Shown here: positions 1-64,000 of the stretch, one piece after another
Numbering within the stretch: position 1 is the stretch's first letter
How the letters are laid out: each line of letters opens with the position of its first letter
Sequence record: NC_041919.1
Origin: Escherichia phage HP3
Length of the DNA stretch: 64,000 bases
Reading direction: 5' to 3' (one strand)
Translations under genes and position numbers: made by a program
The notes under the pieces: model-generated
Database searches by the model: none
Told to the model about the DNA's origin: nothing
Seen by the model: only the letters and a program-made list of their open reading frames with translations

Positions 1-54
1 GTATTTGTATAATAGACCTACTAGTGGTGATAATATTTTCCAAGGAGCATTCTA

Positions 55-321
55 ATGTTTGTTGTTCACACTATTTATGAAAATGAAGGTAATACTACAC
101 GTGATTACGGTCACGTAAATCAATTTTTTAGATGCAATCCAGAATTCCGAGCTCAAAAAGACGAACGAATTTTTAAAAAATGTGTAGAGCAAGGTTTCAT
201 TTACGTCAAGCACTGGATGCAAGGAAATAAAGTTAGAACCACATATCATAAGTCTTTGACTGAGCTTAATGATGAATTGATTTATAATAGAGCTGTAAAC
301 CAAACTCTGAAGGATGAATAA
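55..321 (+). CDS. hypothetical small protein immediately upstream of DNA ligase (30.x-like position)
   Basis: 88-aa ORF; its TAA stop overlaps the ligase ATG (TAATG), suggesting translational coupling; no motif recognised. Confidence 0.45.
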   Translation: MFVVHTIYENEGNTTRDYGHVNQFFRCNPEFRAQKDERIFKKCVEQGFIYVKHWMQGNKVRTTYHKSLTELNDELIYNRAVNQTLKDE

Positions 322-1784
322 TGATTCTTAAAATTCTGAACGAAATAGCATCTATTGGTTCAACTAAGCAGAAGCAAGCAATTCTTGAAAAGAATAAAGA
401 TAATGAATTGCTTAAACGAGTATATCGTCTGACTTATTCTCGTGGGTTACAGTATTATATCAAGAAATGGCCTAAACCGGGTATTGCTACCCAGAGTTTT
501 GGAATGTTGACTCTTACCGATATGCTTGACTTCATTGAATTCACGTTAGCTACTCGGAAATTGACTGGAAATGCTGCAATTGAGGAATTAACTGGATATA
601 TTACTGACGGTAAAAAAGATGATGTTGAAGTTTTGCGTCGGGTGATGATGCGAGACCTTGAATGCGGTGCTTCAGTATCTATTGCAAACAAAGTTTGGCC
701 AGGTTTAATTCCTGAACAACCTCAAATGCTTGCAAGTTCTTATGATGAAAAAGGCATTAATAAGAATATCAAATTTCCAGCCTTTGCCCAGTTAAAAGCT
801 GATGGAGCTCGGTGTTTTGCTGAAGTTAGAGGTGATGAATTAGATGATGTTCGTCTTTTATCACGAGCTGGTAATGAATATCTAGGATTAGATCTTCTTA
901 AGGAAGAGTTAATCAAAATGACTGCAGAAGCTCGCCAGATTCATCCAGAAGGTGTGTTAATTGATGGCGAATTGGTATACCATGAGCAAGTTGAAAAGGA
1001 GCCAGAAGGCCTAGATTTTCTTTTTGATGCTTATCCTGAAATTAGTAAAGCTAAAGAATTCGCCGAAGTAGCTGAATCACGTACTGCATCTAATGGCATC
1101 GCCAATAAATCTTTAAAGGGAACCATTTCTGAAAAAGAAGCACAATGCATGAAGTTTCAGGTCTGGGATTATGTCCCGTTGGTAGAAATATACGGTCTTC
1201 CTGCATTTCGTTTGAAATATGATGTACGTTTTTCTAAACTAGAACAAATGACATCAGGCTATGATAAAGTAATTTTAATTGAAAACCAGGTAGTAAATAA
1301 CCTAGATGAAGCTAAGGTAATTTATAAAAAGTATATTGACCAAGGTCTTGAAGGTATTATTCTCAAAAATATCGATGGATTATGGGAAAATGCTCGTTCA
1401 AAAAATCTTTATAAATTTAAAGAAGTAATTGATGTTGATTTAAAAATTGTAGGAATTTATCCTCACCGTAAAGACCCTACTAAAGCGGGTGGATTTATTC
1501 TTGAATCAGAGTGTGGAAAAATTAAGGTAAATGCTGGTTCAGGCTTAAAAGACAAAGCCGGCGTAAAATCGCATGAACTTGACCGTACTCGCATTATGGA
1601 AAACCAAAATTATTATATTGGAAAAATTCTAGAGTGCGAATGCAACGGTTGGTTAAAATCTGATGGCCGCACTGATTACGTTAAATTATTTCTTCCGATT
1701 GCGATTCGTTTACGTGAAGATAAAACTAAAGCTAATACATTCGAGGATGTATTTGGTGATTTTCATGAGGTAACTGGTTTATGA
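321..1784 (+). CDS. 30: ATP-dependent DNA ligase (T4 gp30)
   Basis: 487 aa, same length as T4 DNA ligase; N-terminus MILKILNEIASIGSTKQKQAILEKNKDNELLKRVYRLTYSRG matches my recollection of T4 ligase; adenylation motif KADGARCF (KxDG); synteny with alt. Confidence 0.95.
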   Translation: MILKILNEIASIGSTKQKQAILEKNKDNELLKRVYRLTYSRGLQYYIKKWPKPGIATQSFGMLTLTDMLDFIEFTLATRKLTGNAAIEELTGYITDGKKDDVEVLRRVMMRDLECGASVSIANKVWPGLIPEQPQMLASSYDEKGINKNIKFPAFAQLKADGARCFAEVRGDELDDVRLLSRAGNEYLGLDLLKEELIKMTAEARQIHPEGVLIDGELVYHEQVEKEPEGLDFLFDAYPEISKAKEFAEVAESRTASNGIANKSLKGTISEKEAQCMKFQVWDYVPLVEIYGLPAFRLKYDVRFSKLEQMTSGYDKVILIENQVVNNLDEAKVIYKKYIDQGLEGIILKNIDGLWENARSKNLYKFKEVIDVDLKIVGIYPHRKDPTKAGGFILESECGKIKVNAGSGLKDKAGVKSHELDRTRIMENQNYYIGKILECECNGWLKSDGRTDYVKLFLPIAIRLREDKTKANTFEDVFGDFHEVTGL

Positions 1785-1969
1785 AAGCTTACTTAGAAAC
1801 AATTGTCATTGCTCAAAAAGAAGGTGGAGATGTTTCTACTTCTGTATCACAAGTCATTCTCGAATTTGTAGATGCATACGCTTATAATAAATTTACAGAA
1901 ACATTTGATGCCTATGAAAAAGGACCAAAGTTTGAAATATATCGTACTCTCTTACCACTAGATTACTAA
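1781..1969 (+). CDS. hypothetical small protein
   Basis: 62-aa ORF overlapping the ligase stop by ATGA; followed by a hairpin and a late-promoter box. Confidence 0.4.
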   Translation: MKAYLETIVIAQKEGGDVSTSVSQVILEFVDAYAYNKFTETFDAYEKGPKFEIYRTLLPLDY

Positions 1970-1970
1970 A

Positions 1971-1988
1971 GGCCTTCGGGCCTTTAAT
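1971..1988 (+). terminator. GC hairpin ggccttcgggcc followed by T-rich tract
   Basis: UUCG-type tetraloop hairpin directly after the ORF stop. Confidence 0.5.
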
Positions 1989-1990
1989 TT

Positions 1991-1998
1991 TATAAATA
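1991..1998 (+). promoter_or_regulatory. T4 late promoter box TATAAATA upstream of alt
   Basis: exact TATAAATA about 20 nt upstream of the ATG at 2019. Confidence 0.55.
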
Positions 1999-2018
1999 GA
2001 ATAAACACTAGAGAGGCT

Positions 2019-4076
2019 ATGATGGAACTTATTACAGAATTATTTGACGAAGATACTACTCTTCCGATTACAAACTTAAATCCAAAGAAGAAAATACCGC
2101 AAATTTTTTCAGTTCATGTTGATGATGCAATTGAACAACCAGGCTTTCGTTTATGTACCTATACATCTGGAGGTGATACTAATCGCGATTTAAAAATGGG
2201 CGATAAAATGATGCATATTGTTCCTTTTACATTAACTGCTAAAGGTTCAATTGCTAAATTAAAAGGTCTTGGTCCAAGCCCAATTAATTATATCAATTCA
2301 GTTTTTACTGTTGCAATGCAAACAATGCGTCAGTATAAAATTGATGCTTGTATGCTTCGTATTCTTAAGTCTAAAACCGCTGGTCAAGCTCGACAAATTC
2401 AAGTTATTGCTGATAGACTTATCCGTAGTCGTTCAGGTGGCAGATACGTCCTTCTTAAGGAACTCTGGGATTATGATAAAAAGTATGCATATATTCTTAT
2501 ACATCGCAAAAATGTATCACTAGAAGACATTCCAGGAGTTCCGGAAATTAGTACCGAGCTCTTTACTAAAGTTGAATCGAAGGTCGGTGATGTTTATATC
2601 AATAAAGATACCGGAGCTCAAGTAACCAAAAATGAGGCAATTGCAGCATCTATTGCACAAGAAAATGATAAACGTTCTGACCAAGCTGTAATCGTTAAAG
2701 TTAAAATTTCCCGTAGAGCAATTGCACAAAGTCAGTCATTGGAATCTTCTAGATTTGAAACACCGATGTTTCAAAAATTTGAGGCTTCAGCGGCAGAATT
2801 AAATAAACCAGCGGACGCGCCTTTAATTTCTGATTCTAATGAATTAACGGTAATTTCTACTTCAGGATTTGCACTAGAGAATGCTCTTAGCAGTGTTACA
2901 GCTGGGATGGCATTCAGAGAAGCTTCTATAATTCCTGAAGATAAAGAATCCATTATTAATGCAGAAATAAAAAATAAAGCTTTAGAAAAATTACGAAAAG
3001 AATCTATTACTTCAATAAAAACTTTAGAAACTATTGCTTCTATCGTCGATGATACTTTAGAAAAATATAAAGGTGCTTGGTTTGAAAGAAATATTAACAA
3101 ACATTCGCATTTAAATCAAGATGCTGCGAATGAGTTAGTACAAAATTCTTGGAATGCAATAAAAACAAAGATTATTCGAAGAGAATTGCGTGGATATGCT
3201 CTTACCGCTGGATGGTCACTACATCCTATAGTCGAAAATAAAGATTCATCTAAATACACACCAGCACAAAAACGCGGAATTCGTGAATACGTAGGTTCAG
3301 GATATGTAGACATAAATAATGCTCTTTTGGGATTATATAATCCAGATGAGCGTACAAGTATTTTGACAGCATCTGACATAGAAAAAGCTATTGATAATTT
3401 AGATTCAGCCTTTAAAAATGGTGATCGATTGCCAAAAGGTATTACTTTATATCGTTCACAGCGAATGTTACCTTCAATATATGAAGCATTGGTAAAAAAT
3501 CGAGTTTTTTATTTTAGAAATTTTGTATCAACATCATTATATCCAAACATTTTTGGTACTTGGATGACTGATTCAGCTGTTGGTGTTTTACCAGATGAAA
3601 AGCGTCTAAACATTTCTATCGATAAAAATGATGAAGGGCTTGTTAATTCTAGCGATAATTTAGTCGGAATTGGATGGGTTATTACTGGGGCTGATAAAGT
3701 CAATGTTGTTTTACCCGGTGGAAGTTTAGCGCCTTCAAATGAAATGGAAGTTATTTTGCCACGTGGATTAATGGTCAAAGTTAATAAAATAACTGATGCA
3801 TCTTACAATGATGGAACAGTTAAAACTAACAACAAGCTTATTCAAGCTGAAGTTATGACCACGGAAGAGCTCACCGAATCGGTAATCTATGACGGAGACC
3901 ATTTAATGGAAACTGGTGAATTGGTTGCAATGACAGGTGATATTGAAGTAGAAGACAGAGTTGACTTTGCATCATTTGTTTCATCAAATGTTAAACAGAA
4001 AGTAGAATCATCTCTTGGAATTATTGCGTCTTGTATAGATATTGCAAACATGCCTTACAAGTTCGTTCAAGGATAA
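2019..4076 (+). CDS. alt: Alt-family ADP-ribosyltransferase, packaged and injected (copy 1)
   Basis: 685 aa (T4 Alt is about 682 aa); N-terminus MELITELFD...; conserved core CTYTSGGDTN...KMMHIV...QYKIDAC; ART-like R/STS/E elements (LYRSQ, FVSTSL, EVILPRG); position between gene 30 and gene 54. Confidence 0.85.
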   Translation: MMELITELFDEDTTLPITNLNPKKKIPQIFSVHVDDAIEQPGFRLCTYTSGGDTNRDLKMGDKMMHIVPFTLTAKGSIAKLKGLGPSPINYINSVFTVAMQTMRQYKIDACMLRILKSKTAGQARQIQVIADRLIRSRSGGRYVLLKELWDYDKKYAYILIHRKNVSLEDIPGVPEISTELFTKVESKVGDVYINKDTGAQVTKNEAIAASIAQENDKRSDQAVIVKVKISRRAIAQSQSLESSRFETPMFQKFEASAAELNKPADAPLISDSNELTVISTSGFALENALSSVTAGMAFREASIIPEDKESIINAEIKNKALEKLRKESITSIKTLETIASIVDDTLEKYKGAWFERNINKHSHLNQDAANELVQNSWNAIKTKIIRRELRGYALTAGWSLHPIVENKDSSKYTPAQKRGIREYVGSGYVDINNALLGLYNPDERTSILTASDIEKAIDNLDSAFKNGDRLPKGITLYRSQRMLPSIYEALVKNRVFYFRNFVSTSLYPNIFGTWMTDSAVGVLPDEKRLNISIDKNDEGLVNSSDNLVGIGWVITGADKVNVVLPGGSLAPSNEMEVILPRGLMVKVNKITDASYNDGTVKTNNKLIQAEVMTTEELTESVIYDGDHLMETGELVAMTGDIEVEDRVDFASFVSSNVKQKVESSLGIIASCIDIANMPYKFVQG

Positions 4077-4079
4077 ATC

Positions 4080-6137
4080 ATGGAACTTATTACAGAATTA
4101 TTTGACGGCGCTTCGGCGCCGGTTGTTAACTTAAATCCTAAGCATAAAATACCACAAATTTTTGCTATTCAAGCCGGCGAAGAAAGCGTGCTTCCTGGAT
4201 TTAGATTTTGTACATACACCTCTGGTGGTGATACGAATAAAAACGTTAAGCCAGGCGATAAAATGATGCATATCGTAATGATAGGTGTTAATGAGAAACT
4301 ATCATTAGTTAAGCTTAAAAACTTGGGTGGAAATCCAATTGGTGTCATTAATGCCGTTTTTGATACTGCTCTTCAAACAATGAAACAGTATAAAATCGAC
4401 GCATGCCTATTCCGCGTACTAAAAAGTAAAACAAATGGCGCAGCTCGTCAAATGCAAGTTATTGCTGACCGTTTAGTACGTACTAAAGGAGCAGGTCGAT
4501 ATGTTCTTTTAAAGGAAATCTGGGACTATGATAAGAAATATGCATATATTATGGTTTACCGTAAAAATGCCAATTTAGAAGACATTCCAGGTGTACCTCC
4601 TATTTCAACTGAGTTATTCACAAAAGTTGAATCAAAGGTCGGTGATGTTTATGTAGACGTTAAAACAGGAAATGCTGTTCCTAAAGCTGTTGCTGTTGCT
4701 GCTTCTATTGCTTTAGAAAATGATAAGCGCACGGACCAAGCTGTTATTCAGAAAACTAAAATTAGTCGTCGATTAGCAGCACAAGCTCAATATTCTACTG
4801 TTGATGCTTCACTTCAGGGTGATAGCTTCGCTGCTAAGAAATATCAAGAGTTTGAATCTAAAGTTCCGGTATATAAAGCAGAAGGACCAATGAACTCTGG
4901 CGTTATTCAGATTGGTTCAAACTTCAGCAAAGGAGCTATCGGTGGTATGAGAAGTGCTTCTCGTTTTAAATCTAACGATTATGAACTAGAAAGCTTCCGA
5001 AATCATATTGCATTAGCCCATGCACGTTTACGTGATCCATCTATCAAGTTGCAGAGCGATATAACATATCAAGGTTCTCAAGAATATTTAAAGAATAAAG
5101 AATTCTTTGATTATAAAACTGATAAAATTTTAAGCGATCTTGCTGATATTAATATTTCTAATAGCTTTGATGTTATTAAGAAAATTATTAATGATTTAGT
5201 TAAAGGTTCTAAAACCACACCAGATGAAAAGACAGCTATTATTCAATTTGTAATGAATGGCATTTATAAATTGATTAATGAATCTGCTGCCCAGGCATAT
5301 GAATACGCAAGCACCGAAGTAGCTCCAAAAGGACTGACTCAGGCTGAATCTGATGTAATTGAAGATTATTGTGCAGATTCATATGTTGAAATGAACTCGT
5401 TCCTTTTGGGTAAACCAGATTCTACCCGTGAAGAATACATGGAACGAGCTATTAAGCACATCGAGACGTTAGATTCTGCCTTTGCCAAAGGATCAGTTCT
5501 TCCTCCAGGAACTACACTTTACCGTGGGCAAGAAGTTACCTTTAAAACTTTGCGTCATAACATTGAAAATAAAATGTTCTATTTCAAGAACTTCGTATCC
5601 ACATCGCTTAAACCAAATATCTTCGGTGAGCATGGTAAAAACTATATGGCTCTAGATGATTCCGGCGCAGTATTTTCTGGTGAAGGAGAAGGTTCCGTTG
5701 ATGCAGAAGATTTGATGCATATGGGTAGTCATTCTACATATGCTAATGAAGATGCAGAAACTAGCGTGGGTATGGTAATTAAAGGAGCTGAGCGAATCAA
5801 AGTTATCGTTCCAGGTCATTTATCAGGATTTCCATCAGAAGCTGAAGTTATTCTACCACGTGGAATTTTACTGAAGATTAATAAAGTAAGTACGTACTTT
5901 ATGAAAGAAACTGCTTATAACAAGTATCTAATCGAAGGTACAATCGTTCCTCCTTCTGAACAATTAGAAGAATCAGTATATGATGGAGACCATCTAATGG
6001 AAACTGGTGAAGTTCGTCCAATGGCTGGATTTAATCAATTCCTTGTAGAAGAATCAAAAGAAGAGGAAAATGAAGTTTCTCAAATCTTGACTTCTTTGGT
6101 TAACATCAACGGAATGTCTAAAAAGTTCAAAATGTAG
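4080..6137 (+). CDS. Alt-family ADP-ribosyltransferase paralog (copy 2), divergent central and C-terminal regions
   Basis: 685 aa; N-terminal ~200 aa clearly homologous to copy 1 (MELITELFD, CTYTSGGDTNK, KMMHIV, QYKIDAC, GRYVLLKE-WDYDKKYAYI, LEDIPGVP-ISTELFTKVESKVGDVY); retains LYRGQ, FVSTSL, EVILPRG; no late promoter of its own, only 3 nt from copy 1 stop. Confidence 0.8.
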   Translation: MELITELFDGASAPVVNLNPKHKIPQIFAIQAGEESVLPGFRFCTYTSGGDTNKNVKPGDKMMHIVMIGVNEKLSLVKLKNLGGNPIGVINAVFDTALQTMKQYKIDACLFRVLKSKTNGAARQMQVIADRLVRTKGAGRYVLLKEIWDYDKKYAYIMVYRKNANLEDIPGVPPISTELFTKVESKVGDVYVDVKTGNAVPKAVAVAASIALENDKRTDQAVIQKTKISRRLAAQAQYSTVDASLQGDSFAAKKYQEFESKVPVYKAEGPMNSGVIQIGSNFSKGAIGGMRSASRFKSNDYELESFRNHIALAHARLRDPSIKLQSDITYQGSQEYLKNKEFFDYKTDKILSDLADINISNSFDVIKKIINDLVKGSKTTPDEKTAIIQFVMNGIYKLINESAAQAYEYASTEVAPKGLTQAESDVIEDYCADSYVEMNSFLLGKPDSTREEYMERAIKHIETLDSAFAKGSVLPPGTTLYRGQEVTFKTLRHNIENKMFYFKNFVSTSLKPNIFGEHGKNYMALDDSGAVFSGEGEGSVDAEDLMHMGSHSTYANEDAETSVGMVIKGAERIKVIVPGHLSGFPSEAEVILPRGILLKINKVSTYFMKETAYNKYLIEGTIVPPSEQLEESVYDGDHLMETGEVRPMAGFNQFLVEESKEEENEVSQILTSLVNINGMSKKFKM

Positions 6138-6197
6138 TTTACAAGTTCCTTATGTTGTGTTATAGTAGTCTTACTGACATAACATGAGGAACACAAA

Positions 6198-6488
6198 ATG
6201 AAATCTTCTTTGCGCTTTTTAGGTCAAGAACTTGTAGTTGAAGGCGTTATTCCTGCTGATAATGCTTTTAATGAAGCAGTTTACGATGAATTTATTAAAA
6301 TTTTTGGAACAGATAAAAAGTTCGGAATTTTTCCTTCTGAAAATTTTTCAAAGCCAGAACAGACTGAAAGCATTTTCCAAGGTGTAGTAACAGGTAAATT
6401 TGAGTCAGAAGCTCCGGTAAAAATTGAAGTTTATATTGAAGACAGTTTAGTTGCTTCAGTTGCTGCTTTTATTTCATTCCGTAAATAA
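6198..6488 (+). CDS. hypothetical small protein downstream of the alt pair
   Basis: 96-aa ORF with a purine-rich RBS (acatgaggaacacaaaATG). Confidence 0.5.
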   Translation: MKSSLRFLGQELVVEGVIPADNAFNEAVYDEFIKIFGTDKKFGIFPSENFSKPEQTESIFQGVVTGKFESEAPVKIEVYIEDSLVASVAAFISFRK

Positions 6489-6494
6489 AAATAT

Positions 6495-6512
6495 GGGGAC
6501 CGAAAGGTCCCC
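6495..6512. terminator. bidirectional hairpin ggggaccgaaaggtcccc between convergent genes
   Basis: perfect GC stem with GAAA loop between the 96-aa ORF stop (6488) and the gene 54 stop (6517). Confidence 0.55.
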
Positions 6513-6516
6513 ATTG

Positions 6517-7482
6517 TTATATTGCTCCTAATATTTTACTTTGCGAATTGACAATTCCTGTCATAGTATTAATGTTTGAAATGCTTCCTGCAGTTCCACC
6601 TAATCTACTGAGTCGTGAAAGCGAATTAGATAGTCCAGTAACACCTCCACTATTTCCGAGAACGCTTTGAATACCATTTATAGCAGCAGATTCAAGCCAT
6701 TCAAGCGCAGCTTGCCTATCAACTGCTCCAGCCTGCATGACTCTATATGCAAAAGTAACATCAAATGTAGTTATTTGGTTATCTCCATCATATGATAACT
6801 CAGGAGCGCTCACTGACACTGGAATGCATCCGGTGAACATTACCGCAGTATGAGGTAATCCATTGCGAGAATGAAGATTAACCTGAATATCTGCCTCGAC
6901 ATCTTGTGGCAAAGCACGCAGTCCAGTTACTGGGTCTTGAACAGCGTTAACCCAGTCTTGCATTGCACGATAGTTACAAGCTTCTGAATCCATTCTAAAT
7001 GAAATAACCAAAGGGTCTAATTCTCTCCCAGTTATACGAATATTAGGAGAGTTGTAGTTCCAGTCAGTTTCATAGGATAATCTATTCTCTGGCATTTTTA
7101 CAGAGTATATCATCAATCCAGATGAGTTATATGCCATGTTAAAGAAGTCAATTAAATATGTACCAACTGTAAATGAGCCTAATAAACTTTGAACTGTACG
7201 TTGACTCATGGCACCAATAAGATATTTACTAACCCCTGATTTTCTTATCAGTTTTTGTGTGCCAGCAGTAATTAGCGTGGTAATTCCCTGATTAATATCG
7301 CCTTGAGACAATCCTAACCAGTCTGAATTTAGACCCAAGTTATTATAAGAAAAGTTGCTAATTGAACTTATCAACGAAGAGCTTTTAGTTGATGGAGTTG
7401 TTGCAAAAACGCAGCTAAACATATTATTACGTTGGAAATCTGCGTTTATTGCTTGATTATTAAATTCCTCTAAAGAATACAT
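6517..7482 (-). CDS. 54: baseplate tail-tube initiator (gp54)
   Basis: 321 aa (T4 gp54 about 320); synteny 54-48-29. Confidence 0.85.
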   Translation of the reverse strand: MYSLEEFNNQAINADFQRNNMFSCVFATTPSTKSSSLISSISNFSYNNLGLNSDWLGLSQGDINQGITTLITAGTQKLIRKSGVSKYLIGAMSQRTVQSLLGSFTVGTYLIDFFNMAYNSSGLMIYSVKMPENRLSYETDWNYNSPNIRITGRELDPLVISFRMDSEACNYRAMQDWVNAVQDPVTGLRALPQDVEADIQVNLHSRNGLPHTAVMFTGCIPVSVSAPELSYDGDNQITTFDVTFAYRVMQAGAVDRQAALEWLESAAINGIQSVLGNSGGVTGLSNSLSRLSRLGGTAGSISNINTMTGIVNSQSKILGAI

Positions 7483-8576
7483 TAAAAAGTCCCCGCATAT
7501 AAAGAAGCACGATTTAACGTGATAATTTCTCTCATAGTAATCTCAAGAGTAAATGTACTAGGGAGGTTTGGAGCAATAGCTAATCCGTTAAAATTACCAT
7601 TCGGAGTTTTATCAAATCTAATACTTTGAATTTGACACGGTCCAAACACTTCTGTTTTTCCGTCAAATTTAGAAGTTGCGCCAAAGTTTTTAACCATCCA
7701 AATTGTCGGGTTTGAAACTACAAGAACGTTAGTTAAACTCGATGTCATTTTCTCAAATAACGTCTTATTTTTAACTGCATCTTCTGGAGTTAATGGCTCA
7801 ATAAAAGTAGAACGGTACCACTCATCTAAATATCCTTTTATTTCAGCAGCATATTGAGATTTACCAGTTTCACCGTAAGAAAAATAGTTAAAATACTGAT
7901 AGATATTAATAATAGCCATTAAATCTTCTGTTGAGCGCGGAGTCAAATCCCAAGTGAACACTTTAGTTCTATTTTCAGCACCGCCGTACATGCTTCTGGC
8001 TGTCGTATAAATCTGTTCATTATTATCAGCCATTATACCTTGTGTTATACTTTCCAGCGCTCCAAATACTGCGGTTGAAGCCATATTGCTTAGCACACCA
8101 GTAGCAGTACCTCCACCTTTTGTAATAAGACTATCTTGAACATCATTAAATCTATGTGATGACGTATCGACGTCAGATTTAGATCTAGGTAAAAGAATAT
8201 TTGCAACAGGAACTTTACTTATTGTTCTTGAATTATTATCTGATATTAGTCCATTTGATAGTTTTGATACTGTATTACTGATAGTGTTTCTGGCTGTACG
8301 TAAAATACTCGAAGATGAAGAAGAGTAGTTAGATCTCATCGTTCTAAGACTTCCAGAATCCCTAGATGACATATTGTATGCAGTAAATAATAATCCATTC
8401 TTATATAGATCTGTTACCTGGAAGTCCCCTGTAGTGTCATTACCACTAGCACGCCCAGTTGGAAACTGGGCTGTGTATGTTTTAGTTCCTACTTCTGATT
8501 TAGTACTCTGTCCGGCTGAAATTGTTTCACCGGACTTTTTAATTAAATCAGCAGTTATTTCTTTAACAATTGCCAT
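7482..8576 (-). CDS. 48: baseplate tail-tube cap (gp48)
   Basis: 364 aa, same as T4 gp48; synteny. Confidence 0.85.
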   Translation of the reverse strand: MAIVKEITADLIKKSGETISAGQSTKSEVGTKTYTAQFPTGRASGNDTTGDFQVTDLYKNGLLFTAYNMSSRDSGSLRTMRSNYSSSSSSILRTARNTISNTVSKLSNGLISDNNSRTISKVPVANILLPRSKSDVDTSSHRFNDVQDSLITKGGGTATGVLSNMASTAVFGALESITQGIMADNNEQIYTTARSMYGGAENRTKVFTWDLTPRSTEDLMAIINIYQYFNYFSYGETGKSQYAAEIKGYLDEWYRSTFIEPLTPEDAVKNKTLFEKMTSSLTNVLVVSNPTIWMVKNFGATSKFDGKTEVFGPCQIQSIRFDKTPNGNFNGLAIAPNLPSTFTLEITMREIITLNRASLYAGTF

Positions 8577-8584
8577 ATTATTCC

Positions 8585-10357
8585 TTAATTAACTCCCGTC
8601 GCACCAAATACACCAGGAGCAGTTGTGCTTGTGACAGGTGTCATATTATGAACGACAGTATTTTTCTTAATAACATTATTAGTATTATTGATTGAAGGAG
8701 ATGCTTGTTGAACAGGAGCTTGTTGTGCTTTGTTCTTTTCAATCACCTGGACCTGTTTTGCTTCTGGTGATTTAGCAGAAGTTTCAGGTTTTGCTTCAGG
8801 TTGATTTTTCTTGAGCTCTTGATAAGTGGCATCAATTTTAGCAAATCTAGAAGCAAGTTCTTTTTTAACTGCTGGTGAATTATTTAAATCCGGATCATTC
8901 ATTCGTTTTTTAAGGTCTTCATGAGCAGCTTCAATTGATTTAACTGTCGAGTCTTTGCTCATATCAGCTGAATCAGCATATTTTTCAAAACGAATCATCG
9001 CAGCACGAGCTTCATTAGCTTTCATTAAAGCATTTTTTCTTTCTTCCGGTGAAAGTTGTTTTAATTTTTCTTCTTCTGCTGCACGTTCTTCGTCAGTAGT
9101 CAATGCTTCTTTATTATCTACACCACGAATCCAGTTAGATGCACGAGTTTTCCAGTTCGCAATTTTGTCTAATCCTTCTGCTATTGGGCCAAGATCATCA
9201 TTCATTCGTTTATCTTGATAATTTGCTACTTTTTCTTGGTCTTCTTTATTAAGAGATGCTCCAGTAGAATTTTGGAAATTTTCTAATGCTCTTCCTTCTA
9301 CTTCATCAGCAGTATCCTTCATGCCAGGAATGACTCGAAGAATTGCTGCAGATAATTTAGCCATACCTAATTGAATAAGCTCTCCTAAATTATAAAGAAC
9401 ACTTCCAAGCCCTTCAACAATAGCTACTGTTAATCCGCCCCAATCTCCAGCTTCCCAGAACTTTTTAATTTCATCAATAGATTCAAAGATGCTTTGTAAT
9501 AAAGGGCCCCAAGTTCCTGTTTCGCTTGAGAAAGTTTTAAAATCAGTGCTAAATAAATCCCAGGCTTTTGAAAATTTATCTGACCAGTATTTAAAATGAA
9601 CCATCAGCAGGTCTATTCCAATAACAACAGCCATTATCAATGCAACCATTTTAGCAGCTTCAATAGCAGCACTGACGGTATACTTAAATAGCATGCTAGA
9701 TATTTTATCAGTAATTGAAATAGATTTCTTAAATCCGAAATCAACTGTCTTTGTTAATTTATCTAAAGCTTGAGATAATTTTAAGTTAAATGCGTCTCTT
9801 TTTTGCTTCTCTTCTGGAGACTCTTGTTTTGGTTCAATTGGCTGAGGAGTAGGGAAAAAATCAGCATCAGGATCATTATTAACTGCTTCAGGAGCCGGTA
9901 ATAAAGGACCCACAGATTCAGCTGTATCATCCTCGACGACTTTAACAGGAATAGCATTTTCTACTACTGCTAAACTCGTTCCAGTCTGTTGAATTCCAGC
10001 TGTTTGAATTTTTTGTTCTAATAAACTCGTTAATTTATCTAATTTGCTTCCGAGTGATTCGCCTATTTCTTTATTGATATTATTGCCAATTTCAACAGTC
10101 TCGGCAATTAACTCAGAACCAGCAGTAGTATCACTCACTGCGCTTTCTACATTGTCAATTGCTCCAATTATTTCATTCGATTTTTCTTCGACAGTTTGAG
10201 CAATTAATTCAGAAGCAGCTTGAGCATCATCCAATTTCGTAGATATATCGTTAAGCCCAGATAAAGTGTTGGAAGCGGATTTAGCCGCTTCCTGTGTTGG
10301 TTTATTATCTGAAATAACTTTTCTACGCATCGTTTGCATTTCTTGTGGCTTTTTCAT
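8585..10357 (-). CDS. 29: tail length tape-measure protein (gp29)
   Basis: 590 aa, same as T4 gp29; synteny. Confidence 0.85.
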   Translation of the reverse strand: MKKPQEMQTMRRKVISDNKPTQEAAKSASNTLSGLNDISTKLDDAQAASELIAQTVEEKSNEIIGAIDNVESAVSDTTAGSELIAETVEIGNNINKEIGESLGSKLDKLTSLLEQKIQTAGIQQTGTSLAVVENAIPVKVVEDDTAESVGPLLPAPEAVNNDPDADFFPTPQPIEPKQESPEEKQKRDAFNLKLSQALDKLTKTVDFGFKKSISITDKISSMLFKYTVSAAIEAAKMVALIMAVVIGIDLLMVHFKYWSDKFSKAWDLFSTDFKTFSSETGTWGPLLQSIFESIDEIKKFWEAGDWGGLTVAIVEGLGSVLYNLGELIQLGMAKLSAAILRVIPGMKDTADEVEGRALENFQNSTGASLNKEDQEKVANYQDKRMNDDLGPIAEGLDKIANWKTRASNWIRGVDNKEALTTDEERAAEEEKLKQLSPEERKNALMKANEARAAMIRFEKYADSADMSKDSTVKSIEAAHEDLKKRMNDPDLNNSPAVKKELASRFAKIDATYQELKKNQPEAKPETSAKSPEAKQVQVIEKNKAQQAPVQQASPSINNTNNVIKKNTVVHNMTPVTSTTAPGVFGATGVN

Positions 10358-10887
10358 TCAAATAATCCAATAATATTACCAATTCCAGTTATTGGACCAT
10401 TAGGGCCAGGAATTGCTAAAGTTGTAAAAATATCATTTGCCCATTTTAAAACGAATGCTGGCATCTCAAGAAAATTAATTTCTTTAACTTCATCATTGAC
10501 CTTAAGCAAGCATTTGGATAACATATCGCTCACAGTTAAAAATTGTTCAAATTTTCCAGGCGGTCTAAAATAAAATGTATTTCCTTGGTATTGAAATTCT
10601 AATCTTTGGCATACATAAACATCATTAATGTCATAAGTATAGCCATCTATTTCTTTACGAGATTTAATCTTTCCATTAAATTCCAATAAATGAATAGAAA
10701 CGAAATCAACTTCTGCCGGTGACAAATTCGGACAAATAGAATCAATAAGAAGTTTTAAATTTTCATCAGGGCCTTTAACATCTTTTAAAATGTTATAATG
10801 TTTAAGACCCATTTTAGGAATAGAAACTTCTTTATTGCTTATTGGAAGAACTACTTTCTTCAGTGGTAGTATCAGATTTAAATTCAT
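10354..10887 (-). CDS. 28: baseplate hub distal subunit (gp28)
   Basis: 177 aa, same as T4 gp28; ATGA overlap with gene 29. Confidence 0.8.
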
Positions 10888-12007
10888 TTTTAACCTTAAC
10901 TGGGTCTATTGTTTCCAGTTTCGTTGCATTAGTGAACATATATAGATGAGTTACTGAATTATTATTTGATAATTCATGGATAACTTCATCAACGTAAAAT
11001 TCTGTTTTAAATTGGTTTTTACTATCATTAAAAATAATTTTAACACCAGGAGTCAAGTTAAAATTACCGACAGTAGAACATTTAGCATAGCCATCATATT
11101 GCGCCATAGTTTGAAGACGAATAGCTTCTTCATAGCCATTCCTATAAGTCATTTCAGAATAAGCACCTGACCTTGACACTACAATAGAGTTTTCACCCTT
11201 TCCTGTAGTAATCATTGGTAGTGAAGAATCTAAAAACGAATGAGCATAGATAGTAGCATTTTTCATTGGATCACGTTTATGCGGGTTTGATTTAGTCAAC
11301 CAAACAAAATCATATGCCAATGGATATTTTAATTCTTGGATGAATTGACCTATTAAAGATGGCTCACCTACAATCATTGGATATGGTTCTTGATTTATCA
11401 TCATATCATAGTCCATCATGTTAACTCCCATGATGTCTTGCCACACAAATACAAATTTGTCACTTCCTACAGCTAGAGCAACTTCTCTTACATAGGACAA
11501 ATAATTTTCAAATGTACTAGTCCATGGAATATCAGGAACATAAGCATTTATAGCATTTATTGCTGGAGTTAATAATGTGCGGTCTTGATAAATGACACCA
11601 AGCATTTCTTTTATAGATTCACCTGCATCAGGGAAAAATGGTCTACCAAATTTAAGATTTTCTATAGAATGAATAGTTCCCAATTCAATAGCAATGATGT
11701 TATCGCCTTTTGAATCTACTGACACGGAAAAATGCTTGCATCCATAAATTCGTGTTTTAACATTATTAATATCGTTTGCATTAGCTACAGAAATTTGAAT
11801 TATTTCATTTCCATCCATTTTTGTGTGGATATTTTTAGAATCATAAAACTGCAGCATTCCTTCATTTCGACCATAAAGAGAGTCACGCATAGTTAATGTG
11901 GTAATAGTAGCAGCTAATTCAACAAATCTATTATTACTCCAAGCGTCATAACTCTCAAATAATTTAACGCTGAGATTTGGATATCCAGGACGTTGTAACA
12001 TACTCAT
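10832..12007 (-). CDS. 27: baseplate hub subunit (gp27)
   Basis: 391 aa, same as T4 gp27; synteny. Confidence 0.85.
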
Positions 12008-12756
12008 TGATGTTTATCCTTCTCAATCAGTTTTAATACGAATCCGCGCTCGGCAGGAATCATTTTCATTATTGAATTTAAGCTATAATTACTTTTTACA
12101 AGCGTGTGATTAATTTGATAAAAAGTAAATATCTCATCTGGATTAACTAATAGCTTAAACACATCTACTATATCAGTGTATTTTTTAATGTACTTATCAC
12201 AACACGACATGTGCAATGTTAAATTAATAGGATTCATTGCATCGAGAATTTTTTCTAATGTTTCTATCTCGATGGCGTCAACAAGTTCTATTTGACTCGA
12301 TTCACTAATTTCCTTCCAATCATACCACATTTCATCTACTTGAACAGAATGAATATTTTCAGTAATCATCTTTGCTTTATTTTCATAAAACTCAGAAGGA
12401 AAATTTAATTTAATTTTAACATTAGCTACATCAAAAATAGGTTCCTTTAATTCTTTTTGATATATTTCAAATGGAACTGTCTTTTCTTTTTTACATTTTG
12501 GACATACAAATGTGACTGGTACTTTAGTTTTACCTATTGAACCTACAAATACCTGCAAAAATATAAATGGTTGCCAAGTCTTCGGATAGTCTCCAAAATA
12601 ATCATCAATTAAATCAGTAATTATTTCTTTTTGTTCTTGTGGTGACCGATGTTCTATATCGTTTCGAACTAACAAAAAATCTCGATAATCTTCTACCGTA
12701 AATGGTTTAAAACGATGAACACCATCTGGTAATTTACAACGAATAATGTTTGCCAT
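12004..12756 (-). CDS. 51: baseplate hub assembly catalyst (gp51)
   Basis: 250 aa (T4 gp51 about 249); overlaps gene 27 start by 4 nt. Confidence 0.8.
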
Positions 12757-12773
12757 AGATGCTCCTTTTATTC

Positions 12774-12785
12774 TATTTATAAATA
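12774..12785. promoter_or_regulatory. overlapping divergent late promoter boxes for gene 51 (minus) and gene 26 (plus)
   Basis: tatttataaata contains TATTTATA (reverse complement TATAAATA) and TATAAATA sharing the central bases. Confidence 0.45.
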
Positions 12786-12806
12786 TGATAAATAAAGGAG
12801 CTAAAT

Positions 12807-13433
12807 ATGTATGAATACAAATTTGATGTGAGAGTTGGTTCTAAAATAATCAACTGTCGCGCATTTACTCTTAAAGAATATCTAGAACTTATTACTGCCA
12901 AAAATAATGGTTCTGTAGAAGTAATTGTTAAAAAGCTAATCAAAGACTGCACAAATGCAAAAGATTTAAATCGCCAAGAATCAGAACTATTGTTGATTCA
13001 TTTATGGGCGCATTCTCTTGGAGAAGTTAATCACGAAAACTCCTGGAAGTGCACCTGCGGAACTGAAATACCAACCCATATAAATCTATTACATACACAA
13101 ATAGATGCACCAGAAGACCTTTGGTATACACTTGGTGACATTAAAATTAAATTCCATTACCCTAAAATTTTTGATGATAAAAATATAGCCCACATGATAG
13201 TATCATGTATAGAAACGATTCATGCTAACGGTGAAAGCATTCCAGTTGAAGACTTAAATGAAAAAGAACTGGAAGATTTATATTCTATCATCACAGAGTC
13301 AGATATTGTAGCTATAAAAGATATGCTTTTAAAGCCTACTGTTTATTTGGCTGTTCCAATTAAATGTCCAGAGTGTGGAAAAACTCACGCTCATGTAATA
13401 AGAGGACTCAAAGAGTTCTTTGAGTTACTATAA
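12807..13433 (+). CDS. 26: baseplate hub subunit (gp26)
   Basis: 208 aa, same as T4 gp26; RBS aaggag; synteny. Confidence 0.8.
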
Positions 13434-13831
13434 TGGCAAATATTAATAAGCTTTATTCTGACATTGACCCAGAAATGAAAATGGATTGGAACAAAGATGT
13501 TTCCAGATCGCTTGGATTAAGGTCAATTAAAAACAGTCTTTTGGGAATTATTACAACAAGAAAAGGTTCAAGACCGTTTGACCCTGAATTTGGATGTGAT
13601 TTATCAGACCAGCTTTTTGAAAATATGACTCCTCTTACTGCTGACACAGTTGAGCGCAATATCGAAAGCGCAGTAAGAAACTATGAGCCACGTATTGATA
13701 AATTAGCAGTTAATGTAATACCGGTTTATGATGATTATACTTTGATAGTAGAAATACGCTTTTCAGTCATCGATAACCCTGATGATATTGAGCAGATAAA
13801 ACTACAACTGGCTTCCAGTAATAGAGTATAA
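13433..13831 (+). CDS. 25: baseplate wedge subunit (gp25)
   Basis: 132 aa, same as T4 gp25; TAATG overlap with gene 26. Confidence 0.85.
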   Translation: MANINKLYSDIDPEMKMDWNKDVSRSLGLRSIKNSLLGIITTRKGSRPFDPEFGCDLSDQLFENMTPLTADTVERNIESAVRNYEPRIDKLAVNVIPVYDDYTLIVEIRFSVIDNPDDIEQIKLQLASSNRV

Positions 13832-13897
13832 TGCTTCACGTATAAACGTGGTATAATGAATCTAAGTCCATCCAATAACAATTGAATAGAGAACAAT

Positions 13898-14311
13898 ATG
13901 AGATTAGAAGATCTTCAAGAAGAATTGAAGAAAGATGTATTTATAGATTCGACTAAATTACAGTATGAAGCAGCTAATAATGTGATGTTATATAGTAAAT
14001 GGCTTAATAAGCATTCAAGTATTAAAAAGGAAATGCTTAGAATTGATGCACAGAAAAAAGTTGCTCTTAAAGCTAAATTAGACTACTACTCGGGACGAGG
14101 AGATGGTGATGAATTTAGTATGGATCGTTACGAGAAATCAGAAATGAAGACAGTTCTATCAGCTGATAAGGATGTTTTAAAGGTTGATACCTCGTTACAG
14201 TATTGGGGGATTTTATTAGATTTCTGTAGCGGAGCTCTTGATGCTATTAAATCACGTGGATTTGCTATTAAGCATATTCAAGACATGCGAGCATTTGAGG
14301 CTGGAAAATAA
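13898..14311 (+). CDS. uvsY: recombination mediator UvsY
   Basis: 137 aa, same as T4 UvsY; N-terminus MRLEDLQEELKKDVFIDSTKLQYEAANNVMLYSKWL matches recollection. Confidence 0.9.
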   Translation: MRLEDLQEELKKDVFIDSTKLQYEAANNVMLYSKWLNKHSSIKKEMLRIDAQKKVALKAKLDYYSGRGDGDEFSMDRYEKSEMKTVLSADKDVLKVDTSLQYWGILLDFCSGALDAIKSRGFAIKHIQDMRAFEAGK

Positions 14312-14535
14312 TGAGATATAGCATTGATGATGCTTTTAATTATGAAGAAGAATTTGAAACGGAAATTCAATTCTTAATGAAAAAGCATAATCTTAAGCGT
14401 CAGGATATTCGTATCTTGGCCGACCACCCGTGCGGTGAAGATGTTCTTTATATTAAAGGAAAATTTGCCGGATATCTTGATGAATATTTTTATTCTAAAG
14501 ATATGGGCATTGATATGCATATGAGAGTTGTATAA
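14311..14535 (+). CDS. hypothetical protein adjacent to uvsY
   Basis: 74-aa ORF; ATGA overlap with uvsY stop. Confidence 0.55.
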   Translation: MRYSIDDAFNYEEEFETEIQFLMKKHNLKRQDIRILADHPCGEDVLYIKGKFAGYLDEYFYSKDMGIDMHMRVV

Positions 14536-14538
14536 ATA
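14531..14538 (+). promoter_or_regulatory. late promoter box TATAAATA
   Basis: exact TATAAATA 26 nt upstream of the ATG at 14564. Confidence 0.45.
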
Positions 14539-14563
14539 GATATATAATTCAGAGGAGACAATC

Positions 14564-14731
14564 ATGTCAGATAAGATTTGTGTTGTCTGTAAAACTCCAA
14601 TCGATTCTGCATTGGTTGTTGAAACAGACAAAGGTCCTGTACATCCTGGGCCTTGCTATAATTACATTAAAGAACTACCAGTTTCAGAAAGTTCGGAAGA
14701 ACAATTAAATGAAACGCAACTTTTGCTATAG
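14564..14731 (+). CDS. small Cys-containing hypothetical protein (55 aa), absent from the ORF track
   Basis: ATG at 14564 preceded by aggaga RBS; translation MSDKICVVCKTPIDSALVVETDKGPVHPGPCYNY... with CxxC...PC, possibly a zinc ribbon; TAG at 14729-14731. Confidence 0.45.
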   Translation: MSDKICVVCKTPIDSALVVETDKGPVHPGPCYNYIKELPVSESSEEQLNETQLLL

Positions 14732-14754
14732 TGTGACCTTTAGTCTATAGTTTT

Positions 14755-14783
14755 GGCCCTTCCTTTTTGGTTGGGCCTTTTTT
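14755..14783. terminator. hairpin ggccc...gggcc plus T6 between convergent genes
   Basis: inverted repeat followed by tttttt; sits between the plus-strand small ORF and minus-strand uvsW.1. Confidence 0.35.
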
Positions 14784-14786
14784 AAT

Positions 14787-15017
14787 TTAAAAGCTTTCTT
14801 CTACTTCATCGTCTGAATCTTCTAATTCAGCTCTTTTTCCTGCCAAAGCATCTCTGACTGAGATGTCATCAGTATCTTTTAATTCAGTTTCTTTAACTCT
14901 TTTCTTATAATAAGCTTCAAGTTCTTCTAAACCTTCTAATGTTTGACAAGAGGCAATTTTACCCATAAATTCATCAATAGAAGCTTCATAAAGAAATTGT
15001 TTAAATTCTAGTAACAT
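14787..15017 (-). CDS. uvsW.1: UvsW.1-like small protein
   Basis: track ORF (80 aa) begins at a TTG; the first ATG gives 76 aa (MLLEFKQFLYEA...); immediately downstream of uvsW. Confidence 0.6.
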   Translation of the reverse strand: MLLEFKQFLYEASIDEFMGKIASCQTLEGLEELEAYYKKRVKETELKDTDDISVRDALAGKRAELEDSDDEVEESF

Positions 15018-15042
15018 CTTTTTCTCCAAAGGGCCGAAGCCC

Positions 15043-16554
15043 TTATAAATTAACTGTTTTCATTACGTAATTAAATTTTTCATCTGCGTAGCGCTGAATA
15101 CGATCAATGCCGTGTTTTAAAAGATAGTTCAAGTGAACATATTTCTTTTTAGTATTAGCAGATTTTGGCTTGACACCACAGTCATCTATGAGGTCCCAGA
15201 CTGTTGCGATTGTTTTAGAACCATGTTTACGTAATACGCGACCTATTGTTTGCAATACAATAATTTTAGATTTAACACCGTGTGCTAAAACAACGTGATG
15301 CAGATTTTTAACTGAAATACCAGTAGAAAATACACCATAACTAGCTACTATAATTATTCCTTTACCGTTTTCAGCTAAGGTTTTCATTATATTGCGGGTT
15401 TCGGTATCAACTTCCCCTGATACGTAATAAACTTTATCGTATTCATTTTTAATTAAATCGAAAATAGCTTTACCGTGCGATACGTGTTTAAACATGACAA
15501 AAGCGTTTTCATCTTTTTGTGCAAGCTTAATAGCTAATTTAGCGATCCATTTATTTCTTTTACTAAGCCCAGTAATAATTTTTATTTCTTCTTGGTAAGT
15601 TTTTCCCTTTAATTTAGTAGTGAACTCATCGGGATAGCGAAGAAAAATACTATTAATTTTTAACTCAGTTACTTGTCCATCTTCCATTAATTTAGAGGTC
15701 GTTACTGGCTTAAATATTTCACCGAACATTCCAACATACTGCATGATATTGGCTTTGCCATCACGTAATGAACCAGACAAACCGAATTTGAACATGCAGT
15801 TATTTAAACCTGATATGATAGATGAAATACTTTTTCCTGTAGCAAGATGACATTCATCATTCATCATCATTCCAAACTGTGAGAACCATTCTTTCGGTTG
15901 TTTTACTACAGTTTGCCATGTACCAACAACGACCGGTGCATCATTTTTATATTTATCATCTTTTGATGCTCCACCACCGATTTTCTTTATCATTGCATGA
16001 CTGAATAAACGATAGTCAACAAAGTCATCAGCCATCTGAGTTGTCAGAGCAGTTGTTGGAACAATAATAAGAATTTTGCCTTCATAATTTTCCAAATAAT
16101 ACCGAGCAAGCAAAGCTTGAATTAAAGATTTACCTGCGGATGTTGGAAGATTAAGAATTCTACGACGATTAACTAATCCTTCGAACACTGCATCTTTTTG
16201 ATACCAATGCGGTTCAATTCTTTTATTTCCTGAATAGATTTCTAATTTAGAAAGCCATTCATCAAAATCTTTTCTTGATAATTCTTCTTTTTCGTTAATC
16301 TGTGGGTCAATCCAGGCTTTATAGCCAAAGTTATCGCAGAACTTTTTAATTTGCCCGACTAAACCGAATGGAAGAAGGCGATTATAATCTAAAAGACGAA
16401 TTCGTCCATCCCAGTGGCCATATTTGTACTTCGGATTAAAACGATACCCATCAGCTTCAAAGCTAAAGAAATCACGGAGTTCATGAAATGTACTTTCTTC
16501 GCAATCAATTCTCACGTGACTAAAATCATAAAAATGTACTTTAATGTCAGTCAT
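15043..16554 (-). CDS. uvsW: RNA-DNA and DNA-DNA helicase UvsW
   Basis: 503 aa; Walker A LPTSAGKS and DECH box; N-terminus MTDIKVHFYDFSHVRIDCEE; synteny. Confidence 0.9.
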   Translation of the reverse strand: MTDIKVHFYDFSHVRIDCEESTFHELRDFFSFEADGYRFNPKYKYGHWDGRIRLLDYNRLLPFGLVGQIKKFCDNFGYKAWIDPQINEKEELSRKDFDEWLSKLEIYSGNKRIEPHWYQKDAVFEGLVNRRRILNLPTSAGKSLIQALLARYYLENYEGKILIIVPTTALTTQMADDFVDYRLFSHAMIKKIGGGASKDDKYKNDAPVVVGTWQTVVKQPKEWFSQFGMMMNDECHLATGKSISSIISGLNNCMFKFGLSGSLRDGKANIMQYVGMFGEIFKPVTTSKLMEDGQVTELKINSIFLRYPDEFTTKLKGKTYQEEIKIITGLSKRNKWIAKLAIKLAQKDENAFVMFKHVSHGKAIFDLIKNEYDKVYYVSGEVDTETRNIMKTLAENGKGIIIVASYGVFSTGISVKNLHHVVLAHGVKSKIIVLQTIGRVLRKHGSKTIATVWDLIDDCGVKPKSANTKKKYVHLNYLLKHGIDRIQRYADEKFNYVMKTVNL

Positions 16555-16583
16555 GTCTAAATACCATGTAATAAATATATCTA

Positions 16584-16591
16584 TATTTATA
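16584..16591 (-). promoter_or_regulatory. late promoter box (TATAAATA on minus strand) upstream of uvsW
   Basis: plus-strand tatttata about 30 nt upstream of the uvsW start codon. Confidence 0.4.
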
Positions 16592-16604
16592 CTGAGGAAA
16601 TATT

Positions 16605-17285
16605 ATGATAGATAAAGATTATATTGCAGAGCTGAAGGCTCTTGATGATAATAAAGAAGCTAAAGCTAAATTAGCTGAATATGCTGAACAGTTTGGTATA
16701 AAGGTCAAAAAGAATAAATCTTTTGATAATATCGTTAATGATATTGAAGAAGCTCTCCAGAAGCTCGCTAGTGAACCTATGCCAGAGACTGATGGGTTAT
16801 CTATTAAAGACTTAATTGATGCTGCTGATGCCGCAGACGGATTAAAATATGACGATGAAGAAGTCAATCCAGAGGCAGCACTTCTGATTGATTCTCCGGT
16901 TAAATCTGACATTAAAATTGAAGTAGTAGAAACGGATAAAATTCCTGAAAATACCACTGTTTTAATTGAAGATAATCCTTTTGTTGAAGAAAAATTCGAA
17001 CAGGCTGTAGCTGAGATTATTGAATCTGAAAAGCCGTCTGTATTTACTCTTCCGGAAAACTTTAGTCCGAATCTTCAGCTGATTGGAAAAAATCCAGGAT
17101 TCTGCACTGTTCCTTGGTGGATTTATCAATGGATTGCTGAAACCCCAGATTGGAAATCTCACCCAACTAGTTTTGAACATGCGTCGGCACACCAAACTTT
17201 ATTTAGCTTAATTTACTACATTAATCGTGACGGATCAGTTCTAATTCGTGAAACACGTAATTCTTCTTTCGTAACATTAAAATAA
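16605..17285 (+). CDS. inh: Inh-like protein (inhibitor of prohead protease), acidic
   Basis: 226 aa; position directly upstream of hoc as in T4; identity not verifiable by motif. Confidence 0.55.
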   Translation: MIDKDYIAELKALDDNKEAKAKLAEYAEQFGIKVKKNKSFDNIVNDIEEALQKLASEPMPETDGLSIKDLIDAADAADGLKYDDEEVNPEAALLIDSPVKSDIKIEVVETDKIPENTTVLIEDNPFVEEKFEQAVAEIIESEKPSVFTLPENFSPNLQLIGKNPGFCTVPWWIYQWIAETPDWKSHPTSFEHASAHQTLFSLIYYINRDGSVLIRETRNSSFVTLK

Positions 17286-17294
17286 GGATAACTT

Positions 17295-18713
17295 ATGGCT
17301 TTTACAGTTGATATAACTCCTAAAACACCTACTGGAGTTATAGATCAGACTCAGCAGTTTACTGCTACACCCAGTGGTCAAACTGGAGATGGACCTATTA
17401 CATATGCTTGGACTGTAGACGACGCTCCACAGGAAGAAACGTCAGCAACTTTTAGTTATGTACTAAAAGGACCTGCCGGTCAAAAGACTATTAAAGTAGT
17501 TGCAACCAATCAAGTTGCAGAATCTGAACCTGAAACAGCAGAAATTAGTACAACTATCACAGTTCAAAATAAGACACAAACAACTACTTTAGCTGTAACT
17601 CCTGGTAGCCCTGATGCTGGAGTGATTGGAACTCCAATTGAATTTACCGCTGCCTTAGCTTCACAGCCATCAGGTGCAAACGCTACGTATCAATGGCACG
17701 TTGACGGTTCTCCTGTAGACGAAGCAACTGACGCTACATTCAATTACACTCCTGACACAAGCGGAGTTAAAAAAATCAAGTGTGTAGCTCAAGTAACTGC
17801 GGCAGATTATGACGCAAAAACAGTTACTTCTAATGAAGTATCATTGACTGTTAATAAGAAGACACAGACAACTACGTTAGCCGTAACTCCTGCTAATCCT
17901 GCTGCCGGAGTAATTGGAACAGCCGTTGAATTTACTGCTGCCTTAGCTTCTCAACCTGATGGGGCATCTGCTACGTATCAGTGGTATGTTGACGGTTCTC
18001 TGGTCGATGGAGAAACTACTACTACATTTAACTATACTCCTACCACAGTTGGAGCTAAAACAGTTAAGTGTGTAGCGCAAGTAACTGCAGAAAATTACAA
18101 TGAAAAGGAAGTTACTTCTAATGAAGTATCATTAACAGTTAATAAGAAAACAATGAATCCACAGGTTACATTGACTCCTCCTTCTATTAACGTTCAGCAA
18201 GATGCTTCGGCTACATTTACGGCTAATGTTACGGGTGCTCCAGAAGAAGCACAAATTACTTACTCATGGAAGAAAGATTCTTCTCCTGTAGAAGGGTCAA
18301 CTAACGTATATACTGTCGATACCTCATCTGTTGGAAGTCAAACTATTGAAGTTACTGCTGTCGTTACTGCAACTGATTACGATAGCAAAACTATTACAGC
18401 AGAAGGTCAAGTTCAGGTAACTGATAAAGTTGCTCCAGAACCAGAAGGTGAATTGCCTTATGTTCATCCTCTTCCACATCGTACTTCAGCTTATATCTGG
18501 TGCGGTTGGTGGGTTATGGATGAAATCCAAAAAATGACCGAAGAAGGTAAAGATTGGAAAACTGAAGATCCAGACAGTAAATACTACCTGCATCGTTACA
18601 CTCTTCAGAAGATGATGAAAGACTATCCAGAAGTTGATGTTCAAGAATCACGCAATGGATACATCATTCATAAAACTGCTTTAGAAACTGGTATCATCTA
18701 TACCTATCCATAA
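17295..18713 (+). CDS. hoc: highly immunogenic outer capsid protein Hoc, with four Ig-like domains
   Basis: 472 aa (T4 Hoc about 376 aa as I recall); repeated Ig-like modules with TYxW motifs; conserved C-terminal capsid-binding region; synteny inh-hoc-rnlB. Confidence 0.8.
   Translation: MAFTVDITPKTPTGVIDQTQQFTATPSGQTGDGPITYAWTVDDAPQEETSATFSYVLKGPAGQKTIKVVATNQVAESEPETAEISTTITVQNKTQTTTLAVTPGSPDAGVIGTPIEFTAALASQPSGANATYQWHVDGSPVDEATDATFNYTPDTSGVKKIKCVAQVTAADYDAKTVTSNEVSLTVNKKTQTTTLAVTPANPAAGVIGTAVEFTAALASQPDGASATYQWYVDGSLVDGETTTTFNYTPTTVGAKTVKCVAQVTAENYNEKEVTSNEVSLTVNKKTMNPQVTLTPPSINVQQDASATFTANVTGAPEEAQITYSWKKDSSPVEGSTNVYTVDTSSVGSQTIEVTAVVTATDYDSKTITAEGQVQVTDKVAPEPEGELPYVHPLPHRTSAYIWCGWWVMDEIQKMTEEGKDWKTEDPDSKYYLHRYTLQKMMKDYPEVDVQESRNGYIIHKTALETGIIYTYP
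17568..18140 (+). repeat. tandem direct repeat of two ~285-nt units inside hoc (duplicated Ig-like domain)
   Basis: unit 1 at 17568-17852 and unit 2 at 17853-18140 encode near-identical peptides (KTQTTTLAVTP...FTAALASQP...ATYQW.VDGS...KCVAQVTA..Y..K.VTSNEVSLTVNKK). Confidence 0.8.
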
Positions 18714-18725
18714 TCATAATCATAA

Positions 18726-18745
18726 GGGGCTTCGGCCCCTTTCTT
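18726..18745 (+). terminator. hairpin ggggcttcggcccc plus T-rich tract after hoc
   Basis: perfect stem with UUCG loop followed by tttctt. Confidence 0.55.
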
Positions 18746-18808
18746 CATTTTGAAAGCACACAAAACATACTCAGAAAATGATGTATATAATGGCATCAAC
18801 TCGATAAC

Positions 18809-19006
18809 ATGAGATTGATTATGAGAACTGAGGTTGTGGTGTTTACTCTTCATGAGTCTGGAAAGTCATTCATTGAAATTGCTCGTGAATTAAACTTACA
18901 GGCGAAAGAAGTGGCTGTATTATGGGCTCGAGCTATGACTGCTAAGAATAAATTTGAAACTCGAGAAAAAGTTGTCTATAGAAAAAGACATATTAATAAA
19001 AGGTGA
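18809..19006 (+). CDS. small hypothetical protein with possible helix-turn-helix
   Basis: 65 aa; segment SFIEIARELNLQAKEVAVLWARAM resembles an HTH; basic C-terminus. Confidence 0.4.
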   Translation: MRLIMRTEVVVFTLHESGKSFIEIARELNLQAKEVAVLWARAMTAKNKFETREKVVYRKRHINKR

Positions 19007-19009
19007 AAA

Positions 19010-19288
19010 ATGGAACAGTATGATCTTTATGAAAATGAATCTTTTGCTAATCGATTACGCGAAAAAGCACTTAAAAGTAAACAGTTTAAGCTAGAGTGTT
19101 TTATTAAAGATTTTTCGGAACTTGCTAATAAAGCAGCTGAACAAGGTAAAACATATTTTAGTTATTATTGTACTGCTCGCGATAAATTGATTACTGAAGA
19201 AATTGGTGATTGGCTGAGAAAAGAAGGATTTAGCTTTAAAGTCAATAGTGATCAGCGTGATGGTGATTGGTTAGAAATTACATTTTGA
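19010..19288 (+). CDS. hypothetical protein
   Basis: 92-aa ORF between hoc and rnlB. Confidence 0.45.
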   Translation: MEQYDLYENESFANRLREKALKSKQFKLECFIKDFSELANKAAEQGKTYFSYYCTARDKLITEEIGDWLRKEGFSFKVNSDQRDGDWLEITF

Positions 19289-19297
19289 GGATTAATT

Positions 19298-20302
19298 ATG
19301 TTTAAAAAGTATAGCAGTCTTGAAAATCATTACAACTCTAAATTTATTGAAAAACTTTATAGCTTGGGATTGACTGGTGGGGAGTGGGTAGCTCGTGAAA
19401 AGATTCACGGCACAAATTTCTCATTGATTATTGAGCGTGATAAAGTAACTTGCGCTAAACGCACTGGTCCTATTCTTCCTGCTGAAGATTTCTTTGGGTA
19501 TGAAATTATTTTGAAGAATTACTCTGATTCCATTAAAGCAGTACAAGATATTATGGAAACTTCAGCGGTTGTATCTTATCAAGTTTTTGGCGAATTCGCT
19601 GGACCTGGCATTCAGAAGAATGTCGATTATGGCGATAAAGATTTTTATGTATTTGACATTATTGTTACTACAGAAAGTGGTGATGTGACTTATGTCGATG
19701 ATTATATGATGGAATCATTCTGCAATACATTTAAATTTAAAATGGCTCCACTTTTAGGTCGCGGTAAATTTGAAGAACTTATTAAATTGCCAAATGATTT
19801 AGATTCTGTCGTCCAGGATTATAATTTTACGGTAGACCATGCTGGATTAGTTGATGCAAATAAATGCGTTTGGAATGCTGAAGTAAAAGGCGAAGTATTT
19901 ACCGCTGAAGGATATGTATTGAAACCTTGTTATCCTTCTTGGATGCCTAATGGCAATCGCGTAGCTATCAAATGCAAGAACTCTAAATTTAGTGAAAAGA
20001 AAAAGTCTGATAAGCCTATTAAAGCTAAAGTTGAACTGTCAGAAGCTGATAACAAATTGGTTGGAATTTTAGCTTGTTACGTTACACTGAACCGAGTAAA
20101 TAACGTTATTTCTAAAATTGGTGAAATTGGTCCAAAAGATTTTGGAAAGGTGATGGGGCTAACTGTTCAAGATATTTTGGAAGAAACTTCTCGTGAAGGT
20201 ATTACTCTAACTCAAGCGGATAATCCTTCTTTGATTAAGAAGGAATTAGTTAAAATGGTACAAGATGTACTTCGTCCGGCTTGGATTGAATTGGTAAGTT
20301 AA
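19298..20302 (+). CDS. rnlB: RNA ligase 2 (Rnl2, gp24.1)
   Basis: 334 aa, same as T4 Rnl2; nucleotidyltransferase motif EKIHGTNFS (KxHG); synteny next to gene 24. Confidence 0.9.
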
Positions 20303-20309
20303 ATAAAAA

Positions 20310-20325
20310 GGGACCTTTCGGTCCC
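20310..20325. terminator. bidirectional hairpin gggacctttcggtccc between convergent rnlB and gene 24
   Basis: perfect GC stem flanked by A-run and T-run. Confidence 0.55.
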
Positions 20326-20331
20326 TTTGTT

Positions 20332-21615
20332 TTATTCATCAATGATAATTTTTGGTAGCTTAACACCTAATAAAACAGACAAATCTGAACGACCCGCCAT
20401 TTTATCCATATCTCCACCATCAATTACTCTTGCTTCTTTTTCATCTTTTGCTACAGTGTAAGGATTTGCAGATAAAGCATATCTAACTAATAAACCGATA
20501 GATGGCTGCAAACTTTCTGGATCAACTACAACTTTAAATGCACCTACATGTTCAGGGTCATCTAAGTCAAGACCTTCTGTATACGGAGCATAGAAAATTG
20601 ATCCAACAATTTCTTTTTCACCAATATTTTCTACTACGCCAACGATTACATAATCTAATGGACTGTTGGTATCGCAATAAAGCGGTAAACCATTAGCTAA
20701 GAACCCGTAGGCATTTTGTGAAAGATATTTGTCATCTTCTGGTTTATGTTTTAACCAACCTGATGCAGCAAGAATCGCAGCGGCACGAGCTGAAGCAACA
20801 CAGAACGTTGCTGTATAAGTTGATTCTTTCTGGATATGTGAAACCATTTCACACACCATTCGGTATAATGAACGACCAGCTTCAGGTGCAGATGCATAAC
20901 TCAAATCAATGAATCCAGTATCAGTAATTCCTGTAACTTTATAGCGTTTTGATACTGTAATCAAAGACTGCAGAATATCTTTATTGATTTCATCCGCCAT
21001 TTCAGTTGCAAGCAAATCTTCCAAGAAATTAGGAGCATCGAATCCGTTTGCTTCTAAATCTTGTGCTAATTCAACTGTGATGCCAGTTTTAAGTTTACGA
21101 GATTTAACTGCGGTTTGCCATTTATTAATCTGGAATCTAGCATCCGCAATTTCGCTATCAGAGTTTTCAAATTTGCTTGTTACTGCAGCATCAGAAAATA
21201 GACGAACCTTTAAAAGAACGATTGCAATCTGAAGAGCTAATTCTAAATCGCTTTCTTCAATATCAGCAAATGGTGTATCTTCTAATACTTTATAAACGAT
21301 ATTATTATATTTGAATAAATCGCCTTTATTGAGAGTTAATTTAGACTCTTCTGTTAATTCTGTGATTTGTTCTCGGTCTACATACCCAGCTTCGCCAGCG
21401 TAAGTAGCACCAGTTTTAAATGTAAATTCGTTATCCGGGTTAAGGTATTTGATACCATAAAAAGCAGCAACAGGTTGATTAGTTCTTTGCGTTGCTACAA
21501 TGTCAGAATATATTAATTTAGTGGTAGCGCGAGTCAAAGCAACGAGATTTGGGCGACCGATTGAGTTGCTATTCGTTGTGGTTGATTCGCGCAGAAGTTC
21601 GTTGATTTTAGCCAT
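20332..21615 (-). CDS. 24: capsid vertex protein (gp24)
   Basis: 427 aa, same as T4 gp24; paralog-like similarity to gp23; synteny. Confidence 0.9.
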   Translation of the reverse strand: MAKINELLRESTTTNSNSIGRPNLVALTRATTKLIYSDIVATQRTNQPVAAFYGIKYLNPDNEFTFKTGATYAGEAGYVDREQITELTEESKLTLNKGDLFKYNNIVYKVLEDTPFADIEESDLELALQIAIVLLKVRLFSDAAVTSKFENSDSEIADARFQINKWQTAVKSRKLKTGITVELAQDLEANGFDAPNFLEDLLATEMADEINKDILQSLITVSKRYKVTGITDTGFIDLSYASAPEAGRSLYRMVCEMVSHIQKESTYTATFCVASARAAAILAASGWLKHKPEDDKYLSQNAYGFLANGLPLYCDTNSPLDYVIVGVVENIGEKEIVGSIFYAPYTEGLDLDDPEHVGAFKVVVDPESLQPSIGLLVRYALSANPYTVAKDEKEARVIDGGDMDKMAGRSDLSVLLGVKLPKIIIDE

Positions 21616-21642
21616 TGCGCTTTCCTTTCAGTTTATATGATT

Positions 21643-21650
21643 TATTTATA
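21643..21650 (-). promoter_or_regulatory. late promoter box for gene 24
   Basis: plus-strand tatttata (reverse complement TATAAATA) about 30 nt upstream of the gene 24 start. Confidence 0.5.
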
Positions 21651-21666
21651 CCATAAAAACAACTAA

Positions 21667-21684
21667 AGGGACCCGAAGGTCCCT
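21667..21684 (-). terminator. hairpin agggacccgaaggtccct after gene 23
   Basis: perfect stem-loop 15 nt downstream of the gene 23 stop. Confidence 0.55.
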
Positions 21685-21698
21685 TAAATCGTCAAAGA

Positions 21699-23264
21699 TT
21701 AGATACCTTTAACATATACACGGCGGAAGTAAGCGTTTTTACCAAGGCTATTCAGAATAGAAGGCATACCGCTCTGGATGCGAGAAGCCGGAGCCTGAGC
21801 AGCGGATTCTGCAAATGGGTTGATACCGATACCGTAACGAGTTTTGAATCCCATTACCGGTTGGAAGTTCTTCGGATCAGAACCACGCAGCGGAGTCAGA
21901 GCTACATATGGAGCATAGTAAATACCAGCATCCATTTCGTTCGGACCTTTATAACCTACGGTGAAATAATCCTGTTTAGCATACTGGTCGATATATACAC
22001 GGTATTTACCACCCAGAACACCAGCAAATACTGACTTGGTAGTATCAGTGTTAAAGCCAGTAGCCAGACCTTGTGCAGCATAAGAAATGCCGGTATCAAC
22101 TGAAGCCAGAACGTTAACTACGTTACGGGAAGCGATAATGAAGTTACCTTCGCCGCGACCAGTCTGACGAGCAATTTCAACTGCTTCTTTGTCAATCTGG
22201 AACAACAGAGCTTTAAAGGATTCACCTGCCCAGCGAGCACCACGAATATCGATTGGGTCCTGGAAGTCAAATACACCAGCTTTAGAACCCGGAGTCAGGG
22301 TCATACCAGATTTACCAACCTGAGCGGAGTAGTTAATCCAATCAACAACTTCGCGGTTGATTTCCAGCATAATTTCGGTAGCCAGAATACCAGACAGTTC
22401 AGCATCAGCATCCATACCGTGAACAGCGCGAAGGTCTTGTGCTAATTCAATAGAGTAAGCAGCTTTCAGCTGACGAGATTTAGCTTCGATAACTTGCTTA
22501 TCGATACGGAAGCCCATTTCATTCCATGGGTTATCGGTAGAACCGTTAAAACCTTCCTGAAGTTCAGCGATAGAAGTAGCCATACCTTCAGCGATTTCTA
22601 CCAGTACACCAGCTTCCATTTGTTTCTTAATTTCAGCATCTAATTTGTCTGCGTCAGATGCGCCTGAATCAATTTGTTTAACTTCTGTAGCTTGCAGATA
22701 TACTGTACCAGTTTCCTGGAAGAAGTGAGTGTAAATAGTTCCGACTTCAAGAGTATCACTTGCTTTCAAAGCAGCGAATTTCTTAGCAGCACCCTGACCA
22801 GAGAACATTGCATCTGGACCATACATTGGGTGGAATGCTTCTTTAGCACCGGAAGCGATTGGGTCTTTACCATATACTGCGCGCAGTGCGAATACCTGGC
22901 CAGTCGGGCTGTTCATTGGCTGAACACCACAAATATCGAAAGCAATCAGGTTAGGAATAGCACGACGTACCATACCCATAACAGCTGGGCCAATCTGAGT
23001 TACTGCTCCAGAAGTCTGACCTGCAGCGATGTTGGTAGCATTGTAACCGTGGTCACCACCGATTTCAGCTTCTGTTAAGAAAGAACCGAATGCCTGAGCA
23101 ATTTTTTCGTCTTTATATTCCGGAGCTGTCTGGAAATCTTTTTCCTGGTTTTCAAAGATTTTAGCGATAATCGCTTGTTTGCTATTAGCAATTTCCGGTA
23201 AACCTTCACCTTCCAGTAATGGCTTCCATTTGTTCAAAAGTTCAGCTTTAGTTTTGATAGTCAT
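21699..23264 (-). CDS. 23: major capsid protein (gp23)
   Basis: 521 aa, same as T4 gp23; N-terminus MTIKTKAELLNKWKPLLEGEGLPEIANSKQAIIAKIFENQEKDFQTAPEYKDEKIAQAFGSFLTEAEIGGDHGYNATNIAAGQTSGAVTQIGPAVMGMVRRAIPNLIAFDICGVQPMNSPTGQVFALRAVYGKDP. Confidence 0.95.
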   Translation of the reverse strand: MTIKTKAELLNKWKPLLEGEGLPEIANSKQAIIAKIFENQEKDFQTAPEYKDEKIAQAFGSFLTEAEIGGDHGYNATNIAAGQTSGAVTQIGPAVMGMVRRAIPNLIAFDICGVQPMNSPTGQVFALRAVYGKDPIASGAKEAFHPMYGPDAMFSGQGAAKKFAALKASDTLEVGTIYTHFFQETGTVYLQATEVKQIDSGASDADKLDAEIKKQMEAGVLVEIAEGMATSIAELQEGFNGSTDNPWNEMGFRIDKQVIEAKSRQLKAAYSIELAQDLRAVHGMDADAELSGILATEIMLEINREVVDWINYSAQVGKSGMTLTPGSKAGVFDFQDPIDIRGARWAGESFKALLFQIDKEAVEIARQTGRGEGNFIIASRNVVNVLASVDTGISYAAQGLATGFNTDTTKSVFAGVLGGKYRVYIDQYAKQDYFTVGYKGPNEMDAGIYYAPYVALTPLRGSDPKNFQPVMGFKTRYGIGINPFAESAAQAPASRIQSGMPSILNSLGKNAYFRRVYVKGI

Positions 23265-23282
23265 TTGTGTTAACCTTTAAAA

Positions 23283-24092
23283 TTAGAAACGAGATGCGAC
23301 TTTCGCATATACACTTACAATATCTTCTGCACCTTGTGCAGATTTATCTTCTACAGCTTCAGTGACGAAATTCAGTCCGGCTGCTTCAGTATCAGGAGTA
23401 TTTATACTCTCAGTAATAGTGCTTTCATCTTTATTAGATTTCTTCACCATTTCTACGATTGCACTCAATTTACTTGAGAATGCATCTGAATAATCCATAC
23501 CTTCGACCAGAGCAGAGACTTTTTCTTTTTGAGACTCAGTCAGATCTTTAGTACTTTCGCTCAATGCCACTTCACGCTGCACATAATTGATATATGCGTC
23601 ACGCTTATTGAGTTCTTCGAACAGACGAGCTGATTCTTCTTTATGTTCTTGCAGTTCTTCTTCCATTTCAGCTACAACATCAACTGATTCTTCTGGAACA
23701 ACAACGTTGTGTTCAACGAAGAGCTCTTTCAATCCACCAAGCATGGATTCAAACAGTTCGGCTTTGATACCTTTATCTACTGCTAATTTATTTTCAGTGA
23801 GCCATTCTTTTGCAAGATGGTCAAGGAATTTAGAAGCTTGCTCAGCGATTTTCTTCTCAGCTTTTTCTTCTGCTTCTTCTTTATTTTTTTCTACTTCTTC
23901 TTCTGCTTTTTCAGCAATTTTAGCGATATGAGATTCAGCTAATTTAACGGCGTGCTGCTTGACGGTAGCTTCGAATACAGTGCCGAAAGTTTCTTTTGCT
24001 TCCGGAGAAATATTAACTGATTCGAAAATACTATCAAGAGCAACGGAAGCATCAATTTTTTGCGCTTCAGCAATCAGTTGTTCTTTAAGCAT
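23283..24092 (-). CDS. 22: prohead core scaffold protein (gp22)
   Basis: 269 aa, same as T4 gp22; highly charged coiled-coil. Confidence 0.9.
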   Translation of the reverse strand: MLKEQLIAEAQKIDASVALDSIFESVNISPEAKETFGTVFEATVKQHAVKLAESHIAKIAEKAEEEVEKNKEEAEEKAEKKIAEQASKFLDHLAKEWLTENKLAVDKGIKAELFESMLGGLKELFVEHNVVVPEESVDVVAEMEEELQEHKEESARLFEELNKRDAYINYVQREVALSESTKDLTESQKEKVSALVEGMDYSDAFSSKLSAIVEMVKKSNKDESTITESINTPDTEAAGLNFVTEAVEDKSAQGAEDIVSVYAKVASRF

Positions 24093-24119
24093 TTTGTAGT
24101 CCTGTTGTTTAGATAATAA

Positions 24120-24127
24120 TATTTATA
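24120..24127 (-). promoter_or_regulatory. late promoter box upstream of gene 22
   Basis: plus-strand tatttata about 28 nt upstream of the gene 22 start, overlapping the gene 21 stop. Confidence 0.4.
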
Positions 24128-24761
24128 ACGCTTTTTTCATGGCCTCTGCGAGAGCCATATAGGCGTCATCGGCACTTGTATCGGCTTCCGCCGTCTGTGA
24201 TTCGGTAATTTCCTTAGGAGTTACCCATGCATCTGGAGCACTTGGACCCCATACTGCATCAACACCTACAGTTAATTTGAATCCTTCGTTTACGATACGA
24301 TAACCTTTATTTGTGTCAGTCAATGAACCTAATCCACGAGAAGAAACTCCTGGAATCCATCCGGCACGAATATTAGCTGCTAATTTATCTCCAGGACCGT
24401 GGTCACCTTCAATAACACGAGCTCGTCCGTATACGTCATTTCCTTTCCACCACATATCTTCTATAATGATAGCGGCTTGCATCGGGTCAACATTAGCGCG
24501 TGGAGGATGATTTAATTCTCCGAGAGCTTGTTTAGTTAAAACTTGCTCATTAATATAGTCTTTTACCGCTTTTTCTAATATACGTTTTGGATAAAGACGT
24601 TTATTTCTATTGACGACTTCCGCTTGCATGAATATTCCTTCGATGTATAAACCCGGTTTTAAACCTAAGTCTTTTCCATCATGAGATTCAAGCATTGGTA
24701 CGCCATCAATAATTTCGCCAGGTTGACCCCAAGTTTCAATTAGTAATTGGGGTTCATTCAT
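24123..24761 (-). CDS. 21: prohead core protease (gp21)
   Basis: 212 aa, same as T4 gp21; synteny 21-22-23. Confidence 0.9.
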   Translation of the reverse strand: MNEPQLLIETWGQPGEIIDGVPMLESHDGKDLGLKPGLYIEGIFMQAEVVNRNKRLYPKRILEKAVKDYINEQVLTKQALGELNHPPRANVDPMQAAIIIEDMWWKGNDVYGRARVIEGDHGPGDKLAANIRAGWIPGVSSRGLGSLTDTNKGYRIVNEGFKLTVGVDAVWGPSAPDAWVTPKEITESQTAEADTSADDAYMALAEAMKKAL

Positions 24762-25186
24762 TAGCTTAATCCTAATGCTTTACGGCGTTTAAGAGCTTTT
24801 TTACGCTTACGCTGAGCACGAGATTGACCTGCTGGATTGGCAATCTTCGTTTTGGTAGCTTTACGAGCAATTTGTCTACGTTTTGCTTTAGACAACCCGG
24901 TAGTTTGAAATGCATTACGTTCGCGGGTTTTGCGATCTTTAGTGCGAGTAATTTCACCACGGGCAGAAACATGTTTAACGATAAATTCATTTAACGGCAT
25001 ATTTTCATTAATAGAAGCTAATGCAACCGCTAAATCAGTTTCATCATCAAGCATATTCTCGACAATTGTATTTATATCGTCTTTATTTAAAGCAGAAGAC
25101 AATTCGTCAAAGCGACCCTGTGCTTCAGGAATAAGTGCTTCGACATTCTCGAGAACTAATTCATGAGTTTCAGGGATCAGAAGCAT
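24761..25186 (-). CDS. 68: prohead core protein (gp68)
   Basis: 141 aa, same as T4 gp68; basic C-terminus. Confidence 0.8.
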
Positions 25187-25424
25187 TATTCATCATCCTC
25201 GTCTTCGTCAGAGTCTTTGTCTTTTTTGTCGTCTTTATCATCACTATCTTCGTCTTCGTCATCATCCTCGTCATCAGGTTCTTCACCTTCGATTAAGAAA
25301 TTACGAGCGATAGCGATTTTTTCTTCTTTAATTAAATCAGTCGTTCTTGCAGCCATGGCTTCAGCAAATAATTTACGAGCGGCTACGAGGTCGTTTGATT
25401 TAATAGCTTCAATTAAACCTTCCA

Positions 25425-25425
<1 letters not shown>
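25186..25425 (-). CDS. 67: prohead core protein (gp67) with poly-acidic C-terminus
   Basis: 79 aa; C-terminal run [32 protein letters not shown] typical of gp67. Confidence 0.85.
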
Positions 25426-27076
<1,651 letters not shown>

Positions 27077-27082
27077 TTCATT

Positions 27083-27574
27083 TTATTCCCAATAATCGAG
27101 AGCAAGAGTTACTTCAAAGGTTTGGATTTCATTGTTTGAATCCCAATCTAATTGAAGTTCACCCACGTTAGTAGGCCACAGACCTTTAATTTCAATTTCT
27201 TTTGTTACTGTTTTAGCATCACGAGCATATTGACGAACAATAGCGCTCTTTTTATACTCTGCAGGTTTTCCACCAGTAATTTCGTTTCCTTGACCAGCAG
27301 CAATGCTTTGCCAATCAACAAACTTCTGGCGAGCATCATGAGCTTCATCGTTCATTACTGTAACAGTCCAGTCATCGAATGTACGATCGCCTGCTACGTT
27401 AATTTTACGGTTCATAAATCCGACTGGAATTTTTTCTACAATACCAGCTGGTAAAGCAGTGGCTTTACATTGGAATGTAAAATTTTGTCCAAGATAAGAA
27501 ATTTCTACTTGGAATAAGTTAGGTCGAGCAAAATCACCAGATTCAAACGCTCGTGTTACATCATCTACAAACAT
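27083..27574 (-). CDS. 19: tail tube protein (gp19)
   Basis: 163 aa, same as T4 gp19; synteny. Confidence 0.9.
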   Translation of the reverse strand: MFVDDVTRAFESGDFARPNLFQVEISYLGQNFTFQCKATALPAGIVEKIPVGFMNRKINVAGDRTFDDWTVTVMNDEAHDARQKFVDWQSIAAGQGNEITGGKPAEYKKSAIVRQYARDAKTVTKEIEIKGLWPTNVGELQLDWDSNNEIQTFEVTLALDYWE

Positions 27575-27588
27575 ATTAGCCTCTGTAG

Positions 27589-27596
27589 TATTTATA
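27589..27596 (-). promoter_or_regulatory. late promoter box for gene 19 (proximal)
   Basis: plus-strand tatttata 15 nt upstream of the gene 19 start. Confidence 0.45.
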
Positions 27597-27647
27597 TCCC
27601 TATGTTTAACCTAGGGCATATAGAATTAAAGAATTAAGGATATAGTG

Positions 27648-27655
27648 TATTTATA
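27648..27655 (-). promoter_or_regulatory. second late promoter box upstream of gene 19 (distal)
   Basis: plus-strand tatttata between the HNH stop and gene 19. Confidence 0.4.
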
Positions 27656-27656
27656 T

Positions 27657-27674
27657 GGCCTGCCGAAACAGGCC
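27657..27674 (-). terminator. hairpin ggcctgccgaaacaggcc after the HNH gene
   Basis: perfect stem with GAAA-containing loop just downstream of the HNH ORF stop. Confidence 0.5.
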
Positions 27675-27681
27675 TTTAGAA

Positions 27682-28332
27682 TCATTCTAGTAAATCCCAA
27701 AGATCTACACTATTTCTTTTTGATTTTTCTCGGTTAGATTCCCAAGTGATTATTTCTAAATTATTAATACCGCCAATTATTTTAGCAGGAATTAAATTAT
27801 CAAAACCGTATTTGATAGATACCTTATGATCAAGTTGGTAAGCGCCTTTTGTACCACACACTCCTATTTTATCAGCATTTGGCCATTTTGACCAAATTTT
27901 CTTATGCTTACGAGTTTCTTTATATACCGATGAAATATATTCACGCATTTCAGATTTATTTGGGTTCCATCTTGGATGATTTACGCCATGCATACATTCT
28001 ACTGTTTTTCCTTTATTCGCGGAACCATATGAATTATTGCGCATTTTATCTTTATGACGGCAATCACGACAAATATCAGTGTTTCTTCCAATGCGTTGGT
28101 TATATTCAATTCCACATTTATCGCAACGGCATTTTACATACGCGGTACTACCTTTAATGTCTTCAACTTTAACATCAATTTCATAATACCTAAATCCATG
28201 TTTAACCGCTCCAAGAGGTGTTAATTTATAACCCTTTGATTGATAATGTTTAAAATTTGATGGTACAATTTTCACTTTAATAAATTTAGAAATAATCACT
28301 TGATTCCTCGAGAATAGGGGCCGAAGCCCCAT
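27682..28332 (-). mobile_element. free-standing HNH homing endonuclease gene (Mob-like) between genes 18 and 19
   Basis: 216-aa ORF; C-terminal HNH motif QLDHKVSIKYGF...GGINNLEIITWESNREKSKRN; Cys cluster CRCDKCGIEYNQRIGRNTDICRDCRHK (zinc finger); very basic; the ATG lies inside the gene 18 terminator hairpin, so a GTG at 28302 with RBS gagga is an alternative start. Confidence 0.7.
28317..28330 (-). terminator. hairpin ggggccgaagcccc after gene 18
   Basis: perfect GC stem immediately downstream of the gene 18 stop. Confidence 0.5.
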
Positions 28333-28337
28333 ATCAA

Positions 28338-30317
28338 TTAACCTGCAAGACCAGTTAACTCATCGAAATCTGCACCAGTAGCAGTTGCGACGAAATTCAA
28401 AGTAATATAATTTATACTGCGCGCCGGTTGAATGTAGAATGTTGCAACAAACTCATTTCTATCAATTACTGACGGAGTGTTATTTGTTGTATCGCAAACT
28501 ACACGATATTCATAAATTCCACCGAGAGCTTTAATTCCCTGTAAGTACTGGGCAGTTTCTGTGCGGAATGATGAACGAGTAAACGCGTTGTTTAATTCGA
28601 ACAAACGATATTTTGAACTACGTCCGATATTCGTTTTCAACATATTAAACAGACGACGAACGTTAATACGATCAAATGGAGAAGGAACAGAAGTAGCTGT
28701 TTTATCACCATACAATACGTAACCATCACCACCTGTACCAGTTACTGGGTTGATAGCTTCTTGATATAAACGGTCGCGCTGAGCTTGGCGAGTTTCAATA
28801 GCAAGTTTAATAACGTTAAGAATCTGACCACGATTATAACCAGCTGGAGACATCCAAGTCTGAGAAACGTTATCAGTTCTCGCGCATAAACCAGCAATGT
28901 CAGCTGCTAATGGAACCCAACGATTTACATCATTATATTTGTCATACTGATATTTGTAGTTACCATCAATTGCTGCGTAGGTTGAACTAATATTAAAGTT
29001 ATTATCAGTATATGAACCTGCCGCAGTTCTCCAGTTAACTAAATTATCTACTGCACGAGTTACAGGAATTCCAACAACAGTTTCACGCGGTGGTGAGCAC
29101 AATACTAAGCAATCTTGGCGAGCATCTCCAATTGAAACGACGTGTTTTTGGACAGTAGATGCTGTTTCTAAAGATTCACCGGCACAAGAACCCGCAATAA
29201 ACAGTTGAACGTCAACAGATTCACGGTCAGCAAAGAAGTCCCAAGCTTCCATCAAATCTCCTGCTGTAACTTCAGCATTTGATGATAATCCACCAGAAAG
29301 AGTTAAAATTCCAGAGAATCCTTCTGGCCAGTTTTGTGCAGTTGCAAAAATATATTCTGAACCACCTTTTGCGAAAAAGTCATCGATATAGATGTTACTA
29401 TCGTAAATATCTTTTTCACCACGCTTAGTTGAAAGAACAACGCTTTGAACAATAGCATCATTTCGACGAACTATAATAGCGTACTGTGAGTCAGTCTGCG
29501 GCCCATATCCAAATACTGCCTTGGCAGTAGATGCACGAGTACCACCACCTGGATAAATTGGCAGTAATGCAGAAGCGCCTTTCGCATAGTCAGCTTTAGA
29601 TACGATTTCAATTTCAATTTTATCGCCTAATTCGCCTGGATAGAGAGCTACTACTCCTGGAATTCCATATTTTTCAAGATTTGCCTGAAAATCAACTGCT
29701 GTCATAGCAGTTTCAGCGCTCTCGATTTCAGCTAATAAAATACCGGAATCAGTAATAATTTTTCCAAGAGTTATTACTGCAGCTAAACCGGAAGAAGATG
29801 AAGAAATTTCTGCAGTCCAGTTAGAACCTAATGTTGGGTATTCGCCAACTTCTTTAGCTTTAGCAATAATTTTTGCAGTAGGAATATTAATTTTCTTAAT
29901 TTTTCCATCAGCATCTACTTCGGTAATTTTACCTTCTGTTTCAACATCTTCTGAAACATATTTGACCGTGATTTTATCTCCAACCGCGTAGTTACTACCT
30001 GGGGTAGAAATTGTGTATTCAATATTACCAGCAATCGGAGATGAGTTTTTAGCGGTATCTCTATCGACAGCGCGCACAACTCGCAAATCATTTCCATATT
30101 GTAAGAAATTCATTGCAGACATAAAATAGTCAGCAGTTTCAGCTGTAGGTTGACCAAAAGTATTAACTAAATCTACTTCGTTTGTAACCTGTTTAATCTG
30201 AAAAGCAGGACCCCACTGGAATTTACCGGCCAAAGCTGCTGTACCAGTAGAGTTATTAACCACGGTGCTTTGAACCGTAGTTTCTTTGAGCTCAATGCCC
30301 GGAGATAATAAAGTCAT
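28338..30317 (-). CDS. 18: tail sheath protein (gp18)
   Basis: 659 aa, same as T4 gp18; synteny. Confidence 0.9.
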   Translation of the reverse strand: MTLLSPGIELKETTVQSTVVNNSTGTAALAGKFQWGPAFQIKQVTNEVDLVNTFGQPTAETADYFMSAMNFLQYGNDLRVVRAVDRDTAKNSSPIAGNIEYTISTPGSNYAVGDKITVKYVSEDVETEGKITEVDADGKIKKINIPTAKIIAKAKEVGEYPTLGSNWTAEISSSSSGLAAVITLGKIITDSGILLAEIESAETAMTAVDFQANLEKYGIPGVVALYPGELGDKIEIEIVSKADYAKGASALLPIYPGGGTRASTAKAVFGYGPQTDSQYAIIVRRNDAIVQSVVLSTKRGEKDIYDSNIYIDDFFAKGGSEYIFATAQNWPEGFSGILTLSGGLSSNAEVTAGDLMEAWDFFADRESVDVQLFIAGSCAGESLETASTVQKHVVSIGDARQDCLVLCSPPRETVVGIPVTRAVDNLVNWRTAAGSYTDNNFNISSTYAAIDGNYKYQYDKYNDVNRWVPLAADIAGLCARTDNVSQTWMSPAGYNRGQILNVIKLAIETRQAQRDRLYQEAINPVTGTGGDGYVLYGDKTATSVPSPFDRINVRRLFNMLKTNIGRSSKYRLFELNNAFTRSSFRTETAQYLQGIKALGGIYEYRVVCDTTNNTPSVIDRNEFVATFYIQPARSINYITLNFVATATGADFDELTGLAG

Positions 30318-30345
30318 TTTTAATCCTCTTTAATATGCTTTAATA

Positions 30346-33486
<3,141 letters not shown>

Positions 33487-33527
33487 GATTTCTCCTAATC
33501 TGGGCTTTAATTAGTTTATAATATTTA

Positions 33528-35229
<1,702 letters not shown>

Positions 35230-35241
35230 TTAAAATCCTTT

Positions 35242-35257
35242 GGGGCCCTGCGGCCCC
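35242..35257 (-). terminator. hairpin ggggccctgcggcccc after wac
   Basis: perfect GC stem just downstream of the wac stop. Confidence 0.5.
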
Positions 35258-35260
35258 ATG

Positions 35261-36718
35261 TTATGCTGGTGATAAAAAGGTAGAAAGTAGTACCCATTCG
35301 CCGTCTTTACGAACGTAAGCTTGGCCATCTTTTGGAGCTTCAGGAATATAACCTGCTTCTTGTAGAGCTTGAACGCTGCTCTGTAAAGAGGATATATTGT
35401 CTTTAGCTGTATTTACTTCATGCGTGACTACCGCAATGTTAGTTTCATTCGTTTTTATAGAATTAGTTAATCCTCGTTCTTCAACAGTTGATCCGTCAGG
35501 ATTATTTCCATTTATAAGTGAAGTAAGTTCAATAACTTGACCTTTAATTCCTGTTCTATTATTTCCTATTTCAACTTGTATATTTTGAACATTATTGTTT
35601 AAAACTGAAACTTCTCCTTCAAGCACTGAAACTTTATTTAATAGAGATCCAGAAGGAGACGGTTGTCCTCCGCTGGAGTCAGTTCCAACAATTTGATTTA
35701 ACCACGAAACATTCGCTCTTAAACCAGACGAAGTGTTTTCACCAACAATTCCGTTTAAAGACTCAATAGAAGTTGTGTGATTTTTAATTTTTCCTTTAAT
35801 ACTAGAAGGAATATCATCTGAACCTATAGAAGTTTCAATAGCCGTTAAGCGCTGTTTAACACCTTCACTCTGATTTAATTCATTATTAATAGCTTCAATG
35901 CTACTTTTGTTATTATTAATTTCTGTTATTATAGAAACATTTTCTGGGTATCCAATAGAAGATTTAATTTCTGCTATATCAGAAATTATTAAAGTTTGTT
36001 TATCATCTATGGTGTTTAATCTATTATAAATATTTGGCCCAAAATCTACTGGTTTATTACCAAGTTCATCACGTAATTTACCAACTTCAACAGTTAATGA
36101 TCCTACGTCAGATTCAGTAAATTTATTTTCTAATTCACTTAAACGAATGCCTTGTGAAGATAATAATGTACTATTTGTTATTATTCTGTGTTTCATTCCT
36201 GTGCTAGCATTACCAACAACAGGAAGACCGTTAATGTCTTGGCCAGAATATTGTCCTAATTCCTGTTTAATCCACAATAAATCATTTCTAATTGTTCTAT
36301 AAACAGAGTTTTCTTCATCATTAAATGGACCTATATCAGCAATAATTTTGTCAACTGTATTATTAGTTCCAGTTAATATATCAGTGTGTTCACTGGTAAG
36401 TGTCTTTAAATTCGATATGTCATTTTTATTAACACTGATCTGCGATAGTGCTTCTATATCTCCTGATACATCTAAAACTCCTTGAATTGTTTTAATATCT
36501 TTCTGTGATGTTTCAATGGCAGTTTTAAGAATTCCCACATTTTCATCAAGAACTTCGACGTTTTTAAACACGGAAACAATTGGTCTATTCATTGATCCAT
36601 CATTTCCATACTTAGTACTAGCTCCTAATATTTCTTCACCATTTTTAATCCATGAAATACGTTCCTGACCTTCGTCAGGAACGCTATCAACAAAAGGTAA
36701 CTCTTTTAATTCAATCAT
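35261..36718 (-). CDS. wac: fibritin (whisker/collar protein)
   Basis: 485 aa (T4 Wac 487); coiled-coil body; C-terminal foldon-like [27 protein letters not shown]. Confidence 0.9.
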
Positions 36719-36727
36719 TTGTAATCC

Positions 36728-38278
36728 TTAGTAATGAACTTTAATAATATAGTTTAATGATATATTCCATGGTCTAGTTTCATAACCAATTAATCCTTCA
36801 CGATTAAGTGTACCATGAGCATCTCTCGGTCCACCTAATTCAAATCCATCATTAGTGAAGTATGAAGCATTATCCCAGTCGGAATATTTTCTAGTTCCAA
36901 GATATCCTTGATAAACTGACGCGCCAAATGGGCCTTCACTTCTGTTATATTCACCCCAACCACCAGCATGTTTATGGTATGACATTTGTTGTGCCTGAAC
37001 ACCACCAACATGCATTCCGTCACATCCTACGCCCAGTCTATCCTTTCCATAGCCATCTTGTCCACGTTGATTTAAAATATGACCGCCTGTGCCGGCTCCT
37101 CTGACGAAAAGACCCCGCATATCAGGAACGCCAGGATTATTCCAATCGCCACCAAATCTTGTTCCAACTACGTTTCTATAATCAGGAAATTGGTCACCTG
37201 ACACGGTTCCACCATGACACATAATCCAACCTGGAGGTGCTGAATCACCCGCAAACATCATAATAGTTCCAACCGGAACTCGTTCGGACGCATATCTTTC
37301 AGTGGCAACAGGTTGATCGCCATTTTTCCACATTCCACCGCGTGACCAAATTCCATTTGCTGTAAGATGGTCTAAATTTAAAGAACCATTAATAGTTTGT
37401 CCACCACGAGTATTAATTACATCTGCGTTCCATGCTAATGCTCCAGAGCTATCACCTTCAGGGGCAATACCGGCTTGCGTCGTTAATTTAACTACTCCAC
37501 GCATAGAACCGGTAGCTCCTCGACCATTTAGTGTTTCACCTGTTACTGCAACACCACCCAAATTATTATTAATTTCAGTCTGCGTTCCTAGGCGTATAAC
37601 ACCCTTATATTCATGTGTTGCAACAGAATTCATAAAGGTATACGGGGAAATTGCATATCCTTCGCGGAGAGTTCCTTGACGAATTTGTGCAACAGTAGAT
37701 AATTGAACTACTCCTCTCACCGATTCTGTTGCAGTGTCTTCTGAAGGAGCTATTTGCGAAATTAATTTTATTGCAAGTTTTTGGGTTTTTAGCGGAGTCA
37801 TCGCAGTAGTATCATCAACTCCAGCCAAAGCTGCAGGTGTAGATGATATTTTAATAACCCCGTTTGATGACTCAGACGAATATCTATTTTTGAACACATC
37901 GTCAGTGTGGTATTTCAGTTTTTGTGGTGTTATTGATGAATTATTATCTGAGCCTTTTAATGTTTCTTCATTTGTTGAATAACGCGTTAAACCATATTTA
38001 GTTTCAGTAGCATTTGGATACAATAATCTTGTTGCTAATGTAGCTGGTGTAACGATTTTAGAATTATTAGTTCCATCTAAAACCTCTTGCTCTGACGCAA
38101 TCATTGCTATTCCTTTAACTTCCATAGTTGCATCAGGAATACCATTTACGCCGATATTACTTATTTTTGATAATGCAGACTGTACTGTCGTAACAGTGCC
38201 AGGAAAATTCGATCCAGTAGGATCGAATTTAACATATTTTGATTCATTTGATACGTGCTGATATGTATTGTTACTCAT
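36728..38278 (-). CDS. 12: short tail fibre protein (gp12)
   Basis: 516 aa (T4 gp12 527); synteny. Confidence 0.85.
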
Positions 38279-38934
38279 GCTACTCTCTCAAAATAATAAA
38301 ATACTGTAGGTTGTGTGTGACTATCTAGCGTAACAGTTTGCGCACCTAATAATTGCCAAGTTCCATACCCAGGTTTAGAAGGAGAAATTATTTCCTGTTT
38401 GAAAGTAATTCCTTTATCAGAGTATTGTTCTAAGATATGTTCTTGGTTATCTAAATACTTAACTTGTATTTTATTTCCTATGGTAGGATGGTCTTCAAAT
38501 GAATCAATTGCAATAAATTTTACAACCATTTCCTGTAGAGCTATTCTAACGGCACTAGTAAATTCAATTGAAGTCATTCCATTAGTAGCTTTAACTGGAA
38601 TACCAAACATGTTAACAATAACTGGGTCACCTGATTTGACTGAAGTATCAGTAACAGTTCCTTCAAATGACCAATAGTCGGTTTGTTGCACGCCAGTAGG
38701 AGATACGCCGCTTATATTAACTAATACAGCTCCAACCGGTTGCTCTGCCATATTTCTAACATCATTGATAGCAGATTCTACATTCGGGTCATAAAAACCT
38801 TTTGCTATTTGTGAAATTGTTACAGCGCCTACTGGCTGATTATTCATAACCGAAATATCATTTTTCTTAGTTCTAAAACCAAGAAAATCTGCTAAGCGGG
38901 AAATAACTCCCGCTTTATTATTAAGTAAACTCAT
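38275..38934 (-). CDS. 11: baseplate wedge / short-fibre attachment protein (gp11)
   Basis: track ORF is 225 aa; T4 gp11 (219 aa) begins [20 protein letters not shown], so the start is likely the ATG at 38934. Confidence 0.85.
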
Positions 38935-40739
38935 TATGCAATCCTTATCCAACGGTATACAGTAATAGACGGTTGAATATTACTAATATTAGTAGGAGGA
39001 GTATGTGAAGAGTTTGTTGTTGCGTAGTCTTCACGATATTTTGTATATATAGGACCAGTTTCGTCTGGGTCATATTGACAACCTCCAATAATAACTGATC
39101 CGTTTTCATCTTCAATTAAAACTTTTTCATCAGTTTTAGTCGCAGGAAGATTTGCGTTCTCAAGTGTCACCGATGTTGTTCCAACTGTTCCACCGGCAGT
39201 ATGTGAAGGATTTCCGCTAGAATCTAAATCATTATTGTTTAAAGCAAAGTTTGGATCCGTAACATCATCATTCCATCCTACTAAAACTTGTCCTTTACCA
39301 AATAATTTCCATGAACCAAATCCCATATAAGTCACCGGATTATTTGGATTTATAGCATTTTCATAAATTGAACCTACAGGATAAATGCTATCGAAAATAG
39401 ATGATATTGAATTATACGTTCTAGTATAAGAATCAACTTTTTCAACATTTGGCCAACCGATTTTATCAAAATCTGTTAAGGCTACATCACCAGTAACTTC
39501 GGTAGATGATCCTTTACTAACATAACGGTCATCCGTTAATTCAATGATGTCATCTTTTTCTAAAAGAGTTCCTAAATCATTATTGAACCACGTTATAACG
39601 ATTATATCACCTGATTCAAATTTTCTATCAAATAAAAGACTAACAGGTTTTCCATCTTCATATTCTATAGAATAATCTGTGTTAGATTCTTTCCATTCAC
39701 CACCAAGAGATATACATCCTGCTTGCGTATCTGAGTTAGCACCTTCACACAAAAACAGAGGATATCCTGCTGTTCCAGCTTGTTGTTGTAAAATTCCATT
39801 AAAACGAACTTCAAGAGAATTAGGATTAATAGGTTCTCCAGGAATTAATCCAAATGCAGAGAATGGAATTGATTTCATTGTTGATAAATCAGTAACGTAA
39901 ATACTTCCTTCTAAAGAAGTTTTTGACGTTAATTTTGAATCTAATACTTTTATTTGGCGTCTTGTATATGAACTTCTCCATTGTGATATACCATCCATAA
40001 ATGTTTCAATTTGAACAGTGTCACCAATATTACAAGGCTGTCTTAACCTAATATTAAATCCATCAAGAGGAATCAATTCTCCTTCATTTTCCCCAGGAGA
40101 GCCAAAGTCACTGTTTTCACTAAATACATCGCCGTAATATAATTCATTACCACGGTGTTTTACTCGGATGTTATTAACATTATAGCTAGTTCCGCGGAAA
40201 ACATCTAAAAAGTCTGTTTGTCCTTGAACTTCGACTAAAAATTCTTTACGTGCTACATTACTAATATCTGAACTAATAATTTTGTCAATTTGTTTGTTTT
40301 TGACATATTCCCAACGTCCTGGAGCACAATAAACGAGCTCTAAATCACTAAATTGAATATTAATTTCAACTGACGATGACGACCCTTTAATTGTATCCCC
40401 AGAAGCAGCTACTAAAGTAACTGGATTAATGTTCCATGTTGCAAATACATCCCTAGCTCTAATTACTTTATTATAATCATTAACAGTTCCTTTAGGAAGT
40501 TGTAAAGTTACTCTTCCAGAAGAGGTATTAATAGCGTATGATTTTCCCCACTTAGCTTTTAATGTTTGACCGGATGAAGCATTATAAGTTTTCCAGGCAC
40601 CGGCTGAATATGGAACATCTCCATCGCCAAGTTCATAATAAAGTTCATCAAAGTTTTCATTTATTTTTATACCACCTTTACGCAGGTAGTCACCGGTACC
40701 ATCATCAACAACATTACCGATATTAATATTTTGTTTCAT
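38934..40739 (-). CDS. 10: baseplate wedge protein (gp10)
   Basis: 601 aa (T4 gp10 602). Confidence 0.85.
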
Positions 40740-41605
40740 TATTGAGCCACCCCGATTTTCTGCGTAGCGATAACTTTAACTGCTGCTCTCATACCGACAG
40801 TTGAAGAACTTATAGTTGCCGTTACATAATTTTCTTTAATACTAAATGCAATATTAGCGATTTCGTCTTCTTCTGTTTCATTTCCAACCCGCATGACAGC
40901 ATATTCAGAAGAAATGACCGCTGAATTAACAGTATCTACAAGAATATTTATTTCTGCCGTTTTAATTTTTCTTCCATCTACTGATTGGCATGTAACTAAC
41001 AATTTAGCCATGTTATATTCAGTACGATGAAACAATGGAATGTCAACTGACCCAGATGTAGAAATATTCCATGTACCTTCGGCCGGTGATTCCTTTTGAC
41101 CAAACATACTTTCAATAGAATAATTCCAAACCGACGTAGAATTATCAGATGAAATACAACGTAAAGTAACTTTACTATATGGACTAGTTACTACTAAATT
41201 ACCTGAAACGCCTTTAATTGAATCAATAGCCTGAATCGTTAAAGGATTAGTAACTGATATTGATCCATTAGAGTTAATGAATTCAACACAATCGCCAAGT
41301 TCTCCTCTTTCAATAATAACTTTAACACCTACAGTAGAGGTATCAATATCATGTCTAGTGCCAACTTTCACTGGAGTTGCGTACTCCGCGATAGAGTGCT
41401 TTTGATAATATCCAGTAGCATGGATAATTTGACCATCTGCTCCAGTGCCATTTGCTACTGCCATTTTACGCTGATCGCCAAACGCATTATAAATTGCGTT
41501 AAAATCACTATTAATTTTATTACCACCGTCGAATAAGATATCACCAGTAGAAGCGTTACCAATTTCGCCGGTATCAATCAATTTCTTTGGTTCTTGAATG
41601 AACAT
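40739..41605 (-). CDS. 9: baseplate wedge / long-fibre socket protein (gp9)
   Basis: 288 aa, same as T4 gp9. Confidence 0.85.
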   Translation of the reverse strand: MFIQEPKKLIDTGEIGNASTGDILFDGGNKINSDFNAIYNAFGDQRKMAVANGTGADGQIIHATGYYQKHSIAEYATPVKVGTRHDIDTSTVGVKVIIERGELGDCVEFINSNGSISVTNPLTIQAIDSIKGVSGNLVVTSPYSKVTLRCISSDNSTSVWNYSIESMFGQKESPAEGTWNISTSGSVDIPLFHRTEYNMAKLLVTCQSVDGRKIKTAEINILVDTVNSAVISSEYAVMRVGNETEEDEIANIAFSIKENYVTATISSSTVGMRAAVKVIATQKIGVAQ

Positions 41606-41630
41606 AGCGGTTTCCTTATGAGTTTATAGT

Positions 41631-41638
41631 ATTTATAA
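41631..41638 (-). promoter_or_regulatory. late promoter box for gene 9
   Basis: plus-strand tatttata about 26 nt upstream of the gene 9 start. Confidence 0.45.
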
Positions 41639-41646
41639 AGAAAAAG

Positions 41647-41664
41647 GGAGCCCATGGGCTCCCT
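41647..41664 (-). terminator. hairpin gggagcccatgggctccc after gene 8
   Basis: perfect 7-bp GC stem in the 8-9 intergenic region. Confidence 0.5.
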
Positions 41665-41668
41665 TAAT

Positions 41669-42673
41669 TTAAAATGTAAACAGAATATTGATTTCTTCTG
41701 TCTGATCCATTGCCATGATAATAGGTGGCCTATTTTCCATATAAATCATTTCGCCCGAATGCCTCATTAAATCTTCTGGATCATAATAATCCTTTTCAGC
41801 TTTAACATTTGGGTCATTTGGATGAGCTTTAGCTTCAAGAGGATTTGTGATTATTGATATTTGTCTAAATCCTTTATTTCCTGGCAATGCAGCATCAGGA
41901 AAGTAAACTGAATCTAAATATGCTTTAAAACGGATAGTATTTGCCTTAACCCGGTAAATTAATCCAAAATCATCTTGTTGCCAAGTGAGATTATCTTCAT
42001 ACCCCCATCTAGTTGGGTCTTCTTTTAATTCCTCAGGCCAAGGAACTACGATATATTCATTTGTGCATCTATTTATAGATACATCGGGCGGAATCTCAAA
42101 AAGATATTCCCAAACATATCCGTCTCCAGGTTCGATTGTTCCTTCCGCATCTCCTCGACCTTCAGGAGGAGTCATTGACCTAACAGAAGGAGTCCATTTT
42201 CCGCCTAATTTGAGGCATTCATCCTTATTAGTTAAAGATGCTATTGAACACATTCCGGTATCAGGAACATCTAAACAACGATATACTAACCAGCCTGCGC
42301 CTGATTCAGTAGCGTTGTAAGGAGCTGAGTTACACACTACAATATCGTTAATTCTAAATGTGTATGGATCCGGATATCTAGTATCTCCCCAATCTCTGCG
42401 AGGAATAACAGCATCAAGCATTGATGGAAGAACTTTTACTGTTCCCATCATATGCGTCCACATGTCAGTTACGCCTAATACAGAATCGGTTGGATAAGGT
42501 GGGGCAAAGCCCACCTCATTTTCATTTGATGACCACGGTTCTGATCTTCCAAATGTGATAAAGATAGTGTTTTTATCCGGACCACTTCCAATTGAATTAT
42601 AAAAATTCAGCATTTTTTCTGTTCTAAATTTTGAAGTAACTATCGCACGATAGATAACACTTGAATCATTCAT
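41669..42673 (-). CDS. 8: baseplate wedge protein (gp8)
   Basis: 334 aa, same as T4 gp8. Confidence 0.85.
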   Translation of the reverse strand: MNDSSVIYRAIVTSKFRTEKMLNFYNSIGSGPDKNTIFITFGRSEPWSSNENEVGFAPPYPTDSVLGVTDMWTHMMGTVKVLPSMLDAVIPRRDWGDTRYPDPYTFRINDIVVCNSAPYNATESGAGWLVYRCLDVPDTGMCSIASLTNKDECLKLGGKWTPSVRSMTPPEGRGDAEGTIEPGDGYVWEYLFEIPPDVSINRCTNEYIVVPWPEELKEDPTRWGYEDNLTWQQDDFGLIYRVKANTIRFKAYLDSVYFPDAALPGNKGFRQISIITNPLEAKAHPNDPNVKAEKDYYDPEDLMRHSGEMIYMENRPPIIMAMDQTEEINILFTF

Positions 42674-45600
42674 CTATTTTAACCTGTGTTGGATTTTCAG
42701 GGTCTCTTGGATTTCCTATATTATCTTTTAGACGTTTATTAACTAAATCCCTAAATTGCGCAAATGTTGTTCCAGAAGCATCAAATAGGGGACTCATTAA
42801 TTTACGTCGTTCAGACGGCAATTGACCTTGAAATATTGAATTATTATTTTCAGCATTATAGTCATCAGGAAGAGGATATTCTACACCAGCCATTGGGCCA
42901 GGCTCATAAATTGCTTCGCCTGTTACTGAATCATACTCAATTTCACCGGTTGGAGTTAATTTAGCTACTCTATCAGCATATTCAGTAGGCAATCCAGAAT
43001 CCCATTTATAGTTTTTGTATTTATTAATTATAGTCTCTGTATGTTTAAGAGTTAAACCAACATTAATAAACATCGTTAAAAGGGTAATTGCTATAAATCC
43101 AAATCCTACTGGATGAACAAAACGAATAACGTCAGATTTCCAGCGGGAAGAAGGTAAATTGGATTTAATTTTCATTACATAGTATGATCTACTTCTATTA
43201 ATATAGTCTATATTGTTTTGAAGCAAATCCTTTCCTTTAACTCCACGAATAATTTCGCCTTCAAAACTAGGGAGTCTTTCTGCTTTAACTTCTTGACCAG
43301 CAATTAATCTTCCCAAAAGATTATGAATAGTTACGGTCCATTGCAATTTACCATTAGAATAACTTCTTTCTATATAAGTAACATTACATCTTCCTGTGGC
43401 TGTATAAATCGTTTGTCCTACTAAATCTTCAGTCAAAGAATCAGATTGAACGATTATGTCATATTCAGTACCAGCCCCAGATTCAATTTCAATTTCAACT
43501 TCTTCATTATAAAGAACTTTAAAAAGAAATTTGTATGATGCTTCAATTCCTTTAGTAGAATAAAAATCATAACTACGTGATTCAAAAAATCTTGCAACAG
43601 CATCACGTTTGTCAGCATTTAAATAAATGTTTCTTTTATATATCTCTGACCACAAATATTCCCACGCATGCTCTTCTCGTGGATACTGATTACGAATTAA
43701 ATTTCGTAAATTATTATACTGAGTTCCGTATCCGTCAGAAAGATATTGAATATATGCTTCACAAAATGCCTCAAAATTCGAATCCTGCAACAAATAAGAA
43801 TCAGGCATCATTGTGCCAATTAATGGTCTTAAATCAGGGTCAGCTAATCCATGCTCTTCTTCTGGCGACCAAGGAGTCTCATGCTCTTGGTTTTGTAAAA
43901 ATGCTTTTAAAAATACTCCAGTCGGCTTCCAAATAATTTCTACTGTATCTCTCACACGATAGTTAAAATCATAATAAGAAATTATTTCACCAGAAGATTT
44001 ATAAAAAAGCATCCCAGACGCATATTTTTTAAATCCCGTGAATTTAACATTTGGCATTACTATCGTACAATCACCATCATCCCAGTATTCATGAACTAAT
44101 CTATCTGGTGATGTTTCCGGAATATTTTCTATAACTTTAGTGTATTTTAAATCAGCATAAACTACTACAGCTCTATTAGAGTTGTTTATCCAGCACCGTG
44201 TATTAGACTTTTTAGACCAGTTAAAGAATGGTTCTGCATAGTATTTCATTGGCTGAGGCGTAAAAGTTTCCCAATCAGACTTTTCATCTGCTATAAATGC
44301 CATCATATGATAATGCTTATCAGCTAACCATTCACGAGGAAATTCATATTTAACGGCACCGATTAACTGATATTTTGCTACAGTTTCAGGGTCATTAACA
44401 ACGTTATCATTTAAAAATTTAAAATTACTCGAAGATAGAGAAACTAATTTACCATCAGTTGACATATTCGCATACCCAGGTTGAATACGTCTTCTTTCTT
44501 CTTCAGTGTTGCCAAAAACTCTTTTCCACGTTTTTGTGTCATGATTTAAAACATATATTCCTTTATCAGCAGAATCAATTATTTTTGACGTTCTAGGATT
44601 AGCATTTAATGTTTCAACTTCACCGATAATAAGAGCAAAAACTTTATCACCAATAGAATCCATTTTATAGCATACTGCTTTAGGATTTCCAGTTATAGTC
44701 ATTGTATCAGGTTCAAATAGCCTTTCTGAATATGTTGGAGATAATGGATCAGAATCTATAGGTGCATTGCTCGTTTTTATATATCTAACTTTATCTCTGG
44801 CAACAACATAGATATAATCATCCGTACAAGTAATGGCTTCAGCTATACGATATACATTCGCTGGTAAAGTCGCATAAGTACCAAAGATTTCTACATCAAA
44901 TCCTAAATGTAACTGGTCGCCAAGTTTAGCAAATGTTATATCCTGCGAACTGAATCTGACATCATCTGCTGACCATCTAACGTCAGTCGATTTACGGCCA
45001 TAGAAAATCTTGTCGTATCCTAGAACGTATGTTGTGTTCGCAGATTGGTAATATACTGTCTTAGATAAAGGATATCCTACACGGTCATTGAAGAGCTTTA
45101 CGGCTTTCCAGGTTTGTCCTTTATCATTGGATACTTTAACTACAGGTTGATAGCGCTCAAAAAGATATAGAATTCCTTCTGATTCCATCAAATAAACTCG
45201 GTTAATATCCTTACATACTTGCTGAATAGAACCTTGTATTTCATGATACTCATTTTCACCAATAATAAAATTACTTATTGATGAAACATCAACATACGAT
45301 GGGCTGAATTGAAATGATTCATTCATCAATGCAGCCATTATAGTGTCATTATTAAAATTGACATAATTAGAATTGTTAAGAGTAAACTTTTCCTGAATGA
45401 ATTTATTGGCTAATTGCATTTCAATCATGTTTTGAAATGTGTAAGCATTCGTAGCAAAAGTTTCAAACTCTTCCGTATAAACCCAATCAGATTGCTCAAA
45501 ATCTTGTGCAGCTGTAGCTACTCTAATGATGTATGATGTTAGTGGATCAGCATCATCAAAAAAGAAACTATTGTTTGCTGTATATCCTAAATTAATCCAA

Positions 45601-45764
45601 CGATATTGATCACTCGGGAGATTTTCCCCCGAGTCTGTTTTTGTCTCAGCGATTTCTACAAAATAGTAGAAATTAGCACCAACGTCATCCCAGCGTACTT
45701 GCATCTGATTTGCGGATAACTTGGAAATTCTGAGACTAGTGACTGAAGGTGCTTTTACTGTCAT
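42666..45764 (-). CDS. 7: baseplate wedge protein (gp7)
   Basis: 1032 aa, same as T4 gp7. Confidence 0.9.
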   Translation of the reverse strand: MTVKAPSVTSLRISKLSANQMQVRWDDVGANFYYFVEIAETKTDSGENLPSDQYRWINLGYTANNSFFFDDADPLTSYIIRVATAAQDFEQSDWVYTEEFETFATNAYTFQNMIEMQLANKFIQEKFTLNNSNYVNFNNDTIMAALMNESFQFSPSYVDVSSISNFIIGENEYHEIQGSIQQVCKDINRVYLMESEGILYLFERYQPVVKVSNDKGQTWKAVKLFNDRVGYPLSKTVYYQSANTTYVLGYDKIFYGRKSTDVRWSADDVRFSSQDITFAKLGDQLHLGFDVEIFGTYATLPANVYRIAEAITCTDDYIYVVARDKVRYIKTSNAPIDSDPLSPTYSERLFEPDTMTITGNPKAVCYKMDSIGDKVFALIIGEVETLNANPRTSKIIDSADKGIYVLNHDTKTWKRVFGNTEEERRRIQPGYANMSTDGKLVSLSSSNFKFLNDNVVNDPETVAKYQLIGAVKYEFPREWLADKHYHMMAFIADEKSDWETFTPQPMKYYAEPFFNWSKKSNTRCWINNSNRAVVVYADLKYTKVIENIPETSPDRLVHEYWDDGDCTIVMPNVKFTGFKKYASGMLFYKSSGEIISYYDFNYRVRDTVEIIWKPTGVFLKAFLQNQEHETPWSPEEEHGLADPDLRPLIGTMMPDSYLLQDSNFEAFCEAYIQYLSDGYGTQYNNLRNLIRNQYPREEHAWEYLWSEIYKRNIYLNADKRDAVARFFESRSYDFYSTKGIEASYKFLFKVLYNEEVEIEIESGAGTEYDIIVQSDSLTEDLVGQTIYTATGRCNVTYIERSYSNGKLQWTVTIHNLLGRLIAGQEVKAERLPSFEGEIIRGVKGKDLLQNNIDYINRSRSYYVMKIKSNLPSSRWKSDVIRFVHPVGFGFIAITLLTMFINVGLTLKHTETIINKYKNYKWDSGLPTEYADRVAKLTPTGEIEYDSVTGEAIYEPGPMAGVEYPLPDDYNAENNNSIFQGQLPSERRKLMSPLFDASGTTFAQFRDLVNKRLKDNIGNPRDPENPTQVKIDE

Positions 45765-47743
45765 TGTGATATAGGCTCCAAATCGATAGTTAAGTATTGC
45801 GGACGTAAATCATTTTCAAATACAATCAGTGAACCATCACGGGTAAAGATAACATCATCGGTTGGGTCAGAATATAATTCAATAGTCTGAACCTCAAATT
45901 TTTCAGATGTTAAATTAATTTTAGCGATATTCCAATAAATCATGTCAGCCGGATAATTTATTTCACCGATAACATAGTATTTGTCGCGTCCATCAGAATT
46001 TGCTAATTTATTAAAATCATTGCCTGTATATGGCTGAATGTTTTCATTTTCTGTAACATCGCCAGAAGCAAATGGACCAATAATAACTTTACCAATTCCT
46101 TTAGAATCTCGGTCTGTTGATACTATACGAACATCATATAATACATCTTCTTCTAAACCAGTATCAGGATTTACAACCTTTCGTCCAGAATTAAATGAAA
46201 ACGTATTAGATTCCATAGAACGATCTTTTATTTGATTATTGTATTTAATACCTGCTTCAGGTGTTTTATAGAAGTTTTGTACTTCACGAACCATTTGAAT
46301 AGTCGCTGATGAACCAATGACAGAATGATCTGCATCATCTACATAAGTTAACATCTTAGATTTAGCGAAAGACGAGTTAAAAATTTCTACATCTTCGGTA
46401 TAATAACGATCAATTTTATCAATTATTTGACCTTCGAGCCACTGTTCGGATTCTTGCAGCTTATTTAAAGCATATGTGACTTTTAAATTAGTCTTAATAA
46501 AAAGATAATTAGGAGAAATAATTGATGGCGTAATAGGAGCTAAATTATAGTCTTTGAGATAATTTTTAATATCTTCGCGCTGTACAGTAGTTAAATACAG
46601 ACCTGATTTAGGTTTAGCAGCAATAAATGCATAACCAGGTTTAGTAGAATCAGTGAAAGTCTGAACTGCTTGAATAATAGAACCAAATCTCTCTGAAACG
46701 AATGTATCATAGTCAGTCGCAGTTACGCAGCGTTGCTGGGTTTCGCGTTTAATAGTACCCAATTCGCGGATACGCTCAATATCTTCTGGATCACCGCCGC
46801 CATCTGCCCCAACAAAATCTGGGTCATCGTTTGGATTTTCATTAATATTGATGACAGTTATATTTGTTAATGTATCTGCGTATGAAAATCCGACTGCTCC
46901 GTTCGCGTCAGCACCATTAGTACTGATGTACTCAATAACAATCGTAGAGTTCTGAGTAGGTTTAAGACCTCCGATATAATTGGCAGTTAAAGCTCCTTCA
47001 GAAGCATTAACAGAAATTTCACCTTCACCAAAATAGAATTCAGTGTTTCCATCAATAGTTTCACGCATATAGTAAATCGTTGATGTTGAACCAGCATGAA
47101 CCATTGACTTTCTCGTCCAGTTAATCCATTCCGCTCCATCAACATATAATTTAACCTGGTTTCTATCAATATTTTTATCATAAATGATAATAGGTGTTAA
47201 TTTATCATAAATGATTTCAGTTCTTACTATACGTCCCTGGGCCAATTTTAAACGCGGAAAATATTGGTTATTTTTATCACGAATAGCAATAACGTCTTCG
47301 GTAGAAACGAAGTTATATGGATTAACAGAAGTATCTTTTGCATATGCTAAAAAGCGAGTTCCGCGAGGAATAGTAATGTAATTCCTATTCAATGCGTCGG
47401 TGCATGTTAACATAATTTCGGTCTGCGCAGCGGATTTTGAAGTAGGTAAATATCCGTTATCTTGTGCAGCTTGAACAACTGAACTTCGTAAGTTAGCAGT
47501 ACGCATAAAGCTTTCATACACAGCAGCATTACCAAACTGCTGAATGTACAATGTATTATAAGCCAAAAGGTCACACAGAACGTTTAATCTTGAGCCTTCA
47601 AAATCATAATCCAAAAATTCATTTTGGCCATTAAGCCATTCAATGAGGTTTTGTTTTATTTCAGCAAACGTACCCCCGACGAATATCTCGGGAATAGCAT
47701 TTGCTGTTCTTGTTAATTGATAATTTACAGGGGTATTTGCCAT
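45761..47743 (-). CDS. 6: baseplate wedge protein (gp6)
   Basis: 660 aa, same as T4 gp6. Confidence 0.9.
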   Translation of the reverse strand: MANTPVNYQLTRTANAIPEIFVGGTFAEIKQNLIEWLNGQNEFLDYDFEGSRLNVLCDLLAYNTLYIQQFGNAAVYESFMRTANLRSSVVQAAQDNGYLPTSKSAAQTEIMLTCTDALNRNYITIPRGTRFLAYAKDTSVNPYNFVSTEDVIAIRDKNNQYFPRLKLAQGRIVRTEIIYDKLTPIIIYDKNIDRNQVKLYVDGAEWINWTRKSMVHAGSTSTIYYMRETIDGNTEFYFGEGEISVNASEGALTANYIGGLKPTQNSTIVIEYISTNGADANGAVGFSYADTLTNITVININENPNDDPDFVGADGGGDPEDIERIRELGTIKRETQQRCVTATDYDTFVSERFGSIIQAVQTFTDSTKPGYAFIAAKPKSGLYLTTVQREDIKNYLKDYNLAPITPSIISPNYLFIKTNLKVTYALNKLQESEQWLEGQIIDKIDRYYTEDVEIFNSSFAKSKMLTYVDDADHSVIGSSATIQMVREVQNFYKTPEAGIKYNNQIKDRSMESNTFSFNSGRKVVNPDTGLEEDVLYDVRIVSTDRDSKGIGKVIIGPFASGDVTENENIQPYTGNDFNKLANSDGRDKYYVIGEINYPADMIYWNIAKINLTSEKFEVQTIELYSDPTDDVIFTRDGSLIVFENDLRPQYLTIDLEPISQ

Positions 47744-47751
47744 TTTAAATC

Positions 47752-48045
47752 CTATTTAATGAATACTTTAGATGATGCCTGAGCCACAGTATCACCGCAT
47801 GATATTGGATCAGCCATTTGAACCGCTTTCTTTCCAGTGACATATACCTTAGAAGTTCTAGGTTGTGTCACTCCGCCATGTGTTTCATATGGCTTTTTAA
47901 TTTCTGTATGTTCTGTAATTGGATCACCTGCTACGAGAACAGCAATTCCTCCAGTGAATACTTTACTTTGTGTAGCATTCACAACTGTTGGAGGCCATGC
48001 TTCATGGCCGGCAGTAACACACTTATCATAACTTAATCCTGACAT
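47752..48045 (-). CDS. 5.4: PAAR-repeat spike-tip protein (gp5.4)
   Basis: 97 aa, same as T4 gp5.4; position between genes 5 and 6. Confidence 0.8.
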
Positions 48046-48603
48046 CTATGACCTCTCATACACATAGCTTCTTAATTTATTAGCCCAACGACTCCAATTT
48101 CCAACTATAGTTTTAGTATAATTTTTAACGAGAGTTTTTCTTACTGGAGCAGGAGGATCTGTCGGTTCAGTAGTATCAGAAGATGACCTAGAATTACTGC
48201 CAGAACCTCCAGATTCACTTTGTTCTTGGTAGTCATATATTAATGTTACTTCGTAAGTGAATGTCTTCTGGAGGTTTTGAGGAGCTTTCCATAAATACAA
48301 CTGAGTATCAGAATCAGTAGGAAGTTCTTCCCATGAAGCAGCAGTTTTAAATTCATCGCCTAAACGATATTTCAACGCGTCATTTCCAAATCCAAACACA
48401 GATTCATATGTTCCGTATAAGCGATTTTCTTCTACTAAAACCCCAGGAGTTTCTTCGTAACTAGTTATATTTATAGATACTAACGTTTCACCTGTTTCTA
48501 ATTGAGCGGTAAAGGTGACGTCGATAGAAGAACCTTCCATGGATTCTCCTAAATCAGCGCTCATTGGAAGTATATTAGCCAATGTCAATCCTCGATCCAT
48601 CAA
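48046..48603 (-). CDS. hypothetical protein (gp5.1-like position)
   Basis: 185-aa ORF overlapping the gene 5 3' end by 29 nt; the true start may be an internal Met (MSADLGES). Confidence 0.55.
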
Positions 48604-50302
48604 TTGTGTATTGACCAGATGAAATAGAACTCATAGATGCCATTTTTTCTGTCCAATCACCACCAACGTCCCAATCAACTGTCCCAGCAACTTTCCAAGA
48701 AAGATTTCCATTTACTGTGTTAGTTTGATTTCCTTCAACTAAAGTGGTAGCATCTCCTTTAACTGTAATGTCAGCATTACCTTCAACTACAATAGTAACA
48801 TTACCTTTAACTAGGATAGTTCCATTGCCTTCAACAGTTTTCGTTTCGTCGCCACGTACAAATATTGTATTGCTTCCATCTATCTGGTGAAGACGATTAT
48901 CCATGTTGTAATAAATTTCTGATCCACCGACGTTAGTCTTTTTATCACCGGCTACCAAAAAATTACCATCAGCGTTGGTTATATCATACAAATTATCAAC
49001 AGTTTTTCTTGTTCTTCTTCCTGACGGTGATACTTCTTCATAAGTTCCAGTTGGATGAACTAATCTGTATCGTTCTTGCCCAGGGGTATCATCAAATTCC
49101 TGAATATGTCCACTTTCAGTTTCCATTGTATGCACATAAGGATATTCACCTTTATATGAAGAAACTGGTTCTTTGAATAAAATTCTCGAGTCATTTGGAA
49201 TAGGAGGGTCAGCAGGGTCAGAAGATTTAGCTACAGTAGCAGCCATTGCTGATAGAGACCTAGCTGGGGTTTTCACTTCAACGCCATATGATTCTAAATT
49301 TCCCGTAAGAATAATCATGGTAACACGGGATGCACGGCCTTTTGTTTGTTGATACCATAATGAATCACGACCGGCTTTATACGCTTTTTCCCAATCTCCT
49401 GCTAACATAGCAGTTAACATTGTGTTAAATTTAGCTACACCACCAACACCCATCTGAAATGCCATATTTTCTAACGCCATTTGACGAGAACGGTTGACAG
49501 CTTGCCAGACTGGTCCTACTTTAGAATGTGATTTAATGTCCCGTTGCATATCAGCCAAATCACGTTCAAATAAAGTCGTCGCCTCTTCCATCGTAATAGA
49601 ACCTGGGTTTCCAGTAATTTCACGACCAACTTGTTTTGATAAAACTTTATTAATTTGAGCCATATCACGAACTGGCTGCTTCATGATAAGATGACCAATA
49701 CCAATTGTCGGATATCCTTCGGTATCCCAATAAACTTTTAATCTTAATCCTTCATCACGGCGAAGCATTTCAGCCATTGACATATTTGGATTATCATCGG
49801 TTGGAATCTCTGATAGTGGTCTATCATCGGGATTTATTGCAGTGTCTAAGTTACTATCTTGGATAATGTTAGAAGACGAATCATATCCTACTTCTCCGCC
49901 TTGGTTTAATACATTAGTATCATTTCCTAAACGTCTAGGATATTGCCCAGTTGGGTCAGAAAATCCTTCAAGTCTATTCGGTTTTTCGCGAACTATTCCA
50001 CCATACGTGCCAAGGACAATTCCGTTAGTTTTCCATTTGTCTAAAAAATGACCATAAACTCTAGTTCCTTCTACCGGTCCAGTAACAGAACCTCCAATTC
50101 CAGACATTGCTGCAGAAGTTATAGGTTGAATAACTGACATCCATGGTAATTTTTCAGTTGGAATACCCATTACATCGCCTTGTGCTCTTTGAGGTGGATG
50201 CAGACCAACCACACGAACACGAACACGACCTAATTTTAATGGGTCCATTCTATCTTCAACAACACCAACAAACCAATTAAGGTTATTACTTATCATTTCC
50301 AT
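48575..50302 (-). CDS. 5: baseplate central spike with lysozyme domain (gp5)
   Basis: 575 aa, same as T4 gp5; lysozyme-like segment EGLRLKVYWDTEGYPTIGIGHL paralogous to gene e; C-terminal VxGxxxxxV beta-helix repeats. Confidence 0.95.
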   Translation of the reverse strand: MEMISNNLNWFVGVVEDRMDPLKLGRVRVRVVGLHPPQRAQGDVMGIPTEKLPWMSVIQPITSAAMSGIGGSVTGPVEGTRVYGHFLDKWKTNGIVLGTYGGIVREKPNRLEGFSDPTGQYPRRLGNDTNVLNQGGEVGYDSSSNIIQDSNLDTAINPDDRPLSEIPTDDNPNMSMAEMLRRDEGLRLKVYWDTEGYPTIGIGHLIMKQPVRDMAQINKVLSKQVGREITGNPGSITMEEATTLFERDLADMQRDIKSHSKVGPVWQAVNRSRQMALENMAFQMGVGGVAKFNTMLTAMLAGDWEKAYKAGRDSLWYQQTKGRASRVTMIILTGNLESYGVEVKTPARSLSAMAATVAKSSDPADPPIPNDSRILFKEPVSSYKGEYPYVHTMETESGHIQEFDDTPGQERYRLVHPTGTYEEVSPSGRRTRKTVDNLYDITNADGNFLVAGDKKTNVGGSEIYYNMDNRLHQIDGSNTIFVRGDETKTVEGNGTILVKGNVTIVVEGNADITVKGDATTLVEGNQTNTVNGNLSWKVAGTVDWDVGGDWTEKMASMSSISSGQYTIDGSRIDIG

Positions 50303-50876
50303 AAGATTTCTCCATTATACGTATAAGGTCGTTCATAAATGAATTAATGTCTGATTTTGCTATTATTTTTATTTGACGAAGTTTTTCATTTTCAAGAACA
50401 GCATCTTCATACGTATTAACAGCAGCAAGTGCTCCTTCATATTGAGGATATTTTCTAGCTTTATCACCTTTATCATACCAAACATATGGATTATCATCGT
50501 ATGATATTAAATTATAAAATTTTTCACCGTTCTCATTCACATGATATACTATTTGGTCTCCACCTACATTTTTGTATTTTTGTATAGATGCTTGATAAGC
50601 TGCTTCTTGTGAAGTAATCCATCCATAATACGGGTCATAATTATCATTACACATCAATAAAACCCAATACAACTGTGGATTTCCATATATAGTATTTGCT
50701 AATTCTTCCGGGCGTGGTGAACCTTTGATATAATAAGTACGTAAGCGGTATCCCGCAAGAGCGCGTTTAAAATAGTCTTTATAGTTTCTAAAAATATCTG
50801 TCATAGGAATAGTCGGCGCGTTTTTATTCACCGTTTTGGCCGCATATTCAATCGGATCAAAAAATGTAAAGAGCAT
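50286..50876 (-). CDS. 53: baseplate wedge protein (gp53)
   Basis: 196 aa, same as T4 gp53. Confidence 0.85.
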   Translation of the reverse strand: MLFTFFDPIEYAAKTVNKNAPTIPMTDIFRNYKDYFKRALAGYRLRTYYIKGSPRPEELANTIYGNPQLYWVLLMCNDNYDPYYGWITSQEAAYQASIQKYKNVGGDQIVYHVNENGEKFYNLISYDDNPYVWYDKGDKARKYPQYEGALAAVNTYEDAVLENEKLRQIKIIAKSDINSFMNDLIRIMEKSYGNDK

Positions 50877-50889
50877 GGGCCCTCCTGTT

Positions 50890-50913
50890 TATAAATATAT
50901 TATCTATTTATAA
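50890..50913. promoter_or_regulatory. divergent late promoter boxes (TATAAATA plus strand for gene 4; TATTTATA for gene 53)
   Basis: tataaata at 50890-50897 and tatttata at 50906-50913 in the 53/4 divergent intergenic region. Confidence 0.45.
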
Positions 50914-50923
50914 GGAGAATCCA

Positions 50924-51376
50924 ATGGCATATTCTGGAAAATGGGTTCCTAAAAATATATCAAAGTATAGAGGTGACCCTAAAAAAATTACGTATAGATC
51001 AAATTGGGAAAAATTCTTTTTTGAATGGTTAGATAAAAATCCAGAAATTATTGCATGGGGTAGTGAAACAGCAGTAATTCCTTATTTTTGTAATGCAGAA
51101 GGGAAAAAACGTAGATACTTCATGGATATTTGGATGAAAGATTCTTCTGGACAAGAATTTTTTATTGAAATAAAACCTAAAAAAGAAACACAACCACCAG
51201 TTAAACCGGCACATCTAACAACTGCAGCGAAGAAAAGATTTATGAATGAAATTTATACATATTCCGTTAATACTGACAAATGGAAAGCAGCGCAATCTTT
51301 AGCTGAAAAGCGTGGAATAAAATTTAGAATTCTGACAGAAGATGGATTACGAGCTCTTGGCTTTAAGGGGGCATAA
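50924..51376 (+). CDS. 4: head completion protein (gp4)
   Basis: 150 aa, same as T4 gp4; RBS aaggag. Confidence 0.85.
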
Positions 51377-52200
51377 TGGCTATTTTTCAAATAATTAATG
51401 AAAGCACTCCCCAAGTTCCAAAGGTTAAGCAATCATTAAACGAAAAGAAATGGATTCAGATAGGTCTTGAATATAAAAAGGCCAAAGCAAAAGGAATGAC
51501 AGGAAAGCAATTTGCTGAAGAAAGAGGAATCAAATACTCTACGTTTACTTCAGCAATGTCAAAATATGCTTCAGGAATTAAAACGGCTGAAAAGATTCAA
51601 AAGCTTGAATCAAAACCAATGAATAAACTCAATAAGCAAGAAAGACAACTGCTTATGATAAATTCATTCAGACAAACATTGCGTGATAAAATTCGTAATG
51701 AAGGTGCAGCAATTAATAATAAAACCAGAAAGTGGTTTGCTGAAACTATTAAGCAAGTAAAAGGACATAAAGTTGTTCGCCCGCAGCCGGGACGAATATA
51801 TGCTTTTGCTTATGATGCTAAACACAAGGAAACTCTTCCTTACTGGGATAAATTTCCTTTAATAATTTACCTTGGTTTAGGTAAACATAATTTAATGTAC
51901 GGATTAAACTTGCACTATATTCCACCTAAAGCTCGTCAGCAATTTCTAGAAGAGCTTTTAAAGCAATATGCAAATACACCTACTATTACTAATAAAACGA
52001 AATTAAAAATTGATTGGAGTCAAGTGAAAGGATTTAGGGGTGCAGACCAAATGATTAAGGCATATATACCTGGTAATATTATGGGTAGCCTTGTTGAAAT
52101 CGCCCCGAAAGACTGGGCGAACGTTGTGTTAATGCCACTTCAGCAGTTCGTTTCAAAAGGAAAACGTTTCTCTGCAAACAAAGTCTGGTCAAATATCTAA
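51376..52200 (+). CDS. 2: DNA end protector protein (gp2)
   Basis: 274 aa, same as T4 gp2. Confidence 0.85.
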
Positions 52201-52306
52201 TTCTATTATCTTCCATTCTTTTCTATTGTTTGTTCTAATTGGAATTGAATGGAAGGGACTTAGACCCATTATACCACCAACATTTATAAAGCATTATGAG
52301 GAATAT

Positions 52307-52837
52307 ATGTCGCAAGCACTGCAACAAATTTTTAACCAAGCAAATACAACTAACTTTGTAGTATCAATACCACATAGTAATACTACATCTGCTTTTACTT
52401 TAAATGCTCAGTCAGTTCCTATTCCAGGAATTAGGATACCTGTTACTGATACCGTGACTGGGCCGTTTGGACTAGGCAGAGCACAACGTCCAGGAGTTAC
52501 ATTTGAATACGATCCACTCATCGTGAGATTTATAGTTGACGAAGAGCTTAAGTCGTGGATAGGAATGTATGAATGGATGCTAGGAACTAGTAACTATCTT
52601 ACAGGCGAAAATACTGCCCAAAAAACAGGTCCTGAATACATTACGCTTTACATTTTAGATAATAGTAAAACTGAAATCGTGATGTCAATAAATTTTTATA
52701 AGCCTTGGGTTTCTGACCTGTCTGAAGTAGAATTTAGCTACACGGAAGATTCAGACCCAGCTTTAGTATGCACAGCAACGATTCCTTATACGTATTTTCA
52801 AGTAGAAAAAGATGGCAAAATTATAGCAGAAGTTTAA
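52307..52837 (+). CDS. 3: tail completion / sheath stabiliser protein (gp3)
   Basis: track ORF of 203 aa trimmed to the internal ATG at 52307 with RBS gagga, giving 176 aa as in T4 gp3. Confidence 0.8.
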   Translation: MSQALQQIFNQANTTNFVVSIPHSNTTSAFTLNAQSVPIPGIRIPVTDTVTGPFGLGRAQRPGVTFEYDPLIVRFIVDEELKSWIGMYEWMLGTSNYLTGENTAQKTGPEYITLYILDNSKTEIVMSINFYKPWVSDLSEVEFSYTEDSDPALVCTATIPYTYFQVEKDGKIIAEV

Positions 52838-52886
52838 TGCTTCAGTTTCATGTGTTATAATCTTAACTAAATTTGAGGAGAAACAC

Positions 52887-53611
52887 ATGAAACTAATCTT
52901 TTTAAGTGGTGTAAAGCGTAGTGGAAAAGATACTACTGCAGATTTTATCATGAATAATTATTCTGCAGTTAAATATCAACTTGCTGGTCCTATTAAAGAT
53001 GCATTGGCTTATGCATGGGGTGTATTTGCAGCAAACACTGACTATCCTTGCTTAACTCGTAGAGAGTTTGAAGGAATTGACTATGATCGTGAGACTAATT
53101 TGAATTTGACTAAATTAGAAGTAATTATGATTATGGAACAAGCATTTTGCTATCTTAATGGTAAAAGCCCAATTAAAGGTGTGTTTGTTTTTGATGACGA
53201 AGGAAAAGAATCAGTTAATTTCGTAGCATTTAACAAAATTACTGACGTTATAAATAATATTGAAGATCAATGGTCAGTCCGTCGTCTGATGCAAGCCCTA
53301 GGTACGGATTTGATTGTTAATAACTTCGACCGCATGTACTGGGTAAAATTATTTTCTTTAGATTATCTTGATAAATTTAACTCAGGTTATGATTATTATA
53401 TCGTTCCTGATACCCGTCAAGATCATGAAATGGATGCGGCTAGGGCGATGGGTGCTACAGTAATTCATGTAGTTCGTCCTGGCCAAAAATCCAATGATAC
53501 ACATATTACAGAAGCTGGATTGCCAATTCGTGATGGCGATTTAGTAATTACAAACGATGGTTCTCTTGAAGAACTTTTTTCTAAAATTAAAAATACACTA
53601 AAGGTACTATA

Positions 53612-53612
<1 letters not shown>
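52887..53612 (+). CDS. 1: deoxynucleoside monophosphate kinase (gp1)
   Basis: 241 aa, same as T4 gp1; P-loop GVKRSGKDT. Confidence 0.9.
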
Positions 53613-54297
<685 letters not shown>

Positions 54298-54309
54298 TTT
54301 CACAAAGTT

Positions 54310-54339
54310 GTTTACATACTGATGAGGTAGTGATACTAT
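54310..54339 (+). promoter_or_regulatory. sigma70/T4 early-type promoter (GTTTACA, 17 nt, TACTAT) with -10 inside an inverted repeat
   Basis: gtttaca at 54310-54316 and tactat at 54334-54339; flanked by inverted repeat gatgaggta / tacctcatc. Confidence 0.55.
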
Positions 54340-54370
54340 TACCTCATCAAAATTAATTAGGAAAATAAAA

Positions 54371-54628
54371 ATGAAAACTTTCAAAGAGTTTGCTACAAAA
54401 ACTACTATCACTGAATCTTCCCACGGTATGGAAGTAAAGCTTGGAATGGCTTTAGCTGAAGCTGAGCGTCTTTTCTCTCGTATTAAAGAACTTGCTGCTG
54501 CGGTCGATCCTTCATCTTTTAAAGGAGACCAAACTAAAGTTAAAGCACTTTTAGCATTATGCTCCGATGCAGGAGAAATTGCTAAAAATGGTTCTAAGAT
54601 GAAGAAACGATTAGAAGATTTAAAATAA
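54371..54628 (+). CDS. internal-protein-like gene with N-terminal capsid targeting sequence
   Basis: 85 aa; N-terminus MKTFKEFATKTTITE resembles the T4 IP capsid targeting sequence (MKTYQEFIAE) with a gp21-type L/I-x-E site; RBS aggaaa. Confidence 0.6.
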   Translation: MKTFKEFATKTTITESSHGMEVKLGMALAEAERLFSRIKELAAAVDPSSFKGDQTKVKALLALCSDAGEIAKNGSKMKKRLEDLK

Positions 54629-54640
54629 TTTCACAAAGTT

Positions 54641-54670
54641 GTTTACATAGGGTTTTAGTTGTGATACTAT
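54641..54670 (+). promoter_or_regulatory. sigma70/T4 early-type promoter, second copy of the cassette
   Basis: tcacaaagttgtttacata ... gtgatactatta nearly identical to the copy at 54301; inverted repeat atagggt / accctat around the -10. Confidence 0.55.
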
Positions 54671-54704
54671 TACCCTATCAAAACAAAACCAAATGGAAAT
54701 CAAA

Positions 54705-54938
54705 ATGAAAACTTACCAAGAATTTATTGCTGAAACTGCTGATGTAAAAGTTGAGTTTATTTACATTGGCAAGAAAGATAAAATGGGTGAAATGCCTCAT
54801 GGAGTTCTTCGTGATGCATTAGATAATTTCGGTCAACTCGCCGCAGAAGATTACGGTGATAAAATTGTTGTTACTGGTCCTGCTGCAGTTATTGAAAAAT
54901 GGGCAGCAGAAAATAAATCAATTTTTCGTAAAAAATAA
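54705..54938 (+). CDS. internal-protein-like gene with canonical capsid targeting sequence
   Basis: N-terminus MKTYQEFIAE is identical to the T4 internal protein CTS; the track ORF begins 4 codons upstream (54693); 77 aa. Confidence 0.65.
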   Translation: MKTYQEFIAETADVKVEFIYIGKKDKMGEMPHGVLRDALDNFGQLAAEDYGDKIVVTGPAAVIEKWAAENKSIFRKK

Positions 54939-54968
54939 GTTTACTTTTAGATAGGGTAGTGATACTAT
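54939..54968 (+). promoter_or_regulatory. sigma70/T4 early-type promoter, third copy
   Basis: gtttac ... gtgatactatta with inverted repeat agatagggta / taccctatct. Confidence 0.5.
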
Positions 54969-54996
54969 TACCCTATCTACTACTGAGGAGAATAAA

Positions 54997-55182
54997 ATGA
55001 AACGTTGTGAATTAATTCGAAATGTTGCTATTGCAATTTCTGCTTCCGCTTTTAGTTTTTCAATGTTTGTTGGATTTATATGTGGATTATTGACTACAGC
55101 AGAAAATGTGTTTTCACTTGTAGTAGCATTTTTAATTGGTTTAATTGCTATTGTTATGGATAAAATTTCTAAAGGTGAATAA
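54997..55182 (+). CDS. small hydrophobic membrane protein
   Basis: 61 aa with two hydrophobic helices; RBS gaggag. Confidence 0.5.
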   Translation: MKRCELIRNVAIAISASAFSFSMFVGFICGLLTTAENVFSLVVAFLIGLIAIVMDKISKGE

Positions 55183-55580
55183 TGAACGTTGAATATTATG
55201 TATATGCGGATTACGAAAATAATCCGTCTAAAGATGAAGATAATCGTTTAGGTGTAGATGCTTTCGATTCCCCTGCGGCGGCATGGCAATGGGTTGAAAG
55301 AACCGATATTCCTTACCGTTATATTGAAGTGGTTGACCACGCAGGAAACAAGTATCCTAAGGAAGCATATGTTGCTTCCGGGAAGGTAAATTTCCTTTTG
55401 TTTGCAGGTGATAATTATTATCCCCGTGGTGGGTATACCGATTTAATTGCTAAAGCATTCTCTGAAGATGAACTCCGTGACATTATCAAAGAAAATGAAA
55501 ACAAACCGATGGATTCTAATCGCTTTGATTGGTGGCAAATCGTAAATGCTAATACTCACACTATTGTTGATGAAGGCTGA
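55182..55580 (+). CDS. hypothetical protein
   Basis: 132-aa ORF, ATGA-coupled to the upstream gene. Confidence 0.5.
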   Translation: MNVEYYVYADYENNPSKDEDNRLGVDAFDSPAAAWQWVERTDIPYRYIEVVDHAGNKYPKEAYVASGKVNFLLFAGDNYYPRGGYTDLIAKAFSEDELRDIIKENENKPMDSNRFDWWQIVNANTHTIVDEG

Positions 55581-55582
55581 TA

Positions 55583-55870
55583 ATGATTCTTTATGCGAAA
55601 GTATCATCCATTGAAAATGGATATAAATATGATCAAGACGCGGCTAAAGCTTTGATTGATGATTATGGCATTTTAACATGTTTTGAAGTTGAAAAGGTTT
55701 ACATTGACCGTTCATCTTCTCAAGTTAAATTAGTGAAGGAAGAACGTAAATTTAATACAGTAAATTTTGATTTCTTTATTGAAACAGAAAAAGGTCCTCT
55801 TGAATATGATATTTTCAAGAATCCTTTGGGTCTTGAATGCATCGTAAATATGTATTATTATAAATGGTAA
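55583..55870 (+). CDS. hypothetical protein
   Basis: 95-aa ORF. Confidence 0.45.
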   Translation: MILYAKVSSIENGYKYDQDAAKALIDDYGILTCFEVEKVYIDRSSSQVKLVKEERKFNTVNFDFFIETEKGPLEYDIFKNPLGLECIVNMYYYKW

Positions 55871-55967
55871 ATATGCTTTAAGAATTATTTGTTATTATTA
55901 ACTCATATCGCACTGATTAATACCCTCTATCATCAAGGGTTCTTGCTTAAGAGCCTTTGTTAATAAT

Positions 55968-56040
55968 TGGGAATTAGCCAAGTTGGTAAGGCACTGGATT
56001 TTGATTCCAGGATGCAAAGGTTCGAGTCCTTTATTCCCAG
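55968..56040 (+). tRNA. tRNA-Gln (anticodon TTG)
   Basis: cloverleaf read by eye: acceptor tgggaat/attccca, anticodon loop ttTTGat, T-loop ttcgagt. Confidence 0.8.
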
Positions 56041-56041
56041 C

Positions 56042-56128
56042 GCGAGAATGGCCAAATTGGTAAAGGCACAGCACTTAAAATGCTGCGGAATGATTTCCTT
56101 GTGGGTTCGAGTCCCACTTCTCGCACCA
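56042..56128 (+). tRNA. tRNA-Leu (anticodon TAA), long variable arm
   Basis: acceptor gcgagaa/ttctcgc, anticodon loop ctTAAaa, T-arm tgggttcgagtccca, encoded CCA. Confidence 0.8.
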
Positions 56129-56133
56129 AATTT

Positions 56134-56207
<74 letters not shown>

Positions 56208-56217
56208 ATTTAATTTA

Positions 56218-56291
56218 CTCCGTGTAGCTCAGTTTGGTAGAGCGTCTGCTTTGGGAGCAGAATGTCGTAGGTTCAAATCCTGCCACGGAGA
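56218..56291 (+). tRNA. tRNA-Pro (anticodon TGG)
   Basis: acceptor ctccgtg/cacggag, anticodon stem tctgc/gcaga with loop ttTGGga, T-loop ttcaaat. Confidence 0.8.
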
Positions 56292-56293
56292 CT

Positions 56294-56383
56294 GGAGGCG
56301 TGGCAGAGTGGTTTAATGCACCGGTCTTGAAAACCGGCAGTCGCTCCGGCGACTCATAGGTTCAAATCCTATCGCCTCCGCCA
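56294..56383 (+). tRNA. tRNA-Ser (anticodon TGA), long variable arm
   Basis: acceptor ggaggcg/cgcctcc, anticodon stem ccggt/accgg with loop ctTGAaa, encoded CCA. Confidence 0.8.
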
Positions 56384-56388
56384 GTTTT

Positions 56389-56464
56389 GCTGATTTAGCT
56401 CAGTAGGTAGAGCAACTCACTTGTAATGAGAAGGTCGGCGGTTCGATTCCGTCAATCAGCACCA
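56389..56464 (+). tRNA. tRNA-Thr (anticodon TGT)
   Basis: acceptor gctgatt/aatcagc, anticodon loop ctTGTaa, T-arm ggcggttcgattccgtc, encoded CCA. Confidence 0.8.
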
Positions 56465-56465
56465 A

Positions 56466-56540
56466 GGCCCTGTAGCTGGAAGGTTCAAGCAAGCGACTCA
56501 TAATCGCCAGATGGTGGTTCAATTCCACCCAGGGCCACCA
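56466..56540 (+). tRNA. tRNA-Ile (anticodon CAT, presumably lysidine-modified as in T4; formally Met-like)
   Basis: acceptor ggccctg/cagggcc, anticodon loop ctCATaa, T-loop ttcaatt, encoded CCA. Confidence 0.7.
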
Positions 56541-56549
56541 AATTAATTT

Positions 56550-56636
56550 GGGGAGTTATCCCGTAGAGGTAGCGGTGTGGACTGTAAATTCATTGTCATT
56601 GCGACTCGGGTGGTTCGACTCCACCACTCCCCACCA
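56550..56636 (+). tRNA. tRNA-Tyr (anticodon GTA), long variable arm
   Basis: acceptor ggggagt/actcccc, anticodon stem gtgga/ttcat (two G-U pairs) with loop ctGTAaa, T-arm gggtggttcgactccacc, encoded CCA. Confidence 0.65.
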
Positions 56637-56640
56637 ATTT

Positions 56641-56715
56641 GGATGTGTAGCTCAATGGCAGAGCGATCGCCTGTTAAGCGATTGGTTATAGGTTCGAATC
56701 CTATCACGTCCGCCA
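56641..56715 (+). tRNA. tRNA-Asn (anticodon GTT)
   Basis: acceptor ggatgtg/cacgtcc, anticodon stem atcgc/gcgat with loop ctGTTaa, T-arm ataggttcgaatcctat, encoded CCA. Confidence 0.75.
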
Positions 56716-56829
56716 AATTTGTGACAACTGTCACATTAATATCTACTTGACGCGATTATAGGGGTTGAACTGATCACTCTTCTCTTAATTTCGTGTGAAG
56801 ACATCTTGATTGTTGGAGTAGGTATTAAT

Positions 56830-56905
56830 GTGGCCGTAGTTCAGTTGGTAGAACTCGAGATTGTGATTCTCGTAGTCATGGGTTCGACTCCCATCGGTCA
56901 CCCCA
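56830..56905 (+). tRNA. tRNA-His (anticodon GTG)
   Basis: acceptor gtggccg/cggtcac, D-arm gttcagttggtagaac, anticodon stem cgaga/tctcg with loop ttGTGat, T-arm atgggttcgactcccat, encoded CCA. Confidence 0.75.
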
Positions 56906-56909
56906 ATTA

Positions 56910-56985
56910 CGGGGCATAGCTCAGAAGGAAGAGCAAGGACCTTCTAAGTCCTAGGTCGTAGGTTCGATCCCTACTGCCTCGACCA
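56910..56985 (+). tRNA. tRNA-Arg (anticodon TCT)
   Basis: acceptor cggggca/tgcctcg, anticodon stem aggac/gtcct with loop ctTCTaa, T-arm gtaggttcgatccctac, encoded CCA. Confidence 0.8.
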
Positions 56986-57003
56986 ATTATAAGTGAGGAA
57001 AAT

Positions 57004-57354
57004 ATGAAAGGTAATGTTTATTTAGTAGTTCATGATTTAACATTCTATTTTAATCATAATGATACTGTTATTTCTGAACGTGTAATTAATTTGCTTTATC
57101 AGCATGCAGATTATGTTTATGTCGAAAACGAATATGGTCATTGGCAATTTCTCAAAAATCGTTCATTTGGTTTAGATGGTTACAAATATTTTGATCGTAA
57201 AGACCTTTTAGATACAATTCCGTTATCTACACAATATCAAAATCATAAGTCTTTACATAAATGCCGGCTAATTCGAAATGCTGAATCCGCGTATGAAGCA
57301 ATTGATTTGTGGCGTAAACGCCGTGAATATATTGATTCTTTAAAAGAATATTAA
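57004..57354 (+). CDS. hypothetical protein
   Basis: 116-aa ORF starting 19 nt after tRNA-Arg with RBS gaggaaaat. Confidence 0.5.
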   Translation: MKGNVYLVVHDLTFYFNHNDTVISERVINLLYQHADYVYVENEYGHWQFLKNRSFGLDGYKYFDRKDLLDTIPLSTQYQNHKSLHKCRLIRNAESAYEAIDLWRKRREYIDSLKEY

Positions 57355-57518
57355 GAAACCGGGTCGCTACCGGTAAGTCGTCGGACTGATGTTCCCTGGA
57401 GTATAGTTTCCTCCCACAGTTTTACTGTGTTCTGGCTCTTTACTATCACAGCAGAAACGGCGCACCGAATTATCGATTCGAGGAAATATCTTTGCCGTAA
57501 GCCGAGTAGCGTTTTTGA

Positions 57519-57612
57519 CGGAACGTTCGGATATGGTCGAGATATGGCCTTTTAAAAATATTGAGTAGCGTCAACTACTTAATAACCGGGTTCGAATCCC
57601 GGCGTTTCGTAC
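57519..57612 (+). ncRNA. candidate tRNA-like element or pseudo-tRNA (not foldable by eye into a full cloverleaf)
   Basis: canonical T-arm ccgggttcgaatcccgg at 57586-57602; possible acceptor pairing cggaacg (57519-57525) with cgtttcg (57603-57609); lies in a 380-nt segment with no ORF of 60 aa or more. Confidence 0.3.
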
Positions 57613-57662
57613 AAACACTTGCCTTAGCAGGTGGAACCCCGACAAGGTTGCCGCAAGGCTTA

Positions 57663-57689
57663 GCCCCGACCGAAAGGTTGGGGCTTTTT
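57663..57689 (+). terminator. intrinsic terminator gccccgaccgaaaggttggggc plus T5 (copy 1)
   Basis: 9-bp GC-rich stem, GAAA loop, then ttttt. Confidence 0.65.
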
Positions 57690-57691
57690 GG

Positions 57692-57699
57692 TATAAATA
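57692..57699 (+). promoter_or_regulatory. late promoter box TATAAATA
   Basis: exact TATAAATA 38 nt upstream of the ATG at 57738. Confidence 0.5.
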
Positions 57700-57737
57700 T
57701 TAGTATATTAAATCTACAAATTAAAATAGGAAATAAG

Positions 57738-58211
57738 ATGAAATCATATACTCAATTTTTAAATGAAGCGGTGTTAAATGAAGCATCTAGCACCGAAATT
57801 CAAGCTGTTGCAAAAGCTGCCATTGCCGCGGGTAAATATTCCTATAAAGATGCTTCTGATGAATCGCGATTCCAGTTTGCACGCGACATGAAAGCGGAAG
57901 GATTTACGGGAAATGCAGTTAGTATGGCCTGGAAAAGTTTAGTTGCTACTGGCGCTGCTTTTGCAAAGGCTTCGGGTAAACCTGCTCCTAAAGCAGATCC
58001 TAAAGCGGCACAAGAAAAAAATATCGTTAAAGGAATTATCGCTAAATATGAAGCTATCCTTAAAGAGCTTTTAGTAATCAAAACCGAAGGCCAAAAGTTA
58101 GCCCGTGCTTATAGTTTCAAAGATAATCCACATGTTCACTCTCTTGAGTATGTTGAAGACATCCAAAAAATTATTAAAGACCGCATTTGGTCTGCTAAAC
58201 AAATCAAATGA
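57738..58211 (+). CDS. internal-protein-like gene with capsid targeting sequence
   Basis: 157 aa from the ATG at 57738 (RBS tagga); N-terminus MKSYTQFLNEA resembles the IP CTS; the track ORF (57561) is an unsupported N-terminal extension across the terminator and promoter. Confidence 0.6.
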   Translation: MKSYTQFLNEAVLNEASSTEIQAVAKAAIAAGKYSYKDASDESRFQFARDMKAEGFTGNAVSMAWKSLVATGAAFAKASGKPAPKADPKAAQEKNIVKGIIAKYEAILKELLVIKTEGQKLARAYSFKDNPHVHSLEYVEDIQKIIKDRIWSAKQIK

Positions 58212-58218
58212 CATTCTT

Positions 58219-58245
58219 AGCCCCGACCGAAAGGTTGGGGCTTTT
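58219..58245 (+). terminator. intrinsic terminator, identical second copy of the 57663 hairpin
   Basis: cttagccccgaccgaaaggttggggcttttt repeated exactly, directly after the stop at 58211. Confidence 0.65.
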
Positions 58246-58336
58246 TAGTTTGAATCACTCGGATAACGCTGTTACGGATAGTAACAAAGTAATAAATAAT
58301 TAATAACCAACCGATAAATTATTTCAAGGATTTTAA

Positions 58337-58900
58337 ATGAAAACCTATGCCGAATTTTTAACCGAAGCAGCAAAATTACCATCTGAAGCAGATCTTACTA
58401 AAGTATTCTTCCAATTGGACCCAAAAGACCGCGGCGATTTTCTTAAGTGGAAAGCTAAAGCTATTGAAATGTACAACATCGATAATAGTTCTTTTACAAT
58501 GAGTCAAGAAAATAAATTCAATAAAGCATTTTTCAAAATTTCTAAGAAATTGGCATCTGGCGCTCAGGTTCCTAAATCTGTGTTAGCTACTCCTGAACGC
58601 GCACCTGTTAAAATTTCTAAGAATATGTTCGACACTAAAAAATACGTTAATGCTTTGAATAAAGCTCTTGATGCATTGGATGATGCAAAGAAGGCAGCCC
58701 GCGATCTTCAAGACGTGTACACCGATTTTGACCGCAAAACTAAAGGTTCTATTTCAAATAGCGAACGCAATAGTGTAAGTGTTTATTCTGATAGCCTTGA
58801 TGTTCTTGGCGATGCGTATACTGAAATTAAAAATCGTATTAACACTGCATCTAAGCTAAAAGCTGCTGCAGAAGCTATAATAAGTAAACTAGGTAAATAA
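58337..58900 (+). CDS. internal-protein-like gene with capsid targeting sequence (IPIII-sized)
   Basis: 187 aa; N-terminus MKTYAEFLTEAAK matches the CTS pattern MKTY-EF-xxE; RBS aagga. Confidence 0.6.
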   Translation: MKTYAEFLTEAAKLPSEADLTKVFFQLDPKDRGDFLKWKAKAIEMYNIDNSSFTMSQENKFNKAFFKISKKLASGAQVPKSVLATPERAPVKISKNMFDTKKYVNALNKALDALDDAKKAARDLQDVYTDFDRKTKGSISNSERNSVSVYSDSLDVLGDAYTEIKNRINTASKLKAAAEAIISKLGK

Positions 58901-58908
58901 TTTTAAAT

Positions 58909-58933
58909 CCCTATCTAAATGATAGGGCTTTTT
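58909..58933 (+). terminator. hairpin ccctatctaaatgataggg plus T5
   Basis: inverted repeat followed by cttttt directly after the stop at 58900. Confidence 0.5.
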
Positions 58934-59056
58934 GGTATCTAGGCCTTTCTGGACCTCTCTAGGCATCATTTAGTTTATACCCTTTATAATATATTATCCT
59001 ATCCTTTAATTGCCCATCCCTGCCCTAGAATTCCCTAAAAATTTTTTCACAAAACT

Positions 59057-59086
59057 GTTTACATCTCTGTTCTTCCATGGTACTAT
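59057..59086 (+). promoter_or_regulatory. sigma70/T4 early-type promoter (GTTTACA, 17 nt, TGGTACTAT)
   Basis: tcacaaaactgtttacat ... ggtactatac, same cassette family as 54310 and 54641. Confidence 0.5.
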
Positions 59087-59129
59087 ACAACTATCAACTA
59101 CTGATACAGAAAACAACTTGGAGAATGAA

Positions 59130-59393
59130 ATGGATAATTACGGCGAACTGTTCAACTTCTTTATGAAATGCGTTTCAGAAGATTTCGGTCGTACAGTGAA
59201 TGATATTAAAGTTATCGGTCCTGATCATCCGATGTTTGAAACTTACGCAGTAATGGGTAATGAAGACGGTCAGTGGTATACTGTAAAAGTTGTGATTAAT
59301 ATGTTCACAGCAGAAGGTTATGTTAAACTGTCTTCTAAAGTTTACCATGATAACGACGAAATCGCAGAAGAATATTTCAATAATATGAAATAA
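59130..59393 (+). CDS. hypothetical protein
   Basis: 87 aa from the ATG at 59130 (RBS ggagaatgaa); the track ORF (59010) extends upstream across the promoter and is unlikely. Confidence 0.5.
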   Translation: MDNYGELFNFFMKCVSEDFGRTVNDIKVIGPDHPMFETYAVMGNEDGQWYTVKVVINMFTAEGYVKLSSKVYHDNDEIAEEYFNNMK

Positions 59394-59494
59394 GTTTACG
59401 CAGGCTCATGATTGAGATATTATGAGCCTATAATTTGACGATAGAGTATTATACTCCTACGGATTTTAAATCTCAATTAACCTAAGGAAATACT

Positions 59495-60088
59495 ATGAAC
59501 ACACTGAAGAAAATTGTTGAGTTTATTCGCACTAAACTTGGTTCTGCTATGGCTAAAAATCTATCTGTCGAAGAACAGTATACTGCTGCAGCAGCAAAAC
59601 TACTTGATAAAATTAAAGATCTAAAAACTGCTTCTGTTAAATCTATTAACGAAGAAAAACGTATTCGTGAACTTGTTATCGAAAAGAATCGACAGGCCGA
59701 ATCAAAAGAGCGTGAAATTCGTAAACTTCTTTCCGAAGGCCAAGATGTAACAATGCATGCTAAACTCGGTTTACTATATCGTCGAACAGCTGAGCAGTTG
59801 ACTACTAAGGCTGACGGTTATGCTGAAATGCGAATTGAAATCGCCAAGAAAGTAGTTGAGTTAGATGATGCTCGTCAAGAACTTGCGGTTAAATTGGAAT
59901 ATATCCGTGAAACTCGTGCAGCGAATGCCCTTGGAATTAGTACTGCTGATGATGTAGTTGAAATTGCAGCACTGACTAAGGTTGATATTGAAGATACTCT
60001 TGCTCGAGTTGAAACCTTTAATGGTAATATTTCTGGGGTTGAAACTACCTCTGCCGATGTTCAGGAATATATTAATTCTCTGAAATAA
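59495..60088 (+). CDS. coiled-coil protein, weakly PspA/IM30-like
   Basis: 197 aa, predominantly charged helical sequence; short resemblance (EDTLARVE) and overall architecture reminiscent of PspA; RBS ctaagga; similarity not verified. Confidence 0.4.
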
Positions 60089-60130
60089 TGATAAGGGGCT
60101 TCGGGCCCCTATTACTTGGAGTAAATAGGA

Positions 60131-60739
60131 ATGAAAATGCAAAGTGATTTCAATTCAATGTTTGAAGAGTTTCAAAGACAGGTTGATGTTCCAGACCAAT
60201 TACTAAATGCTCTTAAACGCATGGCAGAAGGACGTAATTACTATTGGGGGTCTTCATATGAAACTGATGAAAGCCTTTCCGGAAGATTTTCTAGAGGTAA
60301 AAAGTCTTTAATACGTCCTGGAATACTCATTAACAGTATTGAATCAATTCATTCATTGACGTGTGATTTTGATGTTGAATTTACTGATTTCATTTCTCCT
60401 GAATGGACGGTTTGTTATTTAAACGACGATTTTGATTATCTCGGTGTTTATAGTTTAAGTGACGCATGGTTTAAACGTAATTTACAAAAGTCAAATTTAT
60501 TTTATATTGATACTACTGTAAAATTTCAGGGCAAGAAATATTTCTTTACTCTTATAGTTGATTCTGAAACGAAGCATGAAAATAAACGTATTCTTAGTAA
60601 AAAGAATATCTTAACTATTGTTGATGATCTTTTTGATAAATTTGTAGAAAATCCCAATTTTGAAAGTGATTTATTACTAGAAAAATTTGTTAAGGAATGT
60701 AGAGAATATGTCAAAGCCATCACTATACCTTCCAAGTAA
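60131..60739 (+). CDS. hypothetical protein
   Basis: 202-aa ORF; C-terminus EKFVKECREY shares a motif with the three downstream genes. Confidence 0.5.
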   Translation: MKMQSDFNSMFEEFQRQVDVPDQLLNALKRMAEGRNYYWGSSYETDESLSGRFSRGKKSLIRPGILINSIESIHSLTCDFDVEFTDFISPEWTVCYLNDDFDYLGVYSLSDAWFKRNLQKSNLFYIDTTVKFQGKKYFFTLIVDSETKHENKRILSKKNILTIVDDLFDKFVENPNFESDLLLEKFVKECREYVKAITIPSK

Positions 60740-61100
60740 ACCGTTGAAGTATGAATTAAAGCGTCAGATAATTTCTACTGATGTGTTAATAGGTCCTGTT
60801 ATACTCATATCATTTGTAATTCTATTGATTATTGGAGGTGTTTTAGATGTTATGACTGATATTGATTCTGGCGAAATACTTGTGTTAATGCTAATTCTTC
60901 CATTAATAGTTCCACTTTTATTAGTACCCGTAAATTGGGTAGGATACTGGTATCAAGGAAGGCATTATCGTAAACGCGTACGTGATTGGAAAGCACAGTG
61001 TAAAAAGATTAAAAAGGAACATCAGCTTAAACTTGCTGCGTATGAATTTGATGAAATTATGAAATTTGTTAAGGAATCACGATGCAAAAGCCAAAACTAA
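60687..61100 (+). CDS. small membrane protein, family member 1
   Basis: 137 aa; two hydrophobic helices (VLIGPVILISFVILLIIGGV, ILVLMLILPLIVPLLLVPV); C-terminus FVKESRCK. Confidence 0.5.
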   Translation: MLRNVENMSKPSLYLPSKPLKYELKRQIISTDVLIGPVILISFVILLIIGGVLDVMTDIDSGEILVLMLILPLIVPLLLVPVNWVGYWYQGRHYRKRVRDWKAQCKKIKKEHQLKLAAYEFDEIMKFVKESRCKSQN

Positions 61101-61444
61101 ATAAAGTCAAATATTCGTTTTCTGAGTCATTTTTAATTTTTGCTGTGGCGTTGGCTGCAGCTCTTGCAGGTAGTCTTTTTGGATTGTTAATTGACTGTCT
61201 TATTTTAAACATCGACGGCACAGTAAATATAACAGAAGTTTGGAGTGAGCTTTGTTATACTAAAATTATTTCATTGTTTTCATTCTTTGGTATCATTTTA
61301 TATTTTCATTATGATAATTTTAAAATAAATTGGCAAAGAAAAAAAGATTACAAAATACAATTAAAAGAATATAATAGCTACATGTCTTATATTGAAAATG
61401 AGTCAATGAAAGAGTTTGTGAGTGATTGTAGGAAAATTAAATGA
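61082..61444 (+). CDS. small membrane protein, family member 2
   Basis: 120 aa; hydrophobic helices; C-terminus FVSDCRKIK; ATGA overlap with the next gene. Confidence 0.5.
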   Translation: MQKPKLNKVKYSFSESFLIFAVALAAALAGSLFGLLIDCLILNIDGTVNITEVWSELCYTKIISLFSFFGIILYFHYDNFKINWQRKKDYKIQLKEYNSYMSYIENESMKEFVSDCRKIK

Positions 61445-61929
61445 TTTTAAAAACTCGCTGGTATGATTTAGATGATGGGGATGATGGCATTTCAGTTGAT
61501 AGAGTTGACTGGAATGGTTGTTCCGAAGATATGAAAAATTTGTTGATTAGGGAGTTTAGAATGGGATATCAAGCAGCTAAGCCATTTACTGTAACAGATG
61601 ATAAGTTCGTATGTATTCAAAACGGTCGCGCTAAGTTAACGAATGCTGATTGGTTCACAGATAAGAAGGTTCTTCTGTGGTATATCATTAGTCTTCCTAT
61701 ATCATCGTTCGTATTTTACTTTTTTATAAAAAATCCAATGGACAGAATAGGAGATTGGGTTCTTTTAACTATACTTGTTAATATTTTTACAGCAGCAGTA
61801 TTATCAGGAATATGGCGTATGTTCATTGAAATGCCATGGCGTTTACGCAGACAACAAAAGATTTTTGATGAAAAGAAATATGCTCAAAATTTAAATAACT
61901 TTATCACTGAATGCAGGAAATTAAAATGA
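61441..61929 (+). CDS. small membrane protein, family member 3
   Basis: 162 aa; hydrophobic helices; C-terminus FITECRKLK. Confidence 0.5.
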   Translation: MILKTRWYDLDDGDDGISVDRVDWNGCSEDMKNLLIREFRMGYQAAKPFTVTDDKFVCIQNGRAKLTNADWFTDKKVLLWYIISLPISSFVFYFFIKNPMDRIGDWVLLTILVNIFTAAVLSGIWRMFIEMPWRLRRQQKIFDEKKYAQNLNNFITECRKLK

Positions 61930-62366
61930 AAACATTATCAGCTGGTATTATCTTCATGACAGAAGATAAAGATTTATTTATGGGTCGGGTTACTGGTTCT
62001 CGTAAGCCTGGAATGATGGCACATCGCTGGGATATTCCAAAGGGACGTGTAGAAAGTTCTGATTTGAATGCACTGGAAGCTGCAAAAAGAGAATGCTTAG
62101 AAGAGACCGGTTTTAGCAATTATAATCCAGACCTTCTAGAAGACCTAGGTGTATTTAAATATTCTAGTAATAAAGACTTACAGTTATTTTATTATACGAT
62201 TCCAGTAGAGCATGAGATGTTTAGAAATTGCCATTGCGAGTCTTATTTTGAAAATAAAGATGGCGTTATGATTCCAGAGATGGATGCTTTTGCTCTTATT
62301 CCTCGTACTCAGTGGCAATATGTGATGGGTCCTTCACTTTACCGAATAATGAACAGCCTCTTTTAA
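61911..62366 (+). CDS. nudE: Nudix hydrolase NudE (e.1)
   Basis: 151 aa; Nudix box GRVESSDLNALEAAKRECLEETGF; immediately upstream of e as in T4; the second ATG at 61926 is an alternative start. Confidence 0.85.
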   Translation: MQEIKMKTLSAGIIFMTEDKDLFMGRVTGSRKPGMMAHRWDIPKGRVESSDLNALEAAKRECLEETGFSNYNPDLLEDLGVFKYSSNKDLQLFYYTIPVEHEMFRNCHCESYFENKDGVMIPEMDAFALIPRTQWQYVMGPSLYRIMNSLF

Positions 62367-62897
<531 letters not shown>

Positions 62898-62901
62898 AGT
62901 T

Positions 62902-62931
62902 GTTTACTTTCTCCTAGAATTGTGATAGTAT
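62902..62931 (+). promoter_or_regulatory. sigma70/T4 early-type promoter upstream of denV
   Basis: aagttgtttac, 18 nt, tagtat, with inverted repeat tgtga / tcaca flanking the -10. Confidence 0.45.
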
Positions 62932-62956
62932 ATTCACAGTTACTTGGAGGGATAAA

Positions 62957-63373
62957 ATGACTCGTATTAATTTGACTTTAGTATCTGAACTTGCTGATCA
63001 ACATTTAATCGCAGAATACCGTGAATTGCCGCGTGTTTTTGGTATAGTTCGTAAGCATGTGGCAAACGGTAAGCGCGTTAAAGATTTTAAAATATCTTCT
63101 AAATTTATTTTAGGTTCTGGTCATGTTACTTTCTTTTACGATAAGTTAGAATTTTTGCGAAAGCGTCAATCGGACATTATAACGGAATGCTTAAAACGCG
63201 GGTTCAGTATAAAAGATACTGAAGTTCCTGACATCAGCGATATTCCAGTAGAATGGAAAAATGATTATAATCCATGCAAATCAGCTATTAAGTTGAGTCA
63301 ACAACGACTCGATGAAAAAATTTTAATGAAGCCACACTGGTATAAGTATTACGGCAAAAATATTTACATTTAA
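62957..63373 (+). CDS. denV: endonuclease V (pyrimidine dimer DNA glycosylase)
   Basis: 138 aa, same as T4 endo V; N-terminus [29 protein letters not shown] matches recollection. Confidence 0.92.
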
Positions 63374-63518
63374 ATAACATGGGAATAACCTGGACCTCAT
63401 GATTCTGTGAGGGATTCCCGCCAACCTGTAATAAGGTCGAGCCCAAGTGCGGTAATGGGTAAATACAGAAATGGACAATTCATGCGCCATGGAATGGCCC
63501 AAACCTAGAGAGAACAAA

Positions 63519-64000
63519 ATGAGAACATTTTTAACTGGTCCTTATCTATCCCTGATGAATGCTTTTACACACCATTCTGATGCTAGAGTAGAAGAAATTT
63601 GTAAAAACGAATATATCCCGCCATTTGAAGACTTACTTAAACAGTATTGTACACTTCGACTAGATGGTGGGCGTCAATCTGGTAAATCAACTGCAGTAAC
63701 TAATTTTGCCGCTAATTGGTTGTATGACGGTGGAACAGTTATTGTTCTTTCTAATACTTCAGCTTACGCTAAAATTTCCGCAGATAATATTAAAAAGGAA
63801 TTTTCGCGTTATTCTAATGATGATATACGTTTTCGTTTATTTACTGATTCTGTGCGCAGTTTTATTGGTAATAAAGGAAGCAAGTTCAGAGGTTTATCGC
63901 TTTCGCGAATTTTGTATATAATTGATGAGCCTGTCAAATCTCCTGATATGGATAAGATTTATAGTGTCCATATTGACACTGTACACTGCTGCTGTAATAT
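63519..64000 (+). CDS. P-loop-containing hypothetical protein, 3'-partial (runs off the window end)
   Basis: ATG at 63519 with RBS gagag; open frame to the window edge (about 160 codons); Walker A-like DGGRQSGKST; absent from the ORF track, presumably because no stop lies in the window. Confidence 0.5.
   Translation, partial: MRTFLTGPYLSLMNAFTHHSDARVEEICKNEYIPPFEDLLKQYCTLRLDGGRQSGKSTAVTNFAANWLYDGGTVIVLSNTSAYAKISADNIKKEFSRYSNDDIRFRLFTDSVRSFIGNKGSKFRGLSLSRILYIIDEPVKSPDMDKIYSVHIDTVHCCCN

Follow-up and report, generated by a model that had tools for sequence, protein, structure and literature searches.

Two tandem Alt-family ADP-ribosyltransferase genes in Escherichia phage HP3, the second predicted to encode a further capsid-delivered effector

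We analysed a 64 000-nucleotide stretch of the genome of Escherichia phage HP3 (NC_041919.1; the window), a phage of the genus Tequatrovirus, and found two adjacent Alt paralogs on the same strand (Table 1), which the HP3.1 record itself labels merely as hypothetical or phage proteins. A preliminary description of this DNA had proposed two tandem, homologous open reading frames of 685 aa. Both are present, at 2019-4076 and 4080-6137, and BLASTP aligns copy 1 with copy 2 over the full length at 41% identity (E=4e-157), far beyond chance. The start of Alt1 is most likely the second ATG at 2022, giving 684 rather than 685 aa, because the product then begins with MELITE as in T4 Alt and the GAGG ribosome-binding site is better spaced. 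Alt1 is the ortholog of T4 Alt (gpAlt, UniProt P12726; 98.5% identical).

Table 1. Features of the alt locus, in window coordinates
Feature	Position	Strand	Details
Terminator-like hairpin	1967..1986	+	After alt.1, directly upstream of alt operon; 8-bp stem, 4 G-C pairs, then T-run
T4-type late promoter TATAAATA	1991..1998	+	Consensus match
Alt1	2022..4076	+	T4 Alt ortholog, 684 aa
Alt1 N-domain	2022-2735	+	aa 1-238
Alt1 N-terminal gp21 cleavage motif	2031..2039	+	I4-T5-E6
Alt1 variable helical centre	2736-3257	+	aa 239-412
Alt1 ART domain	3258-3878	+	aa 413-619
Alt1 catalytic residues	3453-3455, 3528-3536, 3741-3749	+	R478, S503-T-S505, E574-M-E576
Alt1 C-terminal gp21 cleavage motif	3870..3878	+	L617-T618-E619
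Alt1 C-propeptide	3879-4073	+	aa 620-684
Alt2 ribosome-binding site AGGA	4070..4073	+	Inside last Alt1 codons; read from sequence
Alt2	4080..6137	+	Second full-length Alt paralog, 685 aa
Alt2 N-domain	4080-4793	+	aa 1-238
Alt2 N-terminal gp21 cleavage motif	4089..4097	+	I4-T5-E6; motif match
A5 run, A4 in T4	4239..4243	+	Base-by-base comparison with NC_000866
Left copy of 9-bp direct repeat CTAAAAAGT	4419..4427	+	Bounds T4 deletion
Alt2 segment absent from T4	4428..6117	+	1,690 bp, between CTAAAAAGT repeats
Alt2 variable helical centre	4794-5339	+	aa 239-420
Alt2 ART domain	5340-5972	+	aa 421-631
Alt2 catalytic residues	5523-5525, 5598-5606, 5838-5846	+	R482, S507-T508-S509, E587-A-E589
Alt2 ARTT-loop residue	5829-5831	+	F584
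Alt2 predicted C-terminal gp21 cleavage motif	5964..5972	+	L629-E630-E631; aligned with Alt1 and T4 LTE-619
Alt2 C-propeptide	5973-6134	+	aa 632-685
Right copy of 9-bp direct repeat CTAAAAAGT	6109..6117	+

A conserved terminator upstream of alt has been reported by Nolan et al. 2006 (PMC1524935), and a terminator-like hairpin occupies this place in HP3. The predicted late promoter TATAAATA that follows it is the sole exact + strand match from 1 to 12,777, in a window with 25 matches against 9.6 expected by chance. A search between Alt1 and Alt2 returned no TATAAATA late promoter, leaving Alt2, which starts after a gap of 3 nt from the Alt1 stop, without a promoter of its own. T4 alt is a late gene (PMC9697503), and we infer that Alt2 shares the single late promoter of Alt1, with predicted late co-expression.

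The two proteins have diverged unevenly. Residues 1-238 are ~68% identical and the catalytic domains ~40%, whereas roughly residues 239-420 are unalignable. The shared N-terminal part, earlier put at ~200 aa, is homologous but extends over ~238 aa, and the divergence described for the centre and C-terminus is not the whole picture for the latter, as the C-terminal end carries a conserved block, (L)xE|S-x-YDGDxLMETGE. Across 66 homologs, per-region conservation is 0.45-0.66 in the N-domain and ART core, against 0.12-0.23 in the hypervariable centre and STS-to-ExE loop. T4-type and T2-type Alt1 alleles differ in the centre and STS-to-ExE loop and are identical elsewhere. At least three putative cassettes (T4-type Alt1, T2-type Alt1 and Alt2) are seen on the Alt scaffold. 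Between Alt1 and Alt2, dS is ~1.5 and saturated, hence the tandem duplication behind the locus is ancient; Alt duplications were already noted in 2006 (PMC1524935). Weak matches in the variable centres, of Alt2 residues 337-386 to Pfam T3SchapCesA (15 bits, where the cut-off is 29; E=0.022) and PDB 1xou_B (E=0.36), and of Alt1 residues 278-356 to PADLOC ThsB/TIR-like (E=0.003, 14.7 bits), were taken as chance, since all are sub-threshold and fall in helical, low-information regions. NCBIfam returned no family for Alt1 or Alt2.

Alt2 matches phrog_802 over residues 1-685 (E=2e-255) and Pfam PF03496 (ART domain) with 72.3 bits, compared to 123.4 bits for Alt1 (cut-off 23.4), and close homologs carry precomputed matches to PF26846 (Tevenvirinae_ADPRT) and PF03496. 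Its homology to the T-even Alt family (PHROG 802; PF26846 with PF03496) is full-length and includes the N-terminal domain. The ART-like elements noticed earlier are found in both copies, as LYRSQ (476-480), FVSTSL (501-506) and EMEVILPRG (574-582) in copy 1, and LYRGQ (480-484), FVSTSL (505-510) and EAEVILPRG (587-595) in copy 2. Both proteins possess the Arg, Ser-Thr-Ser and Glu-x-Glu motifs of the R-S-E clade of mono-ADP-ribosyltransferases (C3/VIP2/cholera-toxin-like), the ExE form being typical of arginine-specific protein ARTs (PMC8120803). The catalytic R, S, E and E columns (R482, S507, E587 and E589 in Alt2) are invariant in 66/66 family members, in an alignment of sequences ~18-75% identical to Alt2. 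Position -3 of the ARTT loop is aromatic or His in 51/66, Phe in Alt2 and Pro in T4-type Alt1. The preliminary description had also singled out the ART fold and catalytic Glu of copy 2 as points to check; the fold is predicted with confidence by modelling, and E587 and E589 are present and invariant. Across eight phages (dS up to 0.24) all domains of Alt2 are under strong purifying selection, with dN/dS of 0.035-0.057 and pN/pS of 0.016 in the N-domain, 0.081 in the centre, 0.049 in the ART domain and 0.026 in the C-tail, and its reading frame is intact in 8/8 genomes examined. Sequence comparison and the predicted fold support Alt2 as an intact, selectively maintained Alt-family ADP-ribosyltransferase.

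T4 Alt is cut at ITE-6 and LTE-619, as seen by mass spectrometry (PMC5694885, PMC9026906). The predicted mature form of Alt1 (residues 7-619) has a mass of 68.16 kDa, in agreement with the published 68.2 kDa for the LTE-619 cleavage product of T4 Alt (PMC5694885). The N-terminal MELITELFD is the same in Alt1 and Alt2, with Glu in the motif column in 60/66 family members, while the columns of the C-terminal motif hold [L/I/V] in 60/66 and Glu in 59/66. The need for the N-terminal ~200 aa in capsid packaging, put forward earlier, is an assumption: in the T4 Alt literature consulted, short propeptides and cleavage sites are all that is documented (PMC5694885, PMC9026906). Because the N-terminal domain, both gp21 motifs and predicted late co-expression are retained, Alt2 is best read as a second effector that is packaged and injected, and it is probably such a protein. 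The literature searched contained no proteomic or biochemical report on Alt2, including its host targets.

Doubt had been voiced earlier as to whether Alt2 is novel, and the answer is that it is not: T4 has one full-length alt together with a decayed remnant of copy 2, and the second copy is known. The T4 genes alt.-1 and alt.-2 (NP_049810, NP_049809) are this remnant. T4 and the window are 97% identical in nucleotide sequence from the window start through 4427, including Alt2 codons 1-116; a 1-nt deletion in the A5 run creates the alt.-1/alt.-2 split, and the deletion between the CTAAAAAGT repeats takes out Alt2 codons ~117-679. PHROGs from alt.-1 and alt.-2 score 138 and 131 bits with Alt2, against 78 and 70 bits with Alt1. 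The T4 record derives alt.-1/alt.-2 from an old duplication of the beginning of alt; our comparison instead indicates a full-length paralog truncated in the T4 lineage. The deletion junction occurs in 91 records, T4 and 90 others, some being duplicate or laboratory T4 sequences, and Alt2 is thus dispensable in at least one lineage.

About 400 phage records, T2, RB14 and RB32 among them, contain at least 80% of the segment missing from T4 with a nucleotide identity of 90% or more. Most sequenced Tequatrovirus genomes have the second copy in full length, and T4 is the exception; the two Alt genes, present in about three-quarters of matched T-even-type records including T2, are under strong selection. 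Full-length 'alt.-2'/Alt-like genes of T2, RB32, RB14, RB7, Sf21 and about 400 other Tequatrovirus records are already deposited, at the same position, and counterparts in seven compared genomes are 97.5-99.3% identical to Alt2 in amino acids, with no material difference. Their name in RefSeq is 'Alt-like RNA polymerase ADP-ribosyltransferase'; the gene is common in the genus and in most cases already annotated as Alt-like. Therapy candidates such as HP3 are among the phages carrying two Alt genes. In phages ECML-134 and PST just an Alt1-N::Alt2 chimera is left, the catalytic part of Alt1 being lost. Single-gene chimeras of this kind are also seen in metagenome contigs. An assembly artefact as their source was rejected, because ECML-134 and PST are cultured phages whose chimeras have different crossover points and the longest identical runs between the Alt1 and Alt2 N-terminal regions are just 14-27 nt. 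Taken with the loss in T4, the losses in ECML-134 and PST mean that either effector alone is tolerated, leaving room for functional overlap.

We postulate, with a probability of about 0.65, that Alt2 is a functional second T-even Alt member, a late-expressed R-S-ExE mono-ADP-ribosyltransferase that would be injected and whose targets would be partly unlike those of Alt1. Such enzymes are typically arginine-specific. The earlier reading of a second injected effector with different targets is partly supported, by the intact ART, N-domain and gp21 motifs and by a central domain and active-site loops unlike those of Alt1, which fit another range of targets. First, Alt1 and Alt2 would be co-transcribed from the late promoter and translated in tandem, as the anatomy of the locus suggests. 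Second, the prohead core would take up Alt2 like T4 Alt, by means of its conserved, basic N-terminal domain, its propeptides or both, and gp21 would trim it after ITE-6 and LEE-631, where the motifs are present, to a mature ~69 kDa, by analogy with the mass spectrometry of T4 Alt. Lastly, Alt2 would enter the next host together with the ejected DNA and there move ADP-ribose from NAD+ onto host proteins, as its predicted fold and catalytic residues suggest. Alt2 differs from Alt1 in its all-helical centre (aa 239-420), in the ARTT loop, which has Phe584 where Alt1 has Pro, and in the STS-to-ExE loop (aa 518-560). These regions may set the choice of targets, and the target set of Alt2 therefore probably overlaps that of Alt1 just partly. 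In C3-like toxins such divergent regions (the ARTT loop) govern specificity.

A bolder proposal, to which we give slightly less than even odds, is that Alt2 is a distinct capsid-delivered effector with substrates unlike those of T4 Alt. The N-domain and two gp21 propeptides would then form a delivery chassis that receives different effector cassettes through recombination, the substrate could be a component of host defence or of translation, to give two examples, and Alt2 would have been overlooked in sixty years of T4 work, laboratory T4 being a natural alt2 knock-out.

It is unlikely, though worth weighing, that Alt2 serves mainly as a redundant back-up or raises the dosage, being packaged and injected to act on essentially the same host targets (for instance RNA polymerase alpha Arg265, EF-Tu and MazF). 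The two copies are alike in overall architecture, catalytic motif and processing sites, the targets described for T4 Alt number at least 27 E. coli proteins (PMC8120803) and so give room for overlap, and the reciprocal losses (Alt2 in the T4 lineage, the Alt1 catalytic part in ECML-134/PST) indicate that one copy suffices for viability. However, T4 does not need Alt in any case (PMC9026906), and viability after loss of one copy therefore says little. Furthermore, a redundant copy is not expected to hold dN/dS at ~0.04 in every domain once divergence has reached saturation (dS ~1.5), and the divergence falls in the hypervariable regions of the family (centre, STS-to-ExE loop and ARTT loop).

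We consider it improbable that Alt2 is an active but non-packaged ART, working late in the producing cell, on a non-protein substrate (RNA/DNA), or in NAD-capped RNA attachment as ModB. T4 does have non-packaged ART paralogs in ModA and ModB, the latter attaching RNA chains (PMC10468400, PMC9503650), and packaging of Alt2 has so far been deduced from its sequence. Yet its 238-aa N-domain is 68% identical to that of Alt1, and the same MELITE propeptide and aligned C-terminal LxE|S site make sense solely if Alt2 is a gp21 substrate inside the prohead; it also lies in the predicted late operon of Alt1 without its own promoter, and its ExE motif is typical of arginine-specific protein ARTs (PMC8120803). 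That Alt2 is a catalytically dead or decaying duplicate, at most a structural core component, is scarcely credible although the T4 lineage did pseudogenise it, given the intact reading frames, the T4-missing segment retained in about 400 records, invariant catalytic residues, ART-domain pN/pS of 0.049 and the confidently predicted fold.

Two Alt genes are an ordinary genomic feature for the genus, and the locus is of value for what it points to: textbooks describe a single injected ADP-ribosyltransferase on the basis of T4, which lost the second. With the targets of Alt2 in hand, the inventory of proteins delivered by T-even phages at infection would be complete, and an activity in counter-defence or host takeover that T4 lacks could come to light. 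The constant N-domain and propeptides, together with a variable centre and active-site loops, suggest a chassis provided by nature for loading cargo into capsids of the T4 type.

Among known systems, Alt2 is most readily compared with T4 Alt, a capsid-packaged, injected NAD+:arginine ADP-ribosyltransferase. The two agree in length, four-part architecture (N-domain, helical centre, ART domain and C-propeptide), R-STS-ExE residues, both gp21 motifs, predicted late operon and genomic position between gene 30/alt.1 and alt.-3/gene 54. They differ in sequence (41% identity overall, aa 239-420 unalignable), in the length and sequence of the STS-to-ExE loop, and at ARTT position -3, where the Phe of Alt2 is the family consensus and the Pro of T4 Alt atypical. 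The C3-like and VIP2/iota-like R-S-E toxins (Vis, C3bot, Certhrax, CDTa and SpvB) are 13-26% identical; they use secretion or a binary toxin pore, whereas Alt is delivered by the phage capsid, and they have no counterpart to the 238-aa N-domain, helical centre and gp21 propeptides of Alt. The IPs, of which IPI is an anti-restriction protein (PMC3012670, PMC9958956), resemble Alt in joining a conserved targeting/processing element to fast-diversifying cargo injected with the DNA. Their targeting sequence consists of 10-20 N-terminal residues, in contrast to the large conserved N-domain and two propeptides of the Alt proteins, and the likeness is one of logic, a sequence relationship not being expected.

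The two tandem Alt-family genes proposed in the preliminary description are real: Alt1, the ortholog of T4 Alt, and Alt2, a second full-length paralog, can be aligned over their whole length at 41% identity (E = 4e-157). When profiled in 30-column windows, identity between them is ~68% over residues 1–238, falls to ~15–20% with many gaps over roughly residues 239–450, returns to ~40–55% near the catalytic motifs, drops steeply again in the loop between FVSTSL and the ExE motif, and is high once more in the block ES-x-YDGDHLMETGE. Escherichia phage HP3.1 (OK275722) matches window 1700–6600 at 100%, and T4 is collinear with the window in reversed orientation. In the ORF list Alt1 begins at 2019. 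The next ATG, one codon further on at 2022, fits the MELITE start of T4 and lies 5 nt after a GAGG ribosome-binding site, giving a protein of 684 aa.

Features of the alt locus in the window, and chimeric alt genes at comparison loci
Feature	Source	Coordinates	Remarks
gene 30, DNA ligase	window	321–1784	
alt.1	window	1781–1969	62 aa; Pfam Phage_blade
Alt1	window	2022–4076	
Alt2	window	4080–6137	
alt.-3	window	6198–6488	96 aa; DUF5498
late genes 54, 48, 29	window		− strand, converging
chimera	L011 (ECML-134, cultured phage)	3052–5112	
chimera	L012 (PST, cultured phage)	3052–5112	
chimera	L009 (metagenome contig)	4001–6061	
chimera	L010 (metagenome contig)	4001–6055	

Two small genes border the pair. 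Between ligase and Alt1, alt.1 has a 4-nt overlap with the ligase stop, and its full length is covered by a match to Pfam PF24647 ‘Phage blade protein’ (E=2e-29). Downstream of Alt2, alt.-3 is the ortholog of T4 alt.-3, with its own early-type promoter match at 6138–6166 (GTTTACA ... TATAGT, with TG) and a hairpin after it (6493–6514) that forms a bidirectional terminator common to gene 54. In T4, alt.-3 mutations that lengthen the C-terminus lead to escape from the CmdTAC defence system (PMC11618068).

Both proteins score well above the gathering threshold (23.4 bits) of the Pfam family ADPrib_exo_Tox, Alt1 with 123 bits and Alt2 with 72 bits, and the ADP-ribosyltransferase (ART)-like motifs quoted in the preliminary description lie where it had placed them in both copies. 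An exhaustive search over 1.84 billion representative proteins indicates that the Alt family is small, with 112 representatives at E<1e-3 and 57 at E<1e-30; at the sequence level its profile also picks up C3-like and VIP2/iota-like bacterial R-S-E toxins (E as low as 1.5e-11). In an alignment of 66 members the sole invariant columns are Met1, Tyr430, Asp465, Arg482, Ser507, Glu587, Glu589, Arg594 and Gly595 (Alt2 numbering), among them active-site residues of the R, S-T-S and E-x-E motifs. The AlphaFold2 models, both confident (pLDDT 84.1 for Alt2 and 86.6 for Alt1, pTM 0.80 for both), share one layout, in which an alpha/beta N-domain is followed by an all-helical centre (~68% helix and zero strand), a beta-rich ART core and, past a linker of low confidence, a terminal helix. 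On their sequences and predicted structures, Alt1 and Alt2 are both intact ADP-ribosyltransferases. The preliminary description had named a second copy lacking an ART fold or the catalytic Glu as the outcome that would count against it; Pfam, the invariant residues and the model place both in Alt2.

The Alt-type N-domain is clear (E about 1e-34 to 1e-37) in three homologous proteins, P0217 (541 aa), P0226 (1142 aa) and P0199 (485 aa). An ART domain is not detectable in P0217, in P0226 a weak ART-like region precedes a C-terminal extension of ~675 aa, and P0199 has a degenerate ART with the catalytic Arg replaced by Lys. Other cargo may be attached to the Alt-type N-domain.

The processing signals point to the capsid as the probable destination of Alt2. 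Mass spectrometry of T4 showed that the prohead protease gp21 removes 6 residues from Alt after ITE-6 and 63 after LTE-619, leaving a mature protein of 68.2 kDa (PMC5694885; review PMC9026906). Alt1 has both motifs, with a predicted mature mass of 68.16 kDa. The MELITELFD N-terminus of Alt2 is identical to that of Alt1, and the position aligned with LTE-619 reads L629-E630-E631 followed by Ser, predicting a mature protein of residues 7–631 and ~69 kDa. Among the 66 homologs the motif Glu is present in 60 at the N-terminal and 59 at the C-terminal site, while position −2 before it is L/I in 55 (N-terminal) and L/I/V in 60 (C-terminal). Two prohead-protease sites would be of no use to an enzyme of the cytoplasm, and their conservation is the strongest, if indirect, argument that Alt2 would travel in the capsid.

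The arrangement of the two genes suggests that they are co-transcribed. The only exact match to the T4-type late-promoter consensus TATAAATA on the + strand of the alt region lies at 1991–1998, preceded by a terminator-like hairpin (1967–1986), and T4 alt is itself a late gene (PMC9697503). Only 3 nt separate the Alt1 stop from the Alt2 start, and an AGGA ribosome-binding site is found within the last Alt1 codons. The whole window has 25 copies of TATAAATA, where shuffles give 9.6, some sites overlapping or pairing closely on opposite or the same strands (e.g. 12774–12785, 50890–50912 and 62369–62389); this picture fits a T4-type genome with its clusters of late structural genes.

We compared Alt2 of HP3.1 with that of Sf21, T2, RB32, P922, UFV09, ZN18 and sb2. 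Protein identity is 97.5–99.3%, synonymous divergence reaches 0.24 and dN/dS is 0.035–0.057, with a pN/pS of 0.016 in the N-domain, 0.081 in the centre, 0.049 in the ART domain and 0.026 in the C-tail. By these measures all domains are constrained and Alt2 is maintained by selection. Synonymous sites are saturated between Alt1 and Alt2 (dS ~1.5), hence the duplication is old; the Alt2-type centre is also found beyond Tequatrovirus, for example in proteins bearing the names of phages JS10 and KM16 (45–50% identity).

The alignment of T4 itself to the window runs at 97% as far as 4427 and resumes at 6118. The missing 1,690 bp are flanked in the window by two copies of the 9-bp direct repeat CTAAAAAGT (4419–4427 and 6109–6117), of which T4 retains one. 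At 4239–4243 the window has A5 and T4 has A4, a frameshift that splits the T4 remnant into alt.-1 and alt.-2. Since PHROGs derived from these two ORFs also match Alt2 far better than Alt1, alt.-1 and alt.-2 together represent a truncated Alt2, and the description ‘duplication of the first part of gene alt’ in the T4 record is incomplete. The segment deleted in T4 is present in 405 phage records (400 at >=80% coverage), including T2, RB32, RB14 and RB7, and the deletion junction in 91, with RefSeq/GenBank duplicates and multiple sequences of laboratory T4 among the records counted.

The locus has a third state, a single gene in which the Alt1 N-terminus is fused to Alt2. Crossovers differ by genome, lying near residues 55, 100, 145, 195 and 222 (at least five), a spread that fits unequal recombination having recurred between the N-terminal parts of the tandem genes. 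Those checked (near residues 55 and 195) fall at 14–27-nt runs identical between the two N-terminal regions. Phages bearing a chimera no longer have the catalytic portion of classical T4-type Alt. As T4 is without Alt2 and these phages without the Alt1 catalytic part, either effector can be lost, and the two may therefore still be partially redundant.

Variation within the family is concentrated in the same regions that separate Alt1 from Alt2. Family-wide conservation is 0.45–0.59 in the N-domain and 0.4–0.66 in the ART core, and only 0.12–0.23 for the helical centre and 0.17 for the loop from STS to ExE. In many of the distant homologs the match to Alt2 consists of two stretches, the N-domain and the ART, separated by sequence that does not align. 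Alt1 occurs as a T4-type allele (682–684 aa; HP3.1, Sf21, sb2, T4) and a T2-type allele (697 aa; T2, RB32, P922, UFV09, ZN18), 72% identical overall. They are nearly identical over residues 1–240 (239/240) and from about 600 to the end, and only ~25–50% identical in the helical centre and STS-to-ExE loop (window 2736–3878; comparison loci L003–L007). Judged from the alignments, this is a mosaic cassette swap within an otherwise conserved gene. The ARTT loop of C3-like toxins contributes to substrate recognition. In the ARTT loop of the Alt family, three positions before the first Glu, 51 of the 66 homologs have Tyr/Phe/His, as does Alt2 with the consensus aromatic Phe584 (window 5829–5831), while T2-type Alt1 has Ile and T4-type Alt1 has the sole Pro among the 66 (aa 571, window 3732–3734). 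The T4-type Alt, the one studied biochemically, is thus the family outlier at this position, and results obtained with T4 Alt may be atypical. The variable centre and loops beside a constant N-domain would fit a constant delivery scaffold with exchangeable target-recognition parts.

Alt2 is, from its sequence features, probably an injected enzyme of T-even phages. The second injected effector envisaged in the preliminary description is plausible and partly supported, with all of its functional steps inferred. Our literature search brought up no study of what the second copy does, whether it is in the virion or what it modifies; with T4 an Alt2 null by nature, a widespread and strongly conserved T-even enzyme has, as far as this search shows, gone uncharacterised. 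As a feature the second full-length gene is already known and its novelty is low: both genes go by ‘Alt-like RNA polymerase ADP-ribosyltransferase’ in RefSeq, the second is described in the Sf21 record as ‘distinct from T4 Alt ... N-terminus is similar to phage T4 Alt.-1’, and in the RB32 annotation it appears under alt.-2, ‘similar to alt’. According to comparative surveys, Alt/VIP2 ARTs lie in this same conserved context of the genome (PMC5512222, PMC9503650), and for T4-like phages Nolan et al. (2006) documented duplications of alt paralogs, one of them full-length in phage 44RR (PMC1524935).

Follow-up and report, generated by a model that had tools for sequence, protein, structure and literature searches.

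A predicted free-standing HNH homing endonuclease gene of the T6 ORF19.1 family between tail genes 18 and 19 of Escherichia phage HP3

In Escherichia phage HP3, the tail sheath gene (18) and the tail tube gene (19) are separated by a gene that probably encodes a free-standing HNH homing endonuclease. This prediction, made from sequence comparison and a structure model, concerns a member of the publicly known T6 ORF19.1 family, for which we found no functional description in the literature searched. Homing-endonuclease genes are expected in T-even phages, where many free-standing examples lie beside essential genes (PMC2988022; PMC10448857). We consider it fairly likely that the HP3 cassette is such a gene. 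The cassette comprises a hairpin, a Shine-Dalgarno and an ORF of 205 aa with a GTG start, and a single base separates it from the gene 18 stop codon. The N-terminal half of its product is probably a zinc-ribbon half, presumed to bind DNA, and the C-terminal half is predicted to be a divergent HNH nuclease. The evidence computed here comprises an exact presence/absence polymorphism, an HNH-like fold with invariant residues, exchange of the gene both horizontally and in modules, and a relative lying inside a split gene.

The window analysed (the whole stretch of HP3 DNA considered, 64,000 nt of NC_041919.1) matches Escherichia phage HP3.1 at about 100% identity and RB3 at 99%; both are Tequatroviruses. 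Its interval 27575..28337 is flanked by two minus-strand genes, gp19 and gp18, and holds one long ORF (27682..28332, minus strand), which counts 216 aa from an ATG at 28332. The product is basic (pI 9.6-9.7; 40-42 K+R vs 22 D+E), as an earlier note on this DNA had described. That note's open frame of 216 aa is present, but its start at the ATG gives way to a likelier one. The true start is likely the GTG at 28299, with a product of 205 aa, because a GAGGA lies 5 nt ahead of it, the PHROG 5104 match (E 9.8e-91) begins at residue 12 of the 216-aa ORF, the homologues all begin with 'MIISK' at the GTG position (the codon there being ATG in Thanatos-2 and GTG in POP12), and the depositors of the RB3 and T6 records also picked the GTG, while the ATG overlaps the 5' arm of a hairpin and has no Shine-Dalgarno ahead of it. 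The features of the locus are as follows.

27083..27574, minus strand: gp19, tail tube, assigned by PHROG match
28338..30317, minus strand: gp18, tail sheath, assigned by PHROG match
27682..28299, minus strand: gene of the PHROG 5104 / T6 ORF19.1 family, 205 aa from GTG, pI 9.6
28305..28309, minus strand: Shine-Dalgarno GAGGA, 5 nt upstream of GTG 28299
28300..28332, minus strand: 11-codon in-frame extension to the ATG, probably untranslated, with the ATG in a hairpin stem and no Shine-Dalgarno
27683..28336, minus strand: insertion-specific DNA, 654 nt, from alignment of filled and empty junctions
28317..28330, minus strand: cassette-borne hairpin GGGGC-UUCG-GCCCC (GGGGCTTCGGCCCC), directly after gene 18, without a U-tract
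27657..27674, minus strand: native post-gene-18 hairpin GGCCUG-UUUCGG-CAGGCC, also in T4, outside the insertion
27648..27655, minus strand: distal late-promoter box TATAAATA for gene 19, native, identical in T4
27589..27596, minus strand: proximal late-promoter box TATAAATA for gene 19, native, identical in T4

The earlier note had taken genes 18 and 19 to be directly adjacent in T4 and had proposed aligning the 18-19 junction across T4-like genomes. The alignment confirmed that T4 lacks the gene and yielded the boundaries of the insertion. The cassette of 654 nt stands in place of 7 nt, ACGGTGC, of the T4-type empty junction, beginning one base past the gene 18 stop codon and ending inside its own stop codon; the T4 spacer is shorter by 647 nt and is without the ORF. 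The empty junction, in T4 as in all the other empty genomes examined, reads ...CTTGC(A/T)GGTTAAT-ACGGTGC-ATTCTAAAGGCCTGTTTCGGCAGGCCATATAAATA.... The G+C content of the cassette is 32.9%, as against 38-39% in genes 18 and 19.

Two hairpins and two TATAAATA boxes do bracket the ORF, as had been observed. They had further been read as hairpins of the ORF's own and as regulatory sequence brought or duplicated by the insertion, and here the alignment sustains the claim for the upstream hairpin and contradicts it for the rest. Over the full 108 nt upstream of gene 19, the window agrees at every base with the empty junctions of T4 and G3F9. This stretch includes the GGCCTG..CAGGCC hairpin, the two TATAAATA boxes and the ribosome-binding site of gene 19, so the downstream hairpin and both late-promoter boxes are native. 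By this comparison, only the upstream GGGGCTTCGGCCCC hairpin and the Shine-Dalgarno come from the cassette itself. The GGGGCTTCGGCCCC hairpin is missing from empty sites, is kept in the second allele described below, and recurs without change in Shewanella phage Thanatos-2. T4-like phages in general have a hairpin immediately behind gene 18, in most cases with a late-promoter box after it.

A scan of the region for sigma-70 promoters and terminators gave sites no more numerous than in shuffled sequence, and no promoter-like element was found between the gene 18 stop and GTG 28299. As the upstream hairpin is without a U-tract, expression is therefore probably by late read-through from gene 18. 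The RNA fold around the start is weakly better than that of shuffles, and with z only -2.06 we make no claim of ribosome-binding-site sequestration.

In a phage collection of 50,697 records, a 151-nt probe of the empty junction, for which a contiguous match was required, identified 501 records with an empty site, including several T4 records and the original M19085 entry. Most of these matches are at least 99% identical, and the empty genomes examined have the same junction in 9/9 cases. With core-segment probes we found the cassette in two forms, allele A (the RB3 type, to which the HP3 window belongs) in 46 records and allele B (the T6 ORF19.1 type) in 70. Of these 617 Tequatrovirus-level junctions, about 81% are without the cassette and about 19% carry it. 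Filled and empty flanks are 96-99.7% identical and the cassette boundaries are exact, so that among otherwise near-identical genomes this is an optional gene in the manner of a free-standing homing endonuclease. Both states occur even within one ICTV species, in which G3F9 is empty and UTI-E4 filled. A scan of IMG/VR with gp19 returned 15 loci; the Tequatrovirus ones were all empty, and in another lineage one locus (L020) was filled and its sisters (L019 and L021) were empty. No paralogue of the nuclease domain was found elsewhere within the 64,000-nt window.

The two alleles differ mainly in their centre. Their cassette ends (the first ~60 nt and the last ~210 nt) are ~77-100% identical, except for 30 nt beside the divergent core, while the swapped centre of ~380 nt corresponds to aa ~10-135, the presumed DNA-binding half. 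On these sequence comparisons, A and B are mosaic alleles that have their ends in common and differ by an exchanged centre. The allele-specific core was matched over at least 80% of its length in 46/46 allele-A and 70/70 allele-B records, and every copy translated reads through. The copy in WL-3 was considered as a pseudogene and rejected as such; its ORF is intact and merely mis-annotated. The following lines give the divergent segment, together with the part of gene 18 that proved to vary with the state of the site.

27895..28273, minus strand: allele-specific central segment, DNA 27-63% identical between A (window, RB3) and B (T6, Sso113)
28337..28436, minus strand: allele-linked end of gene 18, the sole flank linked to state (A, B or empty)

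The flanks were compared in an alignment of five allele-A, three allele-B and nine empty genomes that extended 4 kb to each side. Carriers of one allele have a common haplotype in the final 100 nt of gene 18, where divergence between groups exceeds that within groups by 6.6% (permutation p = 0.0015, 17 genomes); no association of allele state with flank haplotype was found in any other bin to 4 kb either side. Inside gene 18, a dense and almost entirely synonymous patch at about 28385-28425 falls into three haplotypes. The link between state and haplotype has exceptions: YwIITB1 combines allele A with the T4-like haplotype, and G3F9, though empty, has that of the carriers. The linkage over 100 nt could reflect short co-conversion tracts or a recognition/immunity patch, and could also be plain linkage or hitchhiking in this small sample. 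The insertion aside, no fixed difference separates filled from empty genomes within ~140 nt upstream or ~170 nt downstream, and because of this both the target and the basis of self-immunity are guesses. A synonymous GCA/GCT difference 5 nt from the junction was considered as a mark of carriers and rejected, since four empty genomes have GCA.

Beyond Tequatrovirus, a profile search of 1.84 billion cluster representatives gave 6258 proteins at E<=1e-3 and 1373 at E<=1e-10. Many of these relatives share only the C-terminal domain, joined to other N-termini, including repeated DUF7487 modules. Full-length relatives lie directly after gene 18 in Tequatrovirus and in Klebsiella, Acinetobacter, Serratia, Pectobacterium, Shewanella, Aeromonas and Sinorhizobium phages; downstream of the Sinorhizobium copy comes a gene other than gp19. 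About 246 phage records contain a member of the family. Full-length similarity and the slot after gene 18 also mark the HP3 gene as a member of the T6 ORF19.1 / PHROG 5104 family. The relationships of the gene are at odds with those of the genes beside it. In its N-terminal half, the window protein has 35% aa identity to allele B of the same genus (first 100 residues), but 61% to the copy in Klebsiella phage Roth17 and 56% to that in Shewanella phage Thanatos-2, although gp18 and gp19 of these two phages are only 67-83% identical to those of the window; Serratia phage X20, on the other hand, has closer structural genes and a more distant copy of the family. Such a discordance in identity points to horizontal spread.

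These comparisons bear on the strongest of the rival explanations, which is that the gene is an old resident accessory nuclease, directed for example against host or competitor DNA, that has been inherited vertically at the 18/19 slot and repeatedly lost, with no self-propagation. The same slot after gene 18 is indeed kept across many genera, even out to Sinorhizobium, none of the ORFs examined is broken (the WL-3 copy being just mis-annotated), and no target-site 'immunity' substitutions separate carriers from non-carriers. However, about 81% of Tequatrovirus-level records are empty and the junction is the same in all nine empties examined, a pattern that independent deletions would not produce. 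Vertical descent also fits poorly with two mosaic alleles whose N-terminal halves are 35% identical within one genus, with allele A nearer to the copies of other genera, and with the presence of a relative inside a split gene. That relative, Acj133p227 of Acinetobacter phage 133, has the nuclease domain (hhalign probability 99.1%, E 1.8e-18) and lies between rnlA-A and rnlA-B. Its position inside the split rnlA is a classic footprint of a homing endonuclease. We therefore regard a resident, non-mobile nuclease as unlikely, while giving it more weight than the two alternatives discussed below.

The assignment of the protein as an HNH nuclease rests on its conserved residues and on an AlphaFold model. 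Residues are numbered on the 205-aa product; the family alignment holds 26 homologues, and 17 more distant copies of the domain were compared.

28042..28299, minus strand: N-terminal half, aa 1-86, presumed DNA-binding, with beta strands, a helix and a CxxC...CxxC zinc-ribbon
28123-25, 28114-16, 28069-71 and 28060-62, minus strand: codons of the zinc-ribbon cysteines C59, C62, C77 and C80
27685..27987, minus strand: C-terminal nuclease domain, aa 105-205, beta-beta-alpha-metal core, from the alignment and the AlphaFold model
27826-27831 (D157-H158), 27760-27762 (N180), 27733-27735 (N189) and 27724-27726 (K192), minus strand: catalytic-type residues

The zinc-finger-like Cys cluster that had been reported is present as CxxC...CxxC at positions 59/62/77/80, and C59, C62 and C77 are invariant in the 26 homologues. 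Faint zinc-finger or treble-clef profile matches accompany it (DUF4379 in 7/26 homologues, best E 0.012; mS66 and ZNF483, E ~0.006). In the C-terminal half, D157, H158, N180, L181, W186, N189 and K192 are invariant in the same homologues, and the D, H, N, N and K also in the 17 more distant domain copies. The catalytic His and Asn that the earlier note had asked for are thus in place and invariant. The canonical HNH motif is DHIIPxxxGG...NLxxLCxxCNxxK, and the pattern LDH(158)...N(180)L...N(189)xxK, in the sequence LDHKVSIKYGF...NLEIITWESNREK, parallels it. The AlphaFold model (mean pLDDT 84.5) has the DH at the end of strand 154-158, NLEII as strand 181-185 and N189 in helix 186-192, which is the arrangement of the HNH superfamily: a beta-hairpin followed by a ligand-bearing helix, with a first strand that ends in His (usually after D or H), an Asn in the second strand, and Asn or His as metal ligand in the helix.

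The motif, described in the earlier note as clear, is so to the eye, but standard profiles do not pick it up. Searches of Pfam, NCBIfam and PDB sequences, run with the protein alone and with a profile of 26 sequences, gave no significant match and only zinc-finger noise, and no HNH-clan Pfam model matched the window protein at E<=1. Its relatives have sub-threshold Pfam matches to PF01844 (HNH; E 1e-3), HNH_4 (E 6e-3) and HNH_5 (E 0.22), and two of them were named McrA by JGI. PHROG 5104 itself is annotated as 'unknown function'. Foldseek found nothing in the PDB, and in viral models (BFVD) it found family members together with proteins named HNH or homing endonuclease (E 1.5e-5 and 4e-4). We hold with good confidence, on the basis of the model and the conserved residues, that the predicted fold is that of a divergent HNH nuclease, an 'HNN' variant with D157-H158, N180 and N189.

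A fold of this kind need not be active, and the protein could instead be what is left of a homing endonuclease that is decaying or has lost catalysis, or it could bind DNA on an HNH-like scaffold and act by binding alone. The failure of HNH profile models to recognise the protein would agree with this, as would the Asn in place of His as last metal ligand, the low expression suggested by a weak GTG and no promoter of its own, and the many degenerate copies that the life cycle of homing endonucleases predicts. However, I-HmuI is an active HNH enzyme with Asn for the last His, and the D-H...N...N...K set is invariant in the 26 family members and the 17 distant domain copies. The domain family is, moreover, very large (6258 cluster representatives at E<=1e-3), the core is covered over at least 80% in all 46 A and 70 B records, and the translated copies are all open. 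An inactive protein is in our view improbable, somewhat more so than a resident nuclease, and a homing-endonuclease gene with a functional nuclease remains the preferred reading.

Among homing endonucleases already described in T-even phages, the Mob proteins of T4 have their HNH domain at the N-terminus and bind DNA through a C-terminal region, and MobA and MobE nick DNA (PMC2988022). The HP3 gene resembles those for MobA-MobE in being free-standing, intergenic, adjacent to essential genes and optional in T-even phages, and HNH-type chemistry is to be expected; it differs in that a zinc-ribbon occupies the N-terminal half of the window protein, where Mob has its HNH domain. Membership in the T4 Mob (HNH), Seg (GIY-YIG) or Hef (Vsr-like EDxHD) family is very improbable: lifestyle and type of genomic neighbourhood are alike, and a 'Hef-like' endonuclease gene lies beside the tail tube gene in LIMEstone phages (PMC3296691), but HNH is C-terminal here and N-terminal in Mob (PMC2988022), PHROG 5104 is the sole match at E<=1e-3, and there is no GIY-YIG or HNH_3 Pfam match at E<=1. 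The label 'Mob/Seg-type' in the earlier note accordingly finds no support, the domain order being the reverse of that of Mob. Taken singly, a Mob identity was rejected on published architecture and profile searches (C-terminal nuclease, no PHROG/Pfam link), a Seg identity on the absence of GIY-YIG from the Pfam matches (E<=1) and PHROG matches, and an identity with Hef, which is Vsr-like (PMC3239194), on a fold that is not.

Closest to the HP3 gene is T6 ORF19.1, the sequence of which has been in GenBank since the 1990s. The two share the family, the 18-19 slot, the hairpin, the Shine-Dalgarno, the GTG, the first ~8 codons and a near-identical C-terminal half, with an overall aa identity of 49-51% over the full length; they differ in the replaced central ~380 nt, which leaves the 35% aa identity over the first 100 residues. 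Acj133p227 of phage 133 has a homologous nuclease domain, and its depositors noted 'some similarity to ORF19.1 of T6', but its N-terminal half is another one and it splits rnlA, whereas the window gene stands between two genes. Phage proteins with DUF7487 (PF24308) have the same C-terminal nuclease domain behind repeated DUF7487 modules, in contrast to the window protein, which has no DUF7487 match at E<=1. Enzymes of the GVE2 type act with terminase in packaging, not in homing. The HNH enzyme of phage GVE2 (5h0o) and the Gme HNH nicking endonuclease of Geobacter (4h9d) are 11-14% identical to the window protein, and both are without a site-specific zinc-ribbon half.

If the HP3 gene is a homing-endonuclease gene, as we prefer to think, its cycle may run as follows. 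With no promoter of its own, the gene would depend on late gene 18 transcripts that continue past the UUCG hairpin, and translation from the GTG would be weak, so that expression would be late and low. In a mixed infection with a phage whose junction is of the empty T4 type, the enzyme would bind and nick or cut near the empty junction, ...GGTTAAT-ACGGTGC-ATTCTAAAGG..., or near the 3' end of gene 18. T4-type recombinational repair would then copy the cassette, with at most ~100 nt of gene 18 flank, into the recipient. Carriers may be immune because the 654-nt insertion splits the site. The earlier note had pointed to marker exclusion and localised gene conversion by such enzymes, and by analogy both are plausible for this cassette.

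A broader reading, which we offer tentatively as having rather less than an even chance, is that the ORF19.1 family is an old lineage of HNH homing endonucleases faithful to the 3' end of gene 18, from Straboviridae to the T4-like phages of Sinorhizobium and Campylobacter. Such a lineage would move between genera as a hairpin-plus-ORF cassette, alleles A and B would compete for one site in Tequatrovirus, and the synonymous patch 50-90 nt inside gene 18 would be the region of recognition or immunity. If this is true, A and B, with swapped DNA-binding halves and a homogenised nuclease half, would be rivals, and their rivalry would locally exclude markers of genes 18/19 when RB3 or T6 is crossed with T4.

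T-even phages are a model system for free-standing homing endonucleases, and yet the widespread ORF19.1 cassette is annotated nearly everywhere as 'hypothetical protein'. Its nuclease domain has thousands of relatives and goes unrecognised by Pfam models, so annotation could be improved. Fidelity to one site across genera, combined with swapped DNA-binding halves, makes the family a reasonable target for experiments. If the enzyme is active, it would add a family distinct from Mob, Seg and Hef, and, with two DNA-binding modules occurring naturally on the same nuclease at a single site, it would be useful for studying the evolution of specificity. An active enzyme would also mean that recombination among T4-like phages that are engineered or used in therapy has a predictable local marker bias near the tail genes.

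The nuclease domain of the ORF19.1-family protein has relatives in other protein and gene contexts. Searching the BFVD viral structure models, we found M1HDJ8 of Salmonella phage S16, a protein of 106 aa. It corresponds to just the C-terminal nuclease domain, with 67% identity and a structural TM-score of 0.87 on the target. M1HDJ8 is either a truncated or a stand-alone form of this domain. A homologous domain also forms the C terminus of an 822-bp ORF in Acinetobacter phage 133 (L029, 1570-3647), where the ORF divides the RNA ligase gene rnlA into rnlA-A and rnlA-B. Separately, the annotation of Escherichia phage HY03 (L033, 7351-9902) shows gene 17, for the large terminase, as two parts with a 600-bp 'hypothetical protein' ORF (8724-9323) between them; this ORF is possibly another gene-splitting endonuclease gene. 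Gene 17 of the window is unbroken (30349..32181).

We also compared the 70 nt past the gene 18 stop codon in other T4-like phages (loci L007-L028). A G+C-rich hairpin directly follows gene 18 in most sampled genera, and in most sites lacking the cassette it is directly followed by a late-promoter-like ATAAATA. In genomes with the cassette, a hairpin also precedes the inserted ORF.

Two phage-collection records with T4-like 18/19 regions, MG010123 (Staphylococcus phage SAJK-IND, 32 kb; 97.7% DNA identity) and PV654520 (Pseudomonas phage vB_PSGBLB0006; protein match at the level of the T6 ORF19.1-type allele), are probably mislabelled or reflect Tequatrovirus contamination.

Elsewhere in the window lie the following genes:
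15043..16554, minus strand, uvsW
16605..17285, plus strand, inh
17295-18713, plus strand, ORF at the position of the head outer capsid gene hoc

The last of these, a hoc counterpart by position, encodes 472 aa, versus 376 aa annotated in RB3. Since TQTTTLAVTP...VSLTVNKKT occurs twice in it as an internal repeat, its sequence suggests one additional Ig-like domain.

RB3, which is 99% similar to the window's phage, carries the 618-bp homing-endonuclease gene segE in the uvsW/inh interval, whereas in the window no segE lies between these genes, which are separated by 50 nt (16555-16604). Homing-endonuclease content therefore varies among very close relatives.

Follow-up and report, generated by a model that had tools for sequence, protein, structure and literature searches.

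Three consecutive small genes of Escherichia phage HP3 are each preceded by a promoter whose -10 element lies in the loop of a hairpin, and this hairpin is selected and co-varies across T-even phages. The segment that holds the three cassettes, positions 54298-54996 of the window (the whole 64,000-nucleotide stretch of DNA analysed), corresponds to the hypervariable internal-protein (IP) locus that follows gene 57B, an already known site of IP-gene shuffling in T-even phages, which the sequence-only reading of this DNA had overlooked. On balance, the cassettes are probably 'promoter-early plus stem-loop' (PeSL-like) elements of this locus, whose hairpins would mark a boundary in RNA reading through from the upstream gene. 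The combination of promoter and stem-loop is itself already known under the names PeSL and PeSL-like (PMC2839356, PMC4122927) and is real but ordinary; the covariation and strand-asymmetry statistics given below are additions to it, not a new entity.

Promoter cassettes of the internal-protein locus

The window is Tequatrovirus sequence with 100% identity to Escherichia phage HP3.1, and record comparison returned 777 T4-like records with matches to the region. Synteny with relatives gives the gene order 57B, IP genes, trna.4, tRNAs. The features discussed here, all on the + strand, are as follows.

53839-54297, +: gene 57B (Acb1 / 'RNA ligase' family), an open reading frame matching PHROG 755 (E 5e-68), with 57B/Acb1 annotation in relatives
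54298-54370, +: cassette 1, intergenic, TTTACA-17-TACTAT with TG and an AT-rich upstream block
54371-54628, +: internal protein gene 1, 85 aa, MKTFKEF leader, Ip5-type (PHROG 3499 'internal head protein', E 1e-49)
54629-54704, +: cassette 2, -35 GTTTACA at 54641-54647 and -10 TACTAT at 54665-54670
54705-54938, +: internal protein gene 2, 77 aa, MKTYQEF leader (PHROG 8111 'internal virion protein', E 3e-52)
54939-54996, +: cassette 3, -35 GTTTACT at 54939-54945, -10 TACTAT at 54963-54968 and Shine-Dalgarno (SD) sequence GAGGAG at 54985-54990
54997-55182, +: small membrane-protein gene, 61 aa, trna.4 homologue (open reading frame; PHROG 1692; synteny with T4 trna.4)
59057-59086, +: single copy of this promoter class with no inverted repeat about its -10 (fold -1.9 kcal/mol, z +0.6)
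62902-62956, +: single related promoter in the e-denV interval (fold -16.2 kcal/mol, z -4.0)

PHROG assignment identifies the first two small genes as IP genes; cassette 3 serves the trna.4 homologue. Counterparts of internal protein gene 1 are annotated as ip5 in T2, PP01 and JK08, and comparison with T4, which has no internal protein gene 2 (54705-54938), reveals a cassette-bounded indel. The upstream stop codons end at 54297, 54628 and 54938 and the ATGs lie at 54371, 54705 and 54997, leaving intergenic gaps of 58-76 nt that hold the cassettes.

All three of the tandem promoter cassettes originally described are present, and their recurring motif stands out clearly, GTTTAC-N15-20-TACTAT occurring four times in the window versus 0.04 expected from shuffles. 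By their motifs, the cassettes are T4-type early promoters, with GTTTAC at -35 and TGnTACTAT as an extended -10. Their pattern, TTTACA/T-17-TACTAT with TG at -15/-14, fits the published PST/T4 consensus TTTACW-N17-TAYWAT (PMC4122927). In the genome-wide early-promoter profile, GTTTAC and TGn are invariant and an A-rich stretch lies at -40 to -54; promoters were defined here by the motif plus a downstream SD/ATG because the T4 RefSeq record contains no promoter or terminator features. Two details of the initial description needed correction: the element had been ended at 54970 but extends to 54996, and the upstream 'tcacaaagtt' block, attributed to every copy, is common to cassettes 1 and 2 only, cassette 3 beginning directly at the preceding gene's stop codon with its -35 abutting the TAA of internal protein gene 2.

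The inverted repeats are perfect and differ from copy to copy, as had been claimed, with lengths of 10, 7 and 11 bp in place of the proposed 7-10 bp. Cassette 1, which is identical to the T4 ipI promoter, has its -35 GTTTACA at 54310-54316 and its SD AGGAAA at 54359-54364; its arms, TGATGAGGTA (54320-54329) and TACCTCATCA (54340-54349), form 10 perfect base pairs round a loop that is the extended -10 GTGATACTAT (54330-54339; hexamer 54334-54339). The arms of cassette 2, ATAGGGT (54647-54653) and ACCCTAT (54672-54678), form 7 perfect pairs with an 18-nt loop, supplemented by weaker inner and outer pairs, the outer ones joining 54639-54644 with 54681-54686. In cassette 3, TAGATAGGGTA (54948-54958) and TACCCTATCTA (54969-54979) pair perfectly over 11 bp. 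As RNA, cassettes 1, 2 and 3 fold at -17.4, -18.1 and -18.5 kcal/mol (z = -6.1, -4.1 and -4.5), and none of 200 shuffles folds as well; these hairpins are far from chance.

Hairpins in the genome and across T-even phages

Absence of inverted repeats from other copies of this promoter class had been named as the sign of mere coincidence. In the whole source genome, however, 10 of the 36 early promoters have their -10 enclosed by a perfect inverted repeat of 6 bp or more, versus 1.96 expected when downstream halves are swapped among promoters (maximum 7 in 2000 permutations); this null, like the other permutation nulls used, keeps position-specific composition. Related single copies had been noted at 59057 and 62902; the first belongs to the same promoter class but lacks the inverted repeat, which is present at 62902. 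At 62902, AATTGTGA (62918-62925) pairs with TCACAGTT (62934-62941) over 8 bp including one G.U, with the -10 TAGTAT (62926-62931) inside the loop. Here an outer CUCC (62911-62914) also pairs with the denV SD GGAG (62946-62949), and opening the ribosome site costs 8.6 kcal/mol more in the read-through RNA.

Across T-even phages, a 57B-anchored search yielded 45 distinct cassette cores from 36 other T-even loci; IMG/VR scans with short patterns gave many unrelated chance matches and were set aside in favour of this set. The mean minimum free energy of the 45 cores is -9.3 kcal/mol versus -5.8±0.36 for permuted halves, and 25 of them reach -10 kcal/mol or lower, compared with 9.6% of chimeras. 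The proposal of a conserved core with co-varying stems, and of selection for the hairpin, is borne out: among 35 distinct T-even cores, compensatory changes occur at all ten pairs of the register of cassettes 1 and 3. In this register, these cores have 36 double-change cells versus 23.3±3.6 in shuffles, and 54.9% of cells are paired versus 32-42% with the partner slid, in a comparison among related sequences for which shuffle tests overstate independence. Stem geometry varies between two registers, and the pairing scheme of cassette 2 (R2) is unsupported as a general structure over the whole cassette set, applying to a subset only. Neither kind of hairpin is found in 11 of the 45 cores or at the 59057 promoter, and hybrid cassettes with mismatched arms occur at two loci (L202 and L211). 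Since such broken-stem hybrids persist in natural phages alongside hairpinless cores, the hairpin is dispensable.

Function of the hairpin and modular exchange

Under the reading that we favour, each cassette would be a T4 early promoter that depends on sigma-70, is very strong, has an AT-rich block upstream and drives one small gene. The arms of the inverted repeat occupy segments less constrained than the -35 and the extended -10, with the 5' arm in the nearly unconstrained spacer (about -26 to -17) and the 3' arm in the moderately conserved discriminator/start region (about -6 to +5), so that the constrained -10 ends up in the loop. Information content among early promoters is 0.03-0.46 bit at -29 to -17, mostly 0.6-2.0 bit at -16 to -7, 0.12-0.47 bit at -6 to -4 and about 0.55-0.8 bit at -3 to +3, which holds the greater part of the 3' arm. 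Transcripts made from a cassette's own promoter should begin within this arm, and the hairpin could therefore form only in RNA arriving from the upstream gene; a 57B read-through transcript would contain hairpin 1. In such RNA the hairpin, stable and with an AU-rich stretch behind it, may serve as a 3' structure that marks an intercistronic boundary, where polymerase reading through would be attenuated or paused and/or the cleaved message of the upstream gene would be protected. This would make every IP gene an insulated module, self-sufficient in its expression; separately, the conserved promoter core and IP leader would supply the short homologies for the swapping, insertion and deletion of IP genes. 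Across 542 phage records, BLAST homology breaks at window positions 54629, 54681, 54727 and 54939, each at the edge of a cassette or a leader, and the T4 trna.4 promoter is an exact hybrid that combines the upstream half of cassette 2 with the downstream half of cassette 3, joined inside the shared GTGATACTATTACCCTATC. From these alignments, we infer that the conserved promoter core is a crossover point for IP-gene shuffling.

An operator, an RNA processing signal and a cruciform had all been offered as functions of the repeat; the RNA-level option fits best, the operator fails and the cruciform is disfavoured. Genome-wide, the sense RNA forms spacer-leader duplexes that exceed those of the antisense RNA in strength by 2.35 kcal/mol (null 0.95±0.36), an asymmetry that comes mostly from the other hairpin geometry, in which the spacer is paired with the SD, the cassette-1/3 type contributing two G.U substitutions. 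The interior non-Watson-Crick pairs in the best helices comprise 8 G.T, no A.C and none of any other kind; intact cassette-1/3-type stems have 2 G.T and no A.C, and these two informative substitutions are too few for a test. Changes compatible with G·U pairing weakly favour an RNA hairpin that would form only in read-through transcripts.

These substitutions also bear on a DNA-level element, an unlikely alternative that nonetheless deserves to be weighed first. The inverted repeat would extrude as a hairpin or cruciform, or stall replication, and so become a recombination hot spot, for example as a T4 endonuclease VII substrate driving the shuffling, or it would modulate promoter opening under supercoiling. 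Its appeal is that the breakpoints of indels and replacements coincide exactly with the cassettes, that the 10-11 bp stems are perfect in the HP3 window, that the antisense strand folds too (-13.7 and -14.7 kcal/mol), and that Arbiol et al. (2010) speculated on the stem-loop as a possible target of recombination proteins (PMC2839356). However, the crossovers fall in the conserved core or leader, as plain homology would have it, rather than in the variable arms, and the stem geometry alternates between two registers. Furthermore, loops of 10-18 nt, such as those found here, are unfavourable for cruciform extrusion, and the in-stem substitutions are exclusively of the G.T type, never A.C, which are mismatches in DNA but pair in the sense RNA.

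The PeSL papers call the stem-loop a terminator, and a classical intrinsic (Rho-independent) terminator overlapping the next promoter would suit both its intergenic position immediately after a stop codon and the finding that one RB49 PeSL stem-loop behaved like rrnB T1 in a lacZ fusion (PMC2839356). We nevertheless consider this improbable for HP3 and reject the canonical form: a terminator scan of 53800-56000 on both strands found no site, the stems are AT-rich, and one annotated relative (G9062) has predicted terminators elsewhere in the region but none at the cassettes. No T-run follows any of the three stems, whose tails AAAATTAATT, CAAAACAAAA and CTACTGAGGA (AUCAAAA... in RNA) are not U-runs; classical termination is therefore unlikely and 'attenuation' is a conjecture. 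Our literature search found no experiment on these T-even hairpins, the sole terminator assay being that of one GC-rich RB49 stem-loop, and no genome-wide T4 3'-end or transcription start site data set for the locus.

We give similarly little credence to the view that the repeats have no function and arise incidentally from the promoter consensus and from paralogous cassettes recombining repeatedly. It would account for the semi-conserved start region CCTATC within the 3' arm, for the survival of broken-stem hybrids and for the 11 of 45 cores that lack a hairpin; against it, the composition-keeping permutation nulls are strongly exceeded and every pair shows compensatory double changes.

Masking of the downstream ribosome-binding site by the hairpin, which would leave translation to the own-promoter transcript, is very improbable for the three cassettes. 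Such masking is common at other early promoters of the genome, 13 of 36 having an opening cost more than 5 kcal/mol higher in read-through RNA, and is seen at 6137-6200 and 62902-62956, but opening the region from SD to AUG in the three cassettes costs only 1.1, 0.9 and -0.7 kcal/mol extra in read-through RNA, and SD and AUG are single-stranded in the predicted folds. Least likely of all is an operator, a palindrome to which a phage or host repressor would bind to shut off early promoters: the -10 lies at the centre of the symmetry and T4 early-promoter shut-off is said to be incompletely understood (PMC3014915), but the arms, and with them any half-site, differ among the three copies and among phages with only complementarity kept, register and loop length vary, and many early promoters lack the repeat. 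A known RNA family was likewise discarded, Rfam giving two chance-level matches (E 0.4-0.6) with scores far below gathering.

An anti-Shine-Dalgarno spacer is present in about a third of early promoters and may be less well documented. We tentatively raise the possibility that the early-promoter stem-loops represent a genome-wide design of hairpins formed by read-through RNA only, and not terminators, in which the anti-SD type silences and the IP type marks a boundary. Most early promoters may sit in such a hairpin. The anti-SD spacer just after the -35 may silence translation of the downstream gene on read-through transcripts at that third of promoters, and the hairpins of the IP locus, whose loop holds the -10, may be a non-masking variant that marks a message boundary. 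If the anti-SD reading is true, these genes are expressed essentially from their own promoters, and the question of why T4 has so many early promoters in tandem could become experimentally testable. We did not find a general early-promoter rule of this kind stated in the accessible literature, and a 2010 review of T4 RNA lists four late-promoter cases only (PMC3014915).

Relation to known systems

Internal proteins are injected anti-restriction factors, with IPI, IPII and IPIII each blocking particular enzymes of the GmrSD type (PMC12373910, PMC9391042). As joints for the swapping of such factors, the cassettes bear on host-range evolution and on the engineering of T4-like therapeutic phages. 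The element is not new, and our modest addition is quantitative evidence of hairpin selection and covariation across T-even phages, together with evidence against canonical terminators and operators and an explanation of why the -10 lies in the loop.

Inverted repeats within promoters are also found in phage N4, where the promoters of the virion RNA polymerase are small DNA hairpins (5-7 bp stem, 3-nt loop) read by a phage polymerase, and in cruciform-regulated synthetic promoters; the HP3 cassettes differ from those of N4 in being of standard sigma-70 type, with a -35 and an extended -10 and long, variable stems and loops. With intrinsic terminators and 3' stabiliser hairpins the cassettes share a stable hairpin that lies between cistrons and directly follows a stop codon, but they have no U-run and overlap a promoter, and their role as stabilisers is conjectural. 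The T4 genes e, soc, 49 and I-TevI (PMC3014915) are closer in logic, with a promoter within the 5' half of a hairpin that the long read-through RNA forms and the RNA from the internal promoter cannot. Those promoters are late, however, and the 3' arm hides the SD/AUG, whereas the ribosome site of the HP3 cassettes is open; the HP3 promoters at 6137-6200 and 62902-62956 do follow this masking logic.

The PeSLs of RB49 and phi1 likewise combine an early promoter with a stem-loop ahead of the SD and ATG of a small open reading frame, are clustered in hyperplastic regions bordering indels, and include one subclass defined by stem-loops 'overlapping the -10 box' (Arbiol 2010, PMC2839356). The HP3 cassettes have the same features, namely a putative early promoter with AT-rich upstream sequence, a stem-loop overlapping the -10 and a place in a hyperplastic region bordering indels. 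RB49 differs in its near-perfect sigma-70 consensus (TTGACA/TATAAT) and G/C-tract stems (GGGG...CCCC), and the authors call the T-even elements analogues, not homologues, of the RB49 PeSLs (PMC2839356). Terminator activity, shown for RB49 PeSL211/210, one stem-loop of which cut lacZ read-through like a strong terminator (PMC2839356), and mini-circle formation have been demonstrated for RB49/phi1 only. The concept was later extended to the PST/T4 pair with the consensus cited above (Comeau 2014, PMC4122927), and a figure legend in that paper places the PST stem-loops 'just upstream of the promoter', whereas the HP3 stems bracket the -10. The closest precedent is that of Repoila 1994, which, as described by Arbiol 2010, reported PeSL-like elements with T4 early promoters and AT-rich stems at two T-even IP loci (PMC2839356). 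These elements and the HP3 cassettes share the phage group and the locus (57B-IP-trna.4, and e-IP-denV), a T4 early promoter before each IP gene together with an AT-rich stem-loop whose size varies, the consensus TTTACW-N17-TAYWAT and the tie to IP-gene swapping, and, as far as the account in Arbiol 2010 goes, there is no essential difference between them.

Promoter cassettes of an internal-protein locus

The window derives from a T4-like phage (Tequatrovirus); its segment 53800-55600 matches Escherichia phage HP3.1 at 100% identity, with hits in 777 phage records. T-even phages have two hypervariable internal-protein (IP) loci, and the gene order 1 - 57A - 57B - two small genes - trna.4 homologue - tRNA cluster assigns the cassettes to the first of them. 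The three cassettes claimed by the sequence-only reading, each an early promoter with an inverted repeat, are present; the window contains GTTTAC-N15-20-TACTAT four times, where 0.04 occurrences are expected. The locus comprises the following features, in which the -10 always lies between the two halves (5' arm and 3' arm) of the repeat.

54298-54370, cassette 1; inverted repeat 54320-29 / 54340-49, 10 bp, perfect
54371-54628, IP gene 1, starting MKTFKEF; PHROG 'internal head protein', E 1e-49
54629-54704, cassette 2; inverted repeat 54647-53 / 54672-78, 7 bp, perfect
54705-54938, IP gene 2, starting MKTYQEF; PHROG 'internal virion protein', E 3e-52
54939-54996, cassette 3; inverted repeat 54948-58 / 54969-79, 11 bp, perfect
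54997-55182, third small gene, the trna.4 homologue

The predicted RNA folds of cassettes 1, 2 and 3 reach -17.4, -18.1 and -18.5 kcal/mol (z-scores -6.1, -4.1 and -4.5). Stems of 7-10 bp had been proposed, which holds for cassettes 1 and 2 (10 and 7 bp) but not for cassette 3 (11 bp); the element ends at 54996 rather than 54970, and the supposedly shared upstream block tcacaaagtt is common to cassettes 1 and 2 only. As for the two suggested related copies, the promoter at 62902 carries a repeat around its -10 (8 bp including one G.U), and that at 59057 has none.

The automatic ORF list starts IP gene 2 at ATG 54693 (within 54693-54707), whereas the MKTYQEF leader and the annotations of relatives favour ATG 54705. 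The read-through fold of cassette 1 contains a second, weak predicted hairpin rich in A/U and G.U (54292-54313; AAAUAAUUU/AAGUUGUUU), spanning both the -35 and the AT-rich block that precedes it. The 59057 promoter (59040-59110) shares some 60 nt of nearly identical sequence, leader included, with a second HP3.1 promoter; an entire promoter module is repeated at two dispersed sites, HP3.1 early-strand coordinates 26408 and 67730.

Selection on the hairpin

The hairpin feature is real and under selection. Early promoters were defined across the whole HP3.1 genome as TTTACN-N16-18-TANNNT followed by a Shine-Dalgarno (SD) sequence and start codon (n=36). The genome-wide search for flanking inverted repeats proposed with the sequence-only reading did not refute it: perfect repeats of at least 6 bp bracket the -10 in 10 of the 36 promoters, compared with 1.96 expected when downstream halves were swapped among promoters, which keeps position-specific composition (maximum 7 in 2000 permutations). 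Pairing between spacer and transcribed leader is likewise stronger in HP3.1 promoters, with a mean of -11.8 kcal/mol versus -7.7+-0.43 after permutation.

A comparison set was assembled from 36 T-even loci in IMG/VR, anchored on 57B, the gene upstream of cassette 1, yielding 45 distinct cassette cores downstream of it. Mean hairpin energy was -9.3 kcal/mol versus -5.8+-0.36 for permuted halves, and -10 kcal/mol or better was reached by 25/45 cores compared with 9.6% of chimeras. The arms vary widely among phages (GAGGTA/TACCTC, AGGGTA/TACCCT, AGGGCT/AGCCCT, AGGGTT/AACCCT, AGGACT/AGTCCT, GGGAT/ATCCC). Covariation was scored on an ungapped alignment of 35 cores in the pairing register of cassettes 1 and 3, where compensatory changes occur at 10/10 pairs, double-change cells number 36 versus 23.3+-3.6 shuffled (a value matched by 0/500 shuffles), and 54.9% of cells are paired versus 32-42% with the partner slid by 1-3 columns; because the sequences compared are related, these figures overstate independence, yet the direction is clear, as had been claimed for a conserved core with co-varying stems. 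The cassette 2 register is unsupported across the whole core set and is used by a subset.

A probable hairpin of read-through RNA

In the HP3.1 promoter profile, information is high at GTTTAC and from -16 to -7 (TGnTAnnnT), nearly nil in the spacer (-29 to -17), 0.12-0.47 bit from -6 to -4, and about 0.55-0.8 bit in the moderately conserved start region, CCTATCA, that follows. The 5' arm lies within the nearly free spacer and the 3' arm covers the discriminator and the start region. Because the arms fill promoter segments less constrained than the core elements, the -10 comes to lie in the loop. By the usual spacing of sigma-70 promoters, transcription would start about 7 nt past the -10, within the 3' arm; if so, RNA from the promoter itself would lack the hairpin, which could form only in transcripts reading through from upstream.

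Genome-wide, pairing in sense RNA exceeds that in antisense by 2.35 kcal/mol, versus 0.95+-0.36 in the null, and the interior non-Watson-Crick pairs of the best helices comprise eight G.T, no A.C and no others, with two such substitutions available in stems of the cassette-1/3 type (L187, GATGGGGTA/TACCCTATC; L217, equivalent to L049, TGATGAGGTA/TATCTCATCA). Stronger sense pairing and G.T-type substitutions favour a role that would be exerted at the RNA level, on the sense strand. Given this evidence and the predicted confinement to read-through RNA, we infer that the hairpin is an intercistronic boundary element. It would pause or attenuate read-through transcription, form a protective 3' hairpin beside an AU-rich stretch, or do both, leaving each IP gene as an insulated module. 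The hairpin is dispensable, since it is absent from 11/45 cores and the 59057 promoter and since hybrids with mismatched arms exist (L202, L211).

Translational masking is rejected for the cassettes: opening SD..AUG in read-through rather than own RNA differs by +1.1, +0.9 and -0.7 kcal/mol (cassettes 1-3), and SD and AUG are unpaired in the predicted folds. A canonical terminator is rejected too, a scan of both strands of 53800-56000 giving no terminator-like site. The three stems run into AAAATTAATT, CAAAACAAAA and CTACTGAGGA, and an annotated relative has predicted terminators nearby, with none marked at the cassettes. The operator suggested by the sequence-only reading fails because the arms keep complementarity, not sequence, while register and loop length vary. 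A known RNA family is rejected for the cassettes, Rfam giving only two chance-level hits (E 0.4-0.6).

Other early promoters do appear to mask the SD. In 13 of the 36 HP3.1 promoters the spacer just 3' of the -35 is complementary to the downstream gene's SD; the ribosome site is predicted to be locked in read-through RNA, costing 5-18 kcal/mol more to open, and open in the promoter's own RNA. This anti-SD arrangement recurs in 12 of the 45 cassettes from the IP loci of other T-even phages. The window provides an example.

6137-6166, early promoter; GTTTAC 6137-6142, -10 TATAGT 6161-6166
6186-6190, SD GAGGA
6198, ATG

Within 6137-6200, 6145-6161 pairs with 6176-6192 (-25.7 kcal/mol, z -6.5); in predicted folds the read-through RNA buries the SD and the promoter-started RNA is unstructured. 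A hairpin formed only in read-through RNA could conceivably be a general design of T-even early promoters, although we consider this rather unlikely. We found no statement in the literature of the anti-SD spacer as a general early-promoter property; older papers may cover the point.

Modular exchange and known elements

The T4 ipI promoter is identical to cassette 1, and the T4 trna.4 promoter is a hybrid, made of cassette 2 up to a join inside the common GTGATACTATTACCCTATC and of cassette 3 from there on; compared with T4, the gene for the 77-aa IP is therefore an indel bounded by cassettes. With 54280-55000 as query, BLAST homology across 542 phage records is interrupted at positions 350, 402, 447 and 660, recurrently among T4-like phages in a mosaic pattern. 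These correspond to 54629 (cassette 2 start), 54681 (end of its 3' arm), 54727 (end of the IP leader codons) and 54939 (cassette 3 start). The second IP locus of T4 holds ipIII and ipII, placed between the lysozyme gene e and denV, with promoters whose -10 is likewise in the loop (CCTAGAATTGTGA/TCACAATTCTAGG). Here both genes are absent and one hybrid promoter (62902-62959) joins e to denV, its -10 also in the loop and its outer CUCC (62911-62914) pairing with the denV SD GGAG (62946-62949), which looks like a cassette-bounded deletion. In one IP cassette (L202, about 5177-5260, IMG/VR contig 2706796299_000001) the -10 and 3' arm are duplicated in tandem, TACTATTACCTCATCAAGATACTATTACCTCATCAAAA, suggesting slippage or unequal exchange inside the cassette core.

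The anti-SD promoters follow the same logic as T4 e, soc, 49 and I-TevI, but those are late promoters (PMC3014915) and these early ones. The cassettes resemble PeSLs (promoter-early stem-loop elements), defined in RB49/phi1 by Arbiol et al. 2010 (PMC2839356), with stem-loop placements that include 'overlapping the -10 box'. PeSLs cluster in hyperplastic regions and border indels, and one PeSL stem-loop cut lacZ read-through, like rrnB T1 (PMC2839356); such terminator activity, and the formation of mini-circles, were shown for RB49/phi1. According to the Discussion by Arbiol et al., PeSL-like sequences had been seen already by Repoila et al. 1994 at both T-even IP loci, built on T4 early promoters and having AT-rich stem-loops that are weaker and differ in size (PMC2839356). 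Comeau et al. 2014 carried the PeSL concept over to the PST/T4 pair, where the consensus is TTTACW-N17-TAYWAT (PMC4122927). Compared at the level of sequence, the cassettes have every defining feature of a PeSL, and the finding is therefore a rediscovery: the cassette element is not new but already described.

Follow-up and report, generated by a model that had tools for sequence, protein, structure and literature searches.

Results

Four genes with capsid-targeting-like N-termini

The window analysed here, a stretch of 64,000 nucleotides from the Tequatrovirus Escherichia phage HP3, contains four plus-strand ORFs whose products begin with sequences resembling the capsid targeting sequence (CTS) of the T4 internal proteins (IPs) (Table 1; genes are named by their first position where needed). 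All four starts given in the original prediction are present, and direct reading of the sequence shows a Shine-Dalgarno-like sequence 5' of each. The region from 53800 to 59100 is 100% identical to Escherichia phage HP3.1. T4 ipI, ipII and ipIII are absent from HP3, and the e-denV locus is empty. For the second gene, the start at 54705 was preferred over an upstream in-frame ATG at 54693, which is used in some deposits; a mechanically called ORF at 57561-58211 with a TTG start was rejected as a real gene because it traverses the rnaC RNA gene.

Table 1. Genes and regulatory features discussed in the text (slash, predicted gp21 cleavage site)
Feature	Position	Strand	Details
Gene 22, major scaffold/core protein	23286..24092	-	Expected CTS docking partner; tblastn with T4 gp22, 98.1%, 269 aa
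Gene 21, prohead protease	24126..24761	-	Expected CTS remover; tblastn with T4 gp21, 99.5% identity, 212 aa
Early-promoter/stem-loop cassette 5' of ip5	54282..54352	+	GTTTACA, 17 nt, TGATACTAT; stem-loop across -10 region
ip5, Ip5 precursor	54371..54628	+	85 aa; IPI-type long CTS, MKTFKEFATKTTITE/S; predicted mature 70 aa, pI 9.2
Second early-promoter/stem-loop cassette, 5' of ip6	54613..54683	+	D2 copy, 86% identical to first
ip6, Ip6 precursor	54705..54938	+	77 aa; MKTYQEFIAE/T; predicted mature 67 aa, pI 6.5
Third early-promoter/stem-loop cassette	54911..54981	+	D2 copy 3; ends ip5-ip6 locus, 5' of trna.4
trna.4	54997..55182		100% identical to T4
rnaD and rnaC homologues	57355..57690	+	Near-identical to T4 rnaD/rnaC; left edge of insertion
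Putative T4-type late promoter	57692..57699	+	TATAAATA, exact match; 39 nt 5' of 57738 ATG
Candidate internal protein A (RB32ORF133c)	57738..58211	+	157 aa; CTS-like MKSYTQFLNE/A, second site VLNE/A; predicted mature 147 aa, pI 9.5
Second rnaC-type terminator	58219..58247	+	D4 copy, terminator-like; between 57738 and 58337 genes
Putative near-consensus late promoter	58291..58298	+	AATAAATA, 7/8 match; 39 nt 5' of 58337 ATG
Candidate internal protein B (RB14ORF136)	58337..58900	+	187 aa; CTS-like MKTYAEFLTE/A; predicted mature 177 aa, pI 9.5
Third terminator	58903..58942	+	D4 copy 3, ends in GGGCTTTTTGGTAT; right edge of insertion

The pattern ^MK[ST][YF].{1,2}F was matched by these four ORFs only, among ORFs of at least 40 aa on both strands of the window. 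We also scored residues 2-11 with BLOSUM62 against T4 IPI, T4 IPII/III and RB32 Ip4, Ip7 and Ip9, all of them reference sequences from phages other than HP3. The four took ranks 1-4 among 560 Met-started ORFs, with scores of 28-38 (z 4.7-6.1) and a next-best score of 17; 58337 ranked second and 57738 fourth. In the T4 CTS, targeting involves an aromatic residue at position 4 and Phe at 7, and processing by gp21 involves L/I at position 8 and Glu at position 10 (Mullaney and Black 1996, summarised in PMC9026906). These targeting and processing positions are retained in all four ORFs, and the reading of the N-termini as CTSs is well supported at the sequence level. 57738 departs from the classic CTS with Ser at position 3, Gln at 6 and Leu at 8, and 58337 with Ala at 5 and Leu at 8; the P1' residue is Ser in Ip5 and Thr in Ip6, whereas the T4 IPs have Ala. 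The predicted mature forms of the four, in genome order, are about 7.5, 7.4, 16 and 19.6 kDa, and three of them are basic (pI 9.2-9.5), the exception being Ip6. Moreover, gp21, gp22 and gp68 are all encoded in the window and are 98-100% identical to those of T4. A search of the literature returned neither virion proteomics nor N-terminal sequence data on any of these proteins.

Ip5 and Ip6 in the classic 57B-trna.4 locus

By identity, the first two genes are ip5 and ip6. The product of 54371 is 100% identical to Ip5 of RB15 (Z35082.1, a 1994 deposit) and of RB32 and matches phrog_3499, 'internal head protein' (E 1e-49), while that of 54705 is 98.7% identical to annotated ip6/ipVI genes and 97.4% to T6 and matches phrog_8111, 'internal virion protein' (E 3e-52). 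The expectation that all four proteins would be undescribed was thus wrong for these two; it plausibly holds for 57738 and 58337, which are "hypothetical protein" in the inspected deposits. The Ip6 CTS is the same as the T4 IPII/IPIII propeptide, and the mature parts of Ip5 and Ip6 show no mutual resemblance, as had been proposed for the whole set. Each gene is preceded by an early-promoter/stem-loop cassette of the type found 5' of T4 ipIII and ipII; such elements at IP loci have been described (PMC2839356). The first cassette is the reference copy of repeat family D2, and its promoter-like site (54311-54339) carries a TG extension; that of the ip6 cassette lies at 54642-54670.

An insertion after rnaC with two candidate internal proteins

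The other two genes occupy an insertion of about 1.25 kb after the rnaC terminator (57662-57690; a terminator-like hairpin at 57662-57685, then a T-run). In T4, T6 and PST this site is empty and holds a single repeat copy. The claim that the four genes sit in loci that vary among T4-like phages is confirmed. The terminator between the two genes is part of a 40-nt stretch with 93% identity to 57659-57698. In the annotation of RB32ORF133c in RB32, a 34 bp imperfect direct repeat is recorded on either side of the gene. The third copy includes a terminator-like site (58909-58927), and T4-like sequence restarts there, matching the T4 rnaC-e.8 spacer. 57738 and 58337 lack the early-promoter cassettes that usually accompany ip genes; each instead follows a putative late promoter, at the same spacing to the ATG. 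We read the rnaC-e.8 insertion as a third IP locus.

Both products give full-length matches to phrog_2280 (E 2e-60 for 57738 and 2e-53 for 58337) and share a common architecture, in which the CTS-like N-terminus is followed by a small helical N-domain, a Pro/Lys/Ala-rich linker and a long helical hairpin (AF2 mean pLDDT 72 for 57738 and 61 for 58337). Lys, Pro and Ala abound in the linker of the family (KPAPKADPKAA, AKPKAAKK, KAPVKAPVK). The two are probably distant, diverged paralogs of the phrog_2280 family, judging from these profile matches, so that the proposed lack of resemblance does not extend to them. Direct evidence for their homology is weak, since BLASTP gives E 0.05 and hhalign a probability of 37% over the C-terminal 24 residues only. 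The 57738 gene is present in 510 phage records and 58337 in 163, and among the deposits listed every copy is called hypothetical. The N-domain of 57738 has 53% identity to Klebsiella phage proteins, and the 58337 product is collinear with, and 24% identical to, gp154 of Yersinia phage fHe-Yen9-01. The predicted mature forms of both genes are similar to the T4 IPs in size and pI, and that of 58337 is near T4 IPIII* (183 aa, pI 9.65) in size and charge.

Members of phrog_2280 are found in Tequatrovirus, Tegunavirus and Jiaodavirus, and all three are syntenic at the site that follows the tRNA cluster. Family members that are 16-40% identical overall retain [YF]xxFLxE[AG] at the extreme N-terminus, and mean pairwise identity falls from 54% within the N-terminal motif to 30% across the full alignment. 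A Glu-Ala/Gly junction follows the motif in nearly all members. In fHe-Yen9-01, both paralogs share a lineage-specific variant, ML.Y.EFLKE. The order of terminator, TATAAATA and gene also occurs in Klebsiella phage KP1 and in fHe-Yen9-01, and in three genera TATAAATA stands directly after the terminator, 30-39 nt 5' of the ATG. Late expression from this putative promoter would fit a component of the prohead.

Discussion

Relation to known internal proteins

Our analysis places the four HP3 genes close to the T4 genes for IPI, IPII and IPIII. The CTS is identical in Ip6, of the IPI type (MKTFKEF...ITE) in Ip5 and a close variant in 57738 and 58337. Moreover, the L/I-x-E gp21 site, the small size, a mature part that is basic in all but Ip6, near-identical gp21 and gp22 and a location within the hyperplastic region that surrounds the tRNA genes are all shared with T4. 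However, beyond the CTS there is no detectable similarity to IPI*, IPII or IPIII, and established targets among GmrSD variants set the T4 proteins apart.

Ip4-Ip10 of T-even phages were reportedly described by Repoila et al. in 1994, and Comeau et al. are said to have listed more than 30 IP variants in 2007. Ip5 and Ip6 of HP3 belong to the former set, which comes from RB15, RB32, T2, T6, K3 and PST, and share its locus and flanks. In contrast, sequence comparison of 57738 and 58337 with Ip4, Ip7 and Ip9 gave no match, and neither gene carries an Ip name in the deposits inspected. Furthermore, phrog_2280, which they match in full, is a family without a functional label, and its annotation mentions neither a CTS nor a late promoter nor this locus context. 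Since they are unannotated in the inspected deposits and lie outside both recognised IP loci, these two genes plausibly represent new candidate internal proteins.

Proposed function and alternatives

We consider it likely that all four are T4-type internal head proteins that are cleaved by gp21, injected and most likely used to neutralise a first-line host defence; packaging, cleavage, ejection with the DNA and the anti-defence role are what we infer from the T4 analogy. The N-terminal 10-15 residues would attach each precursor to the gp22 scaffolding core during prohead assembly, and gp21 would cut after the Glu of L/I-x-E (E10, or E15 in the case of Ip5), releasing a small mature protein within the head that would exit with the DNA upon infection. 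Expression of Ip5 and Ip6 would be driven by their early-promoter/stem-loop cassettes, whereas 57738 and 58337 may form a cassette with its own late promoter(s), bounded and split by the terminator repeats. In the host, the target could be a type IV, GmrSD-like, modification-dependent restriction enzyme, by analogy with T4 Ip1, Ip2 and Ip3, each of which inhibits a different GmrSD enzyme (PMC12373910); IPIII is required for infection of ECOR17 (PMC9391042). The field already regards diverse CTS-tagged proteins as injected anti-restriction factors (PMC3012670; PMC12373910). Searches of Pfam, NCBIfam, PADLOC and PDB gave zero hits for the four and no enzymatic domain, and the structure prediction suggested earlier as a check yielded no fold match, so nothing in the family, sequence or fold searches indicates a mechanism.

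It is somewhat unlikely, in our estimation, that the proteins are injected effectors with a target other than GmrSD, such as a different immediate defence or a host process that would help the phage take over the cell. The ip4-10 genes, which by naming presumably include those for Ip5 and Ip6, gave no reproducible hit against 15 GmrSD groups, with 8 GmrSD systems active (PMC12373910). A target outside GmrSD would also agree with the presence of phrog_2280 members in Tegunavirus and Jiaodavirus and with the injection by the T4 head of Alt, an ADP-ribosyltransferase acting on host RNA polymerase (PMC9026906). However, the ip4-10 negatives are weak because only 8 active systems from a very diverse family were tested; moreover, every small T4 IP of known target hits a GmrSD enzyme, and an enzymatic domain was detected in none of the four.

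A mainly physical role for packaged and processed proteins, as basic counter-ions or spacers associated with DNA that aid genome condensation or ejection and whose diversity reflects weak constraint, appears unlikely. The basic mature forms of three of the four, the impression that the phrog_2280 linker resembles DNA-binding tails, the same ip4-10 result and the fact that T6 apparently manages with Ip5 and Ip6 alone (three loci examined) would suit such a role. Against it, all three T4 IPs have specific, non-overlapping anti-restriction targets, Ip6 is not basic, the strong conservation of the 57738 N-domain up to Klebsiella phages points to a specific fold and partner, and the set of proteins differs among phages, as would be expected of host-range factors.

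It is quite improbable that the products of 57738 and 58337 are expressed late, undergo no CTS-based packaging and owe their N-termini to recombination with ip 5' ends or to selection on translation initiation: although the genes sit apart from the two loci that reportedly hold all IP genes, their N-termini differ from the classic CTS in several residues and the DNA around the start codons is 74-77% similar between genes (D7, D8), which could reflect recombination, and although the Karam-lab annotators of RB32 named Ip4, Ip5, Ip7 and Ip9 and yet left RB32ORF133c hypothetical, the motif persists at the protein level in three genera, copies differ by synonymous codons (TAT/TAC, GAA/GAG, ACC/ACT), the kept residues are exactly those reported for targeting and cleavage, and both the Glu-Ala/Gly junction and the putative late promoter are conserved.

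Repeated elements around the genes

Short repeated regulatory elements bracket the genes in HP3, as in the PeSL cassettes of shuffling IP loci (Arbiol et al. 2010; Comeau et al. 2014), and recombination between such elements can explain gene gain and loss. The repeats of the rnaC-e.8 insertion are intrinsic terminators followed by a putative late promoter, whereas those of the PeSL cassettes are early-promoter stem-loops.

Four ORFs with T4-type capsid targeting sequences

Our analysis revealed four ORFs which, judged by their sequences, most likely encode internal protein (IP) precursors carrying an N-terminal capsid targeting sequence (CTS). These are the genes for Ip5 and Ip6 and two further genes, starting at 57738 and 58337, whose products we call candidate internal proteins A and B. 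T4-type CTS starts had been predicted at 54371, 54705, 57738 and 58337 and are indeed present at all four positions. Of all ORFs of 40 aa or more in the window, only these four matched a simple CTS regular expression. When residues 2-11 of every Met-started ORF were scored against CTSs of other phages only (T4 IPI, T4 IPII/III and RB32 Ip4, Ip7 and Ip9), the four took ranks 1-4 of 560 with scores of 28-38, the next best ORF scoring 17. In the T4 CTS, residues 4 and 7 (aromatic, Phe) are reported to be decisive for targeting and residues 8 and 10 for processing (PMC9026906). Positions 4 and 7 are Phe and Phe in Ip5, and Tyr and Phe in Ip6 and in both candidates. The L/I-x-E motif of the prohead protease gp21 was likewise found in each protein, ending at residue 10 in Ip6 (IAE), candidate A (LNE, repeated at residue 15) and candidate B (LTE), and displaced to residues 13-15 in Ip5 (ITE), as in T4 IPI. 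The T4 IPs show only Ala at P1', the residue found there in both candidates; cleavage by gp21 is a little less certain in Ip5 and Ip6 because they carry Ser and Thr, respectively.

The window also encodes gp21, the scaffold core protein gp22 and gp68, which are 99.5%, 98.1% and 100% identical to their T4 counterparts, and the T4 rules should therefore carry over. In the proposed pathway, the four precursors would dock onto the scaffold core and be trimmed by gp21, and the trimmed proteins would be carried in the head and ejected with the DNA. For both candidates the mature N-terminus is predicted at Ala-11, which would give AVLNEASSTEIQ... for candidate A, or SSTEIQ... with its second LNE, and AAKLPSEADLTK... 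for candidate B.

Coordinates of the internal protein genes and neighbouring features (a slash marks the predicted gp21 cleavage site)
Feature	Position	Strand	Length	Remarks
Ip5 gene	54371-54628	+	85 aa	N-terminus MKTFKEFATKTTITE/S
Ip6 gene	54705-54938	+	77 aa	N-terminus MKTYQEFIAE/T
tRNA cluster	55968-56985			11 tRNAs
tRNA-Tyr	56550-56636			ARAGORN call
tRNA-Asn/tRNA-His spacer	56716-56829		114 nt	
Inverted repeat	56724-56747 and 56817-56840			83% complementary
phrog_3355 ORF	57004-57354		116 aa	between tRNA-Arg and rnaD
rnaD and rnaC	57355-57690			near-identical to T4 in alignment
Promoter-like octamer	57692-57699			TATAAATA; first element of insertion
Candidate A gene	57738-58211	+	157 aa	N-terminus MKSYTQFLNE/A
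Terminator copy	58219-58247			93%; between the candidate genes
Promoter-like octamer	58291-58298			AATAAATA; before candidate B gene
Candidate B gene	58337-58900	+	187 aa	N-terminus MKTYAEFLTE/A
Third terminator				after candidate B gene; ends in same GGGCTTTTTGGTAT
Early-promoter cassette, copy 4	59038-59086			TTTCACAAAACTGTTTACAT ... TACTAT; upstream of e.8
Gene e	62403-62897			
e-denV interval	62898-62956		59 bp	
denV	62957-63373			

Ip5 and Ip6 in the 57B-trna.4 locus

The original prediction presented all four proteins as undescribed. This may hold for candidates A and B, which are unannotated in the deposits inspected, but not for the products of 54371 and 54705, which are the known Ip5 and Ip6. 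The former matches RB15 Ip5 (Z35082.1) and RB32 Ip5 at 100% identity; the latter shares 98.7% identity with annotated ip6 or ipVI genes and 97.4% with T6. Each also matches a PHROG with the label internal head or virion protein. The two genes sit in the classic 57B-trna.4 locus, which is occupied by ipI in T4 and by Ip5-Ip9-Ip7 in RB32. Upstream of both lies an early promoter, GTTTACA-N17-TGATACTAT, within a stem-loop. This element is present three times, and the same kind is found upstream of T4 ipIII and ipII. Such early-promoter/stem-loop elements have been discussed as shuffling elements of the IP loci (PMC2839356).

The closest counterpart of Ip5 fell below 60% identity in 228 phage records (47.6% in most of the sampled rows) and adjoined the lysozyme gene e, RB69ORF127c being an example of such a diverged relative. 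Since these diverged matches lie beside e, the Ip5 family is represented in both classic IP loci. For ip6, some deposits, including that of HP3, use an in-frame ATG at 54693 (MEIK-MKTY..., 81 aa). The start at 54705 is more likely, because 54693 lacks a Shine-Dalgarno sequence and would leave the CTS four residues away from the N-terminus. Only two phage records match the Ile-21 allele of Ip6 at 99% identity or above, other relatives having Thr-21. We rejected its origin as a directed-evolution change in HP3.1, since the HP3 protein entry already has Ile-21, which makes it an allele of the lineage.

A candidate third internal protein locus between rnaC and e.8

Across 53800-59100, Escherichia phage HP3.1 (Tequatrovirus) matches the window at 100% identity and many relatives at more than 99.5%. 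On its plus strand the window has the gene order of T4 reversed: 4, 2, 3, 1, 57A, 57B, two small genes, trna.4/.3/.2, the tRNA cluster, rnaD/rnaC, two more genes, e.8, e.6, e.5 ... nudE, e and denV. As had been anticipated, the loci vary among T4-like phages, and occupancy of both rnaC-e.8 and e-denV differs among T4, T6, PST, RB32 and the window. At e-denV, where T4 has ipII and ipIII and where RB32 and PST have Ip4, the window contains no gene. The rnaC-e.8 site is empty in T4, T6 and PST, contains only the first gene in RB32 and contains both genes here, as part of about 1.25 kb absent from T4 which starts right after the rnaC terminator; T4-like sequence resumes at 58930. Like RB32, RB51 has candidate A only, and RB14 has both genes. 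Ip5 and Ip6 thus lie in a recognised locus, whereas candidates A and B lie outside the two. Location in these loci describes the known members and does not define a mechanism.

The flanks of the two candidate genes are terminators and a putative late promoter, in contrast to the early-promoter/stem-loop elements of the classic loci. The distance from the end of the promoter-like octamer to the ATG is 39 nt for both genes, and exact TATAAATA follows a terminator 30-36 nt upstream of the ATG in KP1 and fHe-Yen9-01. A longer ORF for candidate A (57561-58211, TTG start) is an ORF-calling artefact which traverses the rnaC RNA gene and its terminator.

All deposits and cluster members inspected label both candidates "hypothetical" or "uncharacterized". 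The annotators of RB32 named Ip4, Ip5, Ip7 and Ip9, and described the homologue of candidate A only as "flanked by 34 bp imperfect direct repeat". One source's name for candidate B, "isopenicillin N synthase-like dioxygenase", has no Pfam or NCBIfam support and looks spurious. Full-length profile matches place both proteins in phrog_2280 (E 2.3e-60 for A and 2e-53 for B), a tiny family for which an exhaustive HMMER search of 1.84 billion proteins yielded only 15 cluster representatives; phage records number 510 for A and 163 for B. Their common layout consists of the CTS, a helical N-domain of about 60 residues, a disordered Pro/Lys/Ala linker and a long helical hairpin (AF2 mean pLDDT 72 for A and 61 for B). 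The Yersinia phage fHe-Yen9-01 (Tegunavirus) carries an adjacent pair, one of each type, of which gp154 is 24% identical to candidate B and collinear with it. The N-domain of candidate A shows 53% identity to a Klebsiella Jiaodavirus protein, whose gene likewise lies just after tRNA genes. The mature parts of the four proteins had been thought to share no resemblance. For A and B this does not stand, since their membership of one PHROG, their similar architecture and the fHe-Yen9-01 pair that bridges them argue for paralogy, even though direct comparison gave weak support (E 0.05 with BLASTP; 37% probability, over the C-terminal 24 residues only, when two shallow profiles were aligned with hhalign).

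The pair has its most likely place, on sequence grounds, as unannotated candidate IPs at a third locus. A more tentative proposal, which we regard as possible rather than probable, is that rnaC-e.8 is a third IP locus whose two-domain, CTS-tagged late phrog_2280 proteins, present in some 500 sequenced phages (Tequatrovirus, Tegunavirus and Jiaodavirus), are injected and disarm a defence beyond those addressed by Ip1-10. If true, this would contradict the published confinement of IP genes to two loci. Overall, part of the original interpretation is supported and part of it was already in the literature; the new content would be two unannotated candidate IPs which belong to one family, together with a candidate third locus flanked by terminators and a putative late promoter. 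Comeau et al. are said to have counted more than 30 IP variants in 2007, and candidates A and B may already have been recognised among them.

Predicted function and alternatives

By analogy with Ip1, Ip2 and Ip3 (IPI, IPII and IPIII of T4), the most likely role of the four proteins would be to neutralise immediate, restriction-type defence. The idea of T-even IPs as diverse injected anti-restriction factors with only the CTS in common is long established (PMC3012670), and Ip1, Ip2 and Ip3 have recently each been assigned a specific GmrSD (type IV restriction) enzyme (PMC12373910). In the same study ip4-10 showed no reproducible interaction with 15 GmrSD groups, apparently without candidates A and B (PMC12373910). 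This result is in keeping with the less likely alternative that the proteins are injected but act on a target other than GmrSD. BLASTP similarity of the four to IPI*, IPII and IPIII was limited to the CTS, without homology of the mature parts. In Pfam, NCBIfam and PADLOC none of the four proteins had a match above noise, a PDB sequence search with Ip5 and Ip6 gave no match, and word-indexed searches returned close relatives only. Foldseek with the AF2 model of candidate A found no fold match in the PDB (best E 0.9, TM at most 0.28) and only its own family in BFVD. Neither family, sequence nor fold searches hinted at a mechanism.

Candidates A and B could also be non-packaged late proteins whose CTS-like N-terminus is a recombination relic, a less likely reading with which their position outside the recognised loci would agree. 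On the other side, [YF]xxFLxE[AG] is kept at the extreme N-terminus across family members 16-40% identical, and both fHe-Yen9-01 paralogs share a lineage-specific CTS variant, ML.Y.EFLKE; packaging remains the reading we prefer. The literature searched contained neither virion proteomics for phages with these genes, the fPS-phage paper having none, nor their ORF names. The virion proteome of phiR1-RT is uninformative here because the gene pair was not seen in the inspected stretch of its record. A mainly physical, DNA-associated role is also less likely than the anti-restriction role. The predicted mature forms of the candidates (147 and 177 aa, pI 9.5) are T4 IP-like, that of B being close to T4 IPIII* in size and charge.

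Injected IPs act ahead of phage gene expression and can thus set host range against restriction-type defences. The HP3 lineage infects clinical E. coli and has none of Ip1-3; its injected repertoire matters for host-range prediction and engineering. With candidates A and B, the candidate list would gain one widespread family, and the search for ip genes would extend beyond the two loci that have been the focus of screens.

Additional features of the tRNA region

The tRNA cluster contains 11 tRNAs compared with 8 in T4, and segB is absent. The tRNA-Tyr call, which the HP3.1 record marks as a pseudo-tRNA, is absent from the Rfam gathering-threshold matches, and a "tRNA-Met" with a CAT anticodon occupies the place of the CAU-anticodon tRNA annotated as Ile in T4 and RB32. 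The spacer between tRNA-Asn and tRNA-His contains an inverted repeat. Moreover, T4 is geneless at the position of the phrog_3355 ORF, and the fourth copy of the early-promoter cassette is present in T4 too.

Follow-up and report, generated by a model that had tools for sequence, protein, structure and literature searches.

Homologues of the T4 species 1 and 2 RNAs at the distal end of a T4-like tRNA operon, with a predicted tRNA-shaped fold for RNAC

Introduction

The tRNA region of phage T4 encodes two further small RNAs, species 1 (gene rnaC) and species 2 (gene rnaD), both of which have been on record since the 1970s. Their expression has been observed by Northern blot (PMC9697503), and transcription of the T4 tRNA cluster ends after the gene for species I RNA (PMC2330249). 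No function for RNAC or RNAD was found in the literature up to 2025, nor was a comparative structure for rnaC found in the T4 literature (in search results without the sequencing papers of the 1970s), and Rfam contains no family for either gene. Few molecules in T4 biology have gone unexplained for as long.

In the tRNA-like domain of tmRNA, the acceptor/T-arm module has no anticodon arm, and a long helix departs from the junction. YrlA (bacterial, Y-RNA-like) and mascRNA (eukaryotic) are tRNA mimics that are released by tRNA-processing enzymes, with the tRNA-like module permitting both processing and stabilisation.

Here, a segment (positions 57355-57689) of the window, i.e. of the whole 64,000-nt stretch of DNA that was analysed, is compared with these systems. 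With a probability of roughly 0.85, the segment represents the distal, non-coding part of a tRNA operon, comprising rnaD, rnaC, a structured trailer and the operon terminator, with RNAC being tRNA-shaped and proposed to be a tRNA mimic. The value as a discovery is small because the species 1 and 2 RNAs are already annotated in the T4 reference genome; the comparative model of RNAC is the new part.

Results

Coding content and transcription signals

An earlier note, made from the letters of the DNA, had described the segment as free of ORFs, as containing a canonical T-arm and as ending in a terminator that is directly followed by a late promoter, and each of these readings held. No internal ORF reaches 60 aa, the longest ones comprising 42 and 34 aa. 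The T-arm (CCGGG-TTCGAAT-CCCGG in the DNA) was found as described, and a terminator scan returned a stem at 57662-57685 with a T-run extending to 57689, directly after which the late-promoter motif TATAAATA is located at 57692-57699. The motif GGTTCRANTCC occurs 11 times in the window, compared to 0.11 expected copies; nine of these lie in the tRNA genes, one in the T-arm of the segment and a stray one at 31253. A mechanically called 216-aa ORF with a TTG start at 57561 reads through the terminator into the downstream gene, whose real ATG start lies at 57738. The positions of all features are given in Table 1.

Table 1. Features of the segment and the adjoining tRNA genes (window coordinates; helices and loops of the RNAs as predicted).
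Feature	Position	Strand	Remarks
tRNA genes	55968-56985	+	ARAGORN
rnaD homologue	57351-57466 (approx.)	+	homology to AF158101 rnaD 71053-71171
rnaD hairpin 1, ACCGG / GUCGCUA loop / CCGGU	57358-57374	+	covarying closing pair
rnaC homologue, 139 nt as annotated in T4	57473-57611	+	T4 rnaC AF158101 70908-71046, KJ477684 70889-71027
RNAC acceptor-like stem, 5' strand CGAUUCG	57474-57480	+	pairs with 57603-57609, CGUUUCG
RNAC rod	57481-57550	+	apical loop UUGACG at 57515-57520
Rod P1ext	57481-83 with 57548-50	+	
Rod P1	57486-96 with 57535-45	+	both-side changes in 9/10 pairs
Rod P2a	57502-05 with 57527-30	+	both-side changes in 3/4 pairs
Rod P2b	57509-14 with 57521-26	+	both-side changes in 5/6 pairs
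RNAC hairpin P3, 10 bp	57559-57584	+	loop CGUCAA at 57569-57574; both-side changes in 10/10 pairs
RNAC T-arm, CCGGG / UUCGAAU / CCCGG	57586-57602	+	no spacer before acceptor 3' strand, as in tRNA
RNAC acceptor 3' strand CGUUUCG (57603-09), 'discriminator' U57610, A57611	57603-57611	+	A57611 is the annotated T4 3' end
3' trailer, removed from mature RNA	57612-57661	+	near-identical to T4, one base apart
Trailer hairpin CACUUGC/CUUA/GCAGGUG	57616-57633	+	
Trailer partial copy of terminator 5' strand, CCCCGAC	57637-57643	+	
Trailer small GCAA hairpin	57650-57659	+	
Intrinsic terminator of tRNA/rnaD/rnaC transcription unit	57662-57689	+	10 pairs (7 G-C), GAAA loop, T-run

The fold of trailer and terminator is more stable than expected for shuffled sequences (z = -4.04), and in Mosigvirus phage 55 the pairing of the trailer hairpin is preserved through a change from G-C to A-U. 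Many GenBank records assign small proteins ('hypothetical protein') to the segment, with CDS features overlapping the match. The probability that such proteins are encoded here is close to negligible, however, given the shortness of the internal ORFs, the presence of 1-2-nt indels among the homologues, the compensatory nature of the substitutions in RNA helices and the annotation of RNAs at this locus in the T4 reference.

Homology to T4 rnaD and rnaC

An alignment with the T4 tRNA region, which the earlier note had suggested, matched the segment at ~92% to T4 sequence just downstream of tRNA-Arg, where the reference annotates rnaD and rnaC. Because of this alignment, the identity of the segment is considered settled: judged by sequence, it is the homologue of T4 rnaD (species 2 RNA) together with rnaC (species 1 RNA). 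The segment matched 807 phage records, with a query coverage of at least 80% in 678 of these, and the order tRNA-Arg, rnaD, rnaC, terminator is conserved. The rnaC homologue lies on the tRNA strand (+) upstream of the operon terminator, in a layout identical to that of T4. Positions 57473-57611 align with T4 rnaC without gaps over 139 nt, with one base different, and RNAC is invariant in the window, T4 and phage G9062 except for three single-base differences.

Overall, the interpretation offered in the earlier note was supported, with corrections. That something is transcribed and terminated here appears correct, as the homologues in T4 are co-transcribed with the tRNA cluster and the terminator is present. 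Its proposal of a discrete small RNA or a pseudo-tRNA stood in its first half, through the homology to T4, and failed in its second, in view of a conserved and co-varying structure (see below); moreover, there are two RNAs rather than one.

Predicted fold of RNAC and its covariation

A structural model of RNAC was obtained from 30 distinct homologues, which represent at least nine genera of the Tevenvirinae (numbering: index i corresponds to window position 57471+i). In this model, RNAC is a tRNA-shaped four-way junction, in which an acceptor-like stem unites the 5' and 3' ends and adjoins the T-arm. The predicted resemblance to tRNA concerns the acceptor/T-arm half, with the D and anticodon arms replaced by a rod of 61-63 nt and a 10-bp hairpin (P3). 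The RNAC of the window scored 145.7 bits with the covariance model built here, and its minimum free energy (MFE) fold (-50.2 kcal/mol, z = -4.77) reproduced the comparative model. Single-sequence MFE folds gave the identical junction in seven of eight divergent homologues. In all 24 homologues tested, the rod comprises 61-63 nt and folds on its own as one long hairpin with a 6-nt loop at its apex, and this fold is common to two types that are unrelated in sequence.

In MAFFT alignments, 86.7-86.8% of the cells were paired, as opposed to 35-45% with the partners slid, and 25-28 pairs showed changes on both sides, as opposed to 2-10. The alignment fitted to the model (30 distinct homologues), whose counts lean towards the structure owing to this fitting, had 88.3% of its cells paired and both-side changes in 34 of 48 pairs (10-13 when slid), and none of 500 shuffles reached the observed value on any of five measures. 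P3 was paired in 94% of the cells. The middle pair of the T-arm covaries (U-A 14, G-C 12, A-U 1, C-G 1), with 99.3% of the cells paired, and the pair A10-U79 is changed to U-A in PM2.

The acceptor stem shows both-side changes in four of its seven pairs and occurs as four haplotypes: CGAUUCG/CGUUUCG, CGGUUCG/CGUUCCG, AGGUUCG/CGAAUCU (PM2) and CGGUAUG/CAUACCG (Jiaodavirus KPV15). It is fully paired in the latter two, with seven Watson-Crick pairs in KPV15 and six plus one G.U in PM2; the T4-type stem is weakened by two invariant central U.U mismatches. The 6-nt loops of the rod apex and of P3 are complementary (99.4% paired) and co-vary as three haplotypes (UUGACG/CGUCAA, UUGGCG/CGCCAA and UUGCAG/CUGCAA), which points to a loop-loop 'kissing' contact; this contact could form between two molecules rather than within one. 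For both the acceptor stem and the kissing loops, the covariation reflects few independent lineage events (three and two variant haplotypes, respectively). Correlated changes in the IME523 lineage suggested G57546-G57547 as analogues of the D-loop residues G18-G19 touching the T-loop; this idea was dropped, as it concerned a single lineage and as these two bases can form tandem G.A pairs in the extended P1.

According to the T4 annotation, a single base precedes the acceptor stem in RNAC, whose 3' end lies at U-A. The acceptor stem of the window is followed by ACA where three other lineages encode CCA. U+ACA occurs in 28 distinct sequences, U+CCA in seven (Marfa-like Klebsiella phages and PM2); the Jiaodavirus RNAC also carries U+CCA, giving three U-CCA lineages. 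Because its annotated 3' end is at U-A, T4-type RNAC probably lacks CCA and is not chargeable.

Could the segment, then, consist of decayed tRNA genes under neutral drift? It adjoins the tRNA cluster, its T-arm is not part of a complete cloverleaf, and the 3' tail of T4 RNAD (...GCGCACCA) resembles the 3' end of a tRNA. This reading was already disfavoured and retains hardly any probability, as it is at odds with the near-invariance of RNAC in the window, T4 and G9062, the compensatory changes in the helices, the maintenance of rod length and loop complementarity across unrelated sequence types, and the expression and stability of the RNA in T4.

Search for a cloverleaf

The earlier note had been unable to complete a convincing cloverleaf, and ARAGORN likewise called no tRNA at the segment or at its T4 counterpart, and no tmRNA. 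A scan of positions 57300-57750 with 4227 Rfam models, Y-RNA-like and sRNA families among them, at E-values up to 10, another of its suggestions, identified no family, all matches being far below the family thresholds. The best one was tRNA-Sec, with 17 bits compared to a gathering score of 47; the general tRNA model RF00005 (threshold 29 bits) gave no match at the segment, either at its gathering score or at E-values up to 10, nor did tmRNA at E-values up to 10. Over the whole window, solely tRNAs reached the gathering score.

The 7-bp acceptor pairing over a distance of ~90 nt that had been proposed did not survive comparison. The complementarity between ACGGAACG (57518-57525) and CGTTTCGT (57603-57610) is present; covariation is absent, with 82% of the cells paired and 499 of 500 shuffles scoring at least as high, and the pairing clashes with the well-supported hairpin P2. 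Covariation supports CGATTCG, located ~125 nt upstream at 57474-57480, as the partner. This result bears on the reading of 57518-57611 as a genuine, unusual tRNA of ~94 nt with a long variable arm, as found in some genome records. Canonical T-arm and 8 bp of complementarity agree with such a tRNA, and records or ARAGORN place one at the homologous site, as tRNA-OTHER (G9062), tRNA-Lys (phage 55), tRNA-Met (SonariX) or tRNA-Phe (KMB19). The anticodons called are in conflict among near-identical sequences, however, and neither ARAGORN (on the window and T4) nor the tRNA models recognise the site. A D-arm and a 7-nt anticodon loop are both missing, the 5' strand of the acceptor pairing required serves as the 3' strand of the covarying P2, and the mature T4 RNA takes in 45 nt further upstream. 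It is thus extremely unlikely that a tRNA of this kind is encoded here.

Variation in rnaD

The rnaD homologue shares its first 4 nt with the stop region of the ORF at 57004-57354. Its 5' module and 3' tail are conserved, and the central hairpin between them (~57398-57450) is replaceable. Nearly identical to T4 over 45 nt at the 5' end and 25 nt at the 3' end, it has a replaced central sequence that still folds as a hairpin. RNAalifold predicted 33 pairs for 13 distinct sequences, ten of which show compensatory changes. The closing pair of hairpin 1 is A-U in 7, G-C in 4 and G-U in 2 of the 13 sequences, and the other four pairs are invariant. For the allele of the window, the stability of the fold does not exceed that of shuffled sequence (z = -0.14). 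RNAD appears to be a structured RNA in its own right, in which the central hairpin can be swapped within a conserved frame, and to be limited to Tequatrovirus, Mosigvirus and Gaprivervirus. Its derivation from a tRNA was dropped as an idea, there being no model match and no conservation of the CCA-like tail of T4.

When a T4-like phage was adapted to a semi-permissive host, one convergent single-nucleotide polymorphism in rnaD emerged in three lines (PMC12685909), and a host-specific role of RNAD is therefore possible.

Distribution of RNAC

In several genera, RNAC forms one unit within the tRNA array. It is flanked by tRNA-Trp and tRNA-Gly in Karamvirus and Gelderlandvirus. In Jiaodavirus, to which the family is predicted to extend on the basis of the covariance model solely, it follows tRNA-Pro directly. 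RNAC was not found in the stretches examined of the genomes of Winklervirus CBH8, Roskildevirus Cronus and Gaprivervirus VR26. Pattern scans for bacterial and archaeal homologues gave 37 matches, all of which were rejected by the covariance model (best 17.9 bits, E = 0.28). Scans of viral and metagenome contigs yielded few loci, mostly near-identical T4-like ones, with chance matches discarded by eye or by the model (L032, L035, L037, L039, L040, L042, L044, L056, L057, L061 and L062).

This distribution is relevant to the view that the segment is a cis-acting part of the operon, with roles in guiding processing, protecting against 3' exonucleases and ending transcription, and that the excised RNAs are by-products that have no function in trans. 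Its position at the 3' end of the operon before the terminator would suit such a role, as would the structured trailer, the failure to find a function in 50 years and the lack of RNAC in the searched parts of the tRNA regions of Winklervirus CBH8 and Roskildevirus Cronus. By contrast, the RNAC of Karamvirus, Gelderlandvirus, Mosugukvirus and Jiaodavirus is found inside the tRNA array or adjacent to it, remote from any terminator and unaccompanied by RNAD; its covarying four-way junction and kissing loops are kept in at least nine genera despite a wholly replaced rod sequence, and both RNAs accumulate stably in T4. A purely cis-acting segment is therefore considered unlikely.

Discussion

RNAC has no 7-nt anticodon loop, its apical loops comprising 6 nt. 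It cannot decode and is therefore most likely a tRNA mimic; our best guess is that it acts as a non-decoding mimic matured by tRNA-processing enzymes. RNAC would be excised from the polycistronic precursor by the tRNA-maturation machinery, with RNase P cutting at the 5' side of the acceptor stem and exonucleases trimming the 3' side, where CCA, if present, would be maintained. The tRNA-like 'top half' would confer stability, and the mimic might occupy some tRNA-binding factor of the host or the phage. A more specific version is offered tentatively and with low confidence: the acceptor/T-arm half would let host enzymes mature and stabilise the RNA, the rigid body, locked by the kissing loops, would titrate a host factor directed at tRNA or inhibit it, and RNAD, given its exchangeable central hairpin and the convergent polymorphism (PMC12685909), could be a second RNA determining host specificity. 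Candidate targets of RNAC would be a defence nuclease or toxin that cleaves or modifies tRNA, or an enzyme of tRNA processing. If true, RNAC and RNAD would be RNA-based anti-defence or host-takeover factors that were overlooked for 50 years in the best-studied phage.

As an alternative to a non-decoding mimic, RNAC might be a tRNA-like RNA that can be charged, as a mini tmRNA or in some other form, and might enter the ribosome or donate an amino acid. Its layout matches the tRNA-like domain of tmRNA, U-CCA is encoded in three lineages and PM2 has a G3.U70 pair. This pair is restricted to PM2, however, with position 3:70 of the window being A-U, and T4-type genes encode ACA, the annotated T4 RNA ending in U-A. 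Moreover, there is no reading frame for a tag in merely 140 nt, and tmRNA was detected neither by ARAGORN nor by Rfam, even at E-values up to 10. Such activity is highly improbable.

The RNAs are carried by ~900 phage records, in most of which they are left unannotated or wrongly labelled as odd tRNAs or hypothetical proteins. Experimental handles are provided by the comparative model, namely the tRNA-shaped junction, the kissing loops, the CCA lineages, a swappable rod of constant length and the membership of Jiaodavirus. As phage tRNAs are being linked to the evasion of tRNA-targeting defences (PMC13096335), functional experiments on RNAC and RNAD are timely.

By analogy, RNAC may share with YrlA and mascRNA the concept of a non-decoding RNA with a tRNA-like module. 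It differs in that the segment has no Rfam match to such families, and we know of no counterpart in them to the rod, P3 and the kissing-loop body. With the tRNA-like domain of tmRNA, RNAC shares an acceptor/T-arm without anticodon arm, a long irregular helix and tertiary RNA-RNA contacts in the body, whereas an mRNA-like tag region is absent from it, its length is one third and most lineages lack G3.U70. Canonical tRNAs (RF00005) resemble it in the 7-bp acceptor-type stem, the 5-bp T-stem with its UUCGAAU loop directly 5' of the acceptor 3' strand, the four-way junction, the residence in a tRNA array and, in some lineages, an encoded N73-CCA. Unlike them, RNAC comprises 140 nt without a D-arm or an anticodon stem with 7-nt loop, does not match the tRNA model and, in most lineages, has two invariant U.U mismatches in its acceptor stem.

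In T4, rnaD shares the conserved 5' module and 3' tail with that of the window and likewise lies immediately upstream of rnaC. The central hairpin of the window is a different allele, at least three of which circulate, and T4 rnaD starts 1 nt after tRNA-Arg, whereas a 116-aa ORF (57004-57354) intervenes in the window. No substantive difference distinguishes the two rnaC homologues, which represent the same gene in sister phages, with the same synteny (after rnaD and before the operon terminator) and the same mapped ends.

Identity of the segment

The window is a segment of a Tequatrovirus (T4-like) genome, in which ARAGORN called 11 tRNA genes on the + strand (55968-56985). An earlier note had described 57355-57689 as an ORF-free segment that carries a canonical T-arm, is closed by a strong terminator and directly precedes a late promoter. 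All of these observations were confirmed (see the table), with no ORF of at least 60 aa found inside the segment; a 216-aa TTG ORF from 57561 is mechanical and only prolongs the frame of the next gene upstream across the terminator. At 55622, ahead of the tRNA cluster, there is a further late-promoter motif. The motif GGTTCRANTCC was observed 11 times in the window (0.11 expected), nine times within tRNA genes and once as the T-arm of RNAC (T4 species 1 RNA, gene rnaC). A lone T-loop-like motif, GGTTCAAATCC, lies remote from the tRNA cluster at 31253-31263 (+); since the RNAC covariance model finds no match there, it probably arose by chance or belongs to a coding sequence.

A BLAST search with 57340-57700 against 50,697 phage records matched 807 records, with query coverage of 80% or more in 678; T-even-type coliphages and their relatives make up nearly the whole set. 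The alignment with the T4 tRNA region proposed in the earlier note bore out its reading as a small RNA or pseudo-tRNA: the T4 match, located directly 3' of tRNA-Arg, spans what is annotated as 'rnaC, small stable RNA, species 1 RNA'. In the T4 reference (AF158101), rnaD (species 2 RNA, RNAD) comprises 119 nt and begins 1 nt past tRNA-Arg, followed after 6 nt by rnaC with 139 nt (UCGAUUCG...CGUUUCGUA). We put the probability that the segment represents homologues of rnaD and rnaC at about 95%. The Rfam scan proposed in the same note gave no significant match: Rfam 15 holds no family for RNAC or RNAD, tRNAs alone reached the gathering score over the window, and nothing meaningful was obtained for 57300-57750 at E values up to 10.

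Because T4 annotates rnaD and rnaC at this place and the literature describes both, the element is already known and its detection a rediscovery. Transcription in T4 proceeds through the tRNA cluster and terminates past the gene for species I RNA; eight tRNAs as well as the species I and II RNAs derive from this primary transcript (PMC2330249). A 2010 paper gave the biological function of RNAC and RNAD as unknown (PMC3014915); both RNAs were confirmed by Northern blot in 2022 and classed as late RNAs (PMC9697503).

Features of the segment, its surroundings and related loci (L-numbers denote fetched phage loci)
Feature	Position	Strand	Remark
116-aa ORF	57004-57354	+	phrog_3355, unknown function
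rnaD homologue	~57351-57466	+	alignment to T4 annotation
RNAD 5' hairpin	57358-57374	+	conserved; closing pair co-varies
RNAD long-range helix	57377-83 with 57458-65	+
rnaC homologue	57473-57611	+	alignment to T4 annotation
RNAC acceptor-like stem	57474-80 with 57603-09	+	CGAUUCG with CGUUUCG; two central U.U mismatches
RNAC P1ext	57481-83 with 57548-50	+	3-bp extension
RNAC P1	57486-96 with 57535-45	+
RNAC P2a	57502-05 with 57527-30	+
RNAC P2b	57509-14 with 57521-26	+
RNAC rod loop	57515-20	+	UUGACG
RNAC P3	57559-68 with 57575-84	+	loop CGUCAA, 57569-74
RNAC T-arm	57586-57602	+	CCGGG-TTCGAAT-CCCGG, read in sequence
Trailer	57612-57661	+	one base differs from T4
Intrinsic terminator	stem 57662-57685, T-run to 57689	+	closes the segment
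T4 late-promoter motif	57692-57699	+	TATAAATA; 3' of terminator
157-aa ORF	57738-58211	+	phrog_2280
Jiaodavirus RNAC	L103 2733-2876		Klebsiella phage KPV15; directly 3' of tRNA-Pro
tRNA-labelled RNAC sites	L002 1670-1765; L004 1671-1764; L006 2047-2141; L003 1547-1642

Secondary structure of RNAC

RNAC homologues were gathered from annotated phage records as well as viral and metagenome contigs and numbered such that index i corresponds to window position 57471+i. In two MAFFT alignments (A4 and A5, with 19 and 24 sequences), 86.8% and 86.7% of cells were paired, compared with 35-45% for slid partners, and 25 and 28 pairs had changed on both sides (slid, 2-10). The corresponding values in A7, an alignment of 30 distinct sequences, were 88.3% (slid, 35-47%) and 34 of 48 pairs (slid, 10-13), with none of 500 shuffles reaching the observed value in any of five measures; these counts lean towards structure because A7 was fitted to the RNAC model. 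Single-sequence folding of the window RNAC recovered this fold, a four-way junction (-50.2 kcal/mol, z = -4.77), as did seven of eight minimum-free-energy folds of divergent homologues, and the rod segment folded alone formed a single long hairpin capped by the 6-nt loop in 24/24 sequences. We regard the secondary-structure model as likely to be correct.

The acceptor-like stem occurs in four haplotypes, CGAUUCG/CGUUUCG (Tequatrovirus, Mosigvirus, Gaprivervirus), CGGUUCG/CGUUCCG (most other lineages), AGGUUCG/CGAAUCU (Pectobacterium phage PM2) and CGGUAUG/CAUACCG (Jiaodavirus), with four of its seven pairs changed on both sides and Watson-Crick pairs replacing the U.U mismatches in PM2 and Jiaodavirus. 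The earlier note had instead paired 57518-25 with 57603-10. These strands are 82% paired, but they lack covariation, and the pairing was rejected as it clashes with the well-supported P2, whose 3' strand it uses as its 5' strand.

In every sequence the 6-nt loops of the rod and P3 are complementary to each other, with 99.4% of cells paired; they read UUGACG/CGUCAA (this window's type), UUGGCG/CGCCAA (Klebsiella phages of the Marfa/kv_tblp8 group) or UUGCAG/CUGCAA (Jiaodavirus). As each variant stands for a single lineage event, the evidence for a loop-loop contact is good, not overwhelming; the contact could also join two molecules. In IME523-type Kanagawavirus (L010, L021, L022, L023), the T-loop (UUCGAAU to UGCAUGC) and the junction (GGCC to CGCC) changed together, which may, in this one lineage, hint at a tertiary contact between them.

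RNAD and trailer

Compensatory changes were found in 10/33 predicted RNAD pairs. The fold of the window allele is no more stable than that of shuffled sequence (z = -0.14). The central hairpin exists as at least three unrelated alleles (T4-type, the window's type and VR25-type). In Mosigvirus, a trailer hairpin (57616-33) stays paired despite a G-C to A-U change. Trailer and terminator of the window fold with z = -4.0. A partial third copy of the terminator 5' strand, CCCCGAC, lies at 57637-57643.

Distribution and annotation

The covariance model built here (R1) detected a homologue in Jiaodavirus KPV15 that BLAST had missed (72.4 bits, E = 9e-15), with a fully Watson-Crick acceptor stem, an encoded U-CCA and re-matched kissing loops (UUGCAG/CUGCAA). 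This type occurs in 138 records of Klebsiella and Raoultella phages; those listed lack an annotation for it or call it 'hypothetical protein'. The genera that carry RNAC are Tequatrovirus, Mosigvirus, Gaprivervirus, Karamvirus, Kanagawavirus, Moonvirus, Gelderlandvirus, Mosugukvirus and Jiaodavirus, and several unclassified relatives have it too. It shares the strand of the tRNAs in every case and often forms one unit of their array (as in the order tRNA-Trp, RNAC, tRNA-Gly of Karamvirus and Gelderlandvirus); RNAD occurs alongside it in the first three genera only. RNAC was not found in the fetched tRNA regions of Winklervirus and Roskildevirus, and none of 37 pattern matches from genomes of bacteria and archaea proved to be a homologue under the covariance model.

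RNAC sequences fall into two types that are unrelated across 61-63 nt and otherwise alike, the rod differing in sequence with its flanks, length and apical loop unchanged. Both occur within single genera, in Karamvirus (KMB19 versus KaAlpha; L003 versus L007) and Kanagawavirus (IME523 versus Kosakonia 305; L010 versus L008), which implies that recombination has replaced the rod as a module. The three alleles of the RNAD central hairpin show the same swapping behaviour.

In public records and ARAGORN output, the 3' two-thirds of RNAC goes by the name of tRNA-OTHER, tRNA-Lys, tRNA-Met or tRNA-Phe, with mutually contradictory anticodons, and many other records lay 'hypothetical protein' CDSs over rnaC and rnaD. 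These labels are a systematic mis-annotation of a known RNA.

Proposed processing and role

What RNase P, 3' exonucleases, the CCA-adding enzyme and T-loop modification enzymes recognise is the acceptor/T-arm minihelix, so RNAC may be cut out and stabilised in tRNA fashion. RNase P prefers U at position -1, which fits the U that precedes the first stem base in most RNAC sequences; T4 annotation places the RNAC 5' end at this U and the 3' end at U-A. The base 3' of the acceptor stem is U in all sequences; the next three are ACA in 28 distinct sequences, that of the window among them, whereas PM2, Jiaodavirus and the Marfa-like group have CCA. By analogy with established tRNA biology, we slightly favour tRNA-type processing. 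Having no anticodon loop, RNAC cannot decode; our best guess, held with low confidence, is a tRNA decoy or mimic that would occupy a tRNA-binding factor. A putative role in host interaction is plausible because phage tRNAs have been linked to escape from tRNA-cleaving defences (PMC13096335) and, as reported in 2025, a T4-like phage under adaptation to a semi-permissive E. coli host acquired a single convergent rnaD SNP in three lines (PMC12685909). To what is known of the T4 species 2 and species 1 RNAs, the present analysis adds a covariation-backed RNAC structure, the corrected acceptor pairing, the breadth of the family and the finding that public records mostly leave RNAC and RNAD unannotated or mislabelled.

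Comparison with T4

The window carries 11 tRNA genes versus eight in T4, the extra ones being Tyr, Asn and His; the 114-nt gap between tRNA-Asn and tRNA-His (56716-56829) is without a called gene. T4 has segB between its tRNA sub-clusters, whereas the window lacks it there. In T4 and G9062, rnaD directly follows tRNA-Arg, whereas the 116-aa ORF separates them in the window, so that 3' processing of tRNA-Arg, which could generate the rnaD 5' end in T4, cannot do so here. Mosigvirus phage 55 has an ORF of similar length at the matching position. The terminator, AGCCCCGACCGAAAGGTTGGGGCTTTTT, is present in two identical copies (57662-57689 and 58219-58246, +) that bracket the late promoter and the 157-aa ORF. 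T4 is without this ORF, which looks like a cassette that entered at the terminator by recombination.
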